Source of the DNA: Selaginella moellendorffii
Taxonomy: Eukaryota; Plantae; Lycopodiophyta
Direction: 5' to 3'
Assembly: GCF_000143415.4 (NCBI RefSeq)
Contig: NW_003314330.1
Location: 968,228-1,032,227, forward strand
Length of the DNA stretch: 64,000 nt
Positions 1 through 64,000 of the stretch are shown here, in pieces. The stretch's first letter is position 1, and the number at the start of each line of letters is the position of its first letter. Made by a program: the position numbers and the translations under genes. A model generated the notes under the pieces. That model was not told the DNA's origin. It did not search any database and was given only the letters and a program-made list of their open reading frames with translations.

Positions 1-1369
1 GGCAGTCGCCGAGAAGCACACGATCAATGGCAGACTGGTAAGCTCACTCGCTCTCTCCTAGAACAAAATTTTTCTAGGACTTTGGGTTTTAGTCCCTGGT
101 CGGGTCGGGTGAATGTCGTCGTTATAACTAGTGCTAGTTGTGTCTGTCCCTTTTTTTTTCGACTCTACATAGGTGGAAGCAAAGAAAGCTGTGCCAAGAG
201 ATGAGCAGCAGACTATTCCTAGGAGCAGCATCAGTAGCGGTGGCCAGAGTCCAGGGGGTGGTCAGGGTAGGACAAAAAAGATTTTTGTGGGTGGCTTAGC
301 GTCAACTGTCACAGAAGAGGAGTTTCGAGGATATTTTGAGCAATTTGGTACTATTTCAGATGCAGTGGTCATGTATGATCACACCACGCAGCGGCCCAGG
401 GGATTCGGCTTCATCACTTTCGACTCCGAGGACTCGGTCGAAGCGGTGCTCATGAAGTCGTTCCACGAGCTGAAAGACAAGATGGTTGAAGTGAAGCGGG
501 CAGTTCCAAGGGACCAGTCCACCCCGAGCGTGAAGCCGATCAACACACTGGCCGGGATGGGAAGAGCTTACGGACAGGGATACCCGAGCCCGCAGATATA
601 CGGTGGCCGTCCGGATGGAAGATTTGGAGCAGTGCCTGCGAGAGGCGCTTATCCTTATCCCGCCGGTGGCTATCCAGGCTACGCAGGAGCGGGGTATATG
701 ATGAACGGGAGCTACGCAGGTGGATATCCAGGGGGCTACGCTACTGGTGCTGGATATGGCGGAGCAGCAGGCTATGGAAACGGCGGGGGAAGCAGTCCAG
801 GATATGGAAACAACTTGAGTAGAAGCGCTTGGCCTGGAGCGGCCGGAGGCTATGGAAGCTCGCAGGGATACGGCGGTGGCGGTGGCGGATATGGAGCGGC
901 GGGGATGTGGGGCTCGGCGACGCAAGCTCAAGGTGGCAGCGGCGGCTATGGTGGCTACTACAGTAACGATAATGGCTACGGTTCTAGCGGGGCGGGTTAC
1001 GGTGGTCGAGGCTATGGTAGCAGTCCTGGAGGGTATGGAAGCACAGGCACAGGGCCAGGGAGTGGGAGCTATGCGGCAGGGGGTGGTAGCTACAATGGTG
1101 GAGGATACGCGGATGGGTATGGAAGCGCGGGGTATGCTGATGGTGGTAACTGGGGTGGCGATGGTGGCTACAGTGGTGGCGGTGGTGCCGGAGCCAATGG
1201 TAGCTATGACTTGAATGGTGGTAACGGTGGTGAGAATGGTGAAGGTGGCGGGTACGGTGGTGGGAATGGTAGCACCGGCTATGGTGGCGCTGCGAACCGG
1301 CAGTCGTCCCAGAGAGGAGGCGCGGATACTCGCTTCCGTCCTTACCCGGCGACGAGTGACCGCAGCTAG
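1..1369 (+). CDS. hnRNP A/B (Musashi-like) RRM protein with Gly/Tyr-rich C-terminus; 5' end lies outside the window
   Basis: Exon ending at 37 (AVAEKHTINGRL), GT-AG intron 38-172, exon 173-1369. RNP2 KIFVGGL and RNP1 RGFGFITF, followed by a GYG-rich low-complexity tail. Confidence 0.9.
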
Positions 1370-1490
1370 AGAGTGTAGCTAACCTTGGTTTTGTGTAATT
1401 TGAGTGTATTGTCGCAGGGCTGCTTTAAAACTAAATAATCTTTTGGAAATCTTTAGTTTCTACTTTTATTATCAAAGTAAAAGCTTAGTG

Positions 1491-2006
1491 CTAGATTATA
1501 CAAGAGTTACGAGTGTAAAACACCAAGTAATAAGTTCCAAGACCTCTGGCACTTAAAATCCCTATGCTCGATGCAAAGCTGCCAGTTCCACTTATCATTG
1601 GAAAAGTAAACATTGATCCAGTTGCAGCTCTTGGGCCAGCAATTCTGAAGGTTCCTGTAATTGAACTGTAATTAAGCCTGAAGAAATCATTCAGGAAGTA
1701 AGCCCCGTTTTTATAAGATTTCCATAACCACAGGAGAGTTAAATTGTGGGGTAGCAGTGAGCCTATCTCTAAAAGAAGAGGCATAACCAGCAACCACCAC
1801 CAAGAACAGCTCCACCCTTAACTTGAGAGGAATTTGTTGGATATCTGACTATTTGCAAATAAAAAGTAACATTTTGCCTTGCTGAACATGTAGATGCCTG
1901 CACTCACTAATAAATATTTTGTTAAAACGAAGCTTCTAGTAATTACCAGAATAGAGGGAGTGAAAACAGTAAGCAAAACTGAAATGATGAAGATTAGAGA
2001 TGACAT
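1491..2006 (-). pseudogene. Possible degenerate MFS transporter fragment (glycerol-3-phosphate permease/SLC37-like)
   Basis: Two broken hydrophobic ORFs. ISGTGSFASSIG and MFSKAKCYFLF loosely resemble G3Pp motifs IDGTGSxGAxxG and FFAKLVAYTF. Weak match by eye. Confidence 0.25.
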
Positions 2007-2536
2007 ATTTCTAAAGTTTTTATTTAAATCTACATAACTTAACTAAATGATTCGATCTGATTAGTTTGACTAAAGGTAGAATACTAGTCACTATTATTTT
2101 TAATCTTCCAGTTATTTTTAATCTTCCGAACAGTTTGTTAATAGAAAGCCTAAAGTCTAAACTATGAAAACTCGCACAAAAATTGATATTTTCCTGTATT
2201 GCAATATTCTCGCCCTTCTAAAATGTATGCCTTTAGAACATTTTTCATTGTATAGTTTCCGTAATGACCTAGAGGTTGCTTGAATCTCAAAATATATCAT
2301 GTGCAAAAAACGTAGGGGTATCAGAGGGCATCTGTTAGATTTTAAAAAGTTAGGACACCAGAGAGAAACACCATCGAACTTTTTACTTACCTTCTTATCA
2401 CTTTGTAAGTTGCACTTGAGAGATTGTTCCTCATTTGGATCTAAATCCAAAACATCAAGAACGTAACTGTAAGGGTTCAGCTGAACCTGACTGGAATCTA
2501 CACATCCAGATCCAGCAACGAATGAAACCATCAAAC

Positions 2537-4267
2537 CTATGCCACTTCCTTCTTCGTACCTTGTTGTTCCTCGGCTTTGATTTGCGAGGTGTTGAGATTT
2601 TCCTCCGGAACGAGTGAAGTAGCAGAAGCTCCAGTAGCCAGATAAGACTCTGCAATTCGCTGCTGGACATTTGCAAGGTGAAACTCAGCAAGCTTCCGCT
2701 GAAGAGCTGCTGCAAGTTCTTCTTCGCCTAACGCTCTCGAGATCGCTTGATCTTGCAGATGGTACTTCAAAGCTGCACGGAAAATCAATCACCGAGAGCG
2801 ATATCAAACCAAGATTTTTGAAATACCGGTGCTTTGCTGGTGTCGATTGCGATCGAAGTTCCGGCTTTGCAAAGGCTTCGCGTCTGGATCCGCTTTTCTG
2901 CAAAGAAGACCGACAGACACATTTTATACCCCACCACCTTTCGTGAAAAGAAAACGAGAGAAAAAAGCTTACTTCTCGTTGCCATGTCTGCCTTTCTCTT
3001 TGTACGGCTTCACTAGAACACGGGCTCCACATATGTAGTGCGGGTTTCCCTCCGCCAGGATTGTCCGTACGGTCTCCGAGTACGTAAAGGTGACGAAGCC
3101 AAACATTCTCTTTTGCTGGTAAGGAATCCTCACGTCTTGTACGGGCCCGAAAGAACTGAGCAATGAAAAGAAAAGAATCATGAATAAAACAATGATGCGA
3201 TTTTCTTCTCAATCACATACCTGAAGTGTGTAGTAACATCCTCCTCGGAGAAGCCACTCTCCGCTGGAAAAGTTAGATAGATTTGCCTGGAGCTGGGATT
3301 CGCAGCGATCGCGCTCGAGTCTTGTCCATATGCCATAAACTTGTGAGCGTCCTCGGCAAGAACAACAGCGTGCTGACCATGAGGCCTGGAAAGATATCAA
3401 ACACAAAGAGATGAAAGCTTTGATGATTGAGATCGACGAGTTCTCTTGGTATATATACCTGTCGAGGAGAGTTACTGTAGCTCGCAGCTTGATGAGGAGC
3501 TTGGTGAGGCTGTGCCCAGCTTTCCCATGCCTCTGGCTCTCGGTCAAGTATCCATCAGCCTGCAAGGACTTCCCAAACTTCTCGTGGTAGAGCTGGGGCA
3601 GCGACGCGATCGACACGGGCGTTCTCCTCCCGGTGAGAAGCTCACGCAGCTCGGCTTCCAATCCAGCCAGAGAATCCACCATCGATGATCCTGTGAGATC
3701 GCTGGAAGAACTGGCGGGAGGAGGATTGCTGGCATTGCTGCCACCACTGCTAGTGCTGCTGTTGCTGATTTTCTCCAGCGATTCATCGCCGGATGATACG
3801 TGAAGGAACCGGCACGCGCTACCGTGCTTGCAGTATCCTCTCGCGAAATAGAGGCATGGCTTCCACGAGGGAGACGAAGGTGACGTGGCATTGACCGCGG
3901 CGACGTGGTCAGCGCGCGTCAACTTCTCGAGGTAGCTCGGCCTCTCCCATATGTCGCTCAAATCCTGTACCGGGGACTGGCTTCCAAGACCAAGAACTTG
4001 CGATCCCTCGGCACCGAGACATGGGATCGAATCGATCGCGAGCGCCTGATCGTCAGCGCTGCCACCGCCGCTTGAGATCAATCCCAGCTCCTGCTTGGCT
4101 CTGGCGACGAATGCCTCCACCACCGAATCGGAGCTGCGAGCCAGCTCAAGCATCTCTTTCTCGCTAATGTCTTGCAGCAGCAAGTAGCCCATGATCTTGA
4201 GCACGTTTGCCGAGTCGAGGCATTGGACGCGCGTGTAGACCGCGCGGCGGGCCTCCTCCACATCCAT
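2537..4267 (-). CDS. CCCH zinc finger + OST-HTH/LOTUS + RRM protein (C3H46/C3H53-like), spliced
   Basis: N-terminal [10 protein letters not shown] motif; [19 protein letters not shown] finger; [24 protein letters not shown]; RRM with [14 protein letters not shown]. Exons approx. 4267-3459, 3385-3221 and 3155-2973, plus short 3' exons ending at 2537. Confidence 0.88.
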
Positions 4268-4631
4268 CGCGACTGGGGTCGATCAACAAGCGAGAAAGAA
4301 GATCCGAGAAAGAAGATCCGAGAAAGCTCAAGAAAAACTTAGCGTTACCTGATGATCGATCGCTGGAAGAAGACAAATGGAGGCAGGGTCATTCTAGCGA
4401 GGACAAAGATCGCCGAGCAAGATTGGAAGGCGCCCCATTCGCGCGATTCACACCATCGCGGCGAGCATTCTCTCTCTCAGTGAAACCTCAGCTCACTCCA
4501 GCGGCGCCGCCCCACCCATCGGTTTCAGCGGCGCCACCACGCCCCGGCGGCGCAACCAAAATTAGGCTCTGACTGTCGGCTGCATGTCCGCCGTCGATTG
4601 CTCCATCCAACGGCGCTAATCTCAGCGGCGG

Positions 4632-4716
4632 AGAATATCCGCGTGCCCTGCCCAACACGTGGCGCGATGCGTGGCTAACTAGAATCCCGCCGCGTGGCAA
4701 TCCAACACGTGGCGCG
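4632..4716. promoter_or_regulatory. Duplicated ABRE/G-box cluster in the divergent promoter between the C3H and PPR genes
   Basis: ACACGTGGC at 4655 and 4705 within an imperfect ~50 bp duplication, plus GCGTGGC/CGCGTGGC motifs. Confidence 0.5.
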
Positions 4717-4758
4717 AGCTTTCACGAGCCGTACCACTGTCCTGTCCGCTACCTAATT

Positions 4759-6537
4759 ATGGACGGGCATTTAGGCCGCACGGCTGTCGTGGTGGAGAAC
4801 AAGAAGATCGACCTGTACGGACGGCGTGGCAGCGTGAGAGAGGCGAGGGAGATTTTCGACGCCATAGCTGACAAGAATGCCTACTCGTGGGTGTTGATGC
4901 TCTGCGCCTATTCGCGCAATGGGCTCGTCCGGGAGGCCAAGCTCGTCTTCGATGGAATGCCCGAGCACACCATCGTCTCGCGCAACGCCATGCTCGTCGC
5001 CTTCGCCCAGAACGGATTCGTGGACGACGCGCAGCGCCTGTTTGATTCCATGCCCTGGCGCGACATTGTGTCGTGGAATTCGCTCCTCGCGGCGTATGCC
5101 AAGCTGGGGCAAATCCACACGGCGGAGCTTCTCTTTCGATTGATGCCGGACAGGAATCTCGTCACCTGGAACTCTCTCTTATCAGCTTTTGCGAAAGGTG
5201 GCAATGCTCTGGAGGCCAGGAGGATGTTTTCCGCCATGCCACAGTGGGATCTTTTCTCCTGGAACTCGCTTCTTGCAGCAGTTGCCCAACTTGGGCATAT
5301 AGAATCAGTGAAAACAATTTTTGATCGAATGCCTGAGCGTGATGGGGTGTCGTGGAATTCCGTTTTGAATCTTTTTTGTCAAACCGGATATATCCACCAT
5401 GCTGAAACACTGTTCGAAAAAATGCCGCAGCATAATCTTGTCAGCTGGACCTTGATGCTTGTAGCCAATGCCCAATTGGGGCATTTGCGAAAAACAAAGA
5501 GTCTGTGGTTAAAGATGCCGCAAAGAGATCTGGTTTCCTGGACGACCATGATCAACGCATGTGTCGCGCACGGCGATTTTGCTGAGGCCAAGCGACTGTT
5601 TGACGACATGCCGCAGAGGGATTCGGTATCGCAGACTGCCATGGTTGCAGCTTATGCCCAATGCGGGCATCTTGATCTTGCGACGCGATTGTTACAGGAT
5701 ATGCCTCGGCACAATCTTCTGTGTTGGAACGCAATCCTCGCGGCGACCGCTGCTGAAGGCCGGATAAGTAGAGCAAGCCAGATCTTTGAGGAAATGCCCG
5801 AGCAAGACATCGTTTCTTGGAGCACCATGCTTTCGGCATATGCCCAGAACGGTCTCTTGGACGAAGCCAAGCAAACTTTTGGACTGATGCCTCAGCACAA
5901 CTCCACGTCTTCGACAGCCATGCTTGCGTCGTATGCGCAGCACAAGCAGCTGCGAGAGTCCAAGGTTTTGTTCGACAACATGCTGGAACGCGACGTGGTT
6001 TCGTGGACTGCGATGCTCGCAGCGTATGCTCACAATGGTCACGTCAGGCATTCCGAAAGGCTGTTTGAGTCGCTTCCCGAACGGGACACCATCTGCTGGA
6101 GCGCTATGCTTGCCGCTCTTGTTCAAAACGGGCTCTACTTGGAAGCTTTTGTTGTTTTTGACGAGATGAAGATGGCGGGATCAATTGACAAGGTGTGTTT
6201 TGTATCGATCCTCATTGCTTGCAGCCAGGGAGGGAAGGTTTCCACTGCAAAATCGCTCTTCGTGTCGATGAGTCTTGATTTTGGGTTTCAACCGAGCAAG
6301 CAGCACTATTGCTGCATGATCGATGTCTTTGGGCGAGCCGGGCATTTGGAAAATGCGCAAGATCTTGTAGCTAACATGCCATATGTACCAGATTCGATTC
6401 AGTGGAGGTGCTTGTTTGGAGCAAGCCGAAGTAACAATGATGCTCAACATGGAGCTTCGGTTGCTAGGGAAATAATCGGACTAGAAAAAGAACATTCTGC
6501 TTCATATAAGCTATTTGCCAACTTGATAAGGTTGTAA
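4759..6537 (+). CDS. Pentatricopeptide repeat protein, PLS class with many short (S-type) motifs and an E-like C-terminus, no DYW; intronless
   Basis: Repeated ~31-aa motifs (LFDxMPxRDxVSWNxxLxAYAQxG); terminal HYCCMIDVFGRAG...MPYVPD...W..L motif. Confidence 0.92.
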   Translation: MDGHLGRTAVVVENKKIDLYGRRGSVREAREIFDAIADKNAYSWVLMLCAYSRNGLVREAKLVFDGMPEHTIVSRNAMLVAFAQNGFVDDAQRLFDSMPWRDIVSWNSLLAAYAKLGQIHTAELLFRLMPDRNLVTWNSLLSAFAKGGNALEARRMFSAMPQWDLFSWNSLLAAVAQLGHIESVKTIFDRMPERDGVSWNSVLNLFCQTGYIHHAETLFEKMPQHNLVSWTLMLVANAQLGHLRKTKSLWLKMPQRDLVSWTTMINACVAHGDFAEAKRLFDDMPQRDSVSQTAMVAAYAQCGHLDLATRLLQDMPRHNLLCWNAILAATAAEGRISRASQIFEEMPEQDIVSWSTMLSAYAQNGLLDEAKQTFGLMPQHNSTSSTAMLASYAQHKQLRESKVLFDNMLERDVVSWTAMLAAYAHNGHVRHSERLFESLPERDTICWSAMLAALVQNGLYLEAFVVFDEMKMAGSIDKVCFVSILIACSQGGKVSTAKSLFVSMSLDFGFQPSKQHYCCMIDVFGRAGHLENAQDLVANMPYVPDSIQWRCLFGASRSNNDAQHGASVAREIIGLEKEHSASYKLFANLIRL

Positions 6538-6733
6538 TTTTTTTTATTTATCCGTCATTTAGGCCCTTTAGTTTGAATAAACTGTAAATCTATACCTTTA
6601 GTTTTAACATAACTAACCGCTATTCTTACCTTTAATCTGGGATACTTACAAAATGTATGGCGAGATTACCAATAAAATGTAGTGAATTTAACAATGTTCT
6701 GTGTTTTCTGAAACAGGTTATTTGGAAAATATT

Positions 6734-7918
6734 ATGGCTGGTGTGAGAGCAATGGTGGATTTGGGTATAGATCATGTACCAAATGAATATTTGACATCCA
6801 TATGCAAAGGCATAACCATCAAAGCTCCAAACAACCTCCCAATTATTGACTTAAGTGGCATAGATAGTGATGATTTGAAAAGAAAATCAGCAGCTGAAGC
6901 AATTCATCTAGCATGCCAGAAATGGGGTTTTTTCCAGGTAAATAATCTCTTCTGAAATGCTTTGCAAATTGTTCTAGTCAGGTCATCGGCCATGGGATAT
7001 CTAACGAGCTTATGCAAGACATCATCAAAATGGTCCATTACTTCTTTAACTTGCCTGCCAAGGAAAGGATGGTTTACTACTCAACAGATATCTACAAGAG
7101 CTTTAGATTCTCCACAGGATCCATAGCAAGTGCAAAGAAGAAGTTTTGGAGCGACTATTTGTTCCAGCACTGTCAGCCAGCACTTCACGAGGATGATGTA
7201 CCAGAAAATATTCCAAATTACAGGTACAAACTTTCCTTTAACAGATCTTCTTCTTTTTTTCTTCTGTTTTAACACTATATATTCATTATAACAAAGGAAA
7301 ATTACAAGCAATTACGCCAAGGCTGTGGACGAACTTGCCAGAAAACTATTGCGAATTATTGCTCAAAACCTTGGTCTAGGTTGGCAGATCCTGGAGAAAC
7401 ACTTGGATCCTCCCAAGCAAACCATGAAGATGACATATTATCCACAGTGTCCATACCCTGATCAAGCAATTGGCATAGGTTGCCATGCTGATCCAGGAAC
7501 CATAACGGTATTACAACAAGAACTTGGAGTTGAGGGCCTTGAGGTTAACTACAATGGCCAATGGATTCCTGTGAAGCCAGTTGAAGGCGCATTAGTCATT
7601 AATGTAGCAGACATGCTCCAGGTGAAATAATTTGATGACATTTTCTATGAGCTCTTAGTTTCCCTCTTACAGATACTAAGCAACAATAAATATAAGAGTG
7701 CGGAGCATCGAGTTCTAGTGAACACTAAGAGGCCACGAGTTTCAATTGCTTCATTTTATGGTCCTACAGATGATAAACATATTGCCCCACTGGAGGAGTT
7801 GCTAGGTGACAATCCTCCCATGTTCAAAGCATGCTTGTTCAGAGAGTACATGGACAGCTTCTACAAGAACCACCTTGGGACGCGAAACATTGAGACACTC
7901 AGAATCCTAAACAACTGA
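6734..7918 (+). CDS. 2-oxoglutarate/Fe(II) dioxygenase (DOXC; DMR6/F3H-like), intact copy 1
   Basis: Exons 6734-6937, 6982-7223, 7297-7621, 7673-7918. Motifs LPIIDLS, ACQKWGFFQ, WSDYLFQHC, YYPQCP, HAD, distal H (AEHRV) and RVS. Confidence 0.9.
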
Positions 7919-8210
7919 TTATAGGAAACATATTGTCATGATAATACATTAATCCGATCCTAATATCATTAATACTACTAAGGCTGGCATGACTGTGGCA
8001 TTCCATCTGAAAGCTGTTTTACAACAGAGTTCGTGCAGTTTATATACTATATTCTTTCACGGGACTCTTGTTTGCATGTTGCTGTCCAAGAAGGCTGCAT
8101 GCTCAAAGCCAAAGCAAAGGCTGCACAACATTTCCCGTCTACACAAGGAGTTTCTTCTCCTCTTGGTAGCAGTCGATTATAGCAAGGGAGAGAAGTTTCA
8201 GAGCTGTGCA

Positions 8211-8893
8211 ATGGCTGCATTGTTGAGATCCTTCGTTGTTCTCCTGGTATACAGATTAGCTCATTACTCCACTCCATTGATGTTTCTTCGGTCCATTCCC
8301 AGTAATGAATTTTGTTGTTTTCTCGTAGCTTGTCGTCGTCGCGGTGGAAGCGCGCTCCTGGTCTCCGCTCTACGGCACCAACGCGGGTGTGGGATTCAAC
8401 GACACGAGTTCTTCCTCGGCGATCAAAACGCTCACCGGAATCCGCGTACACTACGGCTGGGTGATCGACGGCATCCAGGGACAATACACCACCGGCAGCT
8501 CTTCAACCTGGATGCCTAACCACGGCACAACCACGCAATTCACAGAGGTCAGTCGCCCAAAAGAACCAAAATGAGCGTTTCTAATTTCAATCATTCCATT
8601 CCATGACGCAGATCCAACTCGCCTATCCGTCGGAGAGGTTCGTGCGCGCCACTGGCAAGTACGGGCCGTACAGCAGCGAGAAGAACCAGGGTGTCACGGT
8701 GACGGAGCTGTCGTTCGTCACGTACAACAACATCACCGGCACGAGCGTCACGTACGGCCCGTACGGCGGGCATGAGATGAGCAGCCAGACGAGCTTCCAG
8801 ACGGCGGACGCGAGCGAGATCGTGGGCTTGTATGGATTCACCTCGGACTACATGCGCGGAATTGGTTTCGCGCTCGAGCCTGCCAAGAACTAG
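8211..8893 (+). CDS. Signal-peptide-bearing jacalin-related lectin, copy 1
   Basis: Exons 8211-8246, 8329-8547, 8612-8893. Hydrophobic leader MAALLRSFVVLLLVVVAVEA; jacalin motifs VIDGIQ, ATGKYG, GPYGG, IVGLYG, RGIGF. Confidence 0.8.
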
Positions 8894-9223
8894 AAACTTG
8901 GATATAGATGATTAATCATCATACCATGAATCTATCTATCTACCAACCATTGCTAATTTACAGTTGAACTTGAGAATGTAGCCACTGTTTCAATAGTCTT
9001 GCGCCAATTACGCGTAGATGCGATAAATCCTCCTGAGCGAGGAGCACTTTGAGCTTGGAGCTGCAGAGCTCATAAAGTCAATGGAAGGCAAAAAAAGTCC
9101 AAGAAAGCCTCTATTACCTTTATTGACCTTGACAAATTGAGTTGAGTTGTCCGTTAATATTGTTACTACTGTTTATTACTTAATCTTTTAAGGTAACTTC
9201 CAGATATCAGTATGTATCAGATG

Positions 9224-9719
9224 TCAATATGGTTTCTGGCCTATATAATTTCCTGGCGGATCATAGTTGCAACTAACAAGATAAGAATTCATACCATTGC
9301 ACTGGACATAAGCGCATCCGACTCGAACAGAGCGTGTAGTGTCCACAGACCTTCCCCGCCGCGCAAGTGTTTGACGCATAGTTGTAGTCGACTTGCTCGT
9401 TCACCCAGGCAGCCACAGCGTCAGTGGCGGGAGGAGCAGGCAAGCCGGGACTTCCCCACCACTGCCACAGATTCTCTCCATATCTCCCACCCGAGTGGAT
9501 CAGCGCGCAGTTCTTTTGATCCCGGAGAGTTGCCGCCCAGCTTGATGCAAACGCGGGCACTGTATCGTCCCAAACCAACCCCGAGACATTCACAGCCGGC
9601 CGAGCTGCGTTGTGCGCGTCGACAAGATCACTCTGCTGGCTTGCTTGAAGAACAACCAAAGCATCACAAGAGACGATCGCCAGAGTTGCAAAGAGGAGAG
9701 GAGAGCAAGGAGATTTCAT
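9224..9719 (-). pseudogene. PR-1/CAP protein, copy 1, frameshifted
   Basis: Near-identical to copies 2 and 3 but lacks 17 bp (TTCTTCCACACAACCTG on +) after GHYT, which shifts the frame. Length 496 bp versus 513 bp. Confidence 0.9.
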
Positions 9720-10649
9720 GTTGCTGGGGCGATGTTCACAATCAAGAGCAAACTCCTACGGTTATATGCAAAGTCGTTGTTCTGATCGAGTTTTTCCACT
9801 TGTGGCGCCGACTTAGCGCTTGCGATTGTACACGATTTTTTGCTGTGACGGTGACCCATGATTCGAGTACGTTTTAGTTTGGTGCTCCATGACTTTAGCC
9901 GCCTCTTTTTCTTCCACTGCTCGAGGAGCTTCTCTTCCGGACACCCTCTGGATACAAATTCATGGATCTTTCTTTGGCAGTTTCCTCAAGCAACTTGAAT
10001 CATCCACATGAATCCATTACCAACACTTCAGTGTTTGCGTGAACTAACTGTATCCCACACAAAGGATTCTATTTTGTATTCAAGGTGGTGGTGATGGTCT
10101 TTATCTTGGGATTAAAGACTGCAAAATAAGCATACAAACCATGACAGACAGCAGTTGGTCCTTGTCAGCGATTTAAACAGCGAAGCAAACATTCCAGGCT
10201 CAGTAATCTAGTCTAATCCTCGAAACCAAAGAAAAAAAACCCGTGCAATCGCAAATCTCTCACTTGCACATGTTCCATCCACCCCCAAGATTTTTGACAC
10301 ATTTTATTACACTGGTTGGTGTGCCAACATCGCCAACTTTGAGAGATTTTAAGACACCCCAAAAGAGCAAATCATTCTATCGTCTCTTTTGAATTCATCT
10401 TCACTTGAGTGAATCTGAGAGAGAGGAAAGAGAAAAGTTACAGAATTGAAAGAAAATCTTATATAACACACCGGTGGGTAATCCTGTCTTCTACTCCTAA
10501 AAAATCTCCTTGTTTCCTAGTGGGGCTCGATCTGTACAGCTTTGTTTTTGTTCTTCCATCGTCACTCTCAAACTTTTCTCAAATCTCTTCCAGTGTGAAG
10601 CTTCACAAAACGAAAAAAAGAAGAATTACATTAGAGCCATCAATCCTAA

Positions 10650-11400
10650 ATGCGGCACCCCCGTCCCCGCTGTCCACGTCATACGCCGCGTTGGTAGCCT
10701 CCCCCATGTCCAGGGGTTCGATTCCCGGCGCCGACGCCCTCGGGAGGAGGTCGCGGGGTCGATTCCAGTGGGCGCGCCGGGATGGTCGAGTGGAGGACCC
10801 CGAGAGGAGTGAAGCTCTTCTTGATCACCCCGAGGAGACCGATCGGCTGCGCCACAGGCGATCGCGATCGGCGTGCACGCCGCGGTGGTGGAAATCGTCG
10901 TTCCGGGCCCGGGAGGGAACAAATTCGTCTCCACGGCGCCGTTGTGGCTGGATTTTCTTCCTCTTGCGCAGCCCAAAGAAGGAGGAGATCCAGGAGAGCT
11001 TGCCGCCGCCGCCGCTGTGGTGATGGGGATTCCTGGCGCCGCGATGATCCCTGTAAACGTGATGAGCCACGGGCGTGGCGGATGCCGATACCAGGGGACT
11101 GTGATAGGACCCGGCGGCATTTGCCTTGCAGTTCCGCGTGGAGAAGAATCCATCCGCTGGAAACCCTCCTTCCCCCCCATTTCTTGAATCGGGAGCGGCA
11201 AATCGAGCAAATGTTGGTGCTGGAGCTCCGCCGCGGCGGGTGCTGCTGCTGCCACTGCGAGAGAGGAATTCGGTGGCTGCTGGAAGAATCGCCCGAGAGA
11301 GAGAGCCGGAGGAGGCGATCCCGGAGGCACAAGTGACCGGCTGCCTCTTGCTGGGATGAACCAAGCACACGCCTGGATCCATCGCCAAATCGATCTAGTA
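10650..11400 (-). pseudogene. Internally deleted copy of the DUF740/OCTOPUS-like gene
   Basis: Colinear with 40720-42130 but has several deletions, loses the CHLC residues and the 3' end, and is frameshifted. Confidence 0.85.
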
Positions 11401-11580
11401 GCAGCTCGCGTTGGGAGGATACCACCGCAAAAATCCCGTCGACATGGCCCGCCCGCGTTGTCGGTGAGTGAATTGGGTGTGATCGATCTTGTTGCCAATC
11501 TTTGTCTCGGATCCAAATGGACAGCCATGGAGCGCACTTTTGGATGGCGCCACCACGAAGCTCGAGCCAAGCAGCGGACG

Positions 11581-12050
11581 TGAAGGAGAAGTCACCGTTC
11601 CGGTGTCAAGCCGCGTGTCTTGCAGTGGATGTATATCTGCATCCTGGCTAACCAAAGCCCAAGAACGTCAACTTTCCGTTTCAAGTTGGAATTTTTGGTG
11701 ACCATCCGACGGTTGCAGAGGTACTCTTGTAACTTCGCTAATTTTCCGTTCACAGGAAAGGGGGACATCATTGCTTTGGGAACTGATGGCCTTTTTGACA
11801 ATCTCTTCAACGACGACATAACCGAAGTTCTTAAAAATTCTCTTGGGTCCGACCAAGTCAACTTGAAGGTGAACTCTCGCTGTTGACGAATCTCAAGATC
11901 ACCAGGCAGCTGCAGCAGACCGTGTAGCTGGGGCTCAGGCCGAGCGTTTGGACAGCCCGTTTGCCAGGGCGGCTGCAAAGGCGAGAATGAATTGGAGCGG
12001 TGGAAAGCTAGATGATACCACGGCAGTTGTGGCGTTTGTGACGTGATATT
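11581..12050 (+). pseudogene. PP2C (PTC7-like) phosphatase remnant, copy 1
   Basis: GDIIALGTDGLFDNLFNDDI and GGKLDDTTAVVAFV in broken frames. Confidence 0.7.
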
Positions 12051-12309
12051 AAGGGTAAACTTTTCAACCAGTTTTTGTGGAGGCCAGTGGAGCAGGGCAA
12101 GAAGGCATAATTTGGCTCACACCACTCCTCCTTGCAGCTTTCCTGAGCCTCAACACGGACGGAAATCCCACTTTGTCAACTGATGATTTGGTACTGATGA
12201 GCTGAGCAGCTGCCGCTGCCAATGAAGCATGCAAGCAGCATAAAGATTGGCAAGATGTAGCCTCTCATTCTCATGATCAAAAGGTCACCCCCTGGTTGAT
12301 GGAAAAGTA

Positions 12310-13300
12310 TGCATCAATTGTGTAAGATAAAGGGGAATTATTCTTTCATATGTTCTTTATTGATATATAATTAGAAGTATTATTAATAATGACTTTGAAT
12401 AACATTTTCAACACTAATATCCAAAATGACAGGTCTAAGTTACTCCTAAAGCCTAAGTTAACACTTTGCCAAAATATTGAGTTATGAATAAAAGTAACTA
12501 TAAAGTTTATGAATGATTTGTTCTTTATATCAAATCATCACTATTGTATATTCAAATTGAGCCTATCTATCACGAAAAGGAGTTAGTTTTTTTTTTATTA
12601 AAGTATAGTGATGAGTGAGTTGAGTAATACAAAACTCTTTGTAATAAAAAATCCTCGATGCAGCATTAGGTCTGGCATTACAAGTGGCTGCAATTATTGC
12701 ACAAAAAAACAGGTTTTTCACAACATTAAATGCCATGACATTCAAGACAATGAACTTTGATATCACATCATCTAAGTTTATGTTTCTTGCATCATCAAGT
12801 ATTTCCCCAATGTTGCCATCTCACATTCACTTTCAACCAATAAATGATCCTGCATAGCTTATGAAGTATTTATAGGCTGAGATTGATTAACATTTTCTAT
12901 ACAAGCTCCAAAAGCAGATGCCCCATCAAAATGCTGACTCTCTGTAAATTTGTTGTAAAAAGTAAAGACAAAAGCACATTTGTGATTTACTCCACAAACA
13001 TTCAGTAAATTTGATTCTGAATATGAAGAGGAATGTTTGAAGCACTACATGTTTCAATATCATGCCCAAGAATTTTAGCAAAATGTGTTAACCATCATAC
13101 ATTTTTCCATAATAATTACATTTCCAATGCCCAAGTCTTTTGCCAGAAGCATAAGGAGTGAGCTTGGCAATATAGGACTATGCCTAATCAAGCACCATTG
13201 TTCAATTGTGCCAGAATTGCTCTATGAAATCACTAGAATCGTAATTTCTATTTTAGGGCAAAAATTACAGTTCATGTGAAGCCTCAGTGAGCTGCTCCAT
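12310..13300 (-). mobile_element. Degenerate hAT transposase remnant (BED finger and DUF659-like segments)
   Basis: Manual minus-strand translation gives HWKCNY...HFAKILGHDIETC (BED-like), DDVISKFIVLNVMAFNVVKNLFF and DISVENVIQ. Absent from the paralogous locus at ~36865. Confidence 0.6.
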
Positions 13301-13462
13301 ACTCAATCTAAAGTGGGGCCGACCAACTGGAGAGTGTCACCTTGGAGAGCTTGGTACGCACGCAGCTCCTATAGCCCTCTGTAAGGAACCAACTCTCTGA
13401 GGTGTCATAGGCTAAAGGATCCCCAAAAGCATAACCGAAATAACAAAGAGTTTATCGGATGG

Positions 13463-13741
13463 AACCGAGTCTGAGATCGAGTCCAAGACCGACTCTGAGA
13501 CCAAGTTCGAGATAGAGTCCGGGATCAAGTCTGAGGCTGACTCGGAGACCGAGTTCGAGGCCGAGCTTGAGACTGAGTTCGAGACAGAGTTCGAGATCGG
13601 GTCCGAGACTGAGTCCGAGGTCGAGTCCGAAGTTGAGTCTGAGATCAGGTCCGAGATCAAGTCCGAGATCGAGTCCGAGACCGAGTTCAAAGTTAGGTCC
13701 GAGATCAAGTCCAAAATCGAGTCCGAGACCGAGTCCGAGTA
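13463..13741 (+). repeat. Degenerate hexamer/dodecamer tandem array (GAGTCCGAGATC-type) inside the 5' LTR; matching array at 21347-21605
   Basis: Visible periodic CCGAGA/TCGAGT units. Confidence 0.85.
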
Positions 13742-16700
13742 CTAATATAGGTTAAGGGGTGAAAGCCCAAAGCGTGCGTCTCCCAGGGAGGGGGGCTGCA
13801 AGGGGTTCCAAAAATATAGTAGGGATAGTGAGGTCCAGGAACCAGTCTTGAAGGAACTCTCTAGTGGTGCTTCTAAACTGACTTGAGGTTGAGACTAGGG
13901 CCAAGGGGCCTTGGGTAGGAGTGAGCATGGACTCGGGTGGTGCCGGAGGGGCCACCCAAGTGTTCAAGAGCAACTCCCACTTCTGAAAGGAAAACCAACC
14001 ACTTGAGTACCTTGTGGCTCATTGGTCCTCGCCCTTCCTAGGGGCTTGGGCCTTCCCTTCGGGATGGAGGGGGGGGGGTAGAGGTACCCATATTGGTCTG
14101 TTATGCCACGGTGTTTCGCCCCGGTGTCCTGAAGCAAGTGTTGCACCTAAGGCTTGGGATTTAGAGGGTTCTATAATCAAATCTTGTTGTAAGGGATATT
14201 AGGAACCTGGAGGCTTGTGTGCTTGGCTGCTTGTGCTTGCGGGGAGTGTAGCTGAAAGTCCAATTTAACCCGGGGAGGGGGATTGGGAGAGATTTGGGAA
14301 TCCGTGGATGGATGGCTAATGCTCCGTTGCTCGTGTAATGAGTAATTGAAACCAAGTAGGACCAAGTAGGAGTTGGTACAATAGACGGGAACCTTGGTGA
14401 GGGAACTTAGCAAAAACCAAGGCAGTGTTGGTCAGATAGATGAGGTAAGTTGGCAAATTGAAAAGGAAAAATTTGAGGCTTACAATTTGGTATCGAAACC
14501 TTTTCCTCAGTTCTAGCGAAGGATAGAAGCGGATTGCTGGGAGATGGCAAAGGCAGAGTAGAAACGAACTAAGGCGGAGATAGAACCTCCTCTAGAGCTG
14601 GAGCCTCCGGTCGAACAAGAGGTTATGGATGAGGAATCCTTGCATGAGGAGAACTCTAGTGAGGAAACTTCCAAACAGAAGTCTGGTGGTGAGGTTCGGT
14701 CGTCCAAGGCTCGATTGAACATTCTAGAAGGACAATTGGCACAAACCAGTGCCTTGTTGGAGACTCTCGTATGCAAGCTAAAGTGTGATGAGAAGCAGAA
14801 GAAAAGGCAAAAGACTGCGGAGGCTGGTAGCACAAAAGGTGTAGACCCTTTGGCAGGGATTGAGGCAAAACCAAACAAGGTCGAACAGACCGAAGTGAAA
14901 TCAGTCCCTCAGGCAGTTCCCAAGTACAAACCAAAGCCCCCACCAATTTTCAAGGGAGTGAATGACTATAAGGTGGTGGAGGATTGGTTTTACAATATGG
15001 AGGACTATTTCCGAGTGTTTCGGTTACCGAGCTCGGAGAAGTTCCCATGTGTAAAACCATACTTAACAAATAATGCCAAGTCTTGGTGGAGAACGACAGA
15101 GGCCAACAAAAGATCGGTGGCCACTTGGGAAATGATGAAGGTGAGGATTCATGTGACTTACGTTCTTCCAAATCCTACTTTGCATCTAAAAGATGAGCTG
15201 AGTAGGTTGAAGCAAACCAGAACCATTCAGGAGTATGTGAATTGGTTTATGGCAAAGAGGATACTTGTTACGGATATAGGGGATATGGATACGTTCCATG
15301 CCTTCATATCAGACTTGCAAACCTAGGCTCGCAGTGAGGTGATACGTTGGAACCCAACCAACTACAAGGAAGCGTTGGATGCAACCGTCAAGGTGTATTT
15401 CATCAATAACCTGTGAAAGGGGAACACGATGGGGTCGGGGTCCACGTTTAGCAAAGGGGCCAAACCAAGGGGAACATATAGCAAAGGGAAATTCAAGAAG
15501 AGTTTCTCTAAGAATGAGTCCTCAGGGTTCCAAAAAGGCAAATCCGGTGGTCAGCGAGCAAGTACGTGGGGGAGTTAAGCAAAAAGAGATAAACCCATGG
15601 ATAAAAAGGTCCAGTCAGTTAGCAGTGTGGGAAACAACATATACTACAACTGCGGTGAAGCAGGACACTTTTTGAGGGAATGTCTCTACTCGAAGAAGGC
15701 CAGAGCCAATATGGCCATTAAGTCGGGTGAAATCCAAATTGAGGTATGTGATCCAGTCCCTAGCTCAAAGTTACTCATTACACGAGCAACTTTGGTAGAG
15801 AGTCGTTCACGACATCTACTATCCCTCTGAGGGAAGCTCGGAGGTAGCTTTGTTAAGATCCTTATTGACACGAGTGCTTCGGATAATTTTGTGGCTACAG
15901 ACATAGTCTGGCAAGCCGGACTAACAGTGCAGCGGTTGGGCGAACCAAGGACTATAGAGTTTGTTCAAGGTAGCCAAAGCACCGATGAGGTACTTCAACA
16001 AGCAAGAGTCGAAGTAGGGACATGGAAAGTAGACATGGATTTCACCATGTTGAACATGGCGGGATTTAACGTGATCTTCGGGATGGATTGGTTCAATCGA
16101 TTCATGGTAGCCCTACATGGATAAAGTAGGAACCTTGTGGTATTAGCGAATGCCCAAGGAAGAAGATCCAGGGTGGAGGCTCAGGATCTAAAGGTAGAGC
16201 AATGCAAGGTCAAAGATTCTTGCCTAAACCTGGTGTTCACGAGAGGACAAATCATTAAAGGAACCAAGGTAGCATTTTTGTGCTTACTCTCAATGAAGAG
16301 TGACAAAAAGACGGGAACAGAAGAAATACCTTTAATGATCCAGCGGGTGTTAAACCAATTCCAGGATACCATGCCGGAGGAGCTACCGGCGGGGTTGCCC
16401 CCTGCACGACCGATAGAACATAAGATTGAGCTAGTCGAGGGTGTTGAGGTGGTGGTTCGTCCCATCGTTTGAACAAAAAAGAACTCGAGGAGCTCAAGCG
16501 CCAACTAAAGGAGTTGGTGGACAAAAGGTATGTTAGGTTGAGCAAGTCGCTATATGGGGCATCGATGTTATTTGTGAAAAAGAAAGATAGATCTATGCGT
16601 ATGCGCATAGACTACTGGTTGCTCAACAAGTATACAAAGAAGAACAAGTACCCTTTGCCAAGGATTGAGGACCTATTCGATAAGTTGGGAAAGGCAAAAT

Positions 16701-18177
16701 ACTTCTCGAGGATTGACCTAAGGTCAGGATACTTCCAGATCAGGGTAGCAGAGGAAGATGTCGAGAAGACAACCTGTCAAACAAGGTAAGGAAGATTTGA
16801 GTTTTTGGTGATGCCTTTTGGGCTATGCAATGCGCCGGCAACATTTTTGGCATTGATGAACCACATCTTTGTACCTTATCTGGATTATTTTGTGGTTGTC
16901 TATATTGACGACATCTTAATCTATAGCGAAACGCTAGAGGAGCATGCTAAACACTTAACGAAGGTGTTTGAGAAACTAAGGGAACACCAACTGTATGCTA
17001 AAGAGAGCAAATGTGACTTTGCTCAACAAGAGGTAAAGTTTCTCGGGCAAGGACGGGCTCAAAGTGAACCCTGAAAAGGTCCAAGCGATTCAGGATTGGG
17101 AGCGACCATCAAATGTACATGAGTTAAGGGCATTCTTGGGACTATGCAACTACTATCGAAAGTTTATCAAACACTATTTCAGAGTAGCCCTACTTTTAAC
17201 GGACCAAACAGGAAAAGGGAAGATGGTATGGACAGCGGAATGCGAGGTGGCATTTGTCCACCTCAAAGAGAAGTTGAAGAAGGCTCCCATGTTGGCGTTA
17301 CCAGACTTTGGTAAGGACTTTGAGATAGAAATAGATACTTCAGACTTTGCGTTGGGCGCAGTTTTGAAGCAAGACAATCATCCAGTGGTGTTCTTTTCGA
17401 AGAAGTTGGACAAGGCTTAACGGAAGTAGCCTACCCACAAGAAGGAATTGTTTGCAGTGGTCAAGGCACTCAAGGAGTGGCGACACTACCTTGGGAGACA
17501 CTTCAAGGTTTACACAGACAATGTGGCAACGAAACACTTCTTGTCACAGCCCGACATGAGAGGGAAACAAGGTCGGTAGGCTAATGCTTTGGTTGAGTTT
17601 GATTGCGAGATTTTGTACAAGCCTGAGAAGAGCAACATCGTGGCAGATGCGCTAAGTCGAAAAGCGAGCTTGAAGTTGGCGATATCCAGCCTGACAGCAA
17701 CCTTTTGGGATGATGTGCGGACAACATATGAGAACGATGGTCTAGCACAAGAAGATTGCTGAGGAATCTGGAGGCACGGGAAACTCACCAGAGAGGTGAG
17801 CTGCCAATAGAAGAGAAAACGGGCTATGTAGAACACAATGGACTCATTTATTACAAGTAAACGAGGGTGTATGTTCCAAAAGGGGAACTAAGGAAGGTAA
17901 CCTTAGAAGAGTGTCATAACGAACCTCTTGCGAGACACGGTAGAGTGCCTAAGACAATGGGCTTACTCAAGAGGAAGTACCACTAGCCAGATATGGCTAA
18001 AGACGTCCAAGACTATGTAAAGACATACCCAACATGTTAGTAGGTCAAAGCCGTGACTAAGCCTAGTGGGGGCTTGTTACAAAGCATCCCAATTCCAGAT
18101 CTTCCGTGGAAATGTCTTACGATGGACTTCATCACAGGGCTCCCCCCAAGCGAGGGGTTCGATGTGATATTCGTGGT

Positions 18178-19754
18178 TGTAGTGCACCTGAATTTGGAGC
18201 CGAACTCCAAGCCCGTTGCGCTATGAAATGAGGGTCCAGTACAATCCCACGAGCACCAACTCCCCGTATCCAGCACCTGCACTCAAAATGGTGTCAGACG
18301 GAGTCTGGCACGATTTTGGCATATCGGTGGCCTAACGCGAGAAGGAGGGTACTCCACCGACTAGAGCAACGGAGCCAAACTAATGTCTCAGATGGTCGGA
18401 CATGCATTCCAACCACTATCCCTACTATACATTTGGAACCCCCCATAACCCCCCTGTAAGCTCCTGAGTTTGGACTTCCCGGGAGGTCACCCAGCCCAGT
18501 ACTATTCAAACCCAAGGACGCTTAACCCCAAATATCCCAAGACCCTTAACCGATTGGAAAAGGGGGTGCACTCTTATTCATGGGCCCTTTCCCTCTATAT
18601 TTGAACCCCATGGACCGTCTCTCAAGTCGTTCCCTTTGGTTGCTTACAATCCACCACGCTTCCCTGCAAGTTCACGCCTCGTGAACGGAAGCTGAGAGCC
18701 GCAACTCTCTCGAGAGCCTCGCTCTCTTGACACCCTACCCCTCGGGTCGAGCCCAGCGGGAGCAAACTGGACCAGCCAGATATCAATCAACATGTGGTGC
18801 GATTCCCCTAGCCAACCAACAGAGTCGGACCTGAGACCGCTCCGATACCAAATGTAAGCTCCTGAGTTTGGACTTCCCAGAGTCGGACCTGAGACCGCTC
18901 CCATGTGGTGCGATTCCCCTAGCCAACCAACAGAGTCGGACCTGAGACCGCTCCGATACCAAATGTAAGCTCCTGAGTTTGGACTTCCCAGGAGGTCACC
19001 CAGCCTAGTACTATTCAAACCCAAGGACGCTTAACCCCAAATATCCCAAGACCCTTAACCGATTGGAAAAGGGGATGCACTCTTATTCATGGGCCCTTTC
19101 CCTCTATATTTGAACCCCATGGACCGTCTCTCAAGTCGTTCCCTTTAGTTGCTTACACCCCCCCCCCCCCCCCCTTGAGGAACACACGCTTTGGGCTTTC
19201 ACCCCAAGCCTCCCTTAGTACCAGGAGTTAGTCTCTAGGACAAGCTCGAAACTTACTAAATATGGAATGTCCTTAGATTGCGAATTTGGACACGGGATGA
19301 ACACCATTGTGTTCAGGCCGATCTCTACATTCCGTAGATATACCAAATGAGCTGATCTAGACACTTTCTATAAATAGCATTTGGGACCGAAATGAGACCA
19401 ACACAAAGGGCGTGATAGCGAGGGTGTTTGGCAGACACGGTAAGCTATCATCCAGCGATATTGAAGGACTAGTCTCAATATGCGAGGGTTCTTGTCACTA
19501 GCAAGTGCAAGACAAAACGAGACGGGAACTCCTTACCGGGCTAAGTATGCTTAGCTAATAACACGTAGGAATTCTGTCCTTATGCTCGTCCGGTCTAAGT
19601 ACACTCGAAATGCCCAGTTAACTCCACTAGCACAAGAGGGGCTACTAAAGGGATCCAACTGTACCAATCTCCTGCCATCATGGCAGTAAGGAAAGAGTGT
19701 CCATAAGGACCTATCGACAAGTATCTTTCGATACCCGAAGTCACATTCGCGACA
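18178..19754 (-). mobile_element. Solo LTR of a related family inserted in the integrase
   Basis: TGT..ACA ends with TSD GTGGT (18173-77 and 19755-59). Splits FVV/VDRFSK. Carries the shared LTR core motif in reverse orientation. Confidence 0.85.
18455..19157 (-). mobile_element. Cassandra TRIM 1 (5S rRNA-derived LTR segment) with an internal duplication
   Basis: 194-bp LTRs at 18455-18648 and 18964-19157; flanked by C-runs (TSD CCCCC); PBS TGGTATCGGAGC on the minus strand. LTR contains GTTAAGCGTCCTTGGG..AATAGTACTGGGCTGGGTGACCTCCCGGGAAGTCC, matching the 5S A-box/IE/C-box. Confidence 0.88.
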
Positions 19755-20994
19755 GTGGTGGTGGACCGATTTTCGAAAATGGCACATTTCATACCCATCA
19801 CAACGGAAATGGATACGGAAAGTGTGGCGAAACTGTTCTTCAAACAAGTGGTTCGAGTGTGGGGAAGGCCAAAAGAGATTATCTCAGATCGAGATAAGAT
19901 CTTCACCAGTAGGTTCTGGTAAACTCTCCTAGAATAATATCGCACCAAGTTGAAATTCAACACAGCCTATCACCCACAGACAGGTATTGGGTATTAAGTC
20001 AAGTTTGATGGCACTAACACTTCTTGATAGATGGACAAACAGAAAGGGTGAATAGGTAGCTGGAGGATTATTTGCGATGCTATGTCTCGAAAGACCAGAC
20101 TGATTGGGTAAGTCATCTGGGACTTGTGGAAATGTGTTATAATAACTCACCACATTCGAGTATCGGGGTGAGTCCATGGGAAGTCATCAATGGGTGAGCT
20201 ATTAAAGGTTCTGTGGAACTCGGCGTGGCTGAGTATCATGGAGAGTTACTTGCAGTGGAGGCATTCATGGCGGAAAGACTCAACATTTGGAATCTAGTGA
20301 GGGACTCCTTGGAACGGGCTCAACAAAAGCAAACCAAGTACGCGAACCAGAAGCACTGGGATGTAGAGTTCCAAGCTGGGGAGAGGGTGTGGCTGAACAC
20401 CAAGAACCTCAAGCTACCAAGTGGGATCAGCCGGAAGTTGACCCAAAGGTAAAAATGCATATATTTCTGTAAATGAATCGATCTTGAGTTCCTTAAGCAG
20501 ATCCGTGGGGCATTATGAGATTGAGGCACAAATCGGTAAAGTGGCTTAGAGAGATGGGGAAGATGCACCTAGTGTTCCACATGAACTTACTTAAGCCGTA
20601 TTTTGAGGATCTGCTTCGCAAGGACCAAGTAAGACCTTTACCTGAGGTTATCTAAGGGGAAGAGGAATACAAAGTCAAGGCCATCCTCAATGCGCGCAAG
20701 AGCAAGCGACAAAGACGCGAGGTGAGAGAGTTCCATGTGAAGTGGAAAGGATTTCCACATTGCGAAGCAACATGGGAACCGAAAGAGAACCTAGCGAACG
20801 CACAAGATTTAGTGGAGGAATTTCTGCAAGGTAGAACTCTATGTACTTATGCAAAGTTCATTTAAAGTATCAATTTGTGAAGTTGCAATGGCATATGTTG
20901 TGACCCGAAGGCGTGCCGAAGGTAAGCTAATTAGCATGGGTTAGCTAGGTCGACCAAGCATAAAGAATTATGCCTAACTCCCCATGGGGATGTC

Positions 20995-21202
20995 AAATCC
21001 GTATACATATTCTACGGAAGTTGGGTTTGAGTCCCAACCCCCTAGTAAAGCAAGGCTGGGTTTAAGTCCCAACCCCATACTAGGGCGTGGTGGGGTGAGG
21101 GGTATAGGGACATCTATATTCTGTTGTCATGGGCTCTTGGCCGGGGAGGCTAACTTAGGCACACCGCTAAGTGGGGGGATGCCTCCGGAGACATGGTCAA
21201 CA
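20995..21202 (+). ncRNA. Putative structured cis-acting RNA (two T-loop hairpins plus a double-pseudoknot module) in the chromovirus 3' UTR
   Basis: Stems conserved with compensatory changes relative to the copies at 27155-27344 and 27447-27526. Structure inferred by eye. Confidence 0.55.
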
Positions 21203-22132
21203 AATCGTAGGATAAAAAGAGACGTTTGATGAGGGCACCGAACTTCTTCTATGGGTGGTGGAGTTGTAAAGAACCAACTCCCCAAGGTGTCGTAGGCTAA
21301 AGGATCCCCGAAAGCATGACCGAAATGACAAAAAGTTCATCGGACGGGACCGAGTCTGAGATCGAGTCCAAGACTGACTCTGAGACCGAGTTCGAGATAG
21401 AGTCTAGAATTGAGTCTGAGGCCAACTCGAAGACCAAGTTCAAGGCCGAGTTTGAGACCGAGTTCAAGACAGAGTCCGAGATCCAAGATCGGGTCCGAGA
21501 CCGAGTCCGAGGTCGAGTCCGAAGTTGAGTTCGAGATCGGGTCCGAGATCGGGTCCGAGATCGAGTCGAAAGTTAAGTTCGAGATCAAGTCCAAAATCGA
21601 GTCCGGGTGGGATTCTCGCAGCTCGGGGAGCTCCGCAAGGCGGAGCGTCTCTTTCGATCCATCCCGGAGAGGAATGTGGTTTCTTGGAACACGATGATCG
21701 CCACTTTATTTTTGGAACCCCTTGCAGCCCCCCTCCCTGGGAGACGCACGCTTTGGGCTTTCACCCCTTAACCTATATTAGTACTCGGACTCGGTCTTAG
21801 TAGGGATAGTGAGGTCTAGGAACCAGTCTTGAAGGAATTCTCTAGTGGTGCTTCCAAACTGACTTGAGATTGAGACAGAGGCCAAGGGGCATTGGGTGGG
21901 AGTGAGCATGGACTCGAGTGGTGCCGGAGGGGCCACCTAAGGAAGTGTTCAAGAGCAACTCCCACTCCCGAAAGGGAAACCAATTGCGATGCTCCTGGCT
22001 CGTGTGGAATGGTGCCCCACTTGAGTACCTTATGGCTTATTGGCATTCCTTTCGGGATGGAAGTGGGGGGGTAGAGGTACTTATACCGGGCTGTTAGGCC
22101 ACAATGTTTTGCCCTAGTGTCCTGAAACAAGT

Positions 22133-22727
22133 TGTAAGCTCCTGAGTTTGGACTTCCCGGGAGGTCACCCAGCCCAGTACTATTCAAACCTAAGGACGCT
22201 TAACCCCAAGTATCCCAAGACCCTTAACTGATTGGAAAAGGGGGTGCACTCTTGTTCATGGGCCCTTTCCCTCTATATTTGAACCCTAACGGATCGTCTC
22301 TCAAGTCATTCCCTTTGGTTGCTTACAATCCACCACGCTTCCCTGCAAGTTCACGCCCTCGTGAACGGAAGCTGAGAGCCGCAGCTCTCCCGAGAGCCCC
22401 GCTCTCTTGACACGCTACCCCTCGGGTCGAACCCAATGGGAGCAAACTGGACCAGCCAGATGTCAATCAACGTGTGGTGTGATTCCCTTAGCCAACCAAT
22501 AGAGTCGGACCCGAGACCCCTCTAATACCAAATGTAAGCTCCTGAGTTTGGACTTCCCGGGAGGTCACCCAGCCCAGTACTATTCAAACCCAAGGACGCT
22601 TAACCCCAAGTATCCTAAGACCCTTAACCGATTGGAAAAGGGGGTGCACTCTTGTTCATGGGCCCTTTCCCTTTATATTTGAACCCTAACGGATCGTCTC
22701 TCAAGTCGTTCCCTTTGGTTGCTTACA
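22133..22727 (-). mobile_element. Cassandra TRIM 2 inserted in the chromovirus 3' LTR
   Basis: 195-bp LTRs at 22133-22327 and 22533-22727; 205-bp non-coding core; TSD CAAGT. The empty site is visible in the 5' LTR (GAAGCAAGTGTTG). Confidence 0.9.
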
Positions 22728-23294
22728 CAAGTGTTGCACCTAAGGCTTGGGATTTAGAGGGTCCCATGATCAAGTCTTGTTGTACCAAGGGATATTAGGA
22801 ATCTGGAGGCTTGGTGTGCTTGGCTGCTTGTGCTTGCGGGGAGTGTAGCTGAACCTTAAATCCAATCTAACCCGGGGAGGGGGATTGGGAGAGATTTGGG
22901 AATCCATAGATGGATGGCTAACGCTTTGTTGCTTGTGCAATGAGTAGTTGAAACCAAGTAGGACCAAGTAGGAGCTGGTATAATAAACAGGAACCTTGGC
23001 AAAGGAACTTAGCAAAAACCAAGGCAGTGTTGGTCGAATAGACGAGGTAAATGTGAGACACAAAATCCCTAAGCCCCAAAGTGGAGCTGGAACGGTGCCA
23101 TGTGGTGGTGGCCGAAGCGAAAACCAAACAAGCGTAACACGTTTGGACCAAAAAGCTCCAACTTGAAAAGGTCGAAAGTGGGAGTGGAATTCCTAACGAA
23201 GTGCTCGAGGAGCGAGCACGAAGTGAGCAATAAGCGAGGCTCCAAAAAGGGACCCAAAAGGACCAACACATGACACAAGGAAGTGTCCAAAATG

Positions 23295-23613
23295 GACCCG
23301 AGTTGGGGTCTGAAGTGGAGTCCGAGATGGAGTCCAAGGTGGAGTTCGAGATGGAGTCCGAGATGGAGTCCGAAATGGACCCGAGATGGAGTCCGAGATG
23401 GAGTCTGAGATGGACTCGAGATGGAGTCCGAGATGGAGTCCGAGATGGAGTCTAAGATGGACCCGAGATGGAGTCCGAGATGGACCCGAGATGGACCCGA
23501 GATGGAGTCCGAGATGGAACCGAGACCGAGGCAGAGACCGAGACCGAGTCCGAGTCCGAAACCGGGACCGAGACCGAGTCCGAGTCCAAGTTCGAGCCCA
23601 AGTCCGAGTCCGA
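23295..23613 (+). repeat. GATGGAGTCCGA/GATGGACCCGA tandem array in the LARD LTR; second copy at 28895-29266
   Basis: Direct 11-12 bp tandem units. Confidence 0.9.
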
Positions 23614-26600
23614 ATACTAATACAGGCAATTGGGTGAAAGCCCAAAGCGATCGTCCCCCAGGGGGCGGGGGGGGGTTGCGGGGGGTTCCAAAAGTATAGT
23701 AGGGAGAGTGTGGGGGTTGGAGCCCAGTGGAGCCAGTTTGGCCAAGAAAGGCTAGTTTGGCCCAGGAAAGGCCATACCCAGTGTTGGGTGATGAACTGAC
23801 CATTGGGAAGTCCAAGACTAGAATGAATATGGACTGACAAGCAGGGTAGCTTAGTGAAGTGTTCAAGAGCCGGCTCTAGTTTCCCCGGGAGATCGACTGG
23901 CTGATACTCCCAGTCCAAGTGTGGGTGGCACTACCTACTTGGATACCAAGCGTGGCTCAATGGAACCTTGCTCTAAGCCCATGGCTAGAGCATCCAAAGG
24001 CGGAAGGCAGGGAGAGTACCCATGAGGCCTGTGTAGGGCCACGGTGTTCCGGAATGTTGTCCCAAAGGCCTAGACTGTGGAGAGGAAGAGGAGTAGTCCT
24101 CTGGTGTAGTGACCAAGGATACAGTCGAGTGGTGAGGAAGTCCCAGAGGACCGTGGGACTTAGTGGTCAGGCCTGTGGGCCTTGATCCAATGGCAGTGTT
24201 GGCAAACATGGCCATGGGCAGAAAGCGACTTAGTGAAGACCGGAAAAGGGATATTGGGGAAGGTTATTCCTCTTGTTTGTGGGCATCCTAAGGATGCTAA
24301 GGAGTGGATCTGGAATGATCACTCATGGACGGATGGCCCAATCTTTGAGAGACAGGATGATGGTGTAGGTGGTGTCAGACCATCGGTGGGACCAAGTGAA
24401 TGGGCATGGCCTTAGCGTAACGGGCTGATGTGTTGGTGGTACTTTGGGGTGTCGATCATGGGACCGGACACGTGGAGCACTGGGACCAAGTGCAAAGGTT
24501 GAGTGGCATGGATGCCATTCTCGAGGCTAGCAAGCCCCAAGTCCTGAGTGGGACTTATGGAGGTTATGAATGAGACTCCTCCAAGTGGTCGGAGGTGTGG
24601 TTAAGTGACTAAAGTAGAGAGGAAAAATTTAGTCACTTACAACTTGGTATCGGAACTATTCCTTAGTCCAACTCTTATTAGTGGCCAAGTATATCACCGC
24701 TTGTATTGGAATCGGAAGGTCCTAGATATGGACCTATCCTTGAGGAGTAGCATGTCAAAAGGACATGGCTCTCCACTCAAGTTCATGCATGAACTTGTGC
24801 ACGGTATGGTGGATGGAAAAGGGCCAGTAAGGGAACGACTTTGGGATCTTGGGAACAGTATAAGGGTTTCCTCAGAAAGCTGAGGATGTGATCCAAATGA
24901 GCATTTGACGCAGCAAACGAGCTAATGTAGTTGTGGTAAACAACTATAGTTGGGATCACAGGAAAGATGCAGACTCCAAAACAATAAAGGAGTCACAAGA
25001 TTACCCTTATATGGTTGAGGCTGGTACTCATAAATTTGAGACCGGAATTGTTGACCGTGGGAGGTCAAATACAGAAGAGGACACCAGTCCTTGAAATGGT
25101 AGCCGGGGCTACCTCTAATAAATGTTGGAACAACCCAAGGAGTTGGGGGTGTACTTAAAGATGAGTTGCTATTCTCATCACATGGACAAGTAGTCCTAAG
25201 GGGCAAAGGTTAGCCCCAAGAAAATCATCAAGTGTCAGAGTAACACTTGCAAAAATTGTCCTTGTGAGTAGGACATGAATACAAGGAGTTGTATTCCAGT
25301 GAGTTGGCACCTCTAAGACTGAGACCTCGCAGATTGTTGGATTAGCAAAGTCCAAAATGCTGGATGACTCAAGCAGAGTCAGGGAATGGTCCTAAAGGAT
25401 TGGTTGGAGCATTTGGATAAGGTGTATGGTGCCCCATGAGGTATGGGGAGGATCATAAGATCCAAGTATGAGAACAGTAAGTATCTCATTGATGGCAGAA
25501 TGTGCCATACTAAAGTTGTGGGAAAGATGTTCCCAGAAGAAAGCAACTTTGGCCCAGAGTTGGGTGCAAACATTATGGTGCGATGCTAACGGATAGTTAG
25601 CATGAGGAACAACTATATTGATCTTGGCAAAGACCTAGACACTAATAAGTAGTGTCATAAGGGTAGGCTCATAGGGCCGATGGTGTGGAGACACTAAATG
25701 TGCCAAGGTGTGATACCTTGAGGTTATGATGGTAGGTTCATAAGAACCCCTTGCCAAGGGAATCCTAACGGAAGCGGGAATGGCATGGCCTAAGCTGGAA
25801 GGCATGCGGTTGGAGTGTGGTGACCCAGATAATGATGGAGGTGTGGAAGCACCAAACAATGAGTCGTAGGACTTGACAACTATGGGGCAACTAAGCAAGA
25901 GGTGCAAGATAATTGGTTAAATGGGTAGAAGGTAGCTACTCAAGACTTCTTAATGGCATAAGGAAATTACATGTACCCTTACGGGGGATAAATTGCTTAT
26001 GTTGCGATATAGCAAATCAATATCATAAACAGGAATGCTCATTGTCAGGAGGCCATCATTGGGACACCCAAGCACTCTAGAACACCAGGAGGTGGTGTTT
26101 CGTGTCGCAAGGGCAATAAATAAGGCCCAAGGGACTAAGTCCCTAGCGAATGATGGATAGTAGGTGCTATCCAAATGTCCAAGGTTGTGGAGATAGAAGA
26201 AGACTGTCTACCCGAATTGGACAAAGCCAAAAATGGAATTTTGGCAAGGCTAGTGATGGGTATGTAAAGGCCCATAAGCAGCAACGTTAATCCCGATGTG
26301 TGGGATTATAAAGTGAGCATGCCCAAGATTGAGGAACCACTCCCTAGGCTATCAGGTAGGTTCATCCCTAAGAATACTTGTTAAGGCATAGTAAAATGTG
26401 CAAAGCTATCCTCCTAGTCTGGAGGAGAATAACCAAAGGAAACATATGGGGCCAAAAGGCAAGTAGTATTGGGATGGAACTAAACCATAGAAATCGAAAG
26501 GCATATCCAATGGTGGTTATGCAAGTTGGGAGTGGAGAATCAAGAGGGTGCTCGAGGATGTTGTTACTTGCAACCATATGGAAAGTCTAAAATATGGAAT

Positions 26601-27154
26601 TGTCCATGTTAGACTATATGGCAACTATAAAGCTTGCGAAAAGGGAGGCCTTAGCAAGCTAAGGGACAGAGTTCCTTCAAGGTTCCCAAAGACGATTCTA
26701 GGTAGTTTAGTACCTAGGAAGGCCAAGTGTAAATGGTTCATAAAACGCGCGAAATCAGAGTGGCGCAGCAGAAGCGTGGTCTTGAAGCTTGCCATGAGGC
26801 AAGGCTCTCAAGGTTAGGGAAGTAGTTCCCGAGTGTTCAAAAAGAGGGCTTTGAACGAAAGTTGATAGTCAAGGACTTTCACGCTTATGCATGAACCATG
26901 TTACGATAGCCGGATGACTTGCCAAGCGAGATTAGCAAGTCGGGGGAACAAATACCCTAGTTGAAAGTGATAACTTCAAAAAGGGTGGGCCATGGGGCCA
27001 AGCATGGAGGAGTCCATGCATGATCACAGACTTGTCAAGTGAGAGGACTTGGCAGTGTGGAGGAACTAGGTTCCTAAGCTATGATCTGTAGCACGCTTTA
27101 AGTATAAGTTGGTGCACTGGCGTGATGAGTCACGCTAGGCATCCTGGGTAATGC

Positions 27155-27526
27155 CATCCGTAGATGCATATACGGAGGTTGGGTTCGAGTCCCGACCCTC
27201 TAATGCTGGGGTTCGAGTCCCAAATCACTAGGGCGTAGTGATGGTTTGGAATATGAGGACACTCATATTTCGGTGGTCATGGACTCTCAGTGAGGAGACT
27301 GGCTTGGGCACACCGCCAAGCGGGGGATGCTCCGGAGTCGTGATACACAGTTAAATTGCTTAGTGTGGCTTGGCATATCTAACTTGAACACTTTGGTGCG
27401 AGTGGCACCAAGGACGTGGTGAATGAGATGGGGACACCCAGTCTCAGTTGCTATGGACCCTTGGCCGGAAGGGCTAGCTTGAGCACACCGCCAAGTGTGG
27501 GGGATGCCCCCGGGGTCATGGTCAAC
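27155..27526 (+). ncRNA. Same putative structured RNA in the LARD internal region, with the pseudoknot module duplicated
   Basis: GGTTGGG-TTCGAGT-CCCGACC hairpin; a second GGG-TTCGAGT-CCC; two modules with the invariant loop GCACACCG. Confidence 0.6.
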
Positions 27527-29266
27527 AAGTTAAAGGTTTGGGAGACCTAGTACCTATTGGCAAACCTGTTAAGGTATTAAGATTAGATCACTAGGTGATC
27601 GTATGGCTAAACAAGGACGAAATCCTTTTGAGGTTAAGGAACAAGGTTCCTAGGTCAAAACGTTGATTTAAACTATTGATAATGGTGTGGCTTGGTCAAG
27701 AAGGACACCTAAGGGAATTGAACTACGACGATACAATGATATTATGAGTTCAAAAAAGTAGTCTCTAGAAAGGACCTATGGGAGGGTCACAATGTTGGGC
27801 CGTGGAAGGGGCCCATAGCAGAAGTTGCTACCCTTTGGACTTGGCAAAGTGGAATTTTGCCATGGAACCAAAAGAATACCTCAAGGAGGGAGGTAGTGAT
27901 CCTTTGTTGCTTGATGCAACAATCAATGGATAGGAGCAAAAGACTAGTGGCCAAGTTTGGGCCATGGAATTTAATGGGAGGAATCCAAATGGCAAAGTTA
28001 GCCAAGGAACACTAATGTGTTTGATACTAACGGATTGCGGGAAAGGAAGTGGACTTCCAAGGTTAGATTCCTAAGTGCTCCAATTTAGCAAAGTAAAAGC
28101 TTCAAGTGAGGAGCAGCAAAGTAGCCAAAGGATAGGGCTGTGGACAGCCCTGACACAAATGATAATAATTGGAACATAGTGCCAAGGGTGGCACAAAATA
28201 AAAAAGAGGATGATGGTGCCCTCAAGTAGAGAACTTCCTAGGATAGGGAAGTGGACTTGCACAATATGTGCAATGCAAAGTGTCAGAGACACCTAGGAAA
28301 TTGACTTCAAGAAGTCAAAAGTAAACGTTCCAAAGTGCAAAGGTTATGTCGATAGAATCTGAGACTACTCGAGAATGAGTAGTGGAATTGAGTTAGAGAA
28401 GGTGTCTCTAACAAGTTTAGCGAGAACTGAACCAATAAAAGGGAGCAAACCACCCCAGGTGGCCGAATGAGTCTCTATGTTGGAGAGACTATGCCCCTTA
28501 GAGGATAGACAAGGCATGGTGAGCCTTTGGTGTCAAACCATAGACAAATATTGGCTGGGTGCCAAGGATGGAACTGGTAATACATGCGGGTGTTACTTTA
28601 TAAGAGGGTTTACCATTCGATGAGGACATCGAACTTCGTCTATGGGTGGTGGAGTTGTGAGACACAAAATCCCTAAGCCCCAAAGTGGAGCTGGAAGGGT
28701 GCCATGTGGTGGTGGCTGAAGCGAAAACCAAACGAGCGTAACACGTTTGGACCAAAAAACTCCGACTTGAAAAGGTCGAGAGTGGGAGTGGAATTCCTAA
28801 CGAAGTGCTCGAGGAACGAGCACGAAGTGAGCAATAAGCGAGGCTCCAAAAAAGGACCCAAAAGGACCAACACATGACACGAGGAAGTGTCCAAAATGGA
28901 CCCGAGTTGGGGTCTGAAGTGGAGTCCGAGATGGAGTCCAAGGTGGAGTCCGAGATGGAGTCCGAGATGGACCCGAGATGGAGTCCGAGATGGACCCAAG
29001 ATGGAGTCCGAGATGGACCCGAGATGGACCCGAGATGGAGTCCGAGATGGAGTCCAAGATGAAGTCCGAGATGGACCCGAGATGGAGTCTGAGATGGACC
29101 CGAGATGGAGTTTGAGATGAACCCGAGATGGACCTGAGATGGAGTCCGAGATGGAGTCCAAGATGGACCCGAGATGGAGTCCAAGATGGAGTCCGAGATG
29201 GAACCGAGACCGAGGCCAAGACCGAGACCGAGATCGAGTCCGAGTCCGAAATCGGGACCGAGACCG

Positions 29267-29366
29267 NNNNNNNNNNNNNNNNNNNNNNNNNNNNNNNNNN
29301 NNNNNNNNNNNNNNNNNNNNNNNNNNNNNNNNNNNNNNNNNNNNNNNNNNNNNNNNNNNNNNNNNN
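29267..29366. other. Assembly gap (100 N)
   Basis: N run. Confidence 1.
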
Positions 29367-31134
29367 TTTTTTTTGGGGGGGGGGGGGGGGCTGCAGGGGG
29401 TTCCAAAAGTGTTAGTAGGGAGAGTGTGGGGGTTGGAGTCCTAGTGGAGCCAGTTTAGCCAGGAAAGGCCAGTTTGGCCCAGGAAGGCCATACCTAGTGT
29501 TAGGTGATGAACTAACCACTGGGAAGTCCAAGACTAGAGTGAATACAGACCAACAAGCAAGGTAGCTTAGTGAAGTGTTCAAGAGCCGGCTCTAGTTCCC
29601 CTGGGAGATTGACTGGCCGATACTCCCAGTCCAAGTGTGGGTGGCACTACCTACTTGGATACCAGGCGTGGCTCAATGGAACCTTGCTCTAAGCCCATGG
29701 CTAGAGCACCCAAAGGCGGAAGGCGGGGAGAGTACCCATGAGGCCCGCATAGGGCCACGGTGTTCCGGAATGTTGTCCCAAAGGCCCAGACTGTGGAGAG
29801 GAAGAGGAGTAGTCCTCTGGTGTAGTGACCAAGGATACAGTCGAGTGGTGAGGAAGTCCCAGAGGACCGTGGGACTTAGTGGTCAGGCCTGTGGGCCTCG
29901 ATCCAGTGGCAGTGTTGGCGAACACGGCCATGGGTAGAAAGGGACTTAATGAAGACTGGAAAAGGGATATTGGGGAAGGCTATTCCCTTTGTCTGTGGGC
30001 ATCCTAAGGATGCTAAGGAGTGGATCTTGAATGATCACTCATGGACGGATGGCCTAGTCTTTGAGAGACGGGACTGTGGTGTAGGTGGTGTCAGACCACC
30101 GATGGGACCAAGGTGAATGGGCATGGCCTTAGCGTAATGAGCTGATGTGTCGGTGGTACTTTCGGGTGTCGATCATGGGACCGGACATGTGGAGCACTGG
30201 GACCAACTGCAAATGTTGAATGGCATGGATGCCATTCTCGAGGCTAGCAAGCCCCAAGTCCTGAGTGGGACTTATGGAGGTTGTGAATAAGACTCCTCCA
30301 AGTGGTCAGAGGTGTGGTTAAGTGGCTAAAGTAGAGAGGAAAAATTTAGTCGCTTACAGTAAATTGGCAAATTGGAAAGGAAACATTTGAGGCTTACACC
30401 CTCTTGGTCGGATTCGATGAAGGCTTGCTGGGCTGGGCATTTGTGGATGGATGGATCGCTCCATAGCAGTAGGAGAACCAGCAAAGCAGTGGAGATGTAG
30501 TGGCGATGGCAATAGCCGCAGCAGCATTAGAAATCTAGCCCCACGAGTGCAATTGCCATTGGAATCACCGAACGGATTGGGATTCCAGCTGAACGTGGTC
30601 GAGACCAACAATGCTAGATCTGCACCGACTCACCTTGGATTCTAGAAATCTAGCAGCGTAGCGGCAATGCACCTGGCGCCATCAATCGATCTCCTCTGCG
30701 GGCAAATATCTGATAAGTAGTGGAATATTTTGGTTCCCATGAATCTAGGCCATCTATCAGCGAGTGTGCCTCTTAATCGTGTCACTTGGAAACAAGCCCA
30801 GCTTAGAAGACACACAATTTTTTCTAGTTACGTGTTTGTCATCTCAAGACACTTAAAAGAGGATTACAAGGACGACGAAAGCCAATATAATATACACTAC
30901 ACCCCTTTTTGTCCAACTATGTACCTCACATACACACATGCTTTGTAAGTACATTTTTTAGAAGCTTTTCATTGGCATCGAAGGGGCCTCCTCATATACA
31001 TTGTCCTCAAAATATGTTAAGGGAAGAAAAAAAACGAAGAAGAACACTAATAGTAAGAGACCTGGTGTAAGCAAAAAGATGGATGCCCCCCTCCCTCCCC
31101 CTAAGTAGTGTTGTTGTTACATCGTCAATGTAGC

Positions 31135-32069
31135 GACAGTTTGACCACATGCCGCAGAGGGATTCGGTATCACAGACCGCCATGGTTGCAGATTATGCCC
31201 AATGCGGGCATCTTGAACTTGCGACGCGATTGTTACAGGAGATGCCTCGGCACAATCTTCTGTGTTGGAATGCAATCCTCTTGGCGACCGCTGCCGAGGT
31301 CCGGATAAGCAGAGAAAGTCAGATCTTTGAGGAAATGCCCGAGTAAGACATCGTTTCTTGGAGCACGTTGCTTTTGGCATATGCCCAGAACGGTCTCTTG
31401 GACGAAGCCAAGCAAACTTTTGGACTGATGCCTCAGCACAACTCCACGTCTTCGACAGCCATGCTTGCGTCGTATGCGCAGCACAAGCAGCTGCGAGAGT
31501 CCAAGGTTTTTTTCGACGACATGCTGGAACGCGACGTGGTTTCGTGGACTGCGATGCTTGCAGCGTATGCTCACAATGGTCACGTCAGGCATTCCGAAAG
31601 GCTGTTTGAGTCGCTTCCCGAACGGGACACCATCTGCTGGAGCGCTATGCTTGCCGCTCTTGTTCAAAACGGGCTCTACTTGGAAGCTTTTGTTGTTTTT
31701 GACGAGATCAAGATGGCGGGATCAATTGACAAGGTGTGTTTTGTATCGATCTTGCTTGCAGCCAGGGAGGGAAGGTTTCCACTGCAAAATCGCTCTTCGT
31801 CTCGATGAGTCTTGGTTTTGGGTTTCAACCGAGCAAGCAGCACTATTGCTGCACGATTCTTTGGGCAAGCCGGGCATTTGGAAAATGCGCAAGACCTTGT
31901 GGCTAACATGCCATATGTACCAGATTCGATTCAGTGGAGGTGCTTGTTTGGAGCAAGCCGAAGTAACAATGATGCTCAACATGGAGCTTCGGTTGCTAGG
32001 GAAATAATCGGACTAGATAAAGAACATTCTGCTTCATATGAGCTTTTTGCCAACTTGATAAGGTTGTAG
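31135..32069 (+). pseudogene. 5'-truncated PPR copy 2
   Basis: Matches 5595-6537; in-frame TAA at 31344-46 and frameshifts near 31750 and 31855. Confidence 0.9.
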
Positions 32070-32233
32070 ATTTTTTATTTATCCGTCATTTAGGCCCTTT
32101 AGTTTAAATAAATTGTAAATCTATAACTTTTACATTTTATTGGTAATCTCGCCATACATTTTGTAAGTACCCCAAGAATAGGTGAATATAACAATGTTCT
32201 GTGTTTTCTGAAACAGATTATTTGAAAAATATT

Positions 32234-33406
32234 ATGGCTGGTGTGAGAGCAATGGTGGATTTGGGTATAGATCATGTACCAAATGAATATTTGACATCCA
32301 TATGCAAAGGCATAACCATCAAAGCTCCAAACAACCTCCCAATTATTGACTTAAGTGGCATAGATAGTGATGATTTGAAAAGAAAATCAGCAGCTGAAGA
32401 AATTCATCTAGCATGCCAGAAATGGGGTTTTTTCCAGGTAAACAATCTCTTCTGAAATACTTTGCAAATTGTTCTAGTCAGGTCATCGGCCATGGGATAT
32501 CTAACGAGCTTATGCAAGACATCATCAAAATGGTCCATTACTTCTTTAACTTGCCTGCCAAGGAAAGGATGGTTTACTACTCAACAGATATCTACAAGAG
32601 CTTTAGATTCTCCACAGGATCCATAGCAAGTGCAAGTAAAAAGTTTTGGAGCGACTATTTGTTCCAGCACTGTCAGCCAGCAGTTCACGAGGATGATCTA
32701 CCAGAAAGTATTCCAAATTACAGGTACAAACTTTCCTTTAACAGATTTTTTTTTTCTCTCTGTTTTAACACTATATATTAACTATAACAAAGGAAAATTA
32801 CAAGCAATTACGCCAAGGCTGTGGACGAACTTGCCAGAAAACTGCTGCGAATTATTGCTCAAAACCTTGGTCTAGGTTGGCAGATCCTGGAGAAACACTT
32901 GGATCCTCCCAAGCAAACCATGAAGATGACATATTATCCACAGTGACCATGCCCTGATCAAGCAATTGGCATAGGTTGCCATGCTGATCCAGGAACCATA
33001 ACGGTATTACAACAAGAACTTGGAGTTGAGGGCCTTGAGGTTAACTACAATGGCCAATGGATTCCTGTGAAGCCAGTTGAAGGCGCATTAGTCATTAATG
33101 TAGCAGACATGCTCCAGGTGAAATAATTTGATGACATTTTCTATGAGCTCTTAGTTTCCCTCTTACAGATACTAAGCAACAATAAATATAAGAGTGCGAG
33201 TTCTAGTGAACACTAAGAGGCCACGAGTTTCAATTGCTTCATTTTATGGTCCTACAGGTGATAAACATATTGCCCCACTGGAGGAGTTGCTAGGTGACAA
33301 TCCTCCCATGTTCAAAGCATGCTTGTTCAGAGAGTACATGGACAACTTCTACAAGAACCACCTTGGGACGCGAAACATTGAGAAGCTCAGAATCCTAAAC
33401 AACTGA
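32234..33406 (+). pseudogene. 2OG dioxygenase copy 2
   Basis: TGT->TGA at 32944-46; an 8-bp deletion (GAGCATCG) removes the distal iron-binding His. Confidence 0.9.
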
Positions 33407-33697
33407 TGATAGGAAATATATTGTCATGATAATACATTAATCCGATCCTATTATGATTAATACTACTAAGGCTGACATGACTGTGGCATTCCATCTGAAA
33501 GCTGTCTTACAACAGAGTTCGTGCAGTTCATATATCATATTCCTTCACGGGACTCTTGTTTGCATGTTTCTGTCCAAGAAGGCTGCATGATCAAATACAA
33601 AGCAAAGGCTGCACAACATTTCCCGTCTACACAAGGAGTTTCTTCTTCTCTTGGTAGCAGTCGATTATAGCAAGGGAGAGAGTTTCAGAGCTGTGCA

Positions 33698-34380
33698 ATG
33701 GGTGCATTGTTGAGATCCTTCGTTGTTCTCCTGGTATACAGATTAGCTCATTACTCCACTCCATTGATGTTTCTTCGATCCATTCCCAGTGATGAATTTT
33801 GTTATTTTCTCGTAGCTTGTCGTCGTCGCGGTGGAAGCGCGCTCCTGGTCTCCGCTCTACGGCACCAACGCGGGTGTGGGATTCAACGACACGAGTTCTT
33901 CCTCGGCGATCAAAACGCTCACCGGAATCCGCGTACGCTATGGCTGGGTGATCGACGGCATCCAGGGACAATACACCACCGGCAGCTCTTCAACCTGGAT
34001 GCCTAACCACGGCACAACCACGCAATTCACAGAGGTCAGTCGCCCAAAAGAACCAAAATGAGCGTTTCTAGTTTCAATCATTCCATTCCATGACGCAGAT
34101 CCAAGTCGCCTATCCGTCCGAGAGGTTCGTGCGCGCCACCGGCAAGTACGGGCCGTACAGAAGCGAGAAGAACCAGGGGGTCACGGTGACGGAGCTGTCG
34201 TTCGTCACGTACAACAACATCACCGGCAAGAGCGTCACGTACGGCCCCTACGGCGGGCATGGGATGAGCGGCCAGACGAGCTTCCAGACGGCGGACGCGA
34301 GCGAGATCGTGGGCTTGTATGGATTCACCTCGGACTACATGCGCGGGATTGGTTTCGCGCTCGAGCGTACCAAGAACTAG
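33698..34380 (+). CDS. Signal-peptide-bearing jacalin-related lectin, copy 2
   Basis: Same three-exon structure as copy 1; frames open. Confidence 0.8.
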
Positions 34381-34683
34381 AAACTTGGCATCATGCCATG
34401 AATCTATCTATCTACTTACAATTGTTGATTTATAGTTGAATTTGAGAATGTAACCTCTGTTTCATCAGTCTTAATAAATACTCCACTTTGATAAAAAAAA
34501 GTCAATGGAAGTCAAATAAAGGTGGAAATGAAATTGTTCGCCGGTACACTCCCCCCCCCTGGATTGATGGACTTACCATGAGAAAGTCTTTATTGACCTT
34601 CACAAATTGAGTTTGAGTTGAGTGTAATATTGTTATGAATTGAATATTTACTAATTCTTTCAGATATCAGTGCATAAACCATG

Positions 34684-35196
34684 TCAATATGGTTTCTGGC
34701 CTATATAATTTCCTGGTGGATCATAGTTGCAACTAACAAGGTAAGAATTCATACCATTGCACTGGACATAAGCGCATCCAACTCGAACAGAGTTCTTCCA
34801 CACAACCTGCGTGTAGTGTCCACAGACCTTCTCTGCCGCGCAAGTGTTTGACGCATAGTTGTAGTCGACTCGCTCGTTCACCCAGGCAGCCACAGCGTCA
34901 GTGGCGGGAGGAGCAGGCAAGCCGGGACTTCCCCACCACTTCCACAAATTCTCGCCATATTTCCCACCCGAGTGGATCAGCGCGCAGTTCTTTTGATCCC
35001 GGAGAGTTGCCGCCCAGCTTGATGCAAACGCGGCCACTGTATCGTTCCAAACCAACCCCGAGACATTCACAGCCGACCGAGCTGCGTTGTGCGCGTCGAC
35101 AAGATCACTCTGCTGGCTTGCTTGAAGAACAACCAAAGCATCACAAGAGAAGATCGCCAGAGTTGCAAAGAGGAGAGGAGAGCAAGGAGATTTCAT
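34684..35196 (-). CDS. PR1: PR-1/CAP protein, copy 2, intact
   Basis: Signal peptide, [20 protein letters not shown]-terminal [15 protein letters not shown]. Confidence 0.92.
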   Translation of the reverse strand: MKSPCSPLLFATLAIFSCDALVVLQASQQSDLVDAHNAARSAVNVSGLVWNDTVAAFASSWAATLRDQKNCALIHSGGKYGENLWKWWGSPGLPAPPATDAVAAWVNERVDYNYASNTCAAEKVCGHYTQVVWKNSVRVGCAYVQCNGMNSYLVSCNYDPPGNYIGQKPY

Positions 35197-36117
35197 GTTG
35201 CTGGGGCGATGTTCACAATCAAGAGCAAACTCCTACGTTTATATGCAAGGTCGTTGTTCTGATCGAGTTTTTCCACTTGTGGCGCCGACTTAGCGCTTGC
35301 GATTGTATACGATTTTTTGCTGCGACGGTGACCCATGAATCGAGTACGTTTTAGTTTGGTGCTCCATGACTTTAGCCGCCTCTTTTCCTTCCACTGCTCG
35401 AGGAGCTTCTCTTCTGGACACCCTCTGGATACAAATTCATGGATGGCAGTTTCCTCAAGCAACTTGAATCATCCACATGAATCCATTACCAACACTTTAG
35501 TGTTTGCGTGAACTAACTGTATCCCAAAAAATCTCACAAAGGATTCTATTTTGTATTCAAGGTGGTAGTGATGGTCTTTGATCGAATTCTTGGTTTTTTT
35601 TTTTTTAGCTTCTCTCAATTTTCCAGGATCGCAAGCTTTGGAGCATGGGGTGGCTCCAGCGATCCGAGTTCTCCGACCTCAAGGAGCGGAATTCGGGGCC
35701 CAAATGCCGGGCGTTCAAGGGGCAGGGGAAGATCCAGTGCCCCAGTTGTGATGGATCGTCCATGAGCAGCAGCAAGGAGCTCCAGATCATAGATGTGTGA
35801 TTGATAGTGTGTTGATAGTGTGCCCAAAATCTAGCCTGGCGCCAGCGCCGCATTCGTATCTGTGGTGCTTTTAGCGGACATCAGACAAATCTTCTTGCGG
35901 CTGGTTCTTATGATTGAACCATAGCTGTACAATGAGAGGTATCTCCACCTAATAGAGAGCTCTTGGCTTGGTCAATTAAAACTTGGATCTCTGTTTTAGT
36001 AGGAGACTCGGCCAGCCAAAGAAGCATGTTGTCCAAAGACGTTTTGTCTTAGCGTCCTAAAGACATCCATTTCTACTCTGGACCCATCGGCTCGTTGTAA
36101 ATCCCTACATATCGCTT

Positions 36118-36570
36118 GAAGGAGAAGTCACCGTTCCGGTGTCAAGCCGCGTGTCTTGCAGTGAATGTATATCTGCATCCTGGGTAACCAAAGCCCAAGA
36201 ACGTCAACTTTCTGTTTCAAGTTGGAACTTTTGGTGACCATCCGACGGTTGCAGAGGTACTCTTGCTTTTCCCTTAACTTCGCTAATTTTTGGAATTCAA
36301 GATCATTGTTTTGGGAACTGATGGCCTTTTTCACAATCTCTTCAACGACGACATAATCGAAGTTCTTAAAACATCTCTTTGGGTCCGACCAAGTCAACTT
36401 GAAGGTGAACTCTCGCTGTTGTCGCCAGGCAGCTGCAGCAGACCGTGTAGCTGGGGCGCAGGCCGAGCGTTTGGACAGCCCGTTTGCCAGGGCGGCTGCA
36501 AAGGCGAGAATGAATTGGAGCGGTGGAAAACTAGATGATACCACGGCACTTGTGGCGTTTGTGACGTGAT
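36118..36570 (+). pseudogene. PP2C (PTC7-like) remnant, copy 2
   Basis: IIVLGTDGLFHNLFNDDI; paralogous to 11581-12050. Confidence 0.65.
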
Positions 36571-37048
36571 ATTTGAGTAAGCTCTTCAAGCAGTTTTTGC
36601 GGAGGCCAGTGTAAATTGCTCAGGCCGTTGATTTTTGCGGAGGCCAGTGGAGCAGGGCAAGAAGCCATAATTTGGCTCACACCACTCCTCCTTGGCAGCT
36701 TTCCTGAGCCTCAACACGGACGGAAATCCCGCCTTGTCGACCGATGATCCGCTACTGACGAGCGGCCGCCGCTGCCAAGGAAAAGCATGCGAGCAGCACA
36801 AAGATCGGCAAGATGTAGCCTCTCGCCCTCATGATCGAAGGGTAACCCCCTGGTCGATGGAAAAGGTATCCCTGTGGCGCGGAGCTCTAGATCTGCGCCG
36901 ACTCACCTCGGGTTCTAGAAATCTATAGCGGCAATGCACCCGGCGCCATTGATCGATCGAATCTGATAAGTAGTGGAATATTCTGGTTCCCGTGAATCTA
37001 GGGATAGCGCGTTCAGCGAGTGTGTCGGTGAGCTCTCTCTCTCTCTCT

Positions 37049-37942
37049 TCAAAATGGTCCATTACTTCTTTAACTTGCCTGCCAAGGAAAGGATGGGGTA
37101 CTACTCAACAGATATCTACAAGAGCTTTAGATTCTCCACAGAATCCATAGCAAGTGCAAAGAAAAAGTTTTGGAGCGACTATTTGTTCCAGCACTGTCAG
37201 CCAGCAGTTCACGAGGATGATGTACCAGAAAGTGTTCCAAATTACAGCTACAAACTTTCCTTTCACAGATCTTTTTATTTTACTTTTTTCTGTTTTAACA
37301 CTATATATTCATTATAACAAAGGAAAATTACAAGCAATTACGCCAAGGCTGTGGACGAACTTGCCAGAAAACTATTGCGAATTATTGCTCAAAACCTTGG
37401 TCTAGATTGGCAGATCCTGGAGAAACACTTGGATCCTCCCAAGCAAACCATGAAGATGACATATTATCCAGTGTCCATGCCCTGATCAAGTAATTGGTAT
37501 AGGTTGTCATGCTGATCCAGGAACCATAACGGTGTTACAACAAGAACTTGGAGTTGAGGGCCTTGAGATTAACTACAATGGCCAATGGATTCCTGTGAAG
37601 CCAGTTGAAGGTGCATTAGTCATTAATGTAGCAGACATGCTCCAGGTGAAATAATTTTATGACATTTTCTATGAGCTCTTAGTTTCCCTCTTACAGATAC
37701 TAAGCAACAATAAATATAAGAGTGCGGAGCATCGAGTTCTAGTGAACACTATGAGGCCACGAGTTTCAATTGCTTCATTTTATGGTCCTACAGATGATAA
37801 ACATATTGCCCCACTGGAGGAGTTGCTAGGTGACAATCCTCCCGTGTTCAAAGCATGCTTGTTCAGAGAGTACATGGACAACTTCTACAAGAACCACCTT
37901 GGGACGCGAAACATTGAGAAGCTCAGAATCTTAAACAACTGA
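37049..37942 (+). pseudogene. 2OG dioxygenase copy 3, 5'-truncated
   Basis: Starts mid-exon 2 after a (CT)n run; splice donor GT->CT at ~37248; 2-bp deletion at ~37470. Confidence 0.88.
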
Positions 37943-38210
37943 TGATAGGAAACATATTGTCATGATAATACATTAATCCGATCCTAATATGATTAATATG
38001 ACTGTCTGAAAGCTGTCTTACGACAGAGTTCGTGCGGTTTATTTACCACATTCCTTCATGGGGCTCTTGTTTGCATGTTGCTGTCCAAGAAGGCTGCACA
38101 AGAAAAGCCAAAGTTCTAAGGCTGCACAACTCTTCTGTCTATAAAAGGAGTTTCTTCTTCTCTTGGTAGCGATCGATTATAGCAAGGGAGAGAAGTTTCA
38201 GAGTTGTCCA

Positions 38211-38869
38211 ATGGCTGCATTGTTGAGATCCTTTGTTGTTCTCCTGGTATACATATTAGCTCATTTTTCCAATGATGTTTCTGTGATGAATTCTTTTGTT
38301 TTGTCGTAGCTTGTCGTCGTCACGGTGGAAGCGCGCTCCTGGTCTCCGCTCTACGGCACCAACGCGGGAGTGGGATTCAACGACACGAGTTCTTCCTCGG
38401 CGATCAAAACTCTCACCGCAATCCGCGTACACTACGGCTGGGTGATCGACGGCATCCAGGGACAATACGCCACCGGCAGCTCTTCAACCTGGATGGCTAA
38501 CCACGGCACAACCACGCAATTCACAGAGGTCAGTCGCCCAAAAGAACCAAAATGAGCAGTTTTCTCTTCTCCTAATCATTCCATTCCATGACGCAGATCC
38601 AAGTCGCCTATCCGTCCGAGAGGTTCGTGCGCGCCACCGGCAAGTACGGGCCGTACAGCAGCGAGAAGAACCAGGGGGTCACGGTGACGGAGCTGTCGTT
38701 CGTCACGTACAACAACATCACCGGCAAGAGCGTCACGTACGGCCCGTACGGCGGGCATGAGACGAGCGGCCAGACGAGCTTCCAGACGGCGGCCGCGAGC
38801 GAGATCGTGGGCTTGTATGGATTCACCTCGGACTACATGCGCGGGATTGGTTTTGCGCTCGAGCCTTAG
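38211..38869 (+). CDS. Signal-peptide-bearing jacalin-related lectin, copy 3
   Basis: Same three-exon structure; frames open; C-terminus 3 aa shorter. Confidence 0.8.
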
Positions 38870-39262
38870 AAACTTGGATATAGATGATTAATCATTGAAT
38901 CTATCTATCTACCTACTGTTGTTGATTTACAGTTGAATTTGAGAATGTAACCTCTGTTTGCGCCGATGACGCTGGTAGGTGTAATAATAATAAAGTCAAT
39001 GGAAGTCAAATACAGGTGGAAATGAGATTGTTTGCCGGTACACTCTGGGAATTCACTCGCCAGAGCACCAATACACCACTTCGAGTCCAAAAGCCCATTC
39101 GTTCAATCCAGAGAGGATTATGACTGGATCAATATACCCCCCCCCCTCCCGGATTGGTGGACTTACCACGAGAAAGTCTTTATTGACCTTGACAAATTGA
39201 GTGTAATATTGTTATGAATTGAATAATTACTAATTCTTTCAGATATCAGTGAATAAACCATG

Positions 39263-39775
39263 TCAATATGGTTTCTGGCCTATATAATTTCCTGGTGGAT
39301 CATAATTGCAACTAACAAGGTAAGCATTCATACCATTGCACTGGACATAAGCGCATCCGACTCGAACAGAGTTCTTCCACACAACCTGCGTGTAGTGTCC
39401 ACAGACCTTCCCTGCCGCGCAAGTGTTTGACGCATAGTTGTAGTCGGCTCGCTCGTTCACCCAGGCAGCCACAGCGTCAGTGGCGGGAGGAGCAGGCAAG
39501 CCGGGACTTCCCCACCACTTCCACAGATTCTCGCCATATCTCCCACCCGAGTGGATCAGCGCGCAGTTCTTTTGATCCCGGAGAGTTGCCGCCCAGCTTG
39601 ATGCAAACGCGGCCACTGTATCGCTCCAAACCAGCCCCGAGACATTCACAGCCGACCGAGCTGCGTTGTGCGCGTCGACAAGATCACTCTGCTGGCTTGC
39701 TTGAAGAACAACCAAAGCATCACAAAAGAAGATCGCCAGAGTTGCAAAGAGGAGAGGAGAGCAAGGAGATTTCAT
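39263..39775 (-). CDS. PR1: PR-1/CAP protein, copy 3, intact
   Basis: Same motifs as copy 2. Confidence 0.92.
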
Positions 39776-40793
39776 GTTGCTGGGGCGATGTTCACAATCA
39801 AGAGCAAACTCCTACGTTTATATGCAAAGTCGTTGTTCTGATCGAGTTTTTCCACTTGTGGCGCCGACTTAGCGCTTGCGATTGTATACGATTTTTTGCT
39901 GCGACGGTGACCCATGAATCGAGTACGTTTTAGTTTGGTGCTCCATGACTTTAGCCGCCTCTTTTTCTTCCACTGCTCGAGGAGCTTCTCTTCTGGACAC
40001 CCTCTGGATACAAATTCATGGATCTTTCTTTGGCAGTTTCCTCAAGCAACTTGAATCCTCCACATGAATCCATTACCAACACTTCAGTGTTTGCGTGAAC
40101 TAACTGTATCCCACACAAAGGATTCTATTTTGTATTCAAGGCGGTGGTGATGGTCTTTATCTTGGGATTAAAGACTGCAAAGTAAGCATACAAACCATGA
40201 CAGACAGCAGTTGGTCCTTGTCAGCGATTTAAACAGCGAAGCAAACATTCCAGGCTTAGTAATCTAGTCTAATCCTCGAAACCAAAGAAAAGTAAAACAA
40301 AAGAAAAAAAATCCGTGCAATCGCAAATCTCTCACTTGCACATGTTCATCCACCCCAAAGGTTTTTGACACATTATATTACACTGGTTGGTGTGCCAACA
40401 TCGCCAACTTTGAGAGATTTTAAGACACCCCAAAAGAGCAAATCACTCCATCGTCTCTTTTGAATCCATCTTCACTTGAGTGAATCCCAGAGAGAGGAAA
40501 GAGAGAAATTACAGAATTGAGAGAAAATTTTATATAACACACCGGTGGGTAGTCTTGTCTTCTACTCCCAAAAAATCTCCTTGTTCCCTAGTGGGCCTCA
40601 ATCTGTACAGCTTTGTTTTTGTTCTTCCATCGTCACTCTCAAACTTTTCTCAAATCTCTTCCAGTGTGTAGCTTCACAAAACGAAAAAAAGAAGAATTAC
40701 ATTAGAGCCATCAATCCTAAATGCAAAGTAAGCCTCGACACGATCGATCCAAGCCACTGTTTGATCCGATCTCGCATAGTTTTTGCGTTAATC

Positions 40794-42107
40794 TCAGCGC
40801 CCCTGCTTGCTACCACCCCTGCTCTTGTTAAAAGTCCTCAGCGGAGTTAGATAGAATCCCCAATCACTGTGACCGTTACCACTACCATGGGCCGTCGGAT
40901 TCGCCAGCACGGACGACGGGGATTCACTCCGTATCATCCGGCGCCACCCGCCCGTGCTCCGGCTCCTCTGCAGCACGGTCGGGCTGGCACACGTGGCGGC
41001 CGTGCACTTGCGGTCGATGTCCATCAAGGACGCCACGCTGGACCTCGGCCCCGCCACGTACGCGGCACCCCCGTCCCCGCTGTCCTCCACGTCATATGCC
41101 GCGTTGGTAATCACCTTGGTCGCCTCCCTCATGTCCAGCGCGATGAGCGAGGCCACCCGGGGTTCGATTCCCGGCGCCGACGCCCTCGGGGGCTCCAAGG
41201 AGGAGGTCGCAGGGTCGATTCCAGTGGGCGCGCTGGAATGATCGGCTGGAGGATCCCCGAGAGGAGTGAAGCTCTTCTTGATCACGCGCCCCGAGGAGAC
41301 CGATCGGCTGCGCCACAGGCGATCGCGATCGGCGTGCGCGCCGCGGTGGTGGAAATCGTCGTTCCAGGCCTCGGGAGGGAAGAAATTCGTCTCCACGGCG
41401 CCGTTGTGGCTGGACTTCTTCTTCCTCTTGCGCAGCCCAAAGAGGGAGGAGATCCAGGAGAGCTTGCCGCCGCCGCCGCTGTGGTGATGGGGATTCCTGG
41501 CGCCGCGATGATCCCTGTCAACGTGATGAGCCACGGGCGTGGCGGATGCCGATACCAGGGGACTGTGATAGGATCCAGCGGCATTCTTGCAGTTCCGAGC
41601 GGAGGAGAATCCATCCGCTGGAAACCCTCCTTCCCCCCCATTTCTTGAATCGGGAGCGGCGAATCGCGCAAACGCTGGATCCTTGGTGCTGGAGCTCCGC
41701 CGCGGCGGGTGCTGCTGCTGCCACTGCGAGAGAGATTTGGACCTGGGAAGACACGATGGAACGCTCTGCTCTACCTCTTCGTCGTCGTCCTCGTCTCCAT
41801 CCCCCTCTTTCTCTTCTATTCGAGCCACTGCCTCCTCGCTATCGCTCTCCATGAGCGAGAAGATCGTGCCGAGCTTACCGACGACGCTGCCGCTGCCGCA
41901 TTTGCCATTGCCGTTGCTGTCGTCGGTCTTGGAGCACGAGGAGGAATCGAAGGAGCTCCTGGAGGAGGAGGAATTCGGGAGGAGCGTGTGGCTGCTGGAA
42001 GAATCGCCCGAGAGAGAGAGCCGGACGAGGCGATCCCGGAGGCACAAGTGACAAACCCCCACCGGTTGCCTCTTGCTGGGATGAACCAAGCACACCCCTG
42101 GATCCAT
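40794..42107 (-). CDS. DUF740/OCTOPUS-like protein, intronless and largely disordered
   Basis: N-terminal CxxHP...VGVCxxCLRDRL motif, Ser-rich and acidic tracts, C-terminal WGFYLTPLR. First ATG at 42107. Confidence 0.65.
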   Translation of the reverse strand: MDPGVCLVHPSKRQPVGVCHLCLRDRLVRLSLSGDSSSSHTLLPNSSSSRSSFDSSSCSKTDDSNGNGKCGSGSVVGKLGTIFSLMESDSEEAVARIEEKEGDGDEDDDEEVEQSVPSCLPRSKSLSQWQQQHPPRRSSSTKDPAFARFAAPDSRNGGEGGFPADGFSSARNCKNAAGSYHSPLVSASATPVAHHVDRDHRGARNPHHHSGGGGKLSWISSLFGLRKRKKKSSHNGAVETNFFPPEAWNDDFHHRGAHADRDRLWRSRSVSSGRVIKKSFTPLGDPPADHSSAPTGIDPATSSLEPPRASAPGIEPRVASLIALDMREATKVITNAAYDVEDSGDGGAAYVAGPRSSVASLMDIDRKCTAATCASPTVLQRSRSTGGWRRMIRSESPSSVLANPTAHGSGNGHSDWGFYLTPLRTFNKSRGGSKQGR

Positions 42108-43669
42108 CGCCAAATCGATCTAGTAGCAGCGAGCGCGAGAGGGAGAGAAGAAGAAGAAGAATCGATCGATTGCTCCTGGAAATCCCGGCCAATTCGCGCA
42201 AGAACACGCCGCTAGGCTAGATCGTGGCGGTCAAGGCGAGTGAAATCCTCCAGAGAAAAAAATGGAGCCATCCATCTTCACTAGCGTCTAAACCCTAAGC
42301 CAGCCGTTTTACACGCAATTAATCCTAAGCTGCGCCCATTTAATTAACCGCGCGTGGATATTCGCTGCCGCCAGCATCCATTCAATGCCAGATATTCGCT
42401 CCCGGGAGAAATCTGGGCCGTTGGGCCGCGAGTTTTAATTGCCCCTCCTTTATACCTTGGCTGGGCGATGTGTAAATCTCTTAAAAATTCGCTATTCTTC
42501 CGCCTGGCAGCGCTGCGCTGTTGTGGCGACTGTTTGAATGGATCTCCGCGAATTTCTTTTTGTCTGTTGATCCCGAATCGTCACTCGCCACTGGCGTTGA
42601 TTGGTCGCTGTTGCTTTCAGCGGGAAAAATGCTACTACCATCTTCGTCTTCCTTGCTGAGAGATTTGCAAAGACGAGAGAGTGAGCGAGTGGCGGTCGAA
42701 GTCAGCTTAATAACAAAGTGAGTGGTGTGGACGAGCCAAAGTGATGATCGATCCAGAAAAACCAGCGGAGCGAGAGTGTAAATACCCTTGTGATTGATTG
42801 ATCGATCCATTCATCGGTCGCTTCCCTGCTGTGCCGCTGCTACGCCTGTCGTCCTCTTAGCAAGATCACGAGCGATCACCACCTGTAAGCATGCCGTGCA
42901 TAAAAACAACGGAGGAATTCTTTCTCCTGCTTTTCTGTTTGTACCTGTTCTCGATCCAGCGCTGCAGTGACATCACGGACCAGCTGCAGCGAAACTGTCC
43001 ATGGGTCTCCTCAAAATGCCTCTTGTTTGGATGCGCTCGCTTGTTTTCTTCTTTGCGGCTGATAAGTCAAGCAAAAAGATTAGTCAATGCGGAGAAAAGG
43101 AGCAGCGATGCTTACTTGAATATCATAAGTGGATTGGAGTCGGAGTGGTCCCGTAAAGGCCATCGTCACAGATGACAATCGCAGAAGAAATCCTTTTCCC
43201 CGCTCTCACTTCTCCCCTGCCGAAATCAAATCGAGCTCCCAAACCATGGAATCGTTTTCATGTGAGCGCAGCAGCTCCAGCACGTGAAAATCTTCAAGCG
43301 CTCCTGTCTGCGAGTGTGCAGTACCCTTTCCTATACGTACCCAAATTCATGAACTAGAGATCCAAAAACAAATGCCAAGCGAGAGAGGTACTATACCGAT
43401 GCGCAGAGAGAGAGAGCTAGAAATTTATTTCCCTGTGTTGGGTGTGGTCGCCTGCAAATGCCCTGTCCCTCGAGACGAGCACCTTTGGCAACCGCAATTT
43501 TCTGCCTACGCAACAACTGCCTTGAGTCGCATTTACAGGCCATACCGCAAAGCTTGACGCCTTTTGTTTCTCTCACCAGGTATATCACTGTAAAGATACA
43601 AGAGAGAGGAAGGACCGTCAGCAAAGCTTGGTTGCTTTACTGAGAAACTTACGGAGATCTGGCGCTCCT

Positions 43670-44142
43670 TCATTCGATTTGGATCTCTTCGGGACCGCCA
43701 TCGTCCTTGTCCGTGATCGTCTCCAGCTTCTCGTCAGCCTGGAGCTTCGCTGCCGCGGCAGTCTTTTCGATCCAGCCTTTGAGAGGCTCCTCGTTTAAGT
43801 CGAGGCGGAGCATTCCCGCAAAGACGCCACCGAGGAAAGCGATCGGTTCCTGTTAGATAAAACAAGCAGGCTTTCTTTCTCAGACAGTTTTATATAACCA
43901 AAGCGTCGTACCTTGAGAGCTTCCTTCACAATTGGGTCCTCTCTGGGATCGAAAAATGCCGCTACTTTGGTGGCTGGCCTTCTGCTTTGGAGAGCGAATT
44001 TTGGAGTACGACAAAGATCGTGCTGGAATACTGGGAAAACTGCCTGGAACGTAGCAAAATCTTAGCATGAGATAGGAGAAAACCACCAGACAAATCTAAA
44101 TACCTTGTTCATGAAGCAGCTGGAAGAAGATAGGAGAGCCAT
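43670..44142 (-). CDS. UPF0426 plastid protein (At1g28150-like); missed by the ORF track
   Basis: Exons 44142-44104, 44043-43912 and 43849-43670 join in frame: MALLSSSS...DPIVKEALKEPIAFLGGVFAGMLRLDLNEEPLKGWI...PEEIQIE*. Confidence 0.85.
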
Positions 44143-44375
44143 TACGATACCTGTCTACCACAACACAAATATTTCGAGATTTAGATCAATTTTGCTAGAG
44201 AAAAACCATGTACATCGATCGGGCAATGCCAAAGCAAGCAAATCTCTGCCGCATTGGCTGGAAATCACACGCCCGATCGAGGCGGAGCTGCTATCGCTTC
44301 AATGGAACGAGCTAATCGGCACGAAATCTCGCCGGATAGCCAGAGAAGAAGCGTCAATCGATCACATACCTGGTT

Positions 44376-44449
44376 AAACCCTAGTCGCGAGAAAGAATAT
44401 CCACTCTCCTCTACTGGGAAGTTTTAATGCGTCTCTAGGGTTAGGGTTT
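44376..44449. promoter_or_regulatory. Telo-box motifs upstream of the WD40 ribosome-biogenesis gene
   Basis: AAACCCTA at 44376 and TTAGGGTTT at 44441. Confidence 0.45.
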
Positions 44450-44491
44450 ATAGGGAGGAGAGAATTACGGCCTGGAGAGGGCCGTCCTTGG

Positions 44492-46443
44492 ATGGGGCAA
44501 GCTGGCGACGGTGAGAGAAGCTGTGATCGCCTGCTCCAATCTGGATGCTGGCGTGACGGTGTGGGATTTGGCGTCGGGCGTGCCGCTGTCGCACCTCCGA
44601 TCGTGCGCGGCGCCGCGCAATGCCTTGGCGTGTGTTGGACATCATTTCCTGGCGGCATCGCAGATCCACAAGACTGCTAACAATGCCGGCGGCGCGATCT
44701 TCTTCTGGACCTGGCACAAGGTGAGTGAGAGCAGGAATCGATCGATTTCTTCTTGCCAAAATCTCGAATTTGATCGGCCGTTTCATTCATTTTCTTTTCC
44801 TCTGCGTAGAACCAAGTGGCTTTCAAGAGCTATCCCGTGGAGCCGATCGAGCCCCTAGCTTGCACTGCCGATGGAGTTTACTTGGCGGGAGGAGGATCGT
44901 CGGGAAGAATTTATCTCTGGGAGGTGAGACTTCTCTTAACTTCGTGATTCACCCCATGACACGGGATTCTGGCAAAGGTCTCGAGTGGAAGATTGCTGCG
45001 AGTGTGGGCCGGGCACTACAAAGCCGTCAAGTGTCTCGTCTTCTCCGACGATGATTCGCTACTCATCTCTGGTGCCGAGGATGGACTTGTCAATGTCTAT
45101 CCTCTCGTGAGGTAAGTTTGCTCCGATCGATCGAGCTTTTCTCCTTGAAGCTTTCTTCTCATGCTTTCCGGCTTCCTTCCAGGGCCCTGGACAGCATCGA
45201 AGAAGCCGGGGAGACCCAGGTACCTTACATGCACAAATGGTCGGATCACACACTTCCAGTCACTGGATTGCTGGCCGGCTCTGGTGGTTCTAGCGCGATC
45301 ATCGTCTCGTGCTCACTAGACCACACCTGCAAGGTACGTTTCTTTAGCTCTTCGCAGCAGCGTGTTAGTTTTTCCAGCTTACCGCGAGAGTTTGTATAGA
45401 TATGGAGCTTGGCTCTCGGAGCTCTACTCCGGTCGATACTCTTCCCCACTCCCATCAATGCTGTTGCACTTGATCCAGGGGAGTACGCGCTCTACGCCGG
45501 TGGAGTCGATGGCAGGATTTTTATCACGGCTCTAAACTTCGGTGTTCCATCGGGGTCTGGCTTGCATTCCGCGGATGGGCTACTCGGTGCTGACGGGATC
45601 GGCCACAGGTTGTGTGCTTTCTAAAGTTTTGTTGTTCCAATCCACCCGTCCGACTGCTTTTGACTAATCTGGAGTTGTTCTTGATAGAGCAGCCGTGCTA
45701 TTACTGCTCTAGCATTTAGCATGGATGGGGTGTCGCTCGTCTCTGGCTCCGAGGACTGCACTGTCCGGTTGTGGGACACCGTGAGCCGCCAGGTTCTTCG
45801 GACGTTTTCTCACAGCAAAGGTGACCGACCAAAGTTTCTTTTTGTCTCTCCCAACGCAAAAGTTGCTTTGCTTTGCTGGTTTCTTGCAGGTCCTGTGAGC
45901 AGCCTTTTGGTGATACCACGGCCCTCGTCCCTGCTCAGCTCTACAGATCAGCAAGGCCGTCAAATCAACCGTCGCTTACCAACGCTTCCAGTGGTTCCGT
46001 TGAGCAAGTACGTAACAGTCGAGTCAGTGGCACAAGACTTCAAGCCTTGGGAAGGCCCCCCGGTTGTCCTTCCGTTAACTTATCCTGCTGATGACGAGGA
46101 TGCCGAGGGTTACTCTCACAGTATGGTCGCCATGGGAAGACAAATAAGAGAACTAGAGGTAAGAAAGGGTTTTTTGCCTGGATGAGAGACCATTGACGGG
46201 TTTTGATGACAGCAACAAGGCTCCACGGCAGCGATGCAAATGGAGCTGGAGAGATTGCGATCGGAGCTCCGGCGGGCTCTAAACAATGGCCAGCAGTGGC
46301 AGCAATTGCACCAAGAACTTTACTGTTTCTGCGTGGACGAATTGATGGGTGGGAACCGGGACAGGGAAGACGACGACGGAGAGAACAAGGAAAGAACCAA
46401 GGGAAGAGCCAGCAAGGTGGGGGACAAGATGCGTGACAAGTAA
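44492..46443 (+). CDS. RID3: WD40 protein, RID3/IPI3/WDR18-like (pre-rRNA processing), spliced; start codon anomalous
   Basis: VIACSNLDAGVTVWDL, GRIYLWEV, WAGHYKAV, WSDHTLPVT, SGSEDCTVRLWD and a C-terminal coiled coil. Confidence 0.8.
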
Positions 46444-46462
46444 GCACAGATTTTGAGGAGGT

Positions 46463-48997
46463 TTAGGAGGTAGTGGATCGGGTGAGAGACGCTGCTCGAT
46501 TAGAAGTTGTCAATTTTTGCACAGCCTATTATAACCAGACTTTGCGTTAGAGGACGAAAAACTGAGTTGATAATATATATATACGTACTTGCATCGCAGC
46601 TAAGCGTCTTGCCACGCGCTTCTCTTCGTGCTCGCAGCAGCTGACGCGCTCATTGTCGATCACAACATCGGCGCGTATGAAACCGTCCACCTCAGTGCAC
46701 TGGATCTCGAGAGCAAGTCTTTGCTCTCTACACAAGGTCTCGAGCTGCTTGACTGGATGGAGCATCACGTTTTCCGGAGTGGCGATTGGTTCTAAGAGCC
46801 TTTCATACACCTGAAGATGAGAGAGGTTATAAGAAAGTATACTCCAATCAATACGACTTACCTTCCAAACAATATCTGGTTCGTACTCGGAGTCGATAAA
46901 AATTGAAGCTGCCAGTGTTTGAATCACGTCTCCAAGCAGCTGAAACAGAGAATAAGCAGACAGGATAATTGGAGAACTTGGCTTACTTTTGGTGAGTTTA
47001 GTCTGGAAATGCCGAAAGTCGAGCATGCTTTCCCCCTTGCATGCTCTTCGACAAGTGATTCTGCGAACTCGGCAATTTGAGGGACGAAGTGGACCTTCTG
47101 AAGATAAACGTGGAAGCCGTGACGAATACTAATGCAGGAGTAGTGCTCCTTGTTGATCGTTGCCTGCTTTATGGTGTTGTGGCGACCGGCCGACTGGTCC
47201 GGGAATGATCTGACCAAGTGCCGTGTCACGAGGTAGTCCAGCACTGCATCGCCGAGAAACTCTAGACGCCTGAAAGTGAAGTTGTCGTCATGAAAGCTCA
47301 GAGCAACTCGCAAGACCTGCTTGTTCCTGAACTGATAGCCGAGTTTCTCTTGTAGTTCCTTCAAATCATCATCTGTTAATGATCCGCAGCCTGTGACTTC
47401 GAATCTGTGATGATCTTCGGCCTCAGGAGGAAACCGGACTGGTATCTGGAGCCAGTTCGCTGCTGCCATAGCGGCAGCAAGTTCCCCTTCCAGCACGCAT
47501 GCCCCCAGAACGGCTTCTACTACGTCCGCCAGCGTCTTCGTCGAGAGCAGTTGTTCCGGAATCTTTGCCGCTGCTGGTATCATGCCCGGAGATATCCACT
47601 TCAGCGGCGAAAACATCTCCGCAAATACATACCGGTACAGATTCCGAGCTAGTGCCAAACTGGAAAGCGTGCTGTTGCAAACTATATTGTACAGCTCCAG
47701 GCCAAGCTCTTCACTGCCCATCGAAGGCATCGTCGCGTAGACATACGTTCCAGCGACGATCTTCAGCACGCTGTCTCCTAACAGTTCTAGTGGCTCGTAA
47801 GATACATTGAAACAGCATGCTCTGGATGTCAAAGCCTCCAACAGCTAAAACCACGTTTCAGTCCTCCAGATAACAAACTTGCTACGAATTGTACCTTCAA
47901 AGCTGAGACCGGGACGTCCATTGCATCACGCAGTTCTGCGGCTAGCAGTGCCATCTCAAGCCTGTACATAACAGAAGGAAGCCGAAGAGCGCCTCTATGC
48001 AAGCTTCCCGGTAGTAAAGTTTTCGAAAGTACGCACTCCCTTCTTGAAAAGGTGACGGCTCTTAGCTTTTTCGTTAGTGTAGCACCTGGAAAGAAGAAAC
48101 TCAGATCAAATGGTGATAGATAATTAGAGTTTCATACCATTGTGTTTCGTGAGATAGCTCAGTGCCCGGTGCGCCCTCACAGCAACAACTTCGTTCGAGT
48201 GTTTCGATAGAACGACGCACGATTTTCCAGAGCAAAGGATCAAGCTGTCAATCGCGATCTTCTCGTTCGAGGCCTGTGCTTCGGAAGCGATCATCGAGTC
48301 AGCGTAATGCAAACCGGAAGAAGTTGCAGCAGCCATCAAGTTCCAATCCACGACCAGCTTAAACTCCTCTCTCCTCCATCGCCAAGTCTCTAGCAGTGGA
48401 ACGGCATAGTAAAGCTTTGGACCCTCTCGGTACTCCGATAGCCTCGCGTCTTGGGAGCGGCCCAGGACGAGATCGAAAAGCCATTTGGTAAATTCTTTGA
48501 TCTTCACCACCTGGAATGAAAAGAGATCCAAGTAAGAAACTTCACACAAAGAGAGAGTATACTGTATAGTATACCTCGTCCGAGGAAACCAGCACTTCTC
48601 CAATCTCCTCTAGATGGGCACGGACTATGGAGTTTTCTTGGAGGAACAATTCCACTACCATCGCTGCCACGGCTGGATCGACTCTGGTGGGTAGAAGGAT
48701 TCCAAACTCCGTGGCGTGCCGTTGCAATGGATCCTTGCCTTCCATCACAAGCTCATAGCGTATGGCCACGGCATGGAACAAGATCCTGTCCGACGAATGG
48801 TCGACCCTTGGACTTGCCTGGACGACACCAGGAATGCCGCGCTCGTAGTGCCGTGGCGATGCAGTGAGCGGCGATTTGCCATCGCTAGGCGGCACAAGGG
48901 GATATTTCTTCTTGCCTGAATCTGGAGCAGCATTGCAATGGGAGACTTCCCCCAATGCCGTGACAAGATCGTCGATCTTCTCCTCCATGGCCTTCAT
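46463..48997 (-). CDS. Atypical Dicer-like RNase III (~735 aa): platform, connector, RIIIa, RIIIb and dsRBD; no helicase/DUF283, PAZ core absent
   Basis: Seven exons join in frame with GT-AG introns: 48997-48575, 48510-48138, 48085-47895, 47844-46987, 46939-46862, 46810-46589, 46525-46463. Motifs LELLGDSVLK, LADVVEA, RLEFLGDAVLD, HPVKQL. Confidence 0.85.
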
Positions 48998-49500
48998 CGC
49001 TCGCAGGAACGCGAATTTCCAGCTCCGATCGACTCGGAGAGCGAGAGAAAACCAGAAACCTCGAACAACAGGAGAAGATCCACCGATTCACCTCAGATAC
49101 CTTCGGCGCTTGCAATCGCCGCCAAGGACGAGACTTTAGAGCTTGGATCGGCTCCGAGAGGGAAGGAAAGCTGGGCCAGCAACGCGATCGACCTCAAATC
49201 TTGCAGCGAGCTCCATGGAGGGAAAAACAATGGTGAAGAACAACCTAGTGATCCAACGGCTGGGATTTGCCGCGAGGTTTCATTAAACTCATATCCAAAA
49301 TTTGTTTCTGTAGAGACGATCTTTGGCTGCCACTCAAGCCTCTAGATTTAAATACTATGGGAGAGAAACAAAGCTTCCATCTCGAATCTAGAACAAAGCA
49401 TCTCTGCAAATAAAAAATATTCTTAGAAAGAACTTTGGCGATGGTAATATAAGATCATAGAAAGTGAAAAATCACGTTAATTCGCCTATGGTTTGTTTGT

Positions 49501-51647
49501 TTACTCGACCACATTGCGTATGAGTAGCCTGTAAGTGCCGAAGGAGTTCTTACTTTGCCATGCCCAGGGAATAAAAAACGCGCGGTGGAGACGAGGTGAG
49601 CTCTCATTGTCCAGGAACAAGCGTTTAGCCACGACCTGTTAGAAAAATACTCTTAGAGAATCTGGCAAGCGTAAACAAGCACGTACAGTCCATTTGGTTT
49701 GATTGTTTCCACGATACTCTACGCCCGGTCTGTCTAAGACTAGCTCCACCACAAAGTCACAGGAAGCGTCGCTTTGGAGCTGAGACAGGGATTTCGGAAG
49801 AGTGAGAACCTTCGAAAGAAAATAAGTAACGAGATGAGATCTAACTTACAAATTGCTTTGGAGAAGCGTTGTTATGCCTGTTGAAGTAGTCCGGAGCTGC
49901 TTTCGTTCCACCCAGGCTGCTATCGAATGGAAACGGCATAAGTCCTCTAAAGCCATCGTCGAGCCATCTCACTTGGTACTTGGCTGACGGCAGAAAGAAC
50001 GAGGATGGGAAACGGTGCCACTCACTGCCAATGCAAACTGCATTGAAACGCAGGAGTTAAGAGAATTGAAACTGCGAGGCTTGCCTGTGGAATTCTCGGT
50101 TGGATTAGTTGGAAGGTGTTTGTAAATCTGCATCGGTGCCGAGTAACCTTGAAGTAAAGACGTTGTTCGACTATACGATGCCACCAGGATGAAAGATAAG
50201 AGCAAAGGCCTCAATTTCGTGAACAGACCATGCACGAAGCTCATTTTTCGTGGTACCAGACCTGGAATCCGCTCGATGCTAGCTGCCGCAGCTACGCAAA
50301 CGAGGGGATAGGTTGGATAGAGGAACCTGAAAAGAAAAAAAGCTGAGTGAACTAAGATAGAGAGCATAGTTTTGATACCTTTCTTCTTTGTGAGGTTGCA
50401 AGGACATGAATCCAAACCACAAATACAAAGGTGAGATTACCAGTAGGAGATGCTTGTCGGTACTTCGTCGCACGAAAAGCAGCAAAACAGGTAGCCCGAA
50501 CGCCAACAACAACGCAAGATTGAAATTGTTGAGCCCATTCCGAAGATAAAACAAGGGTCCCTCCACACCGTATAAAATGCTGTCGCCACCTCCCACGACA
50601 TTGTAGGTGACGAGGTTGAGAATAGAAAGCTTCCACTGACCGTAAAATAATCGATCACATAGTGCTGACAGCGCCTGTATAGACAATCAAGTTGAGTTTC
50701 CAGGAGAATATCCACCAATTTATAAGAGACAAGAGGAACTTACGATGAGAACGACTGAGGATTTAACACCGGCCATGAAAACCTTGACGGAGCTACCATT
50801 CGCCAAAGAGTACACTACCACGGGAAGAACCGCAAGGCCCGAGAATGGCCAGCCAACAAGGACCCCCAAGGCAGCCACGGCCACGGCAGCTTCAAACTTA
50901 TCGGCAAGCACAGCCGCTGATGCAAGGCTGATAGCGTACATTGAAAAGGTGCTCGGCAGAAAAGCTGAGAAAGGAGAAAAAAAACAAGAAAAGTGAGTGA
51001 GAACAGCCTGAGAATTTTTCCTTACTTGTGCTGGCTGTGTAGCAACCACTGGCAAAGCAGAGTAAAACCAAAGTGTATGATGCCATCCTTTTTCCAAACC
51101 TTTCGGACACGGCTGCCACAAGAGCTCCATCGACGGCCGCAGACACCAAGGCGAATGCCAGTTTAATCAGATAGAAAACTTTCACCTGGAAAAGGAAGAT
51201 AAACACTTAAGAGCATTTCAATCAAAAGAGAAACTTTCCTACCTTTGCGAGAATGTAAGAAGCTGGAGCTCCAATAACGGCATGAATCAGGATGTAAAGA
51301 TACGATCGAAGAGCAAACTCCGAGCTAGTCCAGAGAAACGAAACTCCAATTATTTTAGCGAGAGAACAGACACTCTCTAAAGCTCTCACTCACCTGTACT
51401 CCCAAGTTTGAAATCCCGATCCATAGAGAAGAAAATGCAGCGGCTCCCAGTAATTGAAAACCTCGTCGCAGTCGTGTACGATGTTGGAGCTCGCGCTGAA
51501 GTAGCGAGTGATGAAGAGCGCGGCGAAAGCCGCAGCAAATCCGACATTCTTACTGACCTCCGGAAGATCCTTCTTCTTGGCATCCTCTTCTTCGCTGTTA
51601 ATCTCTGCCGAGGAGCGATCGCGCCTCCGCTGCCGGAGCTCAGCCAT
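49501..51647 (-). CDS. ALG9: Dol-P-Man alpha-1,2-mannosyltransferase (GT22), spliced
   Basis: DCDEVFNYWEP, FQTWEY, AFLPSTFSMY, QPHKEERF, EWHRFPSSF. Confidence 0.93.
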
Positions 51648-51761
51648 GAACCCTAGATAAATCACAAAACCCTAGAATGAATATTCTGCAAATCTTTTCA
51701 AGCAAAACATTTGAATTTCGAATATTCTTTGGGAATCACTCAAGAACCCTAAAACAGAGCT

Positions 51762-52370
51762 CTATTTCCACATCTTGAATATCTTGGGCGGATTTTTGGT
51801 GATCGAAGTGACGCCATCATAGCCTGAAACGAGAAATTCAAGGAATGAATCGAAGAGAATTCAAGGATTGAACCCACCAAGCGCTGGATCCATGTTTCGA
51901 TTCTTGAGCTCCCGATATGTCTGGGCGATGGAGCAGCAGAGGCACCAGCATTCAGTGCAAATATCGTTGCATGGTTCTGGCGGGAGGCCGAATTTGTTAC
52001 GGAGTTTACCGCGATAGAGGCAACTGTAGAGGCATCCCAATCCGGCCATGCTGTGGAGCAAGCAAAACACTGTCCCTCCGGTACAGCACGCTGCGATGAG
52101 ATCGATCGATCGGTAAATTCACGCAATCTTGTCATCGATTCTATCCAGGAATCGAAAGAACTTACAAGTGTTTCCTTGATCCAAGACATTGATGTTTCTT
52201 CCCACCACAACGCAGGGGCAGAGGCACGCACAGCAGTCTACATTCGATCGAATCGCAAGAGCAAAAAAAATGTGATTGATCCGATCGATGGAAGAAAAAA
52301 ATCTCTGTTGCTACTCACATGAATTAAAATCTTCAAAGCATCCACACAGACCAGTCGTCCATTTTCCCAT
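51762..52370 (-). CDS. PLAC8/PCR/CNR family Cys-rich protein, spliced
   Basis: MGKWTTGLCGCFED...CLYSCLYRGKLRNKFGL...CWCLCCSIAQTYREL. Confidence 0.88.
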
Positions 52371-52981
52371 CTTTGTCCCTTCTTCTTTGGGAGTTCTTTC
52401 ATTGTTTCTTGGCTAAGGTATTTAAATGGACCTTCTCTTCCGCGTTGCAAGGCTTGAGGTAATCTCTAGGGCAATTATCGATAGGGCTCTCTTGGCGATG
52501 GCGATACGCCGGCGCCAAGGCGCTGTGGACGCGGCGCCCGCATTCCTTGTCGCAGTCCGCCATGGCGCTGTCGATGCCGCCGGATTTGAGCCCCAGCTTG
52601 CCATGGCGCTATCGATGCCGCCGCATTTGAGCTCCAGGTAAGAGAACCCGACATCCTTCTTTTCTTGTTTTGGTTTTCTTTCTTTTGTTGCAGCAAATGC
52701 CAAGTGAAAGATAAGTATATAAATTGAAACGACAAGATACAATCACGGTATGTAAGTTGTCTAGAACAAACGACGCGAGCATTCATGGTTTTCTCCGCAG
52801 ATTTATGCGTAAAATCACGCTAGTATCCACAACTTCGTCCGTGCTACTGACGAGTTGCTGAGAGATAGAATAGATGCAAGAGAACACTGTTTATAGAAGT
52901 ATATTTTTCTATCAGCTATTGACTGGTTGCTGCTGCCAGAAGAATCTCATAAACGCTTCGAGACGAGCGGGTGCTGCCTAC

Positions 52982-54136
52982 CTAGAGATGGAGCTGTTTT
53001 AGATTTGGCTCCAGCGAGAACCATTTGTGAGCGCTGTTGGATCGCAGCGACACTTGCTCGCAGCGTGGAAGCCACATCCAAGAGTTGCGAGGAATGCAAT
53101 AGACGGCTGCCTGAGGGGAGGTGAGACATGAGAAACAGATCAAGTCCTGCTGCGCGGTGCTGCTTATCTGGTCGTAGTTGTGGAAACAGGTTGATACGAA
53201 CTTTGCACAAATCTCACCAGGCATGGTGTCCACCTCCGTCCATCGCTTCTGGTTGTTGCCAAGCTTCCAGATTCTCATCTTCTTGGTGATCCCGTGCTGC
53301 CCGTGTCCGCCGACCAAGTGAAGCACTCCTCGCTCACTCGCTACCGGGATGCAGTAAGTCAGTGACTCGGGAAGCGGTGCCTCTGACTTGGTCCATTTGC
53401 TCTGCTCCAGGTTGAGAGAGAACAGGAGCGGAGGATCGGAGCTAGTTGTGAAGTGGATTGTCTCTTCGCCGCAGCAGGCTGTCTCGGATCTGAAGTTGAA
53501 GGCCATTCCTGGAGCTTGGATCCTCCTCCACGATCCAGCAGCCGAGTCAAACACCTCCGTCACTCGCTCACAGCTGCTCAGGTCGTCCATGACTCGGGAT
53601 CCAGCAACGACGACTTTGAAGGTGTTGGAAGTGGAGCTTTTGGTGGTGAGAAGGGTGATGACGGCTGCTCTGGCCATGTTGGAGGTCTTGAGCGGTGGGA
53701 GATCCCTCCAAGAGCTGAGCAGCGGGTTACAAACAATGAAGTGGCCGGGATGGATGGTCTTGAAGCACAGGAGTCCTCCAGACGAGGCGGCTATGTCCGT
53801 GGTATAGGGAGGCAGGAAGGAGAGGGAAATGGCGAACCACTTGTTGCTGGATCGATCGAAAGCTCTCAGCACTCTGGCAGTGCTATAGCTGTGACACTTG
53901 AACATGAGGATCCAGGGGAGCCTGGACGAGGGCGATGCTACTCGAGACTGCAGCCCTGCAAAGTTTAGAGACGTGAGAGCCTTGTTCCACTCCTTGGAGA
54001 CGCATCGCAGCCGGAGCAAGCTCTTGATTGGGAGGCACGCGAAGATCCGGAGGAGCAAATCGTGTGGGAGGCTACTCCATATCCGAGGGTCGAAGTGAGT
54101 GATCCTCCTCCAGCGATCGCTACTGCTGCTACTCAT
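52982..54136 (-). CDS. F-box/kelch-like protein, intronless
   Basis: IWSSLPHDLLLRIFACLP...RCVSKEW; ASSGGLLC; VCNPL...W..LP. Confidence 0.9.
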   Translation of the reverse strand: MSSSSSDRWRRITHFDPRIWSSLPHDLLLRIFACLPIKSLLRLRCVSKEWNKALTSLNFAGLQSRVASPSSRLPWILMFKCHSYSTARVLRAFDRSSNKWFAISLSFLPPYTTDIAASSGGLLCFKTIHPGHFIVCNPLLSSWRDLPPLKTSNMARAAVITLLTTKSSTSNTFKVVVAGSRVMDDLSSCERVTEVFDSAAGSWRRIQAPGMAFNFRSETACCGEETIHFTTSSDPPLLFSLNLEQSKWTKSEAPLPESLTYCIPVASERGVLHLVGGHGQHGITKKMRIWKLGNNQKRWTEVDTMPGEICAKFVSTCFHNYDQISSTAQQDLICFSCLTSPQAAVYCIPRNSWMWLPRCEQVSLRSNSAHKWFSLEPNLKQLHL

Positions 54137-54479
54137 TTTCACCCGTTTCCTTCTCACGAGCTCTCCGACTATATCTACATCAAGAACGACGTGAGATCCA
54201 CGTAACGAAGAAGGAAAAATTCTCTTGCGCTTACTCGTTCCAAGCTTCGCTGGAATCTTCGATTGTTAACGATATTCCCCGGAAGGCGCGTCTTTGACTC
54301 TTGACTGGTCTAAGTCAAGTGATCCACTTTTAGGGCTATCTAAAATTGAATGACAACCGTTAGATGATAGCATATCCGATGGTTTAGTTATCGCTAGGAT
54401 TTTCAAGGCGCTCAGCGATCTCTTCTCCAGCGAGGAATGGCCGGCGCCCGTCGGGCACAAGCAGGACGCCAATGAGGAG

Positions 54480-55610
54480 TTTCTTGCTGGGAAGGTACAT
54501 TGCTCGTCGCGGTTGGTGTGACGAGGAGGATCTGAATGGAGTTCTGTGCGTGCGTGAGAGCTAGCGAAGAAGTGGCGGCTATGTTTCCATGAGGAGCTCT
54601 AGTAAAGATCAAGAAGCCTTTACTCACTGCCATCGTCATCAACGAGCGCTTCATCCAGCCATCGCTCGTGGTTGCTTTTCCCGACGATGTCAGCTTCATT
54701 GTTGGCATGCTCTTGATCCAGCAGCAGCAGCAGCGCGACACTAGTGTCTTGTCCAACATCTCTTCCCAGGTTCTTCTCTACATCGGGATGGTGGACACGC
54801 CGATTCAAGGGGCGAATGCAGCCCTGGACGGGGATAAGTTTCACGTCAAGAGTCTCTTCCGAAAGGCCAGTGCTTTGAAGGCCATTGGAGAGTATACTCA
54901 AGCCGTGGAGTGCTTCGAGCTGGCTTTGTCACGGTGAGAGGAGGACCCTGTTGCTCTTAGCAATGCAAGGGATCGATGCTGCTCTGGCTGAGTGCCGGTT
55001 CTTCCAGGAGCAGAGCGAGACAGGGGGGCCATACGACATCACCAGTTCTTCTCCGGTGGCTTGAAGCCACAGTTGGCGCCATGCTGACTTTGTCGGTCCT
55101 GTGGAGATCAAAGCTAGCAAGCGTGGACGTGGTGGTTTCTTCCTGAAATAAGACATGAAGATGGGCCAGGTTCTCGTTGTGAGCAATCCAATTGCGATGC
55201 TCTACTTCACAGGCATAGAAGATGTAAAGGTAGAGGTCGTGAGAGCTTGCATGGGATCATCCAAGGCACTGGTACAGCTCAACTCACTCGCAGACTGTCT
55301 TGACAAAGTGCCAGAGATCCCAGATATGGATATGTCAAAGCCCAACGTCTCACATACCAGCCTAGTCCCTCTTGCCCTGGCTTTCCCAATACATCCTCCA
55401 AGAGAAACCAAAATGACCGAATGCTCGACCAATCTTCCAAAGGATCAATCTGATGCAGCTTCTCATTAGGCCAGTGGACTTCTGGGCTTCAAGTCTCTGG
55501 CTGCTTAGATGAAAGTTTGTTTACTTAACATCTCTCTTGGAAAGGTTTGGGTGGCACAAACGGTTGAAGACTTGAGTGTTGAAGAAGAGTTCATGTGGTC
55601 TTACTTCTAC
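54480..55610 (+). pseudogene. TPR + SET domain pseudogene
   Basis: TPR-like HVKSLFRKASAL..YTQAVECF; DFVGPVEIK..RGRG; internal stops. SET-like FNRLCHPN and AARDLKP lie on the minus strand. Confidence 0.55.
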
Positions 55611-56333
55611 ACTACTACCTTGCTCCACTACTATCAAGAGAGAAATGTAAGTAATTAAAGATAATGACTTGAAAAATAATTTATAATAATTTAAATATAA
55701 AAAGAAAGGGCTCATGAATGGTTAAAGGTTTTCTTTTTGAGATCAAATACATGAAGAGATTTTATTTTGGGATTTACACATATATAATGTCATTTTAAGA
55801 ATGATTTGGCTAGAACTAATGGTGTATACCCTTTTCCTTTTAAGATAAAAAACGTTCATCAAAAACAAAAGTAACCCAATCTAGTGTAAGATTAAAATTT
55901 GTGAATATACATATGACTGTTGGCCCTACCTTGACTTGGACTTGTTTCACATCAAATACATTCAAGTTCATAGAGGTCATTTTAAAGTTGATCTCTACTA
56001 CTTTGAAGAAGTGTTGCTAGAATAAGTACTACATGGTTCTGGTGCACTAGTTGCCTTGAACTGATGACATCAATCAATAGTCAACAAACTCAAGTTCAAG
56101 AAACTCTCCCAAATACAATGACCTATTGCGAAGGGTGATCCAATACACGATTCAAGGGAATCAATCCTTCCATCATATGGATCAATTATTCCATGTGAGA
56201 ATTTAGGCCATTTTCTTTGACTTTAAATTGGAAAAGGGATAATTGTTTAATGAGAGAATTTTTAGTGACTGTTTTATAGCTTAAAGTTTCAAAAATCCAC
56301 GATAATAATATATTTAAATTTTATCTCATAATC

Positions 56334-56433
56334 NNNNNNNNNNNNNNNNNNNNNNNNNNNNNNNNNNNNNNNNNNNNNNNNNNNNNNNNNNNNNNNNNNN
56401 NNNNNNNNNNNNNNNNNNNNNNNNNNNNNNNNN

Positions 56434-56519
<86 letters not shown>
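56334..56519. repeat. Assembly gap (56334-56433) followed by an (AT)n microsatellite
   Basis: N run, then an 86-bp TA repeat. Confidence 0.95.
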
Positions 56520-56522
<3 letters not shown>

Positions 56523-57867
56523 ATGAGTAACTGTTAAAATTAAAATTTAGAAGGGTTAAAAATTAAAACATTCAACTATATAAAAAGTCAAGTATCAATT
56601 ATATCACATTTAATATATTTCTCAAAATATTATTTTTCTTTGCTTTAGATTAAATTTAGATTGATTATCTACATCAAATCAGGATTAGCTCAAAATCCCT
56701 AGTTTTGAGTGGTCCAAATTGAAATTAATTTAGTGGCTATCAAAATCCCAATATACTAATAATAATATATAGCATTATAGCTGTACATTTGGAGCTCATA
56801 ACATAGAAACATATAATTTTTTATTTTTTGAAGTATTTAATATTTATAATGAAAATTATTATTTATATAAAAGTAACCTCATCAAATAAACCTTTTTGTA
56901 GAGTATATTTTTATGATTTTATTTATATTTATTTATATTGAGTTAATTACCACTTAGCTTTATAAACGTAAAACTTACACCAAAATAATTTAAAACCACC
57001 AAAACTACTTTGAATTGTATATAACACTGCTCAAATCAACTAAAAACTGGCTCATATAGAGTGTTGATGAGCTAATCTCATGCATCATCAGCAATGGAAA
57101 ACCCATTTCTGTCATCTAATGCCTTCAATATAAATGTTATTTTTCTTCAGACGACTTGAAGGGCAATGGATTTTTGGTGGCAACATATCATCCATTGCCA
57201 ATTTATCAAATATATAATGCCAGCATATACATCATAATATGCCTTAAACAAGTAGTATAGGTTATAATATTGCATATGCTTATGTTGGAATTACTACTTA
57301 CATATAAGCATATAGAATGCAAGTCTTCTGCCAACCAAAACCGCAGCAACCTTCTTCATGAATTTGGCTTTCTATAGCTTCTACAATAGTTATAACTATT
57401 AAATCCCTCACATCATCCTGATGTAATTACGAATGGAATTAAAGTGCCCATCAATAACCTCCTGCTTCATTGCTTTGCAAACCTCTTGCTTCATAGCCTT
57501 GTTAAAATGGTCACCCACAATATTCTAAAATCTCCTTCCTTCATAATATTTAATATTATTCTATTTATAGAAACTTCAAATCAGAAGTTTTACTTGATGT
57601 ATTAAAATCCCATCTTCTGTCTTCTGGTTCTTCTAATTTTATCCTCACAGTATGATTGTTTTATGCCAGGAAGCTTGTAGTGCTAAGATTATTAGTATAT
57701 CAGAGCTGTAAGACATTAATATACAGAAATTGCTGAGATGAAAGAAGGACAAGAAATTAGTCACACGGTTGTTGAAATAGCACACTTCAACTTTTCGTAA
57801 ATATAATATAACACGATTTAAATCAGATGAGAATCACCATGATCCAATTTTTGAACTATAGATTGGT

Positions 57868-59022
57868 TCATACGAATAACTCAAGATACGATTCCGCTGT
57901 GGTATACTCCACCTCTGGATACAGAACAGAAGCTTCCAAATCATCTGGTCCAAAGTCGAAATATAAATCTCCTCTATGAAATATCTCGTACATGTGTGCT
58001 GCTGCTGCTCTGGTCAACCAAGGGTGCTTCTCATCTGCCGTTCATTCACAAGTGTGTTGAGCATGACTAGCGTGCTACTCTTGAACGTTACCTTGTATGT
58101 ACTTGGCAAATAGCTCCTTCTCACTCAAGTAGCTCTTCTTCAGTGCTTTGCCTATTTTGCTTTCCCATATGGCTACCTGCTCATTCATTGTCAATACGTT
58201 CTTGGGCGGCCGGAAGTAGACAGTCCTGTTCAATGTTCGGGGATCATCGATACTCTTCGCAGTGTAAGTTCCTATATCCTTTTCAGCCATCCAAACGACT
58301 AAAGAAATCCAGTCAGAATTGAGCTCAAGACACAAAACTCTACACTTACTCTTCACGTTTCCATCGCCATGGATTACAACGCTATCCCCTGGAGGAACAA
58401 ACTTGCACAGAGGTTCTAGTTGAGCAAAACTGGGCAGAAAAAATCCCATGAAACAATTTGCTGAAATATAAGTGTAAGGTATTCCAAGAGCCTCCACAGT
58501 TCTTCTGATTGCTACTTTGTCGGTGAATAACTTATCTCCGGGTGGTATGTGTGGGTTCCTATCCACGTCCGTTCCAAACTCGGAAGGATAAAACTTCTGC
58601 AATAACAAAGGAAACAAGGAACTGGGGAGGCCGATATGTGATTCATCTACCTTGATGTTTCCAGCCTCTTTAATCGCATTGATAAGTTTGTATTGTTCAT
58701 CCAGATGGAAATGAGAGACTGTGCAGATGACAACATCCACTTGTTTAAGTAGTTTCACAAGCTCATCGTGGTCATCTAAAGACACCTGCAAACACAAACA
58801 TTCATGAGGCAAAACATGTTTCGGATCTGTTGCAAGACCTACCCAAAATATCTTTGCTCCGGCTCTTCGAAAACTCAGGACAAGCTGCACCTTCTCGACA
58901 TCCCTTGCAGCTTCCGGCCTAACTTGCACAAACGTTGGATGCCCCTGTTCTAAGCAGGCATTCACAATATGCCTGCCAATATAGCCAGTCGCGGAAACCA
59001 CTAGAACCCTGTTTTCCCCCAT
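57868..59022 (-). CDS. Isoflavone-reductase-like / PIP-family NADPH reductase (NmrA-like), spliced
   Basis: VLVVSATGYIG, VDVVI, AIKEAGNIK, FYPSEFG, IPYTYISANCF, DDPRTLN, EASVLYPEVEYTT. Confidence 0.9.
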
Positions 59023-59137
59023 AGAACAGCGTAGAGGAAAGAAACTAGAAGAACGCTATCTATTAGGTGCAAGACAACTGGATCTTTACAAGTGGGCTAC
59101 GGTCTACAAATTAGTTCACATGTCTGCAGTAAAGAAT

Positions 59138-59264
59138 TGACGAGTTGACCAAGTGAACAAAAGATACTTTTAACAAACTAAATGACGTAAGATGACGGCC
59201 ACCAACAAGTTTTTTACACGCTAAACAAACTAACATGACGGCCACCATCAAGTTTTTTACACGC
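59138..59264. promoter_or_regulatory. TGACG/as-1-like and W-box cluster in a 281-bp bidirectional promoter
   Basis: TGACG at 59138, 59183, 59193 and 59236; TTGACC at 59145; a ~40 bp direct repeat. Confidence 0.55.
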
Positions 59265-59303
59265 AGCAAATGCAAAGCCCTTGTCAGTAGCCCTAATTTC
59301 ATA

Positions 59304-60240
59304 ATGGTGCATTTCGTGCTCGTCCATGGCGGTGGGGGAGGCGCTTGGTACTGGTTCAAGCTGGTCGATATGCTGCTCAGCTCCGGGCACGAAGTAGAGG
59401 CGCTCAATCTCGCGGCTTCGGGAATCGACACCAGGACTCCTGCGGATGTTTTCTCCTTAGACGACTATAATCAGCCGCTGCTGGAGTACCTGGCCGCGCT
59501 GCCGGAGAATGACAAGGTTTAGTCTTGTGTGTGTGTGTGTGTGTGTGTTTGCATTGCTGCTCCAAAGATGATCTTGTTGCTCTGGAATATCAGGTGATTC
59601 TTGTGAGTCATAGCCTCGGAGGCAGGAGCGCGGCCTATGCGACTGAGCTTCATCCAGACAAGATCGCGCTGGCTGTGTATCTGGCAGCTCCATTTTGCTC
59701 CAACCATCTAGGCCCTGAGGTTAAATTACTGTTCAAAGGCTCTAATCTTACTGACAGGCTTTGCATTTTGCAGTTTTGGTATGAACGCATCAAAGACACT
59801 TCTGTGTATGATCTCTTTTACGAGCGTGGGAAGGACAATCTGCCTACAGCCGTCATGAAAAAAAAGAGCCTAGATCCCGATTACGCCCATCAACTGTGTT
59901 CGTCCGAGGTACATATTTTTGACACTAGCCCGAGCTAGCGTTCTTCTGGTTCCAGGATCGGACGCTGAGCAGGATGCTTGACAGGGCAATTCCCACCGCG
60001 GCCCTGTTTGGAAGCTTCACAAACACGGAGGAGAAGTATGGGAGTGTCCCGCTGGTGTACATCAAAACATTGCAGGATTTGGCGTGCCCTCCAGAAATGC
60101 AGGACAAGTGGATCGCGACTCATCCATTTGGGAACCTGAAAGAGGTTGTGACCATCGATTCGGATCATTGTGCAGCTTTGTCGGCTCCTTCCCGGCTGCA
60201 CGACCTCCTCATTCAGGTCGTAGAAGCTCATGCGTCGTAA
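59304..60240 (+). CDS. Methylesterase (MES/SABP2-like alpha/beta hydrolase), spliced
   Basis: HFVLVHG...AWYW, SHSLGG nucleophile motif, QD, SDH; (GT)n in intron 1. Confidence 0.9.
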
Positions 60241-60627
60241 GGTTTTGGAGCTCTAAACATGTTATAAGGATTTTAATGTATATGCCATTTTTATACAGGT
60301 TTCTTCTTCTTTTTTTTCTCAAATTGCCTTTAATGAAAATATTTTGAGCTGACTGATAAGTCTTCTTACGAGAAACAGGCTTGAAAAGGCAAACCTTAAT
60401 CCCCAATGGAGAGGTAATTATATCCTTGTAATCAAGTCCTAAGATAAACAGCGCGCTAGAGGTGGATTTAGAGTTTGATTCCAAACAGTCGCAACCAAAG
60501 AAACAGAAATGGAATAAAATAAAATCAAGCTCGTTTTACATATCAAAGAATTCCATTCCCTTTAAATTAGAGTACTTTATAAAAGGACTTCTTCCATTTC
60601 TTGTAAAACCTATCGACTGCAAAGAGA

Positions 60628-61596
60628 ATGGAGAAGATCCAGACAATCACGGGATGGGTGCAAGAGCTCGTCGCCGCTGGCCCGCGAACTCCTGAGCAGC
60701 TGCTGGGCAAGAGGTGTAGCAGCTGCTCCAAGCGGGTGATGTCCTTCTGCATCACCTGCGAGGCCGTGGTCTGCAAGCGCTGCCACGGCGGGCGCCGCAG
60801 CAAGCACCATGTCCTGCGGATCGTCTTGACGTCGCGGGAGATGTCCGTCAAGGTCAAAGACATCGATCGCCTGGTGGACGTGAGCGACGTGCACATGTAC
60901 TTCTTCAACGAGGCCTTCTCCGTCTTCCTCGACAGGCCGGCTCCCAGGATGAAGCCCCGGGGGAGGCCCAAACACTGCATCTTGTGTGGCCGCGAGCTCA
61001 AGATGGGCAGCGTGATTCACCGCACCGCCCCGCAGCTCATCGACTTCGAAAGCGGCAAGTACAAGTTCTGCTGCATCGGCTGCAAGATGCGATTCATCGA
61101 GCAGCACCCACAGGATGGCTACACACTCTCTGTGAATGCCCATGAAGATGGCGATGTCCCACTGCCAGAATATCGAAGTGATGAAGACGAGGGCGATGAG
61201 AGCCAGCAAGACGAGAATGATCAAAGCGAAGAGAATGACGAGGAGGAGGACGAGTCGATGGAACTAGGGCAATCGAGTGCAAGCACCTTGTCCGGATCAA
61301 AGGTGGAGAAAGGGATGGCTGTGAAGCTTGGGCCTTTGGCGAAAGGGACGTTGTCCAAGTTTAGGGACGGGAGGAACGTGGAAGGGATTGAGCTGAGCTT
61401 GTCGCTGTGTAGAGCTGGGAAGAGAAAAGTTGACGAGGGTCCTCTACCTCATGGGAAGCTGGCCAAGCTCAGGGATAGCCAGGATTTGGAGGAGATTCAG
61501 CTTAGTCTGGCTCCTCCATCAATGGCTAATGTGTATGAGACCAAGAGTTTTGTAGATTTTTCTGATCATTGCAACCCATGGATAAATATATATTAG
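60628..61596 (+). CDS. PLATZ zinc-binding transcription factor, intronless
   Basis: FCITC..VCKRC..H..HHVLRI; LVDVSDVHMY.FN...VFL..P; CILCGREL; KFCCIGCK. Confidence 0.85.
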   Translation: MEKIQTITGWVQELVAAGPRTPEQLLGKRCSSCSKRVMSFCITCEAVVCKRCHGGRRSKHHVLRIVLTSREMSVKVKDIDRLVDVSDVHMYFFNEAFSVFLDRPAPRMKPRGRPKHCILCGRELKMGSVIHRTAPQLIDFESGKYKFCCIGCKMRFIEQHPQDGYTLSVNAHEDGDVPLPEYRSDEDEGDESQQDENDQSEENDEEEDESMELGQSSASTLSGSKVEKGMAVKLGPLAKGTLSKFRDGRNVEGIELSLSLCRAGKRKVDEGPLPHGKLAKLRDSQDLEEIQLSLAPPSMANVYETKSFVDFSDHCNPWINIY

Positions 61597-62293
61597 TGTA
61601 TTCAACACATAACAAATATACACTGGTGTAATTCTTGCTCATTGTTTAACTATTATCTTGAACTCGAATTATATTTTTTATTTTGTCTATGTGTGTAACA
61701 TAATACATTTGGTTGAAAATGCTTTAAAAATATGTTTTGATAGAATTCACCAAATTGCAAGAAAGGAATGTTTTAAATATATAATTTCTATTTTTACAAT
61801 AGATATTAAGAGATTAAATCACACTTGACCTTTCGAAATATAATTGATACAATATTTCCATCTGTTTTATCTTATATTCATAATCTTCATCATTTATATC
61901 ATTTTTATAGGATCATTTTTATAATTTTTGATATAACAAAATTGAAAAGAATATTTATTTAATAATTATTACTAAATAAAAGGTATAAAAAATCAAATAT
62001 ATCCAATAAAAAATTCATTAATATAACTTTTTATTTAAATTTAATCGAGGATGAATAAGCTAATGGTGATAATGTAAGAAAAATACTAGATAATTCATAT
62101 TTTACTTCTATTCAAATTTTCATGTGATTTATTAGAATAGTTGGTGGTTATTATACTATTGAGTTTATTGGAAAGCTTTCAACACCCATACATGATAATC
62201 ACTACATTAATTAGTACTACTCTCAATTCTCATTCCATAGTTTCCACCAAACTTTATAGTTAAAAAATATAAATATTAATATAATATTAAGAA

Positions 62294-62642
62294 AATAATT
62301 AAAAAATGTTTAATTAAATGATTAATTAAGTTTAAACATCTTATTTAAATTTGCTATATATATAAATTTGCTATATATATATATGATGGCAGTAGTTTTT
62401 GGGATGACCTTAAACTGGAAGAATCCCTACTTTGCATTCCTGACCTTAGCTTGGCTCAAGCTAAATATGCAAATTTGAAATTGATAATTAAAAAATGTTT
62501 TAATTAAATGATTAATTAAGTTTAAACATCTTATTTAAATTTGCTATATATGTATATATGATGGCAGTAGTTTTTGGGATGACCTTAAACTGGAAGAATC
62601 CCTACCTTGCATTCCTTACCTTAGCTTGGCTCAAGCTAAATA
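62294..62642 (+). repeat. Two-copy ~170 bp tandem duplication
   Basis: 62294-62467 is repeated at 62484-62642. Confidence 0.85.
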
Positions 62643-64000
62643 GTCAATTGGCTTCATTGACATTGGGCAACTTTGCATATATCAGCACCAATATCCATCC
62701 GCAAGATATAAGAATTAGTAATAGACATAATTATAATAAGAAATCCCTCACCTAAAGTGCATGCCTCTTGGAGACAGTTGCAAATATAGATATGATATGG
62801 ATCACTAACACTTAAAACAATCTAACAAATCTCCCTGTCAAGATGTATGAGTGATGTGATCTTGAATGTGGTTACCTTAAGCTCTAGCCAACTCACATTT
62901 GAGGGTGAGGTCAAAATAGAGAAGGTACCAATCAATAAAACCCTATATCCTGTTGAGACCTCCTTTATATGCTATGTTATTTGAATGCTATCTTGTATAA
63001 AAGCACTGAAGTTTAAAGCTATAAAGAAGATCAAAAACAATGAAGTTAGAGTTATATAGATCCACTTACCTCTAAAAAGAGACACTCTTAATAAGGCTTG
63101 ATGCTTTTGGCATCTAGGATTATAATATCATTGTGCATGAGGCTAGACACTAGCCAATAAAAATCCTATGTTAAAATTAAAACCAAAAACAAGGAGTAAC
63201 AGTCACAAGTAAAATTAAAATTCACTTGAAGTTCTGCTCAAACAAATTTTGAGGAATGTGTAGCAGTCTAGCATGGACACCCTTCTTACATCCATAGACT
63301 TTATGCTAGTTCTAAACTTAAATATATTGTTCCACTATTGCTATAAGTTTTGAGATGAGGACCTCTAAGAATCTATAGAGATCTAATTGGTTGGATTGAA
63401 AAGTTGCTCCAACTCTAATTTTTAGAGGAGATGCTGGTAAAACCATTTAAAGCACTCTTAAACCTTTTACCACCACCTCTTTATCTTTTGCAAAATGGGA
63501 AAAAGTTGTAAAAACAAAAAAATTGTATACACTAGAAAGAACTTGTCTAATTACATGTGGATGAATGAATTCTACTTAGTGTTCATGTCTTCCTTAATAC
63601 AATTAAAATATGTAGTAAAGTTGCCCCTTATTAGTGTTAGCTAGCCAAAACATTTTACTATTGAGGTGTAAAGTATCCTTTCACATGTTGGTGGATAAAG
63701 CAGTAGTAACTACATAATGGGAATACCCATTTATTATTGCATGAACCCACAGGTTCTATAGTACCAACATACAGGATTAAAAATAGATGTGTTAAATTTC
63801 AAGCACTACTTAGAAGAATCTGCTATATGTTATCATCAATATGCCAGAGGTGCATGTAATAATCACCAATTTATCATGTATTGGAAACATCTCCCATGGC
63901 ACTCTAGGTTGATAAAGTCAAATGTCTTATAGACCTTCTTAGCAAAGATTTCAAAACCCACTTGCCTCAATGCTTTATATGAATTCCAGATTCCTTAGTG

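What the first reader, a model, noticed from the sequence alone, without database searches (positions are those of the whole stretch)
46862..46939. RNase IIIb catalytic Glu replaced by Gln: predicted dsRNA nickase or half-dead Dicer
Seen: RIIIb reads LLGDVIQTLAASIFIDS (CAA codon at 46919-21) where the consensus is GD(I/V)xES. RIIIa retains all four acidic residues (LELLGD, ADVVEA). Known: this position corresponds to E. coli RNase III E117 and human DICER1 E1813, where substitution removes cleavage by that site but keeps binding. Inference: the enzyme would cut only one strand of a duplex, or act as a competitor/regulator of silencing.
Basis: partly seen in the sequence, partly recalled or inferred. 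Interest (0 to 1): 0.8.

Follow-up and report, generated by a model that had tools for sequence, protein, structure and literature searches.

The report
Spikemoss mini-Dicer with one dead blade
This Selaginella gene is a stripped-down Dicer-like RNA cutter in which one of the two cutting sites lost its key glutamate; the same loss is found in every relative from mosses, liverworts, lycophytes and ferns, so the whole family probably cuts only one strand of double-stranded RNA.

Summary
A seven-exon, expressed gene on the minus strand (CDS 48997-46463, 735 aa) has a complete RNase IIIa tetrad (E349, D353, D436, E439). Its RNase IIIb reads E524, D528, D619, Q622, with CAA at 46921-46919. Q622 aligns with AtDCL3 E1329 and the matching AtDCL1 Glu.

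CAA is not an error or a private mutation. It is in an RNA contig and in both Selaginella moellendorffii haplotypes.

The gene is the Selaginella orthologue of MINIMAL DICER-LIKE (mDCL). The clade has 100/100 support and includes the Physcomitrium protein taken to be mDCL and the Marchantia orthologue.

All 16 clade sequences keep the RNase IIIa tetrad. None has the RNase IIIb Glu: 13 have Q, one K, two P. Of 340 other Dicer-family proteins with a residue aligned there, 336 have Glu.

Engineered E-to-Q mutants of AtDCL3 and human DICER cut one strand only. AtDCL3 E1329Q makes only the 23-nt product, and moss mDCL is required for 23-nt siRNAs.

The most likely reading is an ancient single-site, strand-specific Dicer. 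The Selaginella copy has also lost PAZ. The family is known, but I found no paper noting the dead site. No biochemistry was done here.

The parts
46463..48997 (-). Whole coding region of the Selaginella moellendorffii mDCL orthologue: 7 exons, 735 aa, ATG at 48997-48995, TAA at 46465-46463. The mRNA 5' end reaches at least 49314.
   Evidence: Splice joints and a 2955-nt RNA contig of run X1; spliced translation with an in-frame stop upstream of the ATG.
48573..48997 (-). CDS exon 1 (aa 1-142). It aligns with the N-terminal region of other mDCLs and with the region just upstream of PAZ in DCL1. No Pfam domain found.
48136..48508 (-). CDS exon 2 (aa 142-266). This is where PAZ lies in orthologues. 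About 75 residues of the PAZ core are missing, and there is no PAZ hit.
   Evidence: Alignment gap relative to the Diphasiastrum, Marchantia and Ceratopteris proteins. Pfam finds PAZ in P0002, P0318 and P0308 but not in the window exons or P0319.
47895..48083 (-). CDS exon 3 (aa 267-329), connector helix region (RLPSVMYRLEMALLAAELRD).
46987..47844 (-). CDS exon 4 (aa 330-615): RNase IIIa and the first two thirds of RNase IIIb. Catalytic residues: E349 (47787-47785), D353 (47775-47773), D436 (47526-47524), E439 (47517-47515), E524 (47262-47260), D528 (47250-47248).
   Evidence: Pfam PF00636, 1.3e-29, two stretches. phmmer to AtDCL3 8.8e-37 and AtDCL1 4.8e-36. Codon coordinates.
46860..46939 (-). 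CDS exon 5 (aa 616-642): second catalytic helix of RNase IIIb, LLGDVIQTLAASIFIDS. D619 at 46930-46928; Q622 (CAA) at 46921-46919 where Dicers have Glu.
46588..46808 (-). CDS exon 6 (aa 642-716): linker and one dsRNA-binding domain.
   Evidence: Aligns with AtDCL1 residues 1690-1789, which include its first dsRBD. The model of the other haplotype's allele shows helix, three strands, helix with pLDDT above 90. Pfam dsrm is below threshold.
46463..46524 (-). CDS exon 7 (aa 716-735 and the stop). It carries a 12-nt in-frame deletion relative to the other haplotype and to runs X1, X8 and X10.

Best explanation
The gene is the Selaginella moellendorffii orthologue of MINIMAL DICER-LIKE (mDCL). mDCL is a deep-branching land-plant clade of helicase-less Dicer-like proteins.

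Shown here:
- The RNase IIIa site has all four acidic metal-binding residues, in this gene and in every clade member.
- The RNase IIIb site has Gln (elsewhere in the clade Lys or Pro) in place of the last Glu. In several lineages it has lost further acidic residues.
- RNase IIIb as a domain is about as conserved as RNase IIIa.

Inferred:
- RNase IIIb is a catalytically dead but structurally needed partner that completes the intramolecular RNase III pseudo-dimer and still contacts RNA.
- Only RNase IIIa cuts, so the enzyme nicks one strand of a duplex. In canonical Dicers that is the strand whose 3' end overhangs (the non-measured, 3p strand).
- In the wider clade this fits production of the 23-nt class of heterochromatic siRNAs together with DCL3.
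- The Selaginella protein has also lost PAZ. It cannot measure from an RNA end by itself and probably relies on its dsRBD or on a partner for positioning.
For: Gene model and expression. Correctly spliced RNA contig and raw stranded RNA-seq reads. Open 735-aa frame.

Residue equivalence. Q622 aligns with AtDCL3 E1329 and the matching AtDCL1 Glu. E439 aligns with AtDCL3 E1146.

Both haplotypes carry CAA.

Phylogeny. The clade has 100/100 support, holds the Physcomitrium protein P0318 and the Marchantia polymorpha protein P0308, follows the species tree and is sister to all canonical plant DCLs.

Catalytic residues across the clade. RNase IIIa is EDDE in 16 of 16 sequences and the RNase IIIb Glu is present in 0 of 16.
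- Q: two Selaginella haplotypes, Diphasiastrum, Physcomitrium, Ceratodon, Sphagnum, two Marchantia species, Riccia fluitans, Calypogeia, and loci L001 and L002.
- K: Riccia sorocarpa.
- P: Ceratopteris and a fern-like Logan protein.
- Extra decay: Sphagnum reads SNAQ, ferns ADDP and ADVP, Calypogeia VDDQ.

Background. 336 of 340 other Dicer-family proteins have Glu at this position.

Domain conservation. Mean pairwise identity in the clade is 0.475 for RNase IIIa and 0.442 for RNase IIIb. Canonical DCLs show the same ratio, 0.542 and 0.515.

Purifying selection between haplotypes. dN/dS is 0.41 overall and 0.27 over aa 330-715, p = 0.0025.

Structure. The model of the other haplotype's allele has pTM 0.74, with the RNase III domains mostly at pLDDT above 90. 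Its best Foldseek match is the AtDCL3-RNA complex 7vg2.

Literature.
- AtDCL3 E1329Q cuts only the non-measured strand, giving a 23-nt product (PMC8846587).
- Human DICER E1813Q and E1564Q give single cleavage while keeping base-pair recognition (PMC11487123).
Against: No enzymology exists for any mDCL, so activity of RNase IIIa and inactivity of RNase IIIb are both inferred.

Selaginella lacks PAZ, so the 23-nt measuring model may not transfer to this species.

Expression is low, with raw-read depth of about 1-3.

dN/dS of 0.41 indicates fairly relaxed constraint.

The other haplotype carries a 1-nt deletion at codon 170. If real, it truncates the N-terminus.

Marchantia mutants of the orthologue show few small-RNA changes under standard conditions (PMC11799827), which also fits a regulatory, non-cutting role.

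One review describes the moss 23/24-nt phenotype the other way round (PMC10721683). The primary paper (Coruh et al. 2015, PMC4568501) is not held.
Confidence: 0.6

Rival explanations
1. The protein no longer cuts RNA at all. It binds dsRNA or other DCLs and acts as a regulator, competitor or scaffold of silencing (a pseudo-enzyme).
For: The RNase IIIb site is dead by analogy. Selaginella has lost PAZ. Marchantia mutants of the orthologue change few small RNAs in standard conditions, and the authors propose that it regulates DCL1a-dependent miRNA output under salt (PMC11799827). dN/dS is fairly relaxed at 0.41.
Against: All four RNase IIIa acidic residues are invariant in 16 of 16 clade members over more than 450 million years. 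The same four positions in RNase IIIb decay freely. That contrast is hard to explain unless RNase IIIa still catalyses cleavage. Moss mDCL is needed for a specific siRNA size class.
Confidence: 0.22
2. The Gln-bearing RNase IIIb site is still active, for instance with a different metal or a compensating residue, so the protein is an ordinary two-strand Dicer.
For: Gln can still hydrogen-bond RNA and might weakly ligate a metal. The other three acidic residues (E524, D528, D619) are kept in Selaginella, Diphasiastrum, Marchantia and Physcomitrium.
Against: The identical change abolishes cleavage by that site in AtDCL3 and human DICER, and Aquifex RNase III E110Q was used to obtain pre-cleavage RNA complexes. 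Other lineages replace the residue by Pro or Lys and lose further acidic residues, as in Sphagnum SNAQ and fern ADVP. This shows the site is not maintained for catalysis.
Confidence: 0.07
3. The CAA is a sequencing error, a private mutation or a sign of a decaying pseudogene.
For: The public model for this haplotype is a 219-aa fragment (P0001). The other haplotype has a 1-nt deletion in exon 2, and one DNA contig (X8) has a 1-nt deletion in a C5 run at 47032.
Against: CAA is present in an RNA contig with 0 differences, in both assembled haplotypes and in 13 of 16 clade sequences. The frame is open for 735 aa and correctly spliced. dN/dS is significantly below 1. The short public model comes from reading into an intron.
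Confidence: 0.02
4. Two mDCL molecules pair so that two live RNase IIIa domains form an intermolecular processing centre, as bacterial RNase III or yeast Dcr1 do, and cut both strands.
For: None directly. Class 1 RNase III enzymes work as homodimers (general knowledge).
Against: RNase IIIb is conserved as a domain. The model folds as a Dicer-like intramolecular RNase IIIa/IIIb pair and matches DCL3 and Dicer dicing-state structures.
Confidence: 0.05

Closest known systems
MINIMAL DICER-LIKE (mDCL) of Physcomitrium patens (Coruh et al. 2015) and Marchantia Mp6g09830 (called MpMDCL in PMC13738684 and MpDCL1b in PMC11799827)
   Same: Same clade at 100/100 support. No helicase or DUF283. Two RNase III domains with RNase IIIa EDDE and RNase IIIb ending in Gln. 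One C-terminal dsRBD-like domain.
   Different: The Selaginella protein lacks the roughly 75-residue PAZ core that Pfam detects in the moss, liverwort and Diphasiastrum proteins. A Plant J. 2025 survey did not list a Selaginella member. An earlier paper knew it only as a 'truncated' RNase III fragment (PMC5144951).
Arabidopsis DCL3 E1329Q (engineered RNase IIIb mutant, Loffer et al. 2022, PMC8846587)
   Same: The identical residue change at the aligned position. That mutant cuts only the non-measured strand, to 23 nt.
   Different: DCL3 is a 1580-aa enzyme with helicase, DUF283 and PAZ, and its change is artificial. Here the change is natural, ancient and sits in a 735-aa protein.
Human DICER1 RNase IIIb hotspot residue E1813 (DICER1 syndrome; E1813Q in PMC11487123)
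   Same: Equivalent metal-binding Glu of RNase IIIb. Substitution leaves RNase IIIa cleavage, giving single-strand cleavage.
   Different: In humans these are somatic or mosaic disease alleles of a full-length Dicer. Here it is the fixed wild-type state of a gene family.
Drosha (class 2 RNase III)
   Same: Architecture without helicase or PAZ: two RNase III domains plus one dsRBD. Drosha structures are matched by Foldseek.
   Different: Both Drosha sites are catalytic. Drosha ranks below plant DCL and animal Dicer structures (rank 26 and lower). Sequence and phylogeny place the window protein among plant DCLs.
Second short DCL of S. moellendorffii (P0045, XP_002989272.2, 608 aa, DCL1 clade)
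   Same: Helicase-less, and RNase IIIb Glu replaced by Gln (VLGDVFQSL).
   Different: It belongs to the DCL1 clade. It also has Asp replaced by Asn in RNase IIIa (EDNE), so both sites are compromised, and it carries two dsRBDs. The change arose independently.

Membership tests
MINIMAL DICER-LIKE (mDCL) clade of land-plant DCLs | Groups phylogenetically with P. patens mDCL and Marchantia Mp6g09830, apart from DCL1, DCL2, DCL3 and DCL4 | tested here: met
   Maximum-likelihood trees of the RNase III region give the clade 100/100 support, with internal branching that follows mosses, liverworts, lycophytes and ferns plus Ginkgo. Members are named. Diphasiastrum 06G085000 and Ceratopteris 13G041700 are the same genes listed as homologues in PMC11799827. 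That P0318 and P0308 are the published Pp3c24_9630 and Mp6g09830 genes rests on species, length and clade, not on a matched identifier.
MINIMAL DICER-LIKE (mDCL) clade of land-plant DCLs | No N-terminal helicase or DUF283 | tested here: met
   The mRNA contig ends at 49314 with in-frame stops upstream of the ATG. The next gene upstream is a GT22 glycosyltransferase.
MINIMAL DICER-LIKE (mDCL) clade of land-plant DCLs | PAZ domain followed by two RNase III domains | tested here: inconclusive
   Two RNase III domains are present. PAZ is absent: there is no Pfam hit and the alignment has a gap of about 75 residues. Membership rests on phylogeny, and this member is a PAZ-less variant.
MINIMAL DICER-LIKE (mDCL) clade of land-plant DCLs | [quoted passage not shown] | not testable with these tools
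   Known only from literature on P. patens.
Canonical Dicer / DCL (class 3 RNase III) | Helicase, DUF283, PAZ, RNase IIIa, RNase IIIb and dsRBD | tested here: not met
   Only RNase IIIa, RNase IIIb and one dsRBD-like domain are present.
Canonical Dicer / DCL (class 3 RNase III) | Complete acidic tetrad (E, D, D, E) in both RNase III domains | tested here: not met
   RNase IIIa is EDDE. RNase IIIb is EDDQ.
Drosha (class 2 RNase III) | Closest sequence and structural kin are Drosha proteins, with both sites catalytic | tested here: not met
   PDB phmmer gives DCL3 and DCL1 at about 1e-36 against Drosha at about 1e-9. In Foldseek, Drosha ranks 26 or lower. The RNase IIIb site is incomplete.
Fully dead RNase III-like pseudo-enzymes | Catalytic residues missing in all RNase III domains | tested here: not met
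   The RNase IIIa tetrad is intact here and in all 16 clade sequences.

The most novel reading that the evidence does not exclude
mDCL proteins as a family are natural strand-specific dsRNA nickases. The RNase IIIb site died (Glu to Gln) before bryophytes and vascular plants split, and RNase IIIa alone cuts the non-measured strand of Pol IV/RDR2-type duplexes. This would be the biochemical reason why moss mDCL is needed specifically for 23-nt siRNAs, mirroring the engineered AtDCL3 E1329Q enzyme. Early land plants would then have split the two Dicer cuts between two proteins.
Probability: 0.35. Interest if true: 0.8.

Novelty: new variant of a known kind. Interest (0 to 1): 0.66.

Why it matters
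mDCL is a genetically characterised but biochemically unexplained Dicer relative of non-seed plants. It is needed for 23-nt siRNAs in moss, and in Marchantia its orthologue affects salt response and is induced by virus infection.

The result here is that every member has an intact RNase IIIa site and a dead RNase IIIb site. The residue change is the same one that makes AtDCL3 produce only the 23-nt strand. This gives a concrete mechanism that can be tested directly: a one-strand Dicer. It would be the first natural, evolutionarily fixed example of a state otherwise known only from engineered mutants and human tumour alleles.

The work also corrects the public gene models of the Selaginella gene (219 aa and 609 aa instead of 735 aa). 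It adds Selaginella, in a PAZ-less form, to a family that a 2025 survey did not find there.

Tried and rejected
Searches that led nowhere:
- Word-index homologue searches with the clade profile A1 and with Diphasiastrum residues 540-805 missed most clade members and returned mainly seed-plant DCL2. This is a filter artefact (length window and word sharing), not evidence of DCL2 affinity. The trees put the clade outside all canonical DCLs.
- Only the third search, with the Marchantia protein, recovered the mosses and the other Selaginella haplotype.
- Pfam on the N-terminal exons found no PAZ or any other domain.
- The primary mDCL paper (PMC4568501) is not held. Whether its authors noted the Gln could not be checked. 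Full-text searches for catalytic or active-site remarks on mDCL, MpMDCL and MpDCL1b found none.

Explanations rejected:
- Sequencing error or private mutation (reads, both haplotypes, orthologues).
- Pseudogene (open spliced frame, dN/dS below 1).
- Missed exon explaining the PAZ gap. The RNA contig is continuous, and the intron between exons 2 and 3 is only 52 nt.
- Drosha membership.

Limits and compliance:
- Run X10 carries another organism label but is nearly identical, so it was not counted as an orthologue.
Full report
**What is in the sequence**

The stretch 46862-46939 lies on the minus strand, inside a gene with very short introns of 47-64 nt.

Reads were laid on 46300-49600. A 2955-nt RNA contig of run X1 defines six GT..AG introns. 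In plus-strand coordinates the skipped stretches are 46525-46587, 46809-46859, 46940-46986, 47845-47894, 48084-48135 and 48509-48572. Raw stranded RNA-seq reads of run X23 and contigs of run X10 show the same joints.

Splicing these exons gives an open frame of 735 aa, from ATG 48997 to TAA 46465-46463, with in-frame stops upstream of the ATG.

The finding's stretch is exon 5 (46860-46939). It encodes LLGDVIQTLAASIFIDSEYEPDIVWK, with CAA at 46921-46919.

**Is the Gln at the catalytic position?**

phmmer against PDB chains aligns exon 4 with AtDCL3 (8.8e-37) and AtDCL1 (4.8e-36), covering RNase IIIa and the first part of RNase IIIb.

It aligns exon 5 with AtDCL1 VLGDIVESIAGAIFLDS and AtDCL3 LGDVVESIAGALLIDT.

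The tagged DCL3 chain is offset by +41 residues. With that offset Q622 matches native E1329 and E439 matches E1146. These are exactly the two glutamates that Loffer et al. changed to glutamine.

The eight metal-site positions read E349, D353, D436, E439 in RNase IIIa and E524, D528, D619, Q622 in RNase IIIb.

**Error, allele or fixed state?**

- The X1 contig matches exon 5 with no difference. X8, X10 and X23 list no difference at 46919-46921.
- The neighbours' alleles on another scaffold are named Selaginella moellendorffii, which identifies the organism.
- The other haplotype's allele was found as P0319 (609 aa) and fetched as locus L003. It has CAA at the same codon, with the neighbouring V620M change that is also seen in X8 and X23.
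- The two haplotypes differ at 2.0% of coding sites and 3.1% of non-coding sites. dN/dS is 0.41 overall and 0.27 for residues 330-715 (p = 0.0025 against neutrality).

**What family is it?**

An exhaustive phmmer search with exon 4 returned, as closest relatives, short proteins from:
- Diphasiastrum (805 aa),
- Riccia (720 aa),
- Ceratopteris (906 aa),
- Ginkgo (a partial model),
- Logan assemblies.

A further search added Marchantia, Calypogeia, Riccia sorocarpa, Sphagnum, Ceratodon and Physcomitrium patens.

Trees of the RNase III region place all of these with the window protein in one clade with 100/100 support. The clade is sister to all canonical plant DCLs. Its internal order follows mosses, liverworts, lycophytes and ferns plus Ginkgo.

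This is the MINIMAL DICER-LIKE clade. The literature describes mDCL in Physcomitrium (Coruh et al. 2015, cited). It describes Mp6g09830 in Marchantia and lists the same Diphasiastrum and Ceratopteris genes as homologues. I take P0318 and P0308 to be the published moss and Marchantia genes on the basis of species, length and clade; no identifier was matched.

No Selaginella member is in that list. An earlier paper mentions only a truncated S. moellendorffii DCL next to mDCL. The reason is visible here. The public model for this haplotype is a 219-aa fragment that reads into the intron before exon 5 (P0001). The model for the other haplotype retains an intron and starts in another frame.

**The key comparative result**

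- In all 16 clade sequences RNase IIIa is EDDE.
- None has Glu at the last RNase IIIb position.
- Gln is found in both Selaginella haplotypes, Diphasiastrum, Physcomitrium, Ceratodon, Sphagnum, two Marchantia species, Riccia fluitans and Calypogeia. It is also found in two Logan loci whose next exon I translated (L001 VVGDVLQTV, L002 GLGDLLQTL).
- Lys is found in Riccia sorocarpa. Pro is found in Ceratopteris and a fern-like Logan protein.
- Several lineages have lost further RNase IIIb acidic residues: Sphagnum SNAQ, ferns ADDP and ADVP, Calypogeia VDDQ, Riccia sorocarpa GDDK.
The four exceptions are versions of one other Selaginella gene.
- RNase IIIb as a whole is about as conserved as RNase IIIa within the clade (0.442 against 0.475 mean identity). 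Canonical DCLs show the same ratio.

The simplest history is one Glu-to-Gln change before bryophytes and vascular plants diverged. After that the site's acidic residues were free to drift, while the fold and the RNase IIIa site stayed under constraint.

**How it most likely works**

What is shown is one complete and one incomplete catalytic site, conserved in that asymmetric state. The rest is inferred from engineered enzymes:
- AtDCL3 E1329Q leaves domain A active and cuts only the non-measured strand, to 23 nt on a substrate with a 1-nt overhang.
- Human DICER E1813Q and E1564Q give single cleavage. The Gln still supports base-pair recognition in the minor groove.
- Aquifex RNase III E110Q was used to obtain structures of pre-cleavage RNA complexes.

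From my own knowledge, E. coli RNase III E117 substitutions bind but do not cut.

I therefore read mDCL as a single-site Dicer that nicks one strand. Moss mDCL is reported as specifically required for 23-nt siRNAs and as dependent on DCL3. This fits an RNase IIIa-only enzyme strikingly well. One review states the size effect the other way round, and the primary paper could not be read.

**What is special in Selaginella**

Orthologues have a Pfam-detectable PAZ domain: P0002, P0318 and P0308. The window exons and P0319 have none. The alignment shows about 75 residues of the PAZ core missing within exon 2. The RNA contig leaves no room for a missed exon.

A model of the other haplotype's allele has pTM 0.74, with the RNase III domains mostly at pLDDT above 90. 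The retained-intron segment is below 50. The model matches AtDCL3-RNA (7vg2), mammalian Dicer in the dicing state and DCL4 best. Drosha ranks lower.

Without PAZ the protein cannot anchor an RNA end itself. Positioning must come from the dsRBD or from a partner.

**Rivals**

- A purely non-catalytic regulator remains possible (about 0.2). The Marchantia mutant data lean that way. The invariant RNase IIIa tetrad argues against it.
- A still-active Gln site is unlikely, given the engineered mutants and the Pro and Lys replacements elsewhere in the clade.
- Error, private mutation and pseudogene are excluded by the reads, the haplotypes, the orthologues and dN/dS.

**Novelty**

The family and its lack of a helicase are known. 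I found no paper in the held library that mentions the state of the catalytic residues in mDCL, MpMDCL or MpDCL1b. The original 2015 paper could not be checked.

New here are:
- the clade-wide dead RNase IIIb site,
- its match to the DCL3 E1329Q phenotype,
- the full-length, PAZ-less Selaginella member.

An earlier first-stage note on an overlapping window of the same genome (s1-374860) reached the same reading.

Noticed in passing
P0045 (XP_002989272.2 and XP_002965641.2, other scaffolds of the same genome): A second helicase-less DCL of S. moellendorffii (608 aa, DCL1 clade, two dsRBDs). RNase IIIa has Asp replaced by Asn (LANVVEA) and RNase IIIb has Glu replaced by Gln (GDVFQS). Both sites look dead, and the change arose independently of the mDCL clade.
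   Followed up: partly
window 48424 (exon 2, codon 170) against L003: The other haplotype (GL377589.1) has GG where the window has GGG. If real, this 1-nt deletion shifts the frame and would leave only an N-terminally shortened protein. The RefSeq model there starts in the other frame. No laid run showed the deletion, but coverage is thin.
   Followed up: partly
window 47032-47036 (exon 4, C5 run): The DNA contig of run X8 lacks one C of the run, which would shift the frame just before the Gln exon. It may be a homopolymer error or a real null allele in that accession.
   Followed up: no
window 46927 and 46480: Allelic differences: C>T at 46927 gives V620M, two residues from the Gln (GDMIQT). 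There is also a 12-nt in-frame insertion behind 46480 in the C-terminal tail. It is present in X1, X8, X10 and the other haplotype but absent from the window.
   Followed up: yes
window 46924-47583 (public model P0001): The public protein for this locus is a 219-aa fragment that starts inside RNase IIIa and runs into the intron after exon 4 (…NSPKVSQVLQLSCLLILCFSCLET). It therefore lacks the Gln exon and the dsRBD. This probably explains why surveys list no Selaginella mDCL.
   Followed up: yes
window 46300-46521: Strong RNA-seq coverage on the opposite strand (depth 20-50) belongs to the 3' end of the convergent WD40 gene (about 44500-46450, plus strand). The two genes' 3' ends abut or overlap, which could yield natural antisense RNA.
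   Followed up: no
P0316 (Sphagnum fallax BDL97_14G057500): In the Sphagnum mDCL all four RNase IIIb metal-site residues are replaced (S, N, A, Q) while RNase IIIa stays EDDE. This is the most advanced decay of the dead site in the clade.
   Followed up: partly
L001 4001-5450 and L002 654-1830 (Logan runs SRR33208241 and SRR33208280): Two unannotated mDCL loci from unidentified plants have the intron at the same position before the Gln exon, and they also read Gln. L002 groups with the leafy liverwort Calypogeia. L001 is unplaced within the clade.
   Followed up: partly
window 29267-29366 and 56334-56433: Two runs of 100 N (assembly gaps).
   Followed up: no
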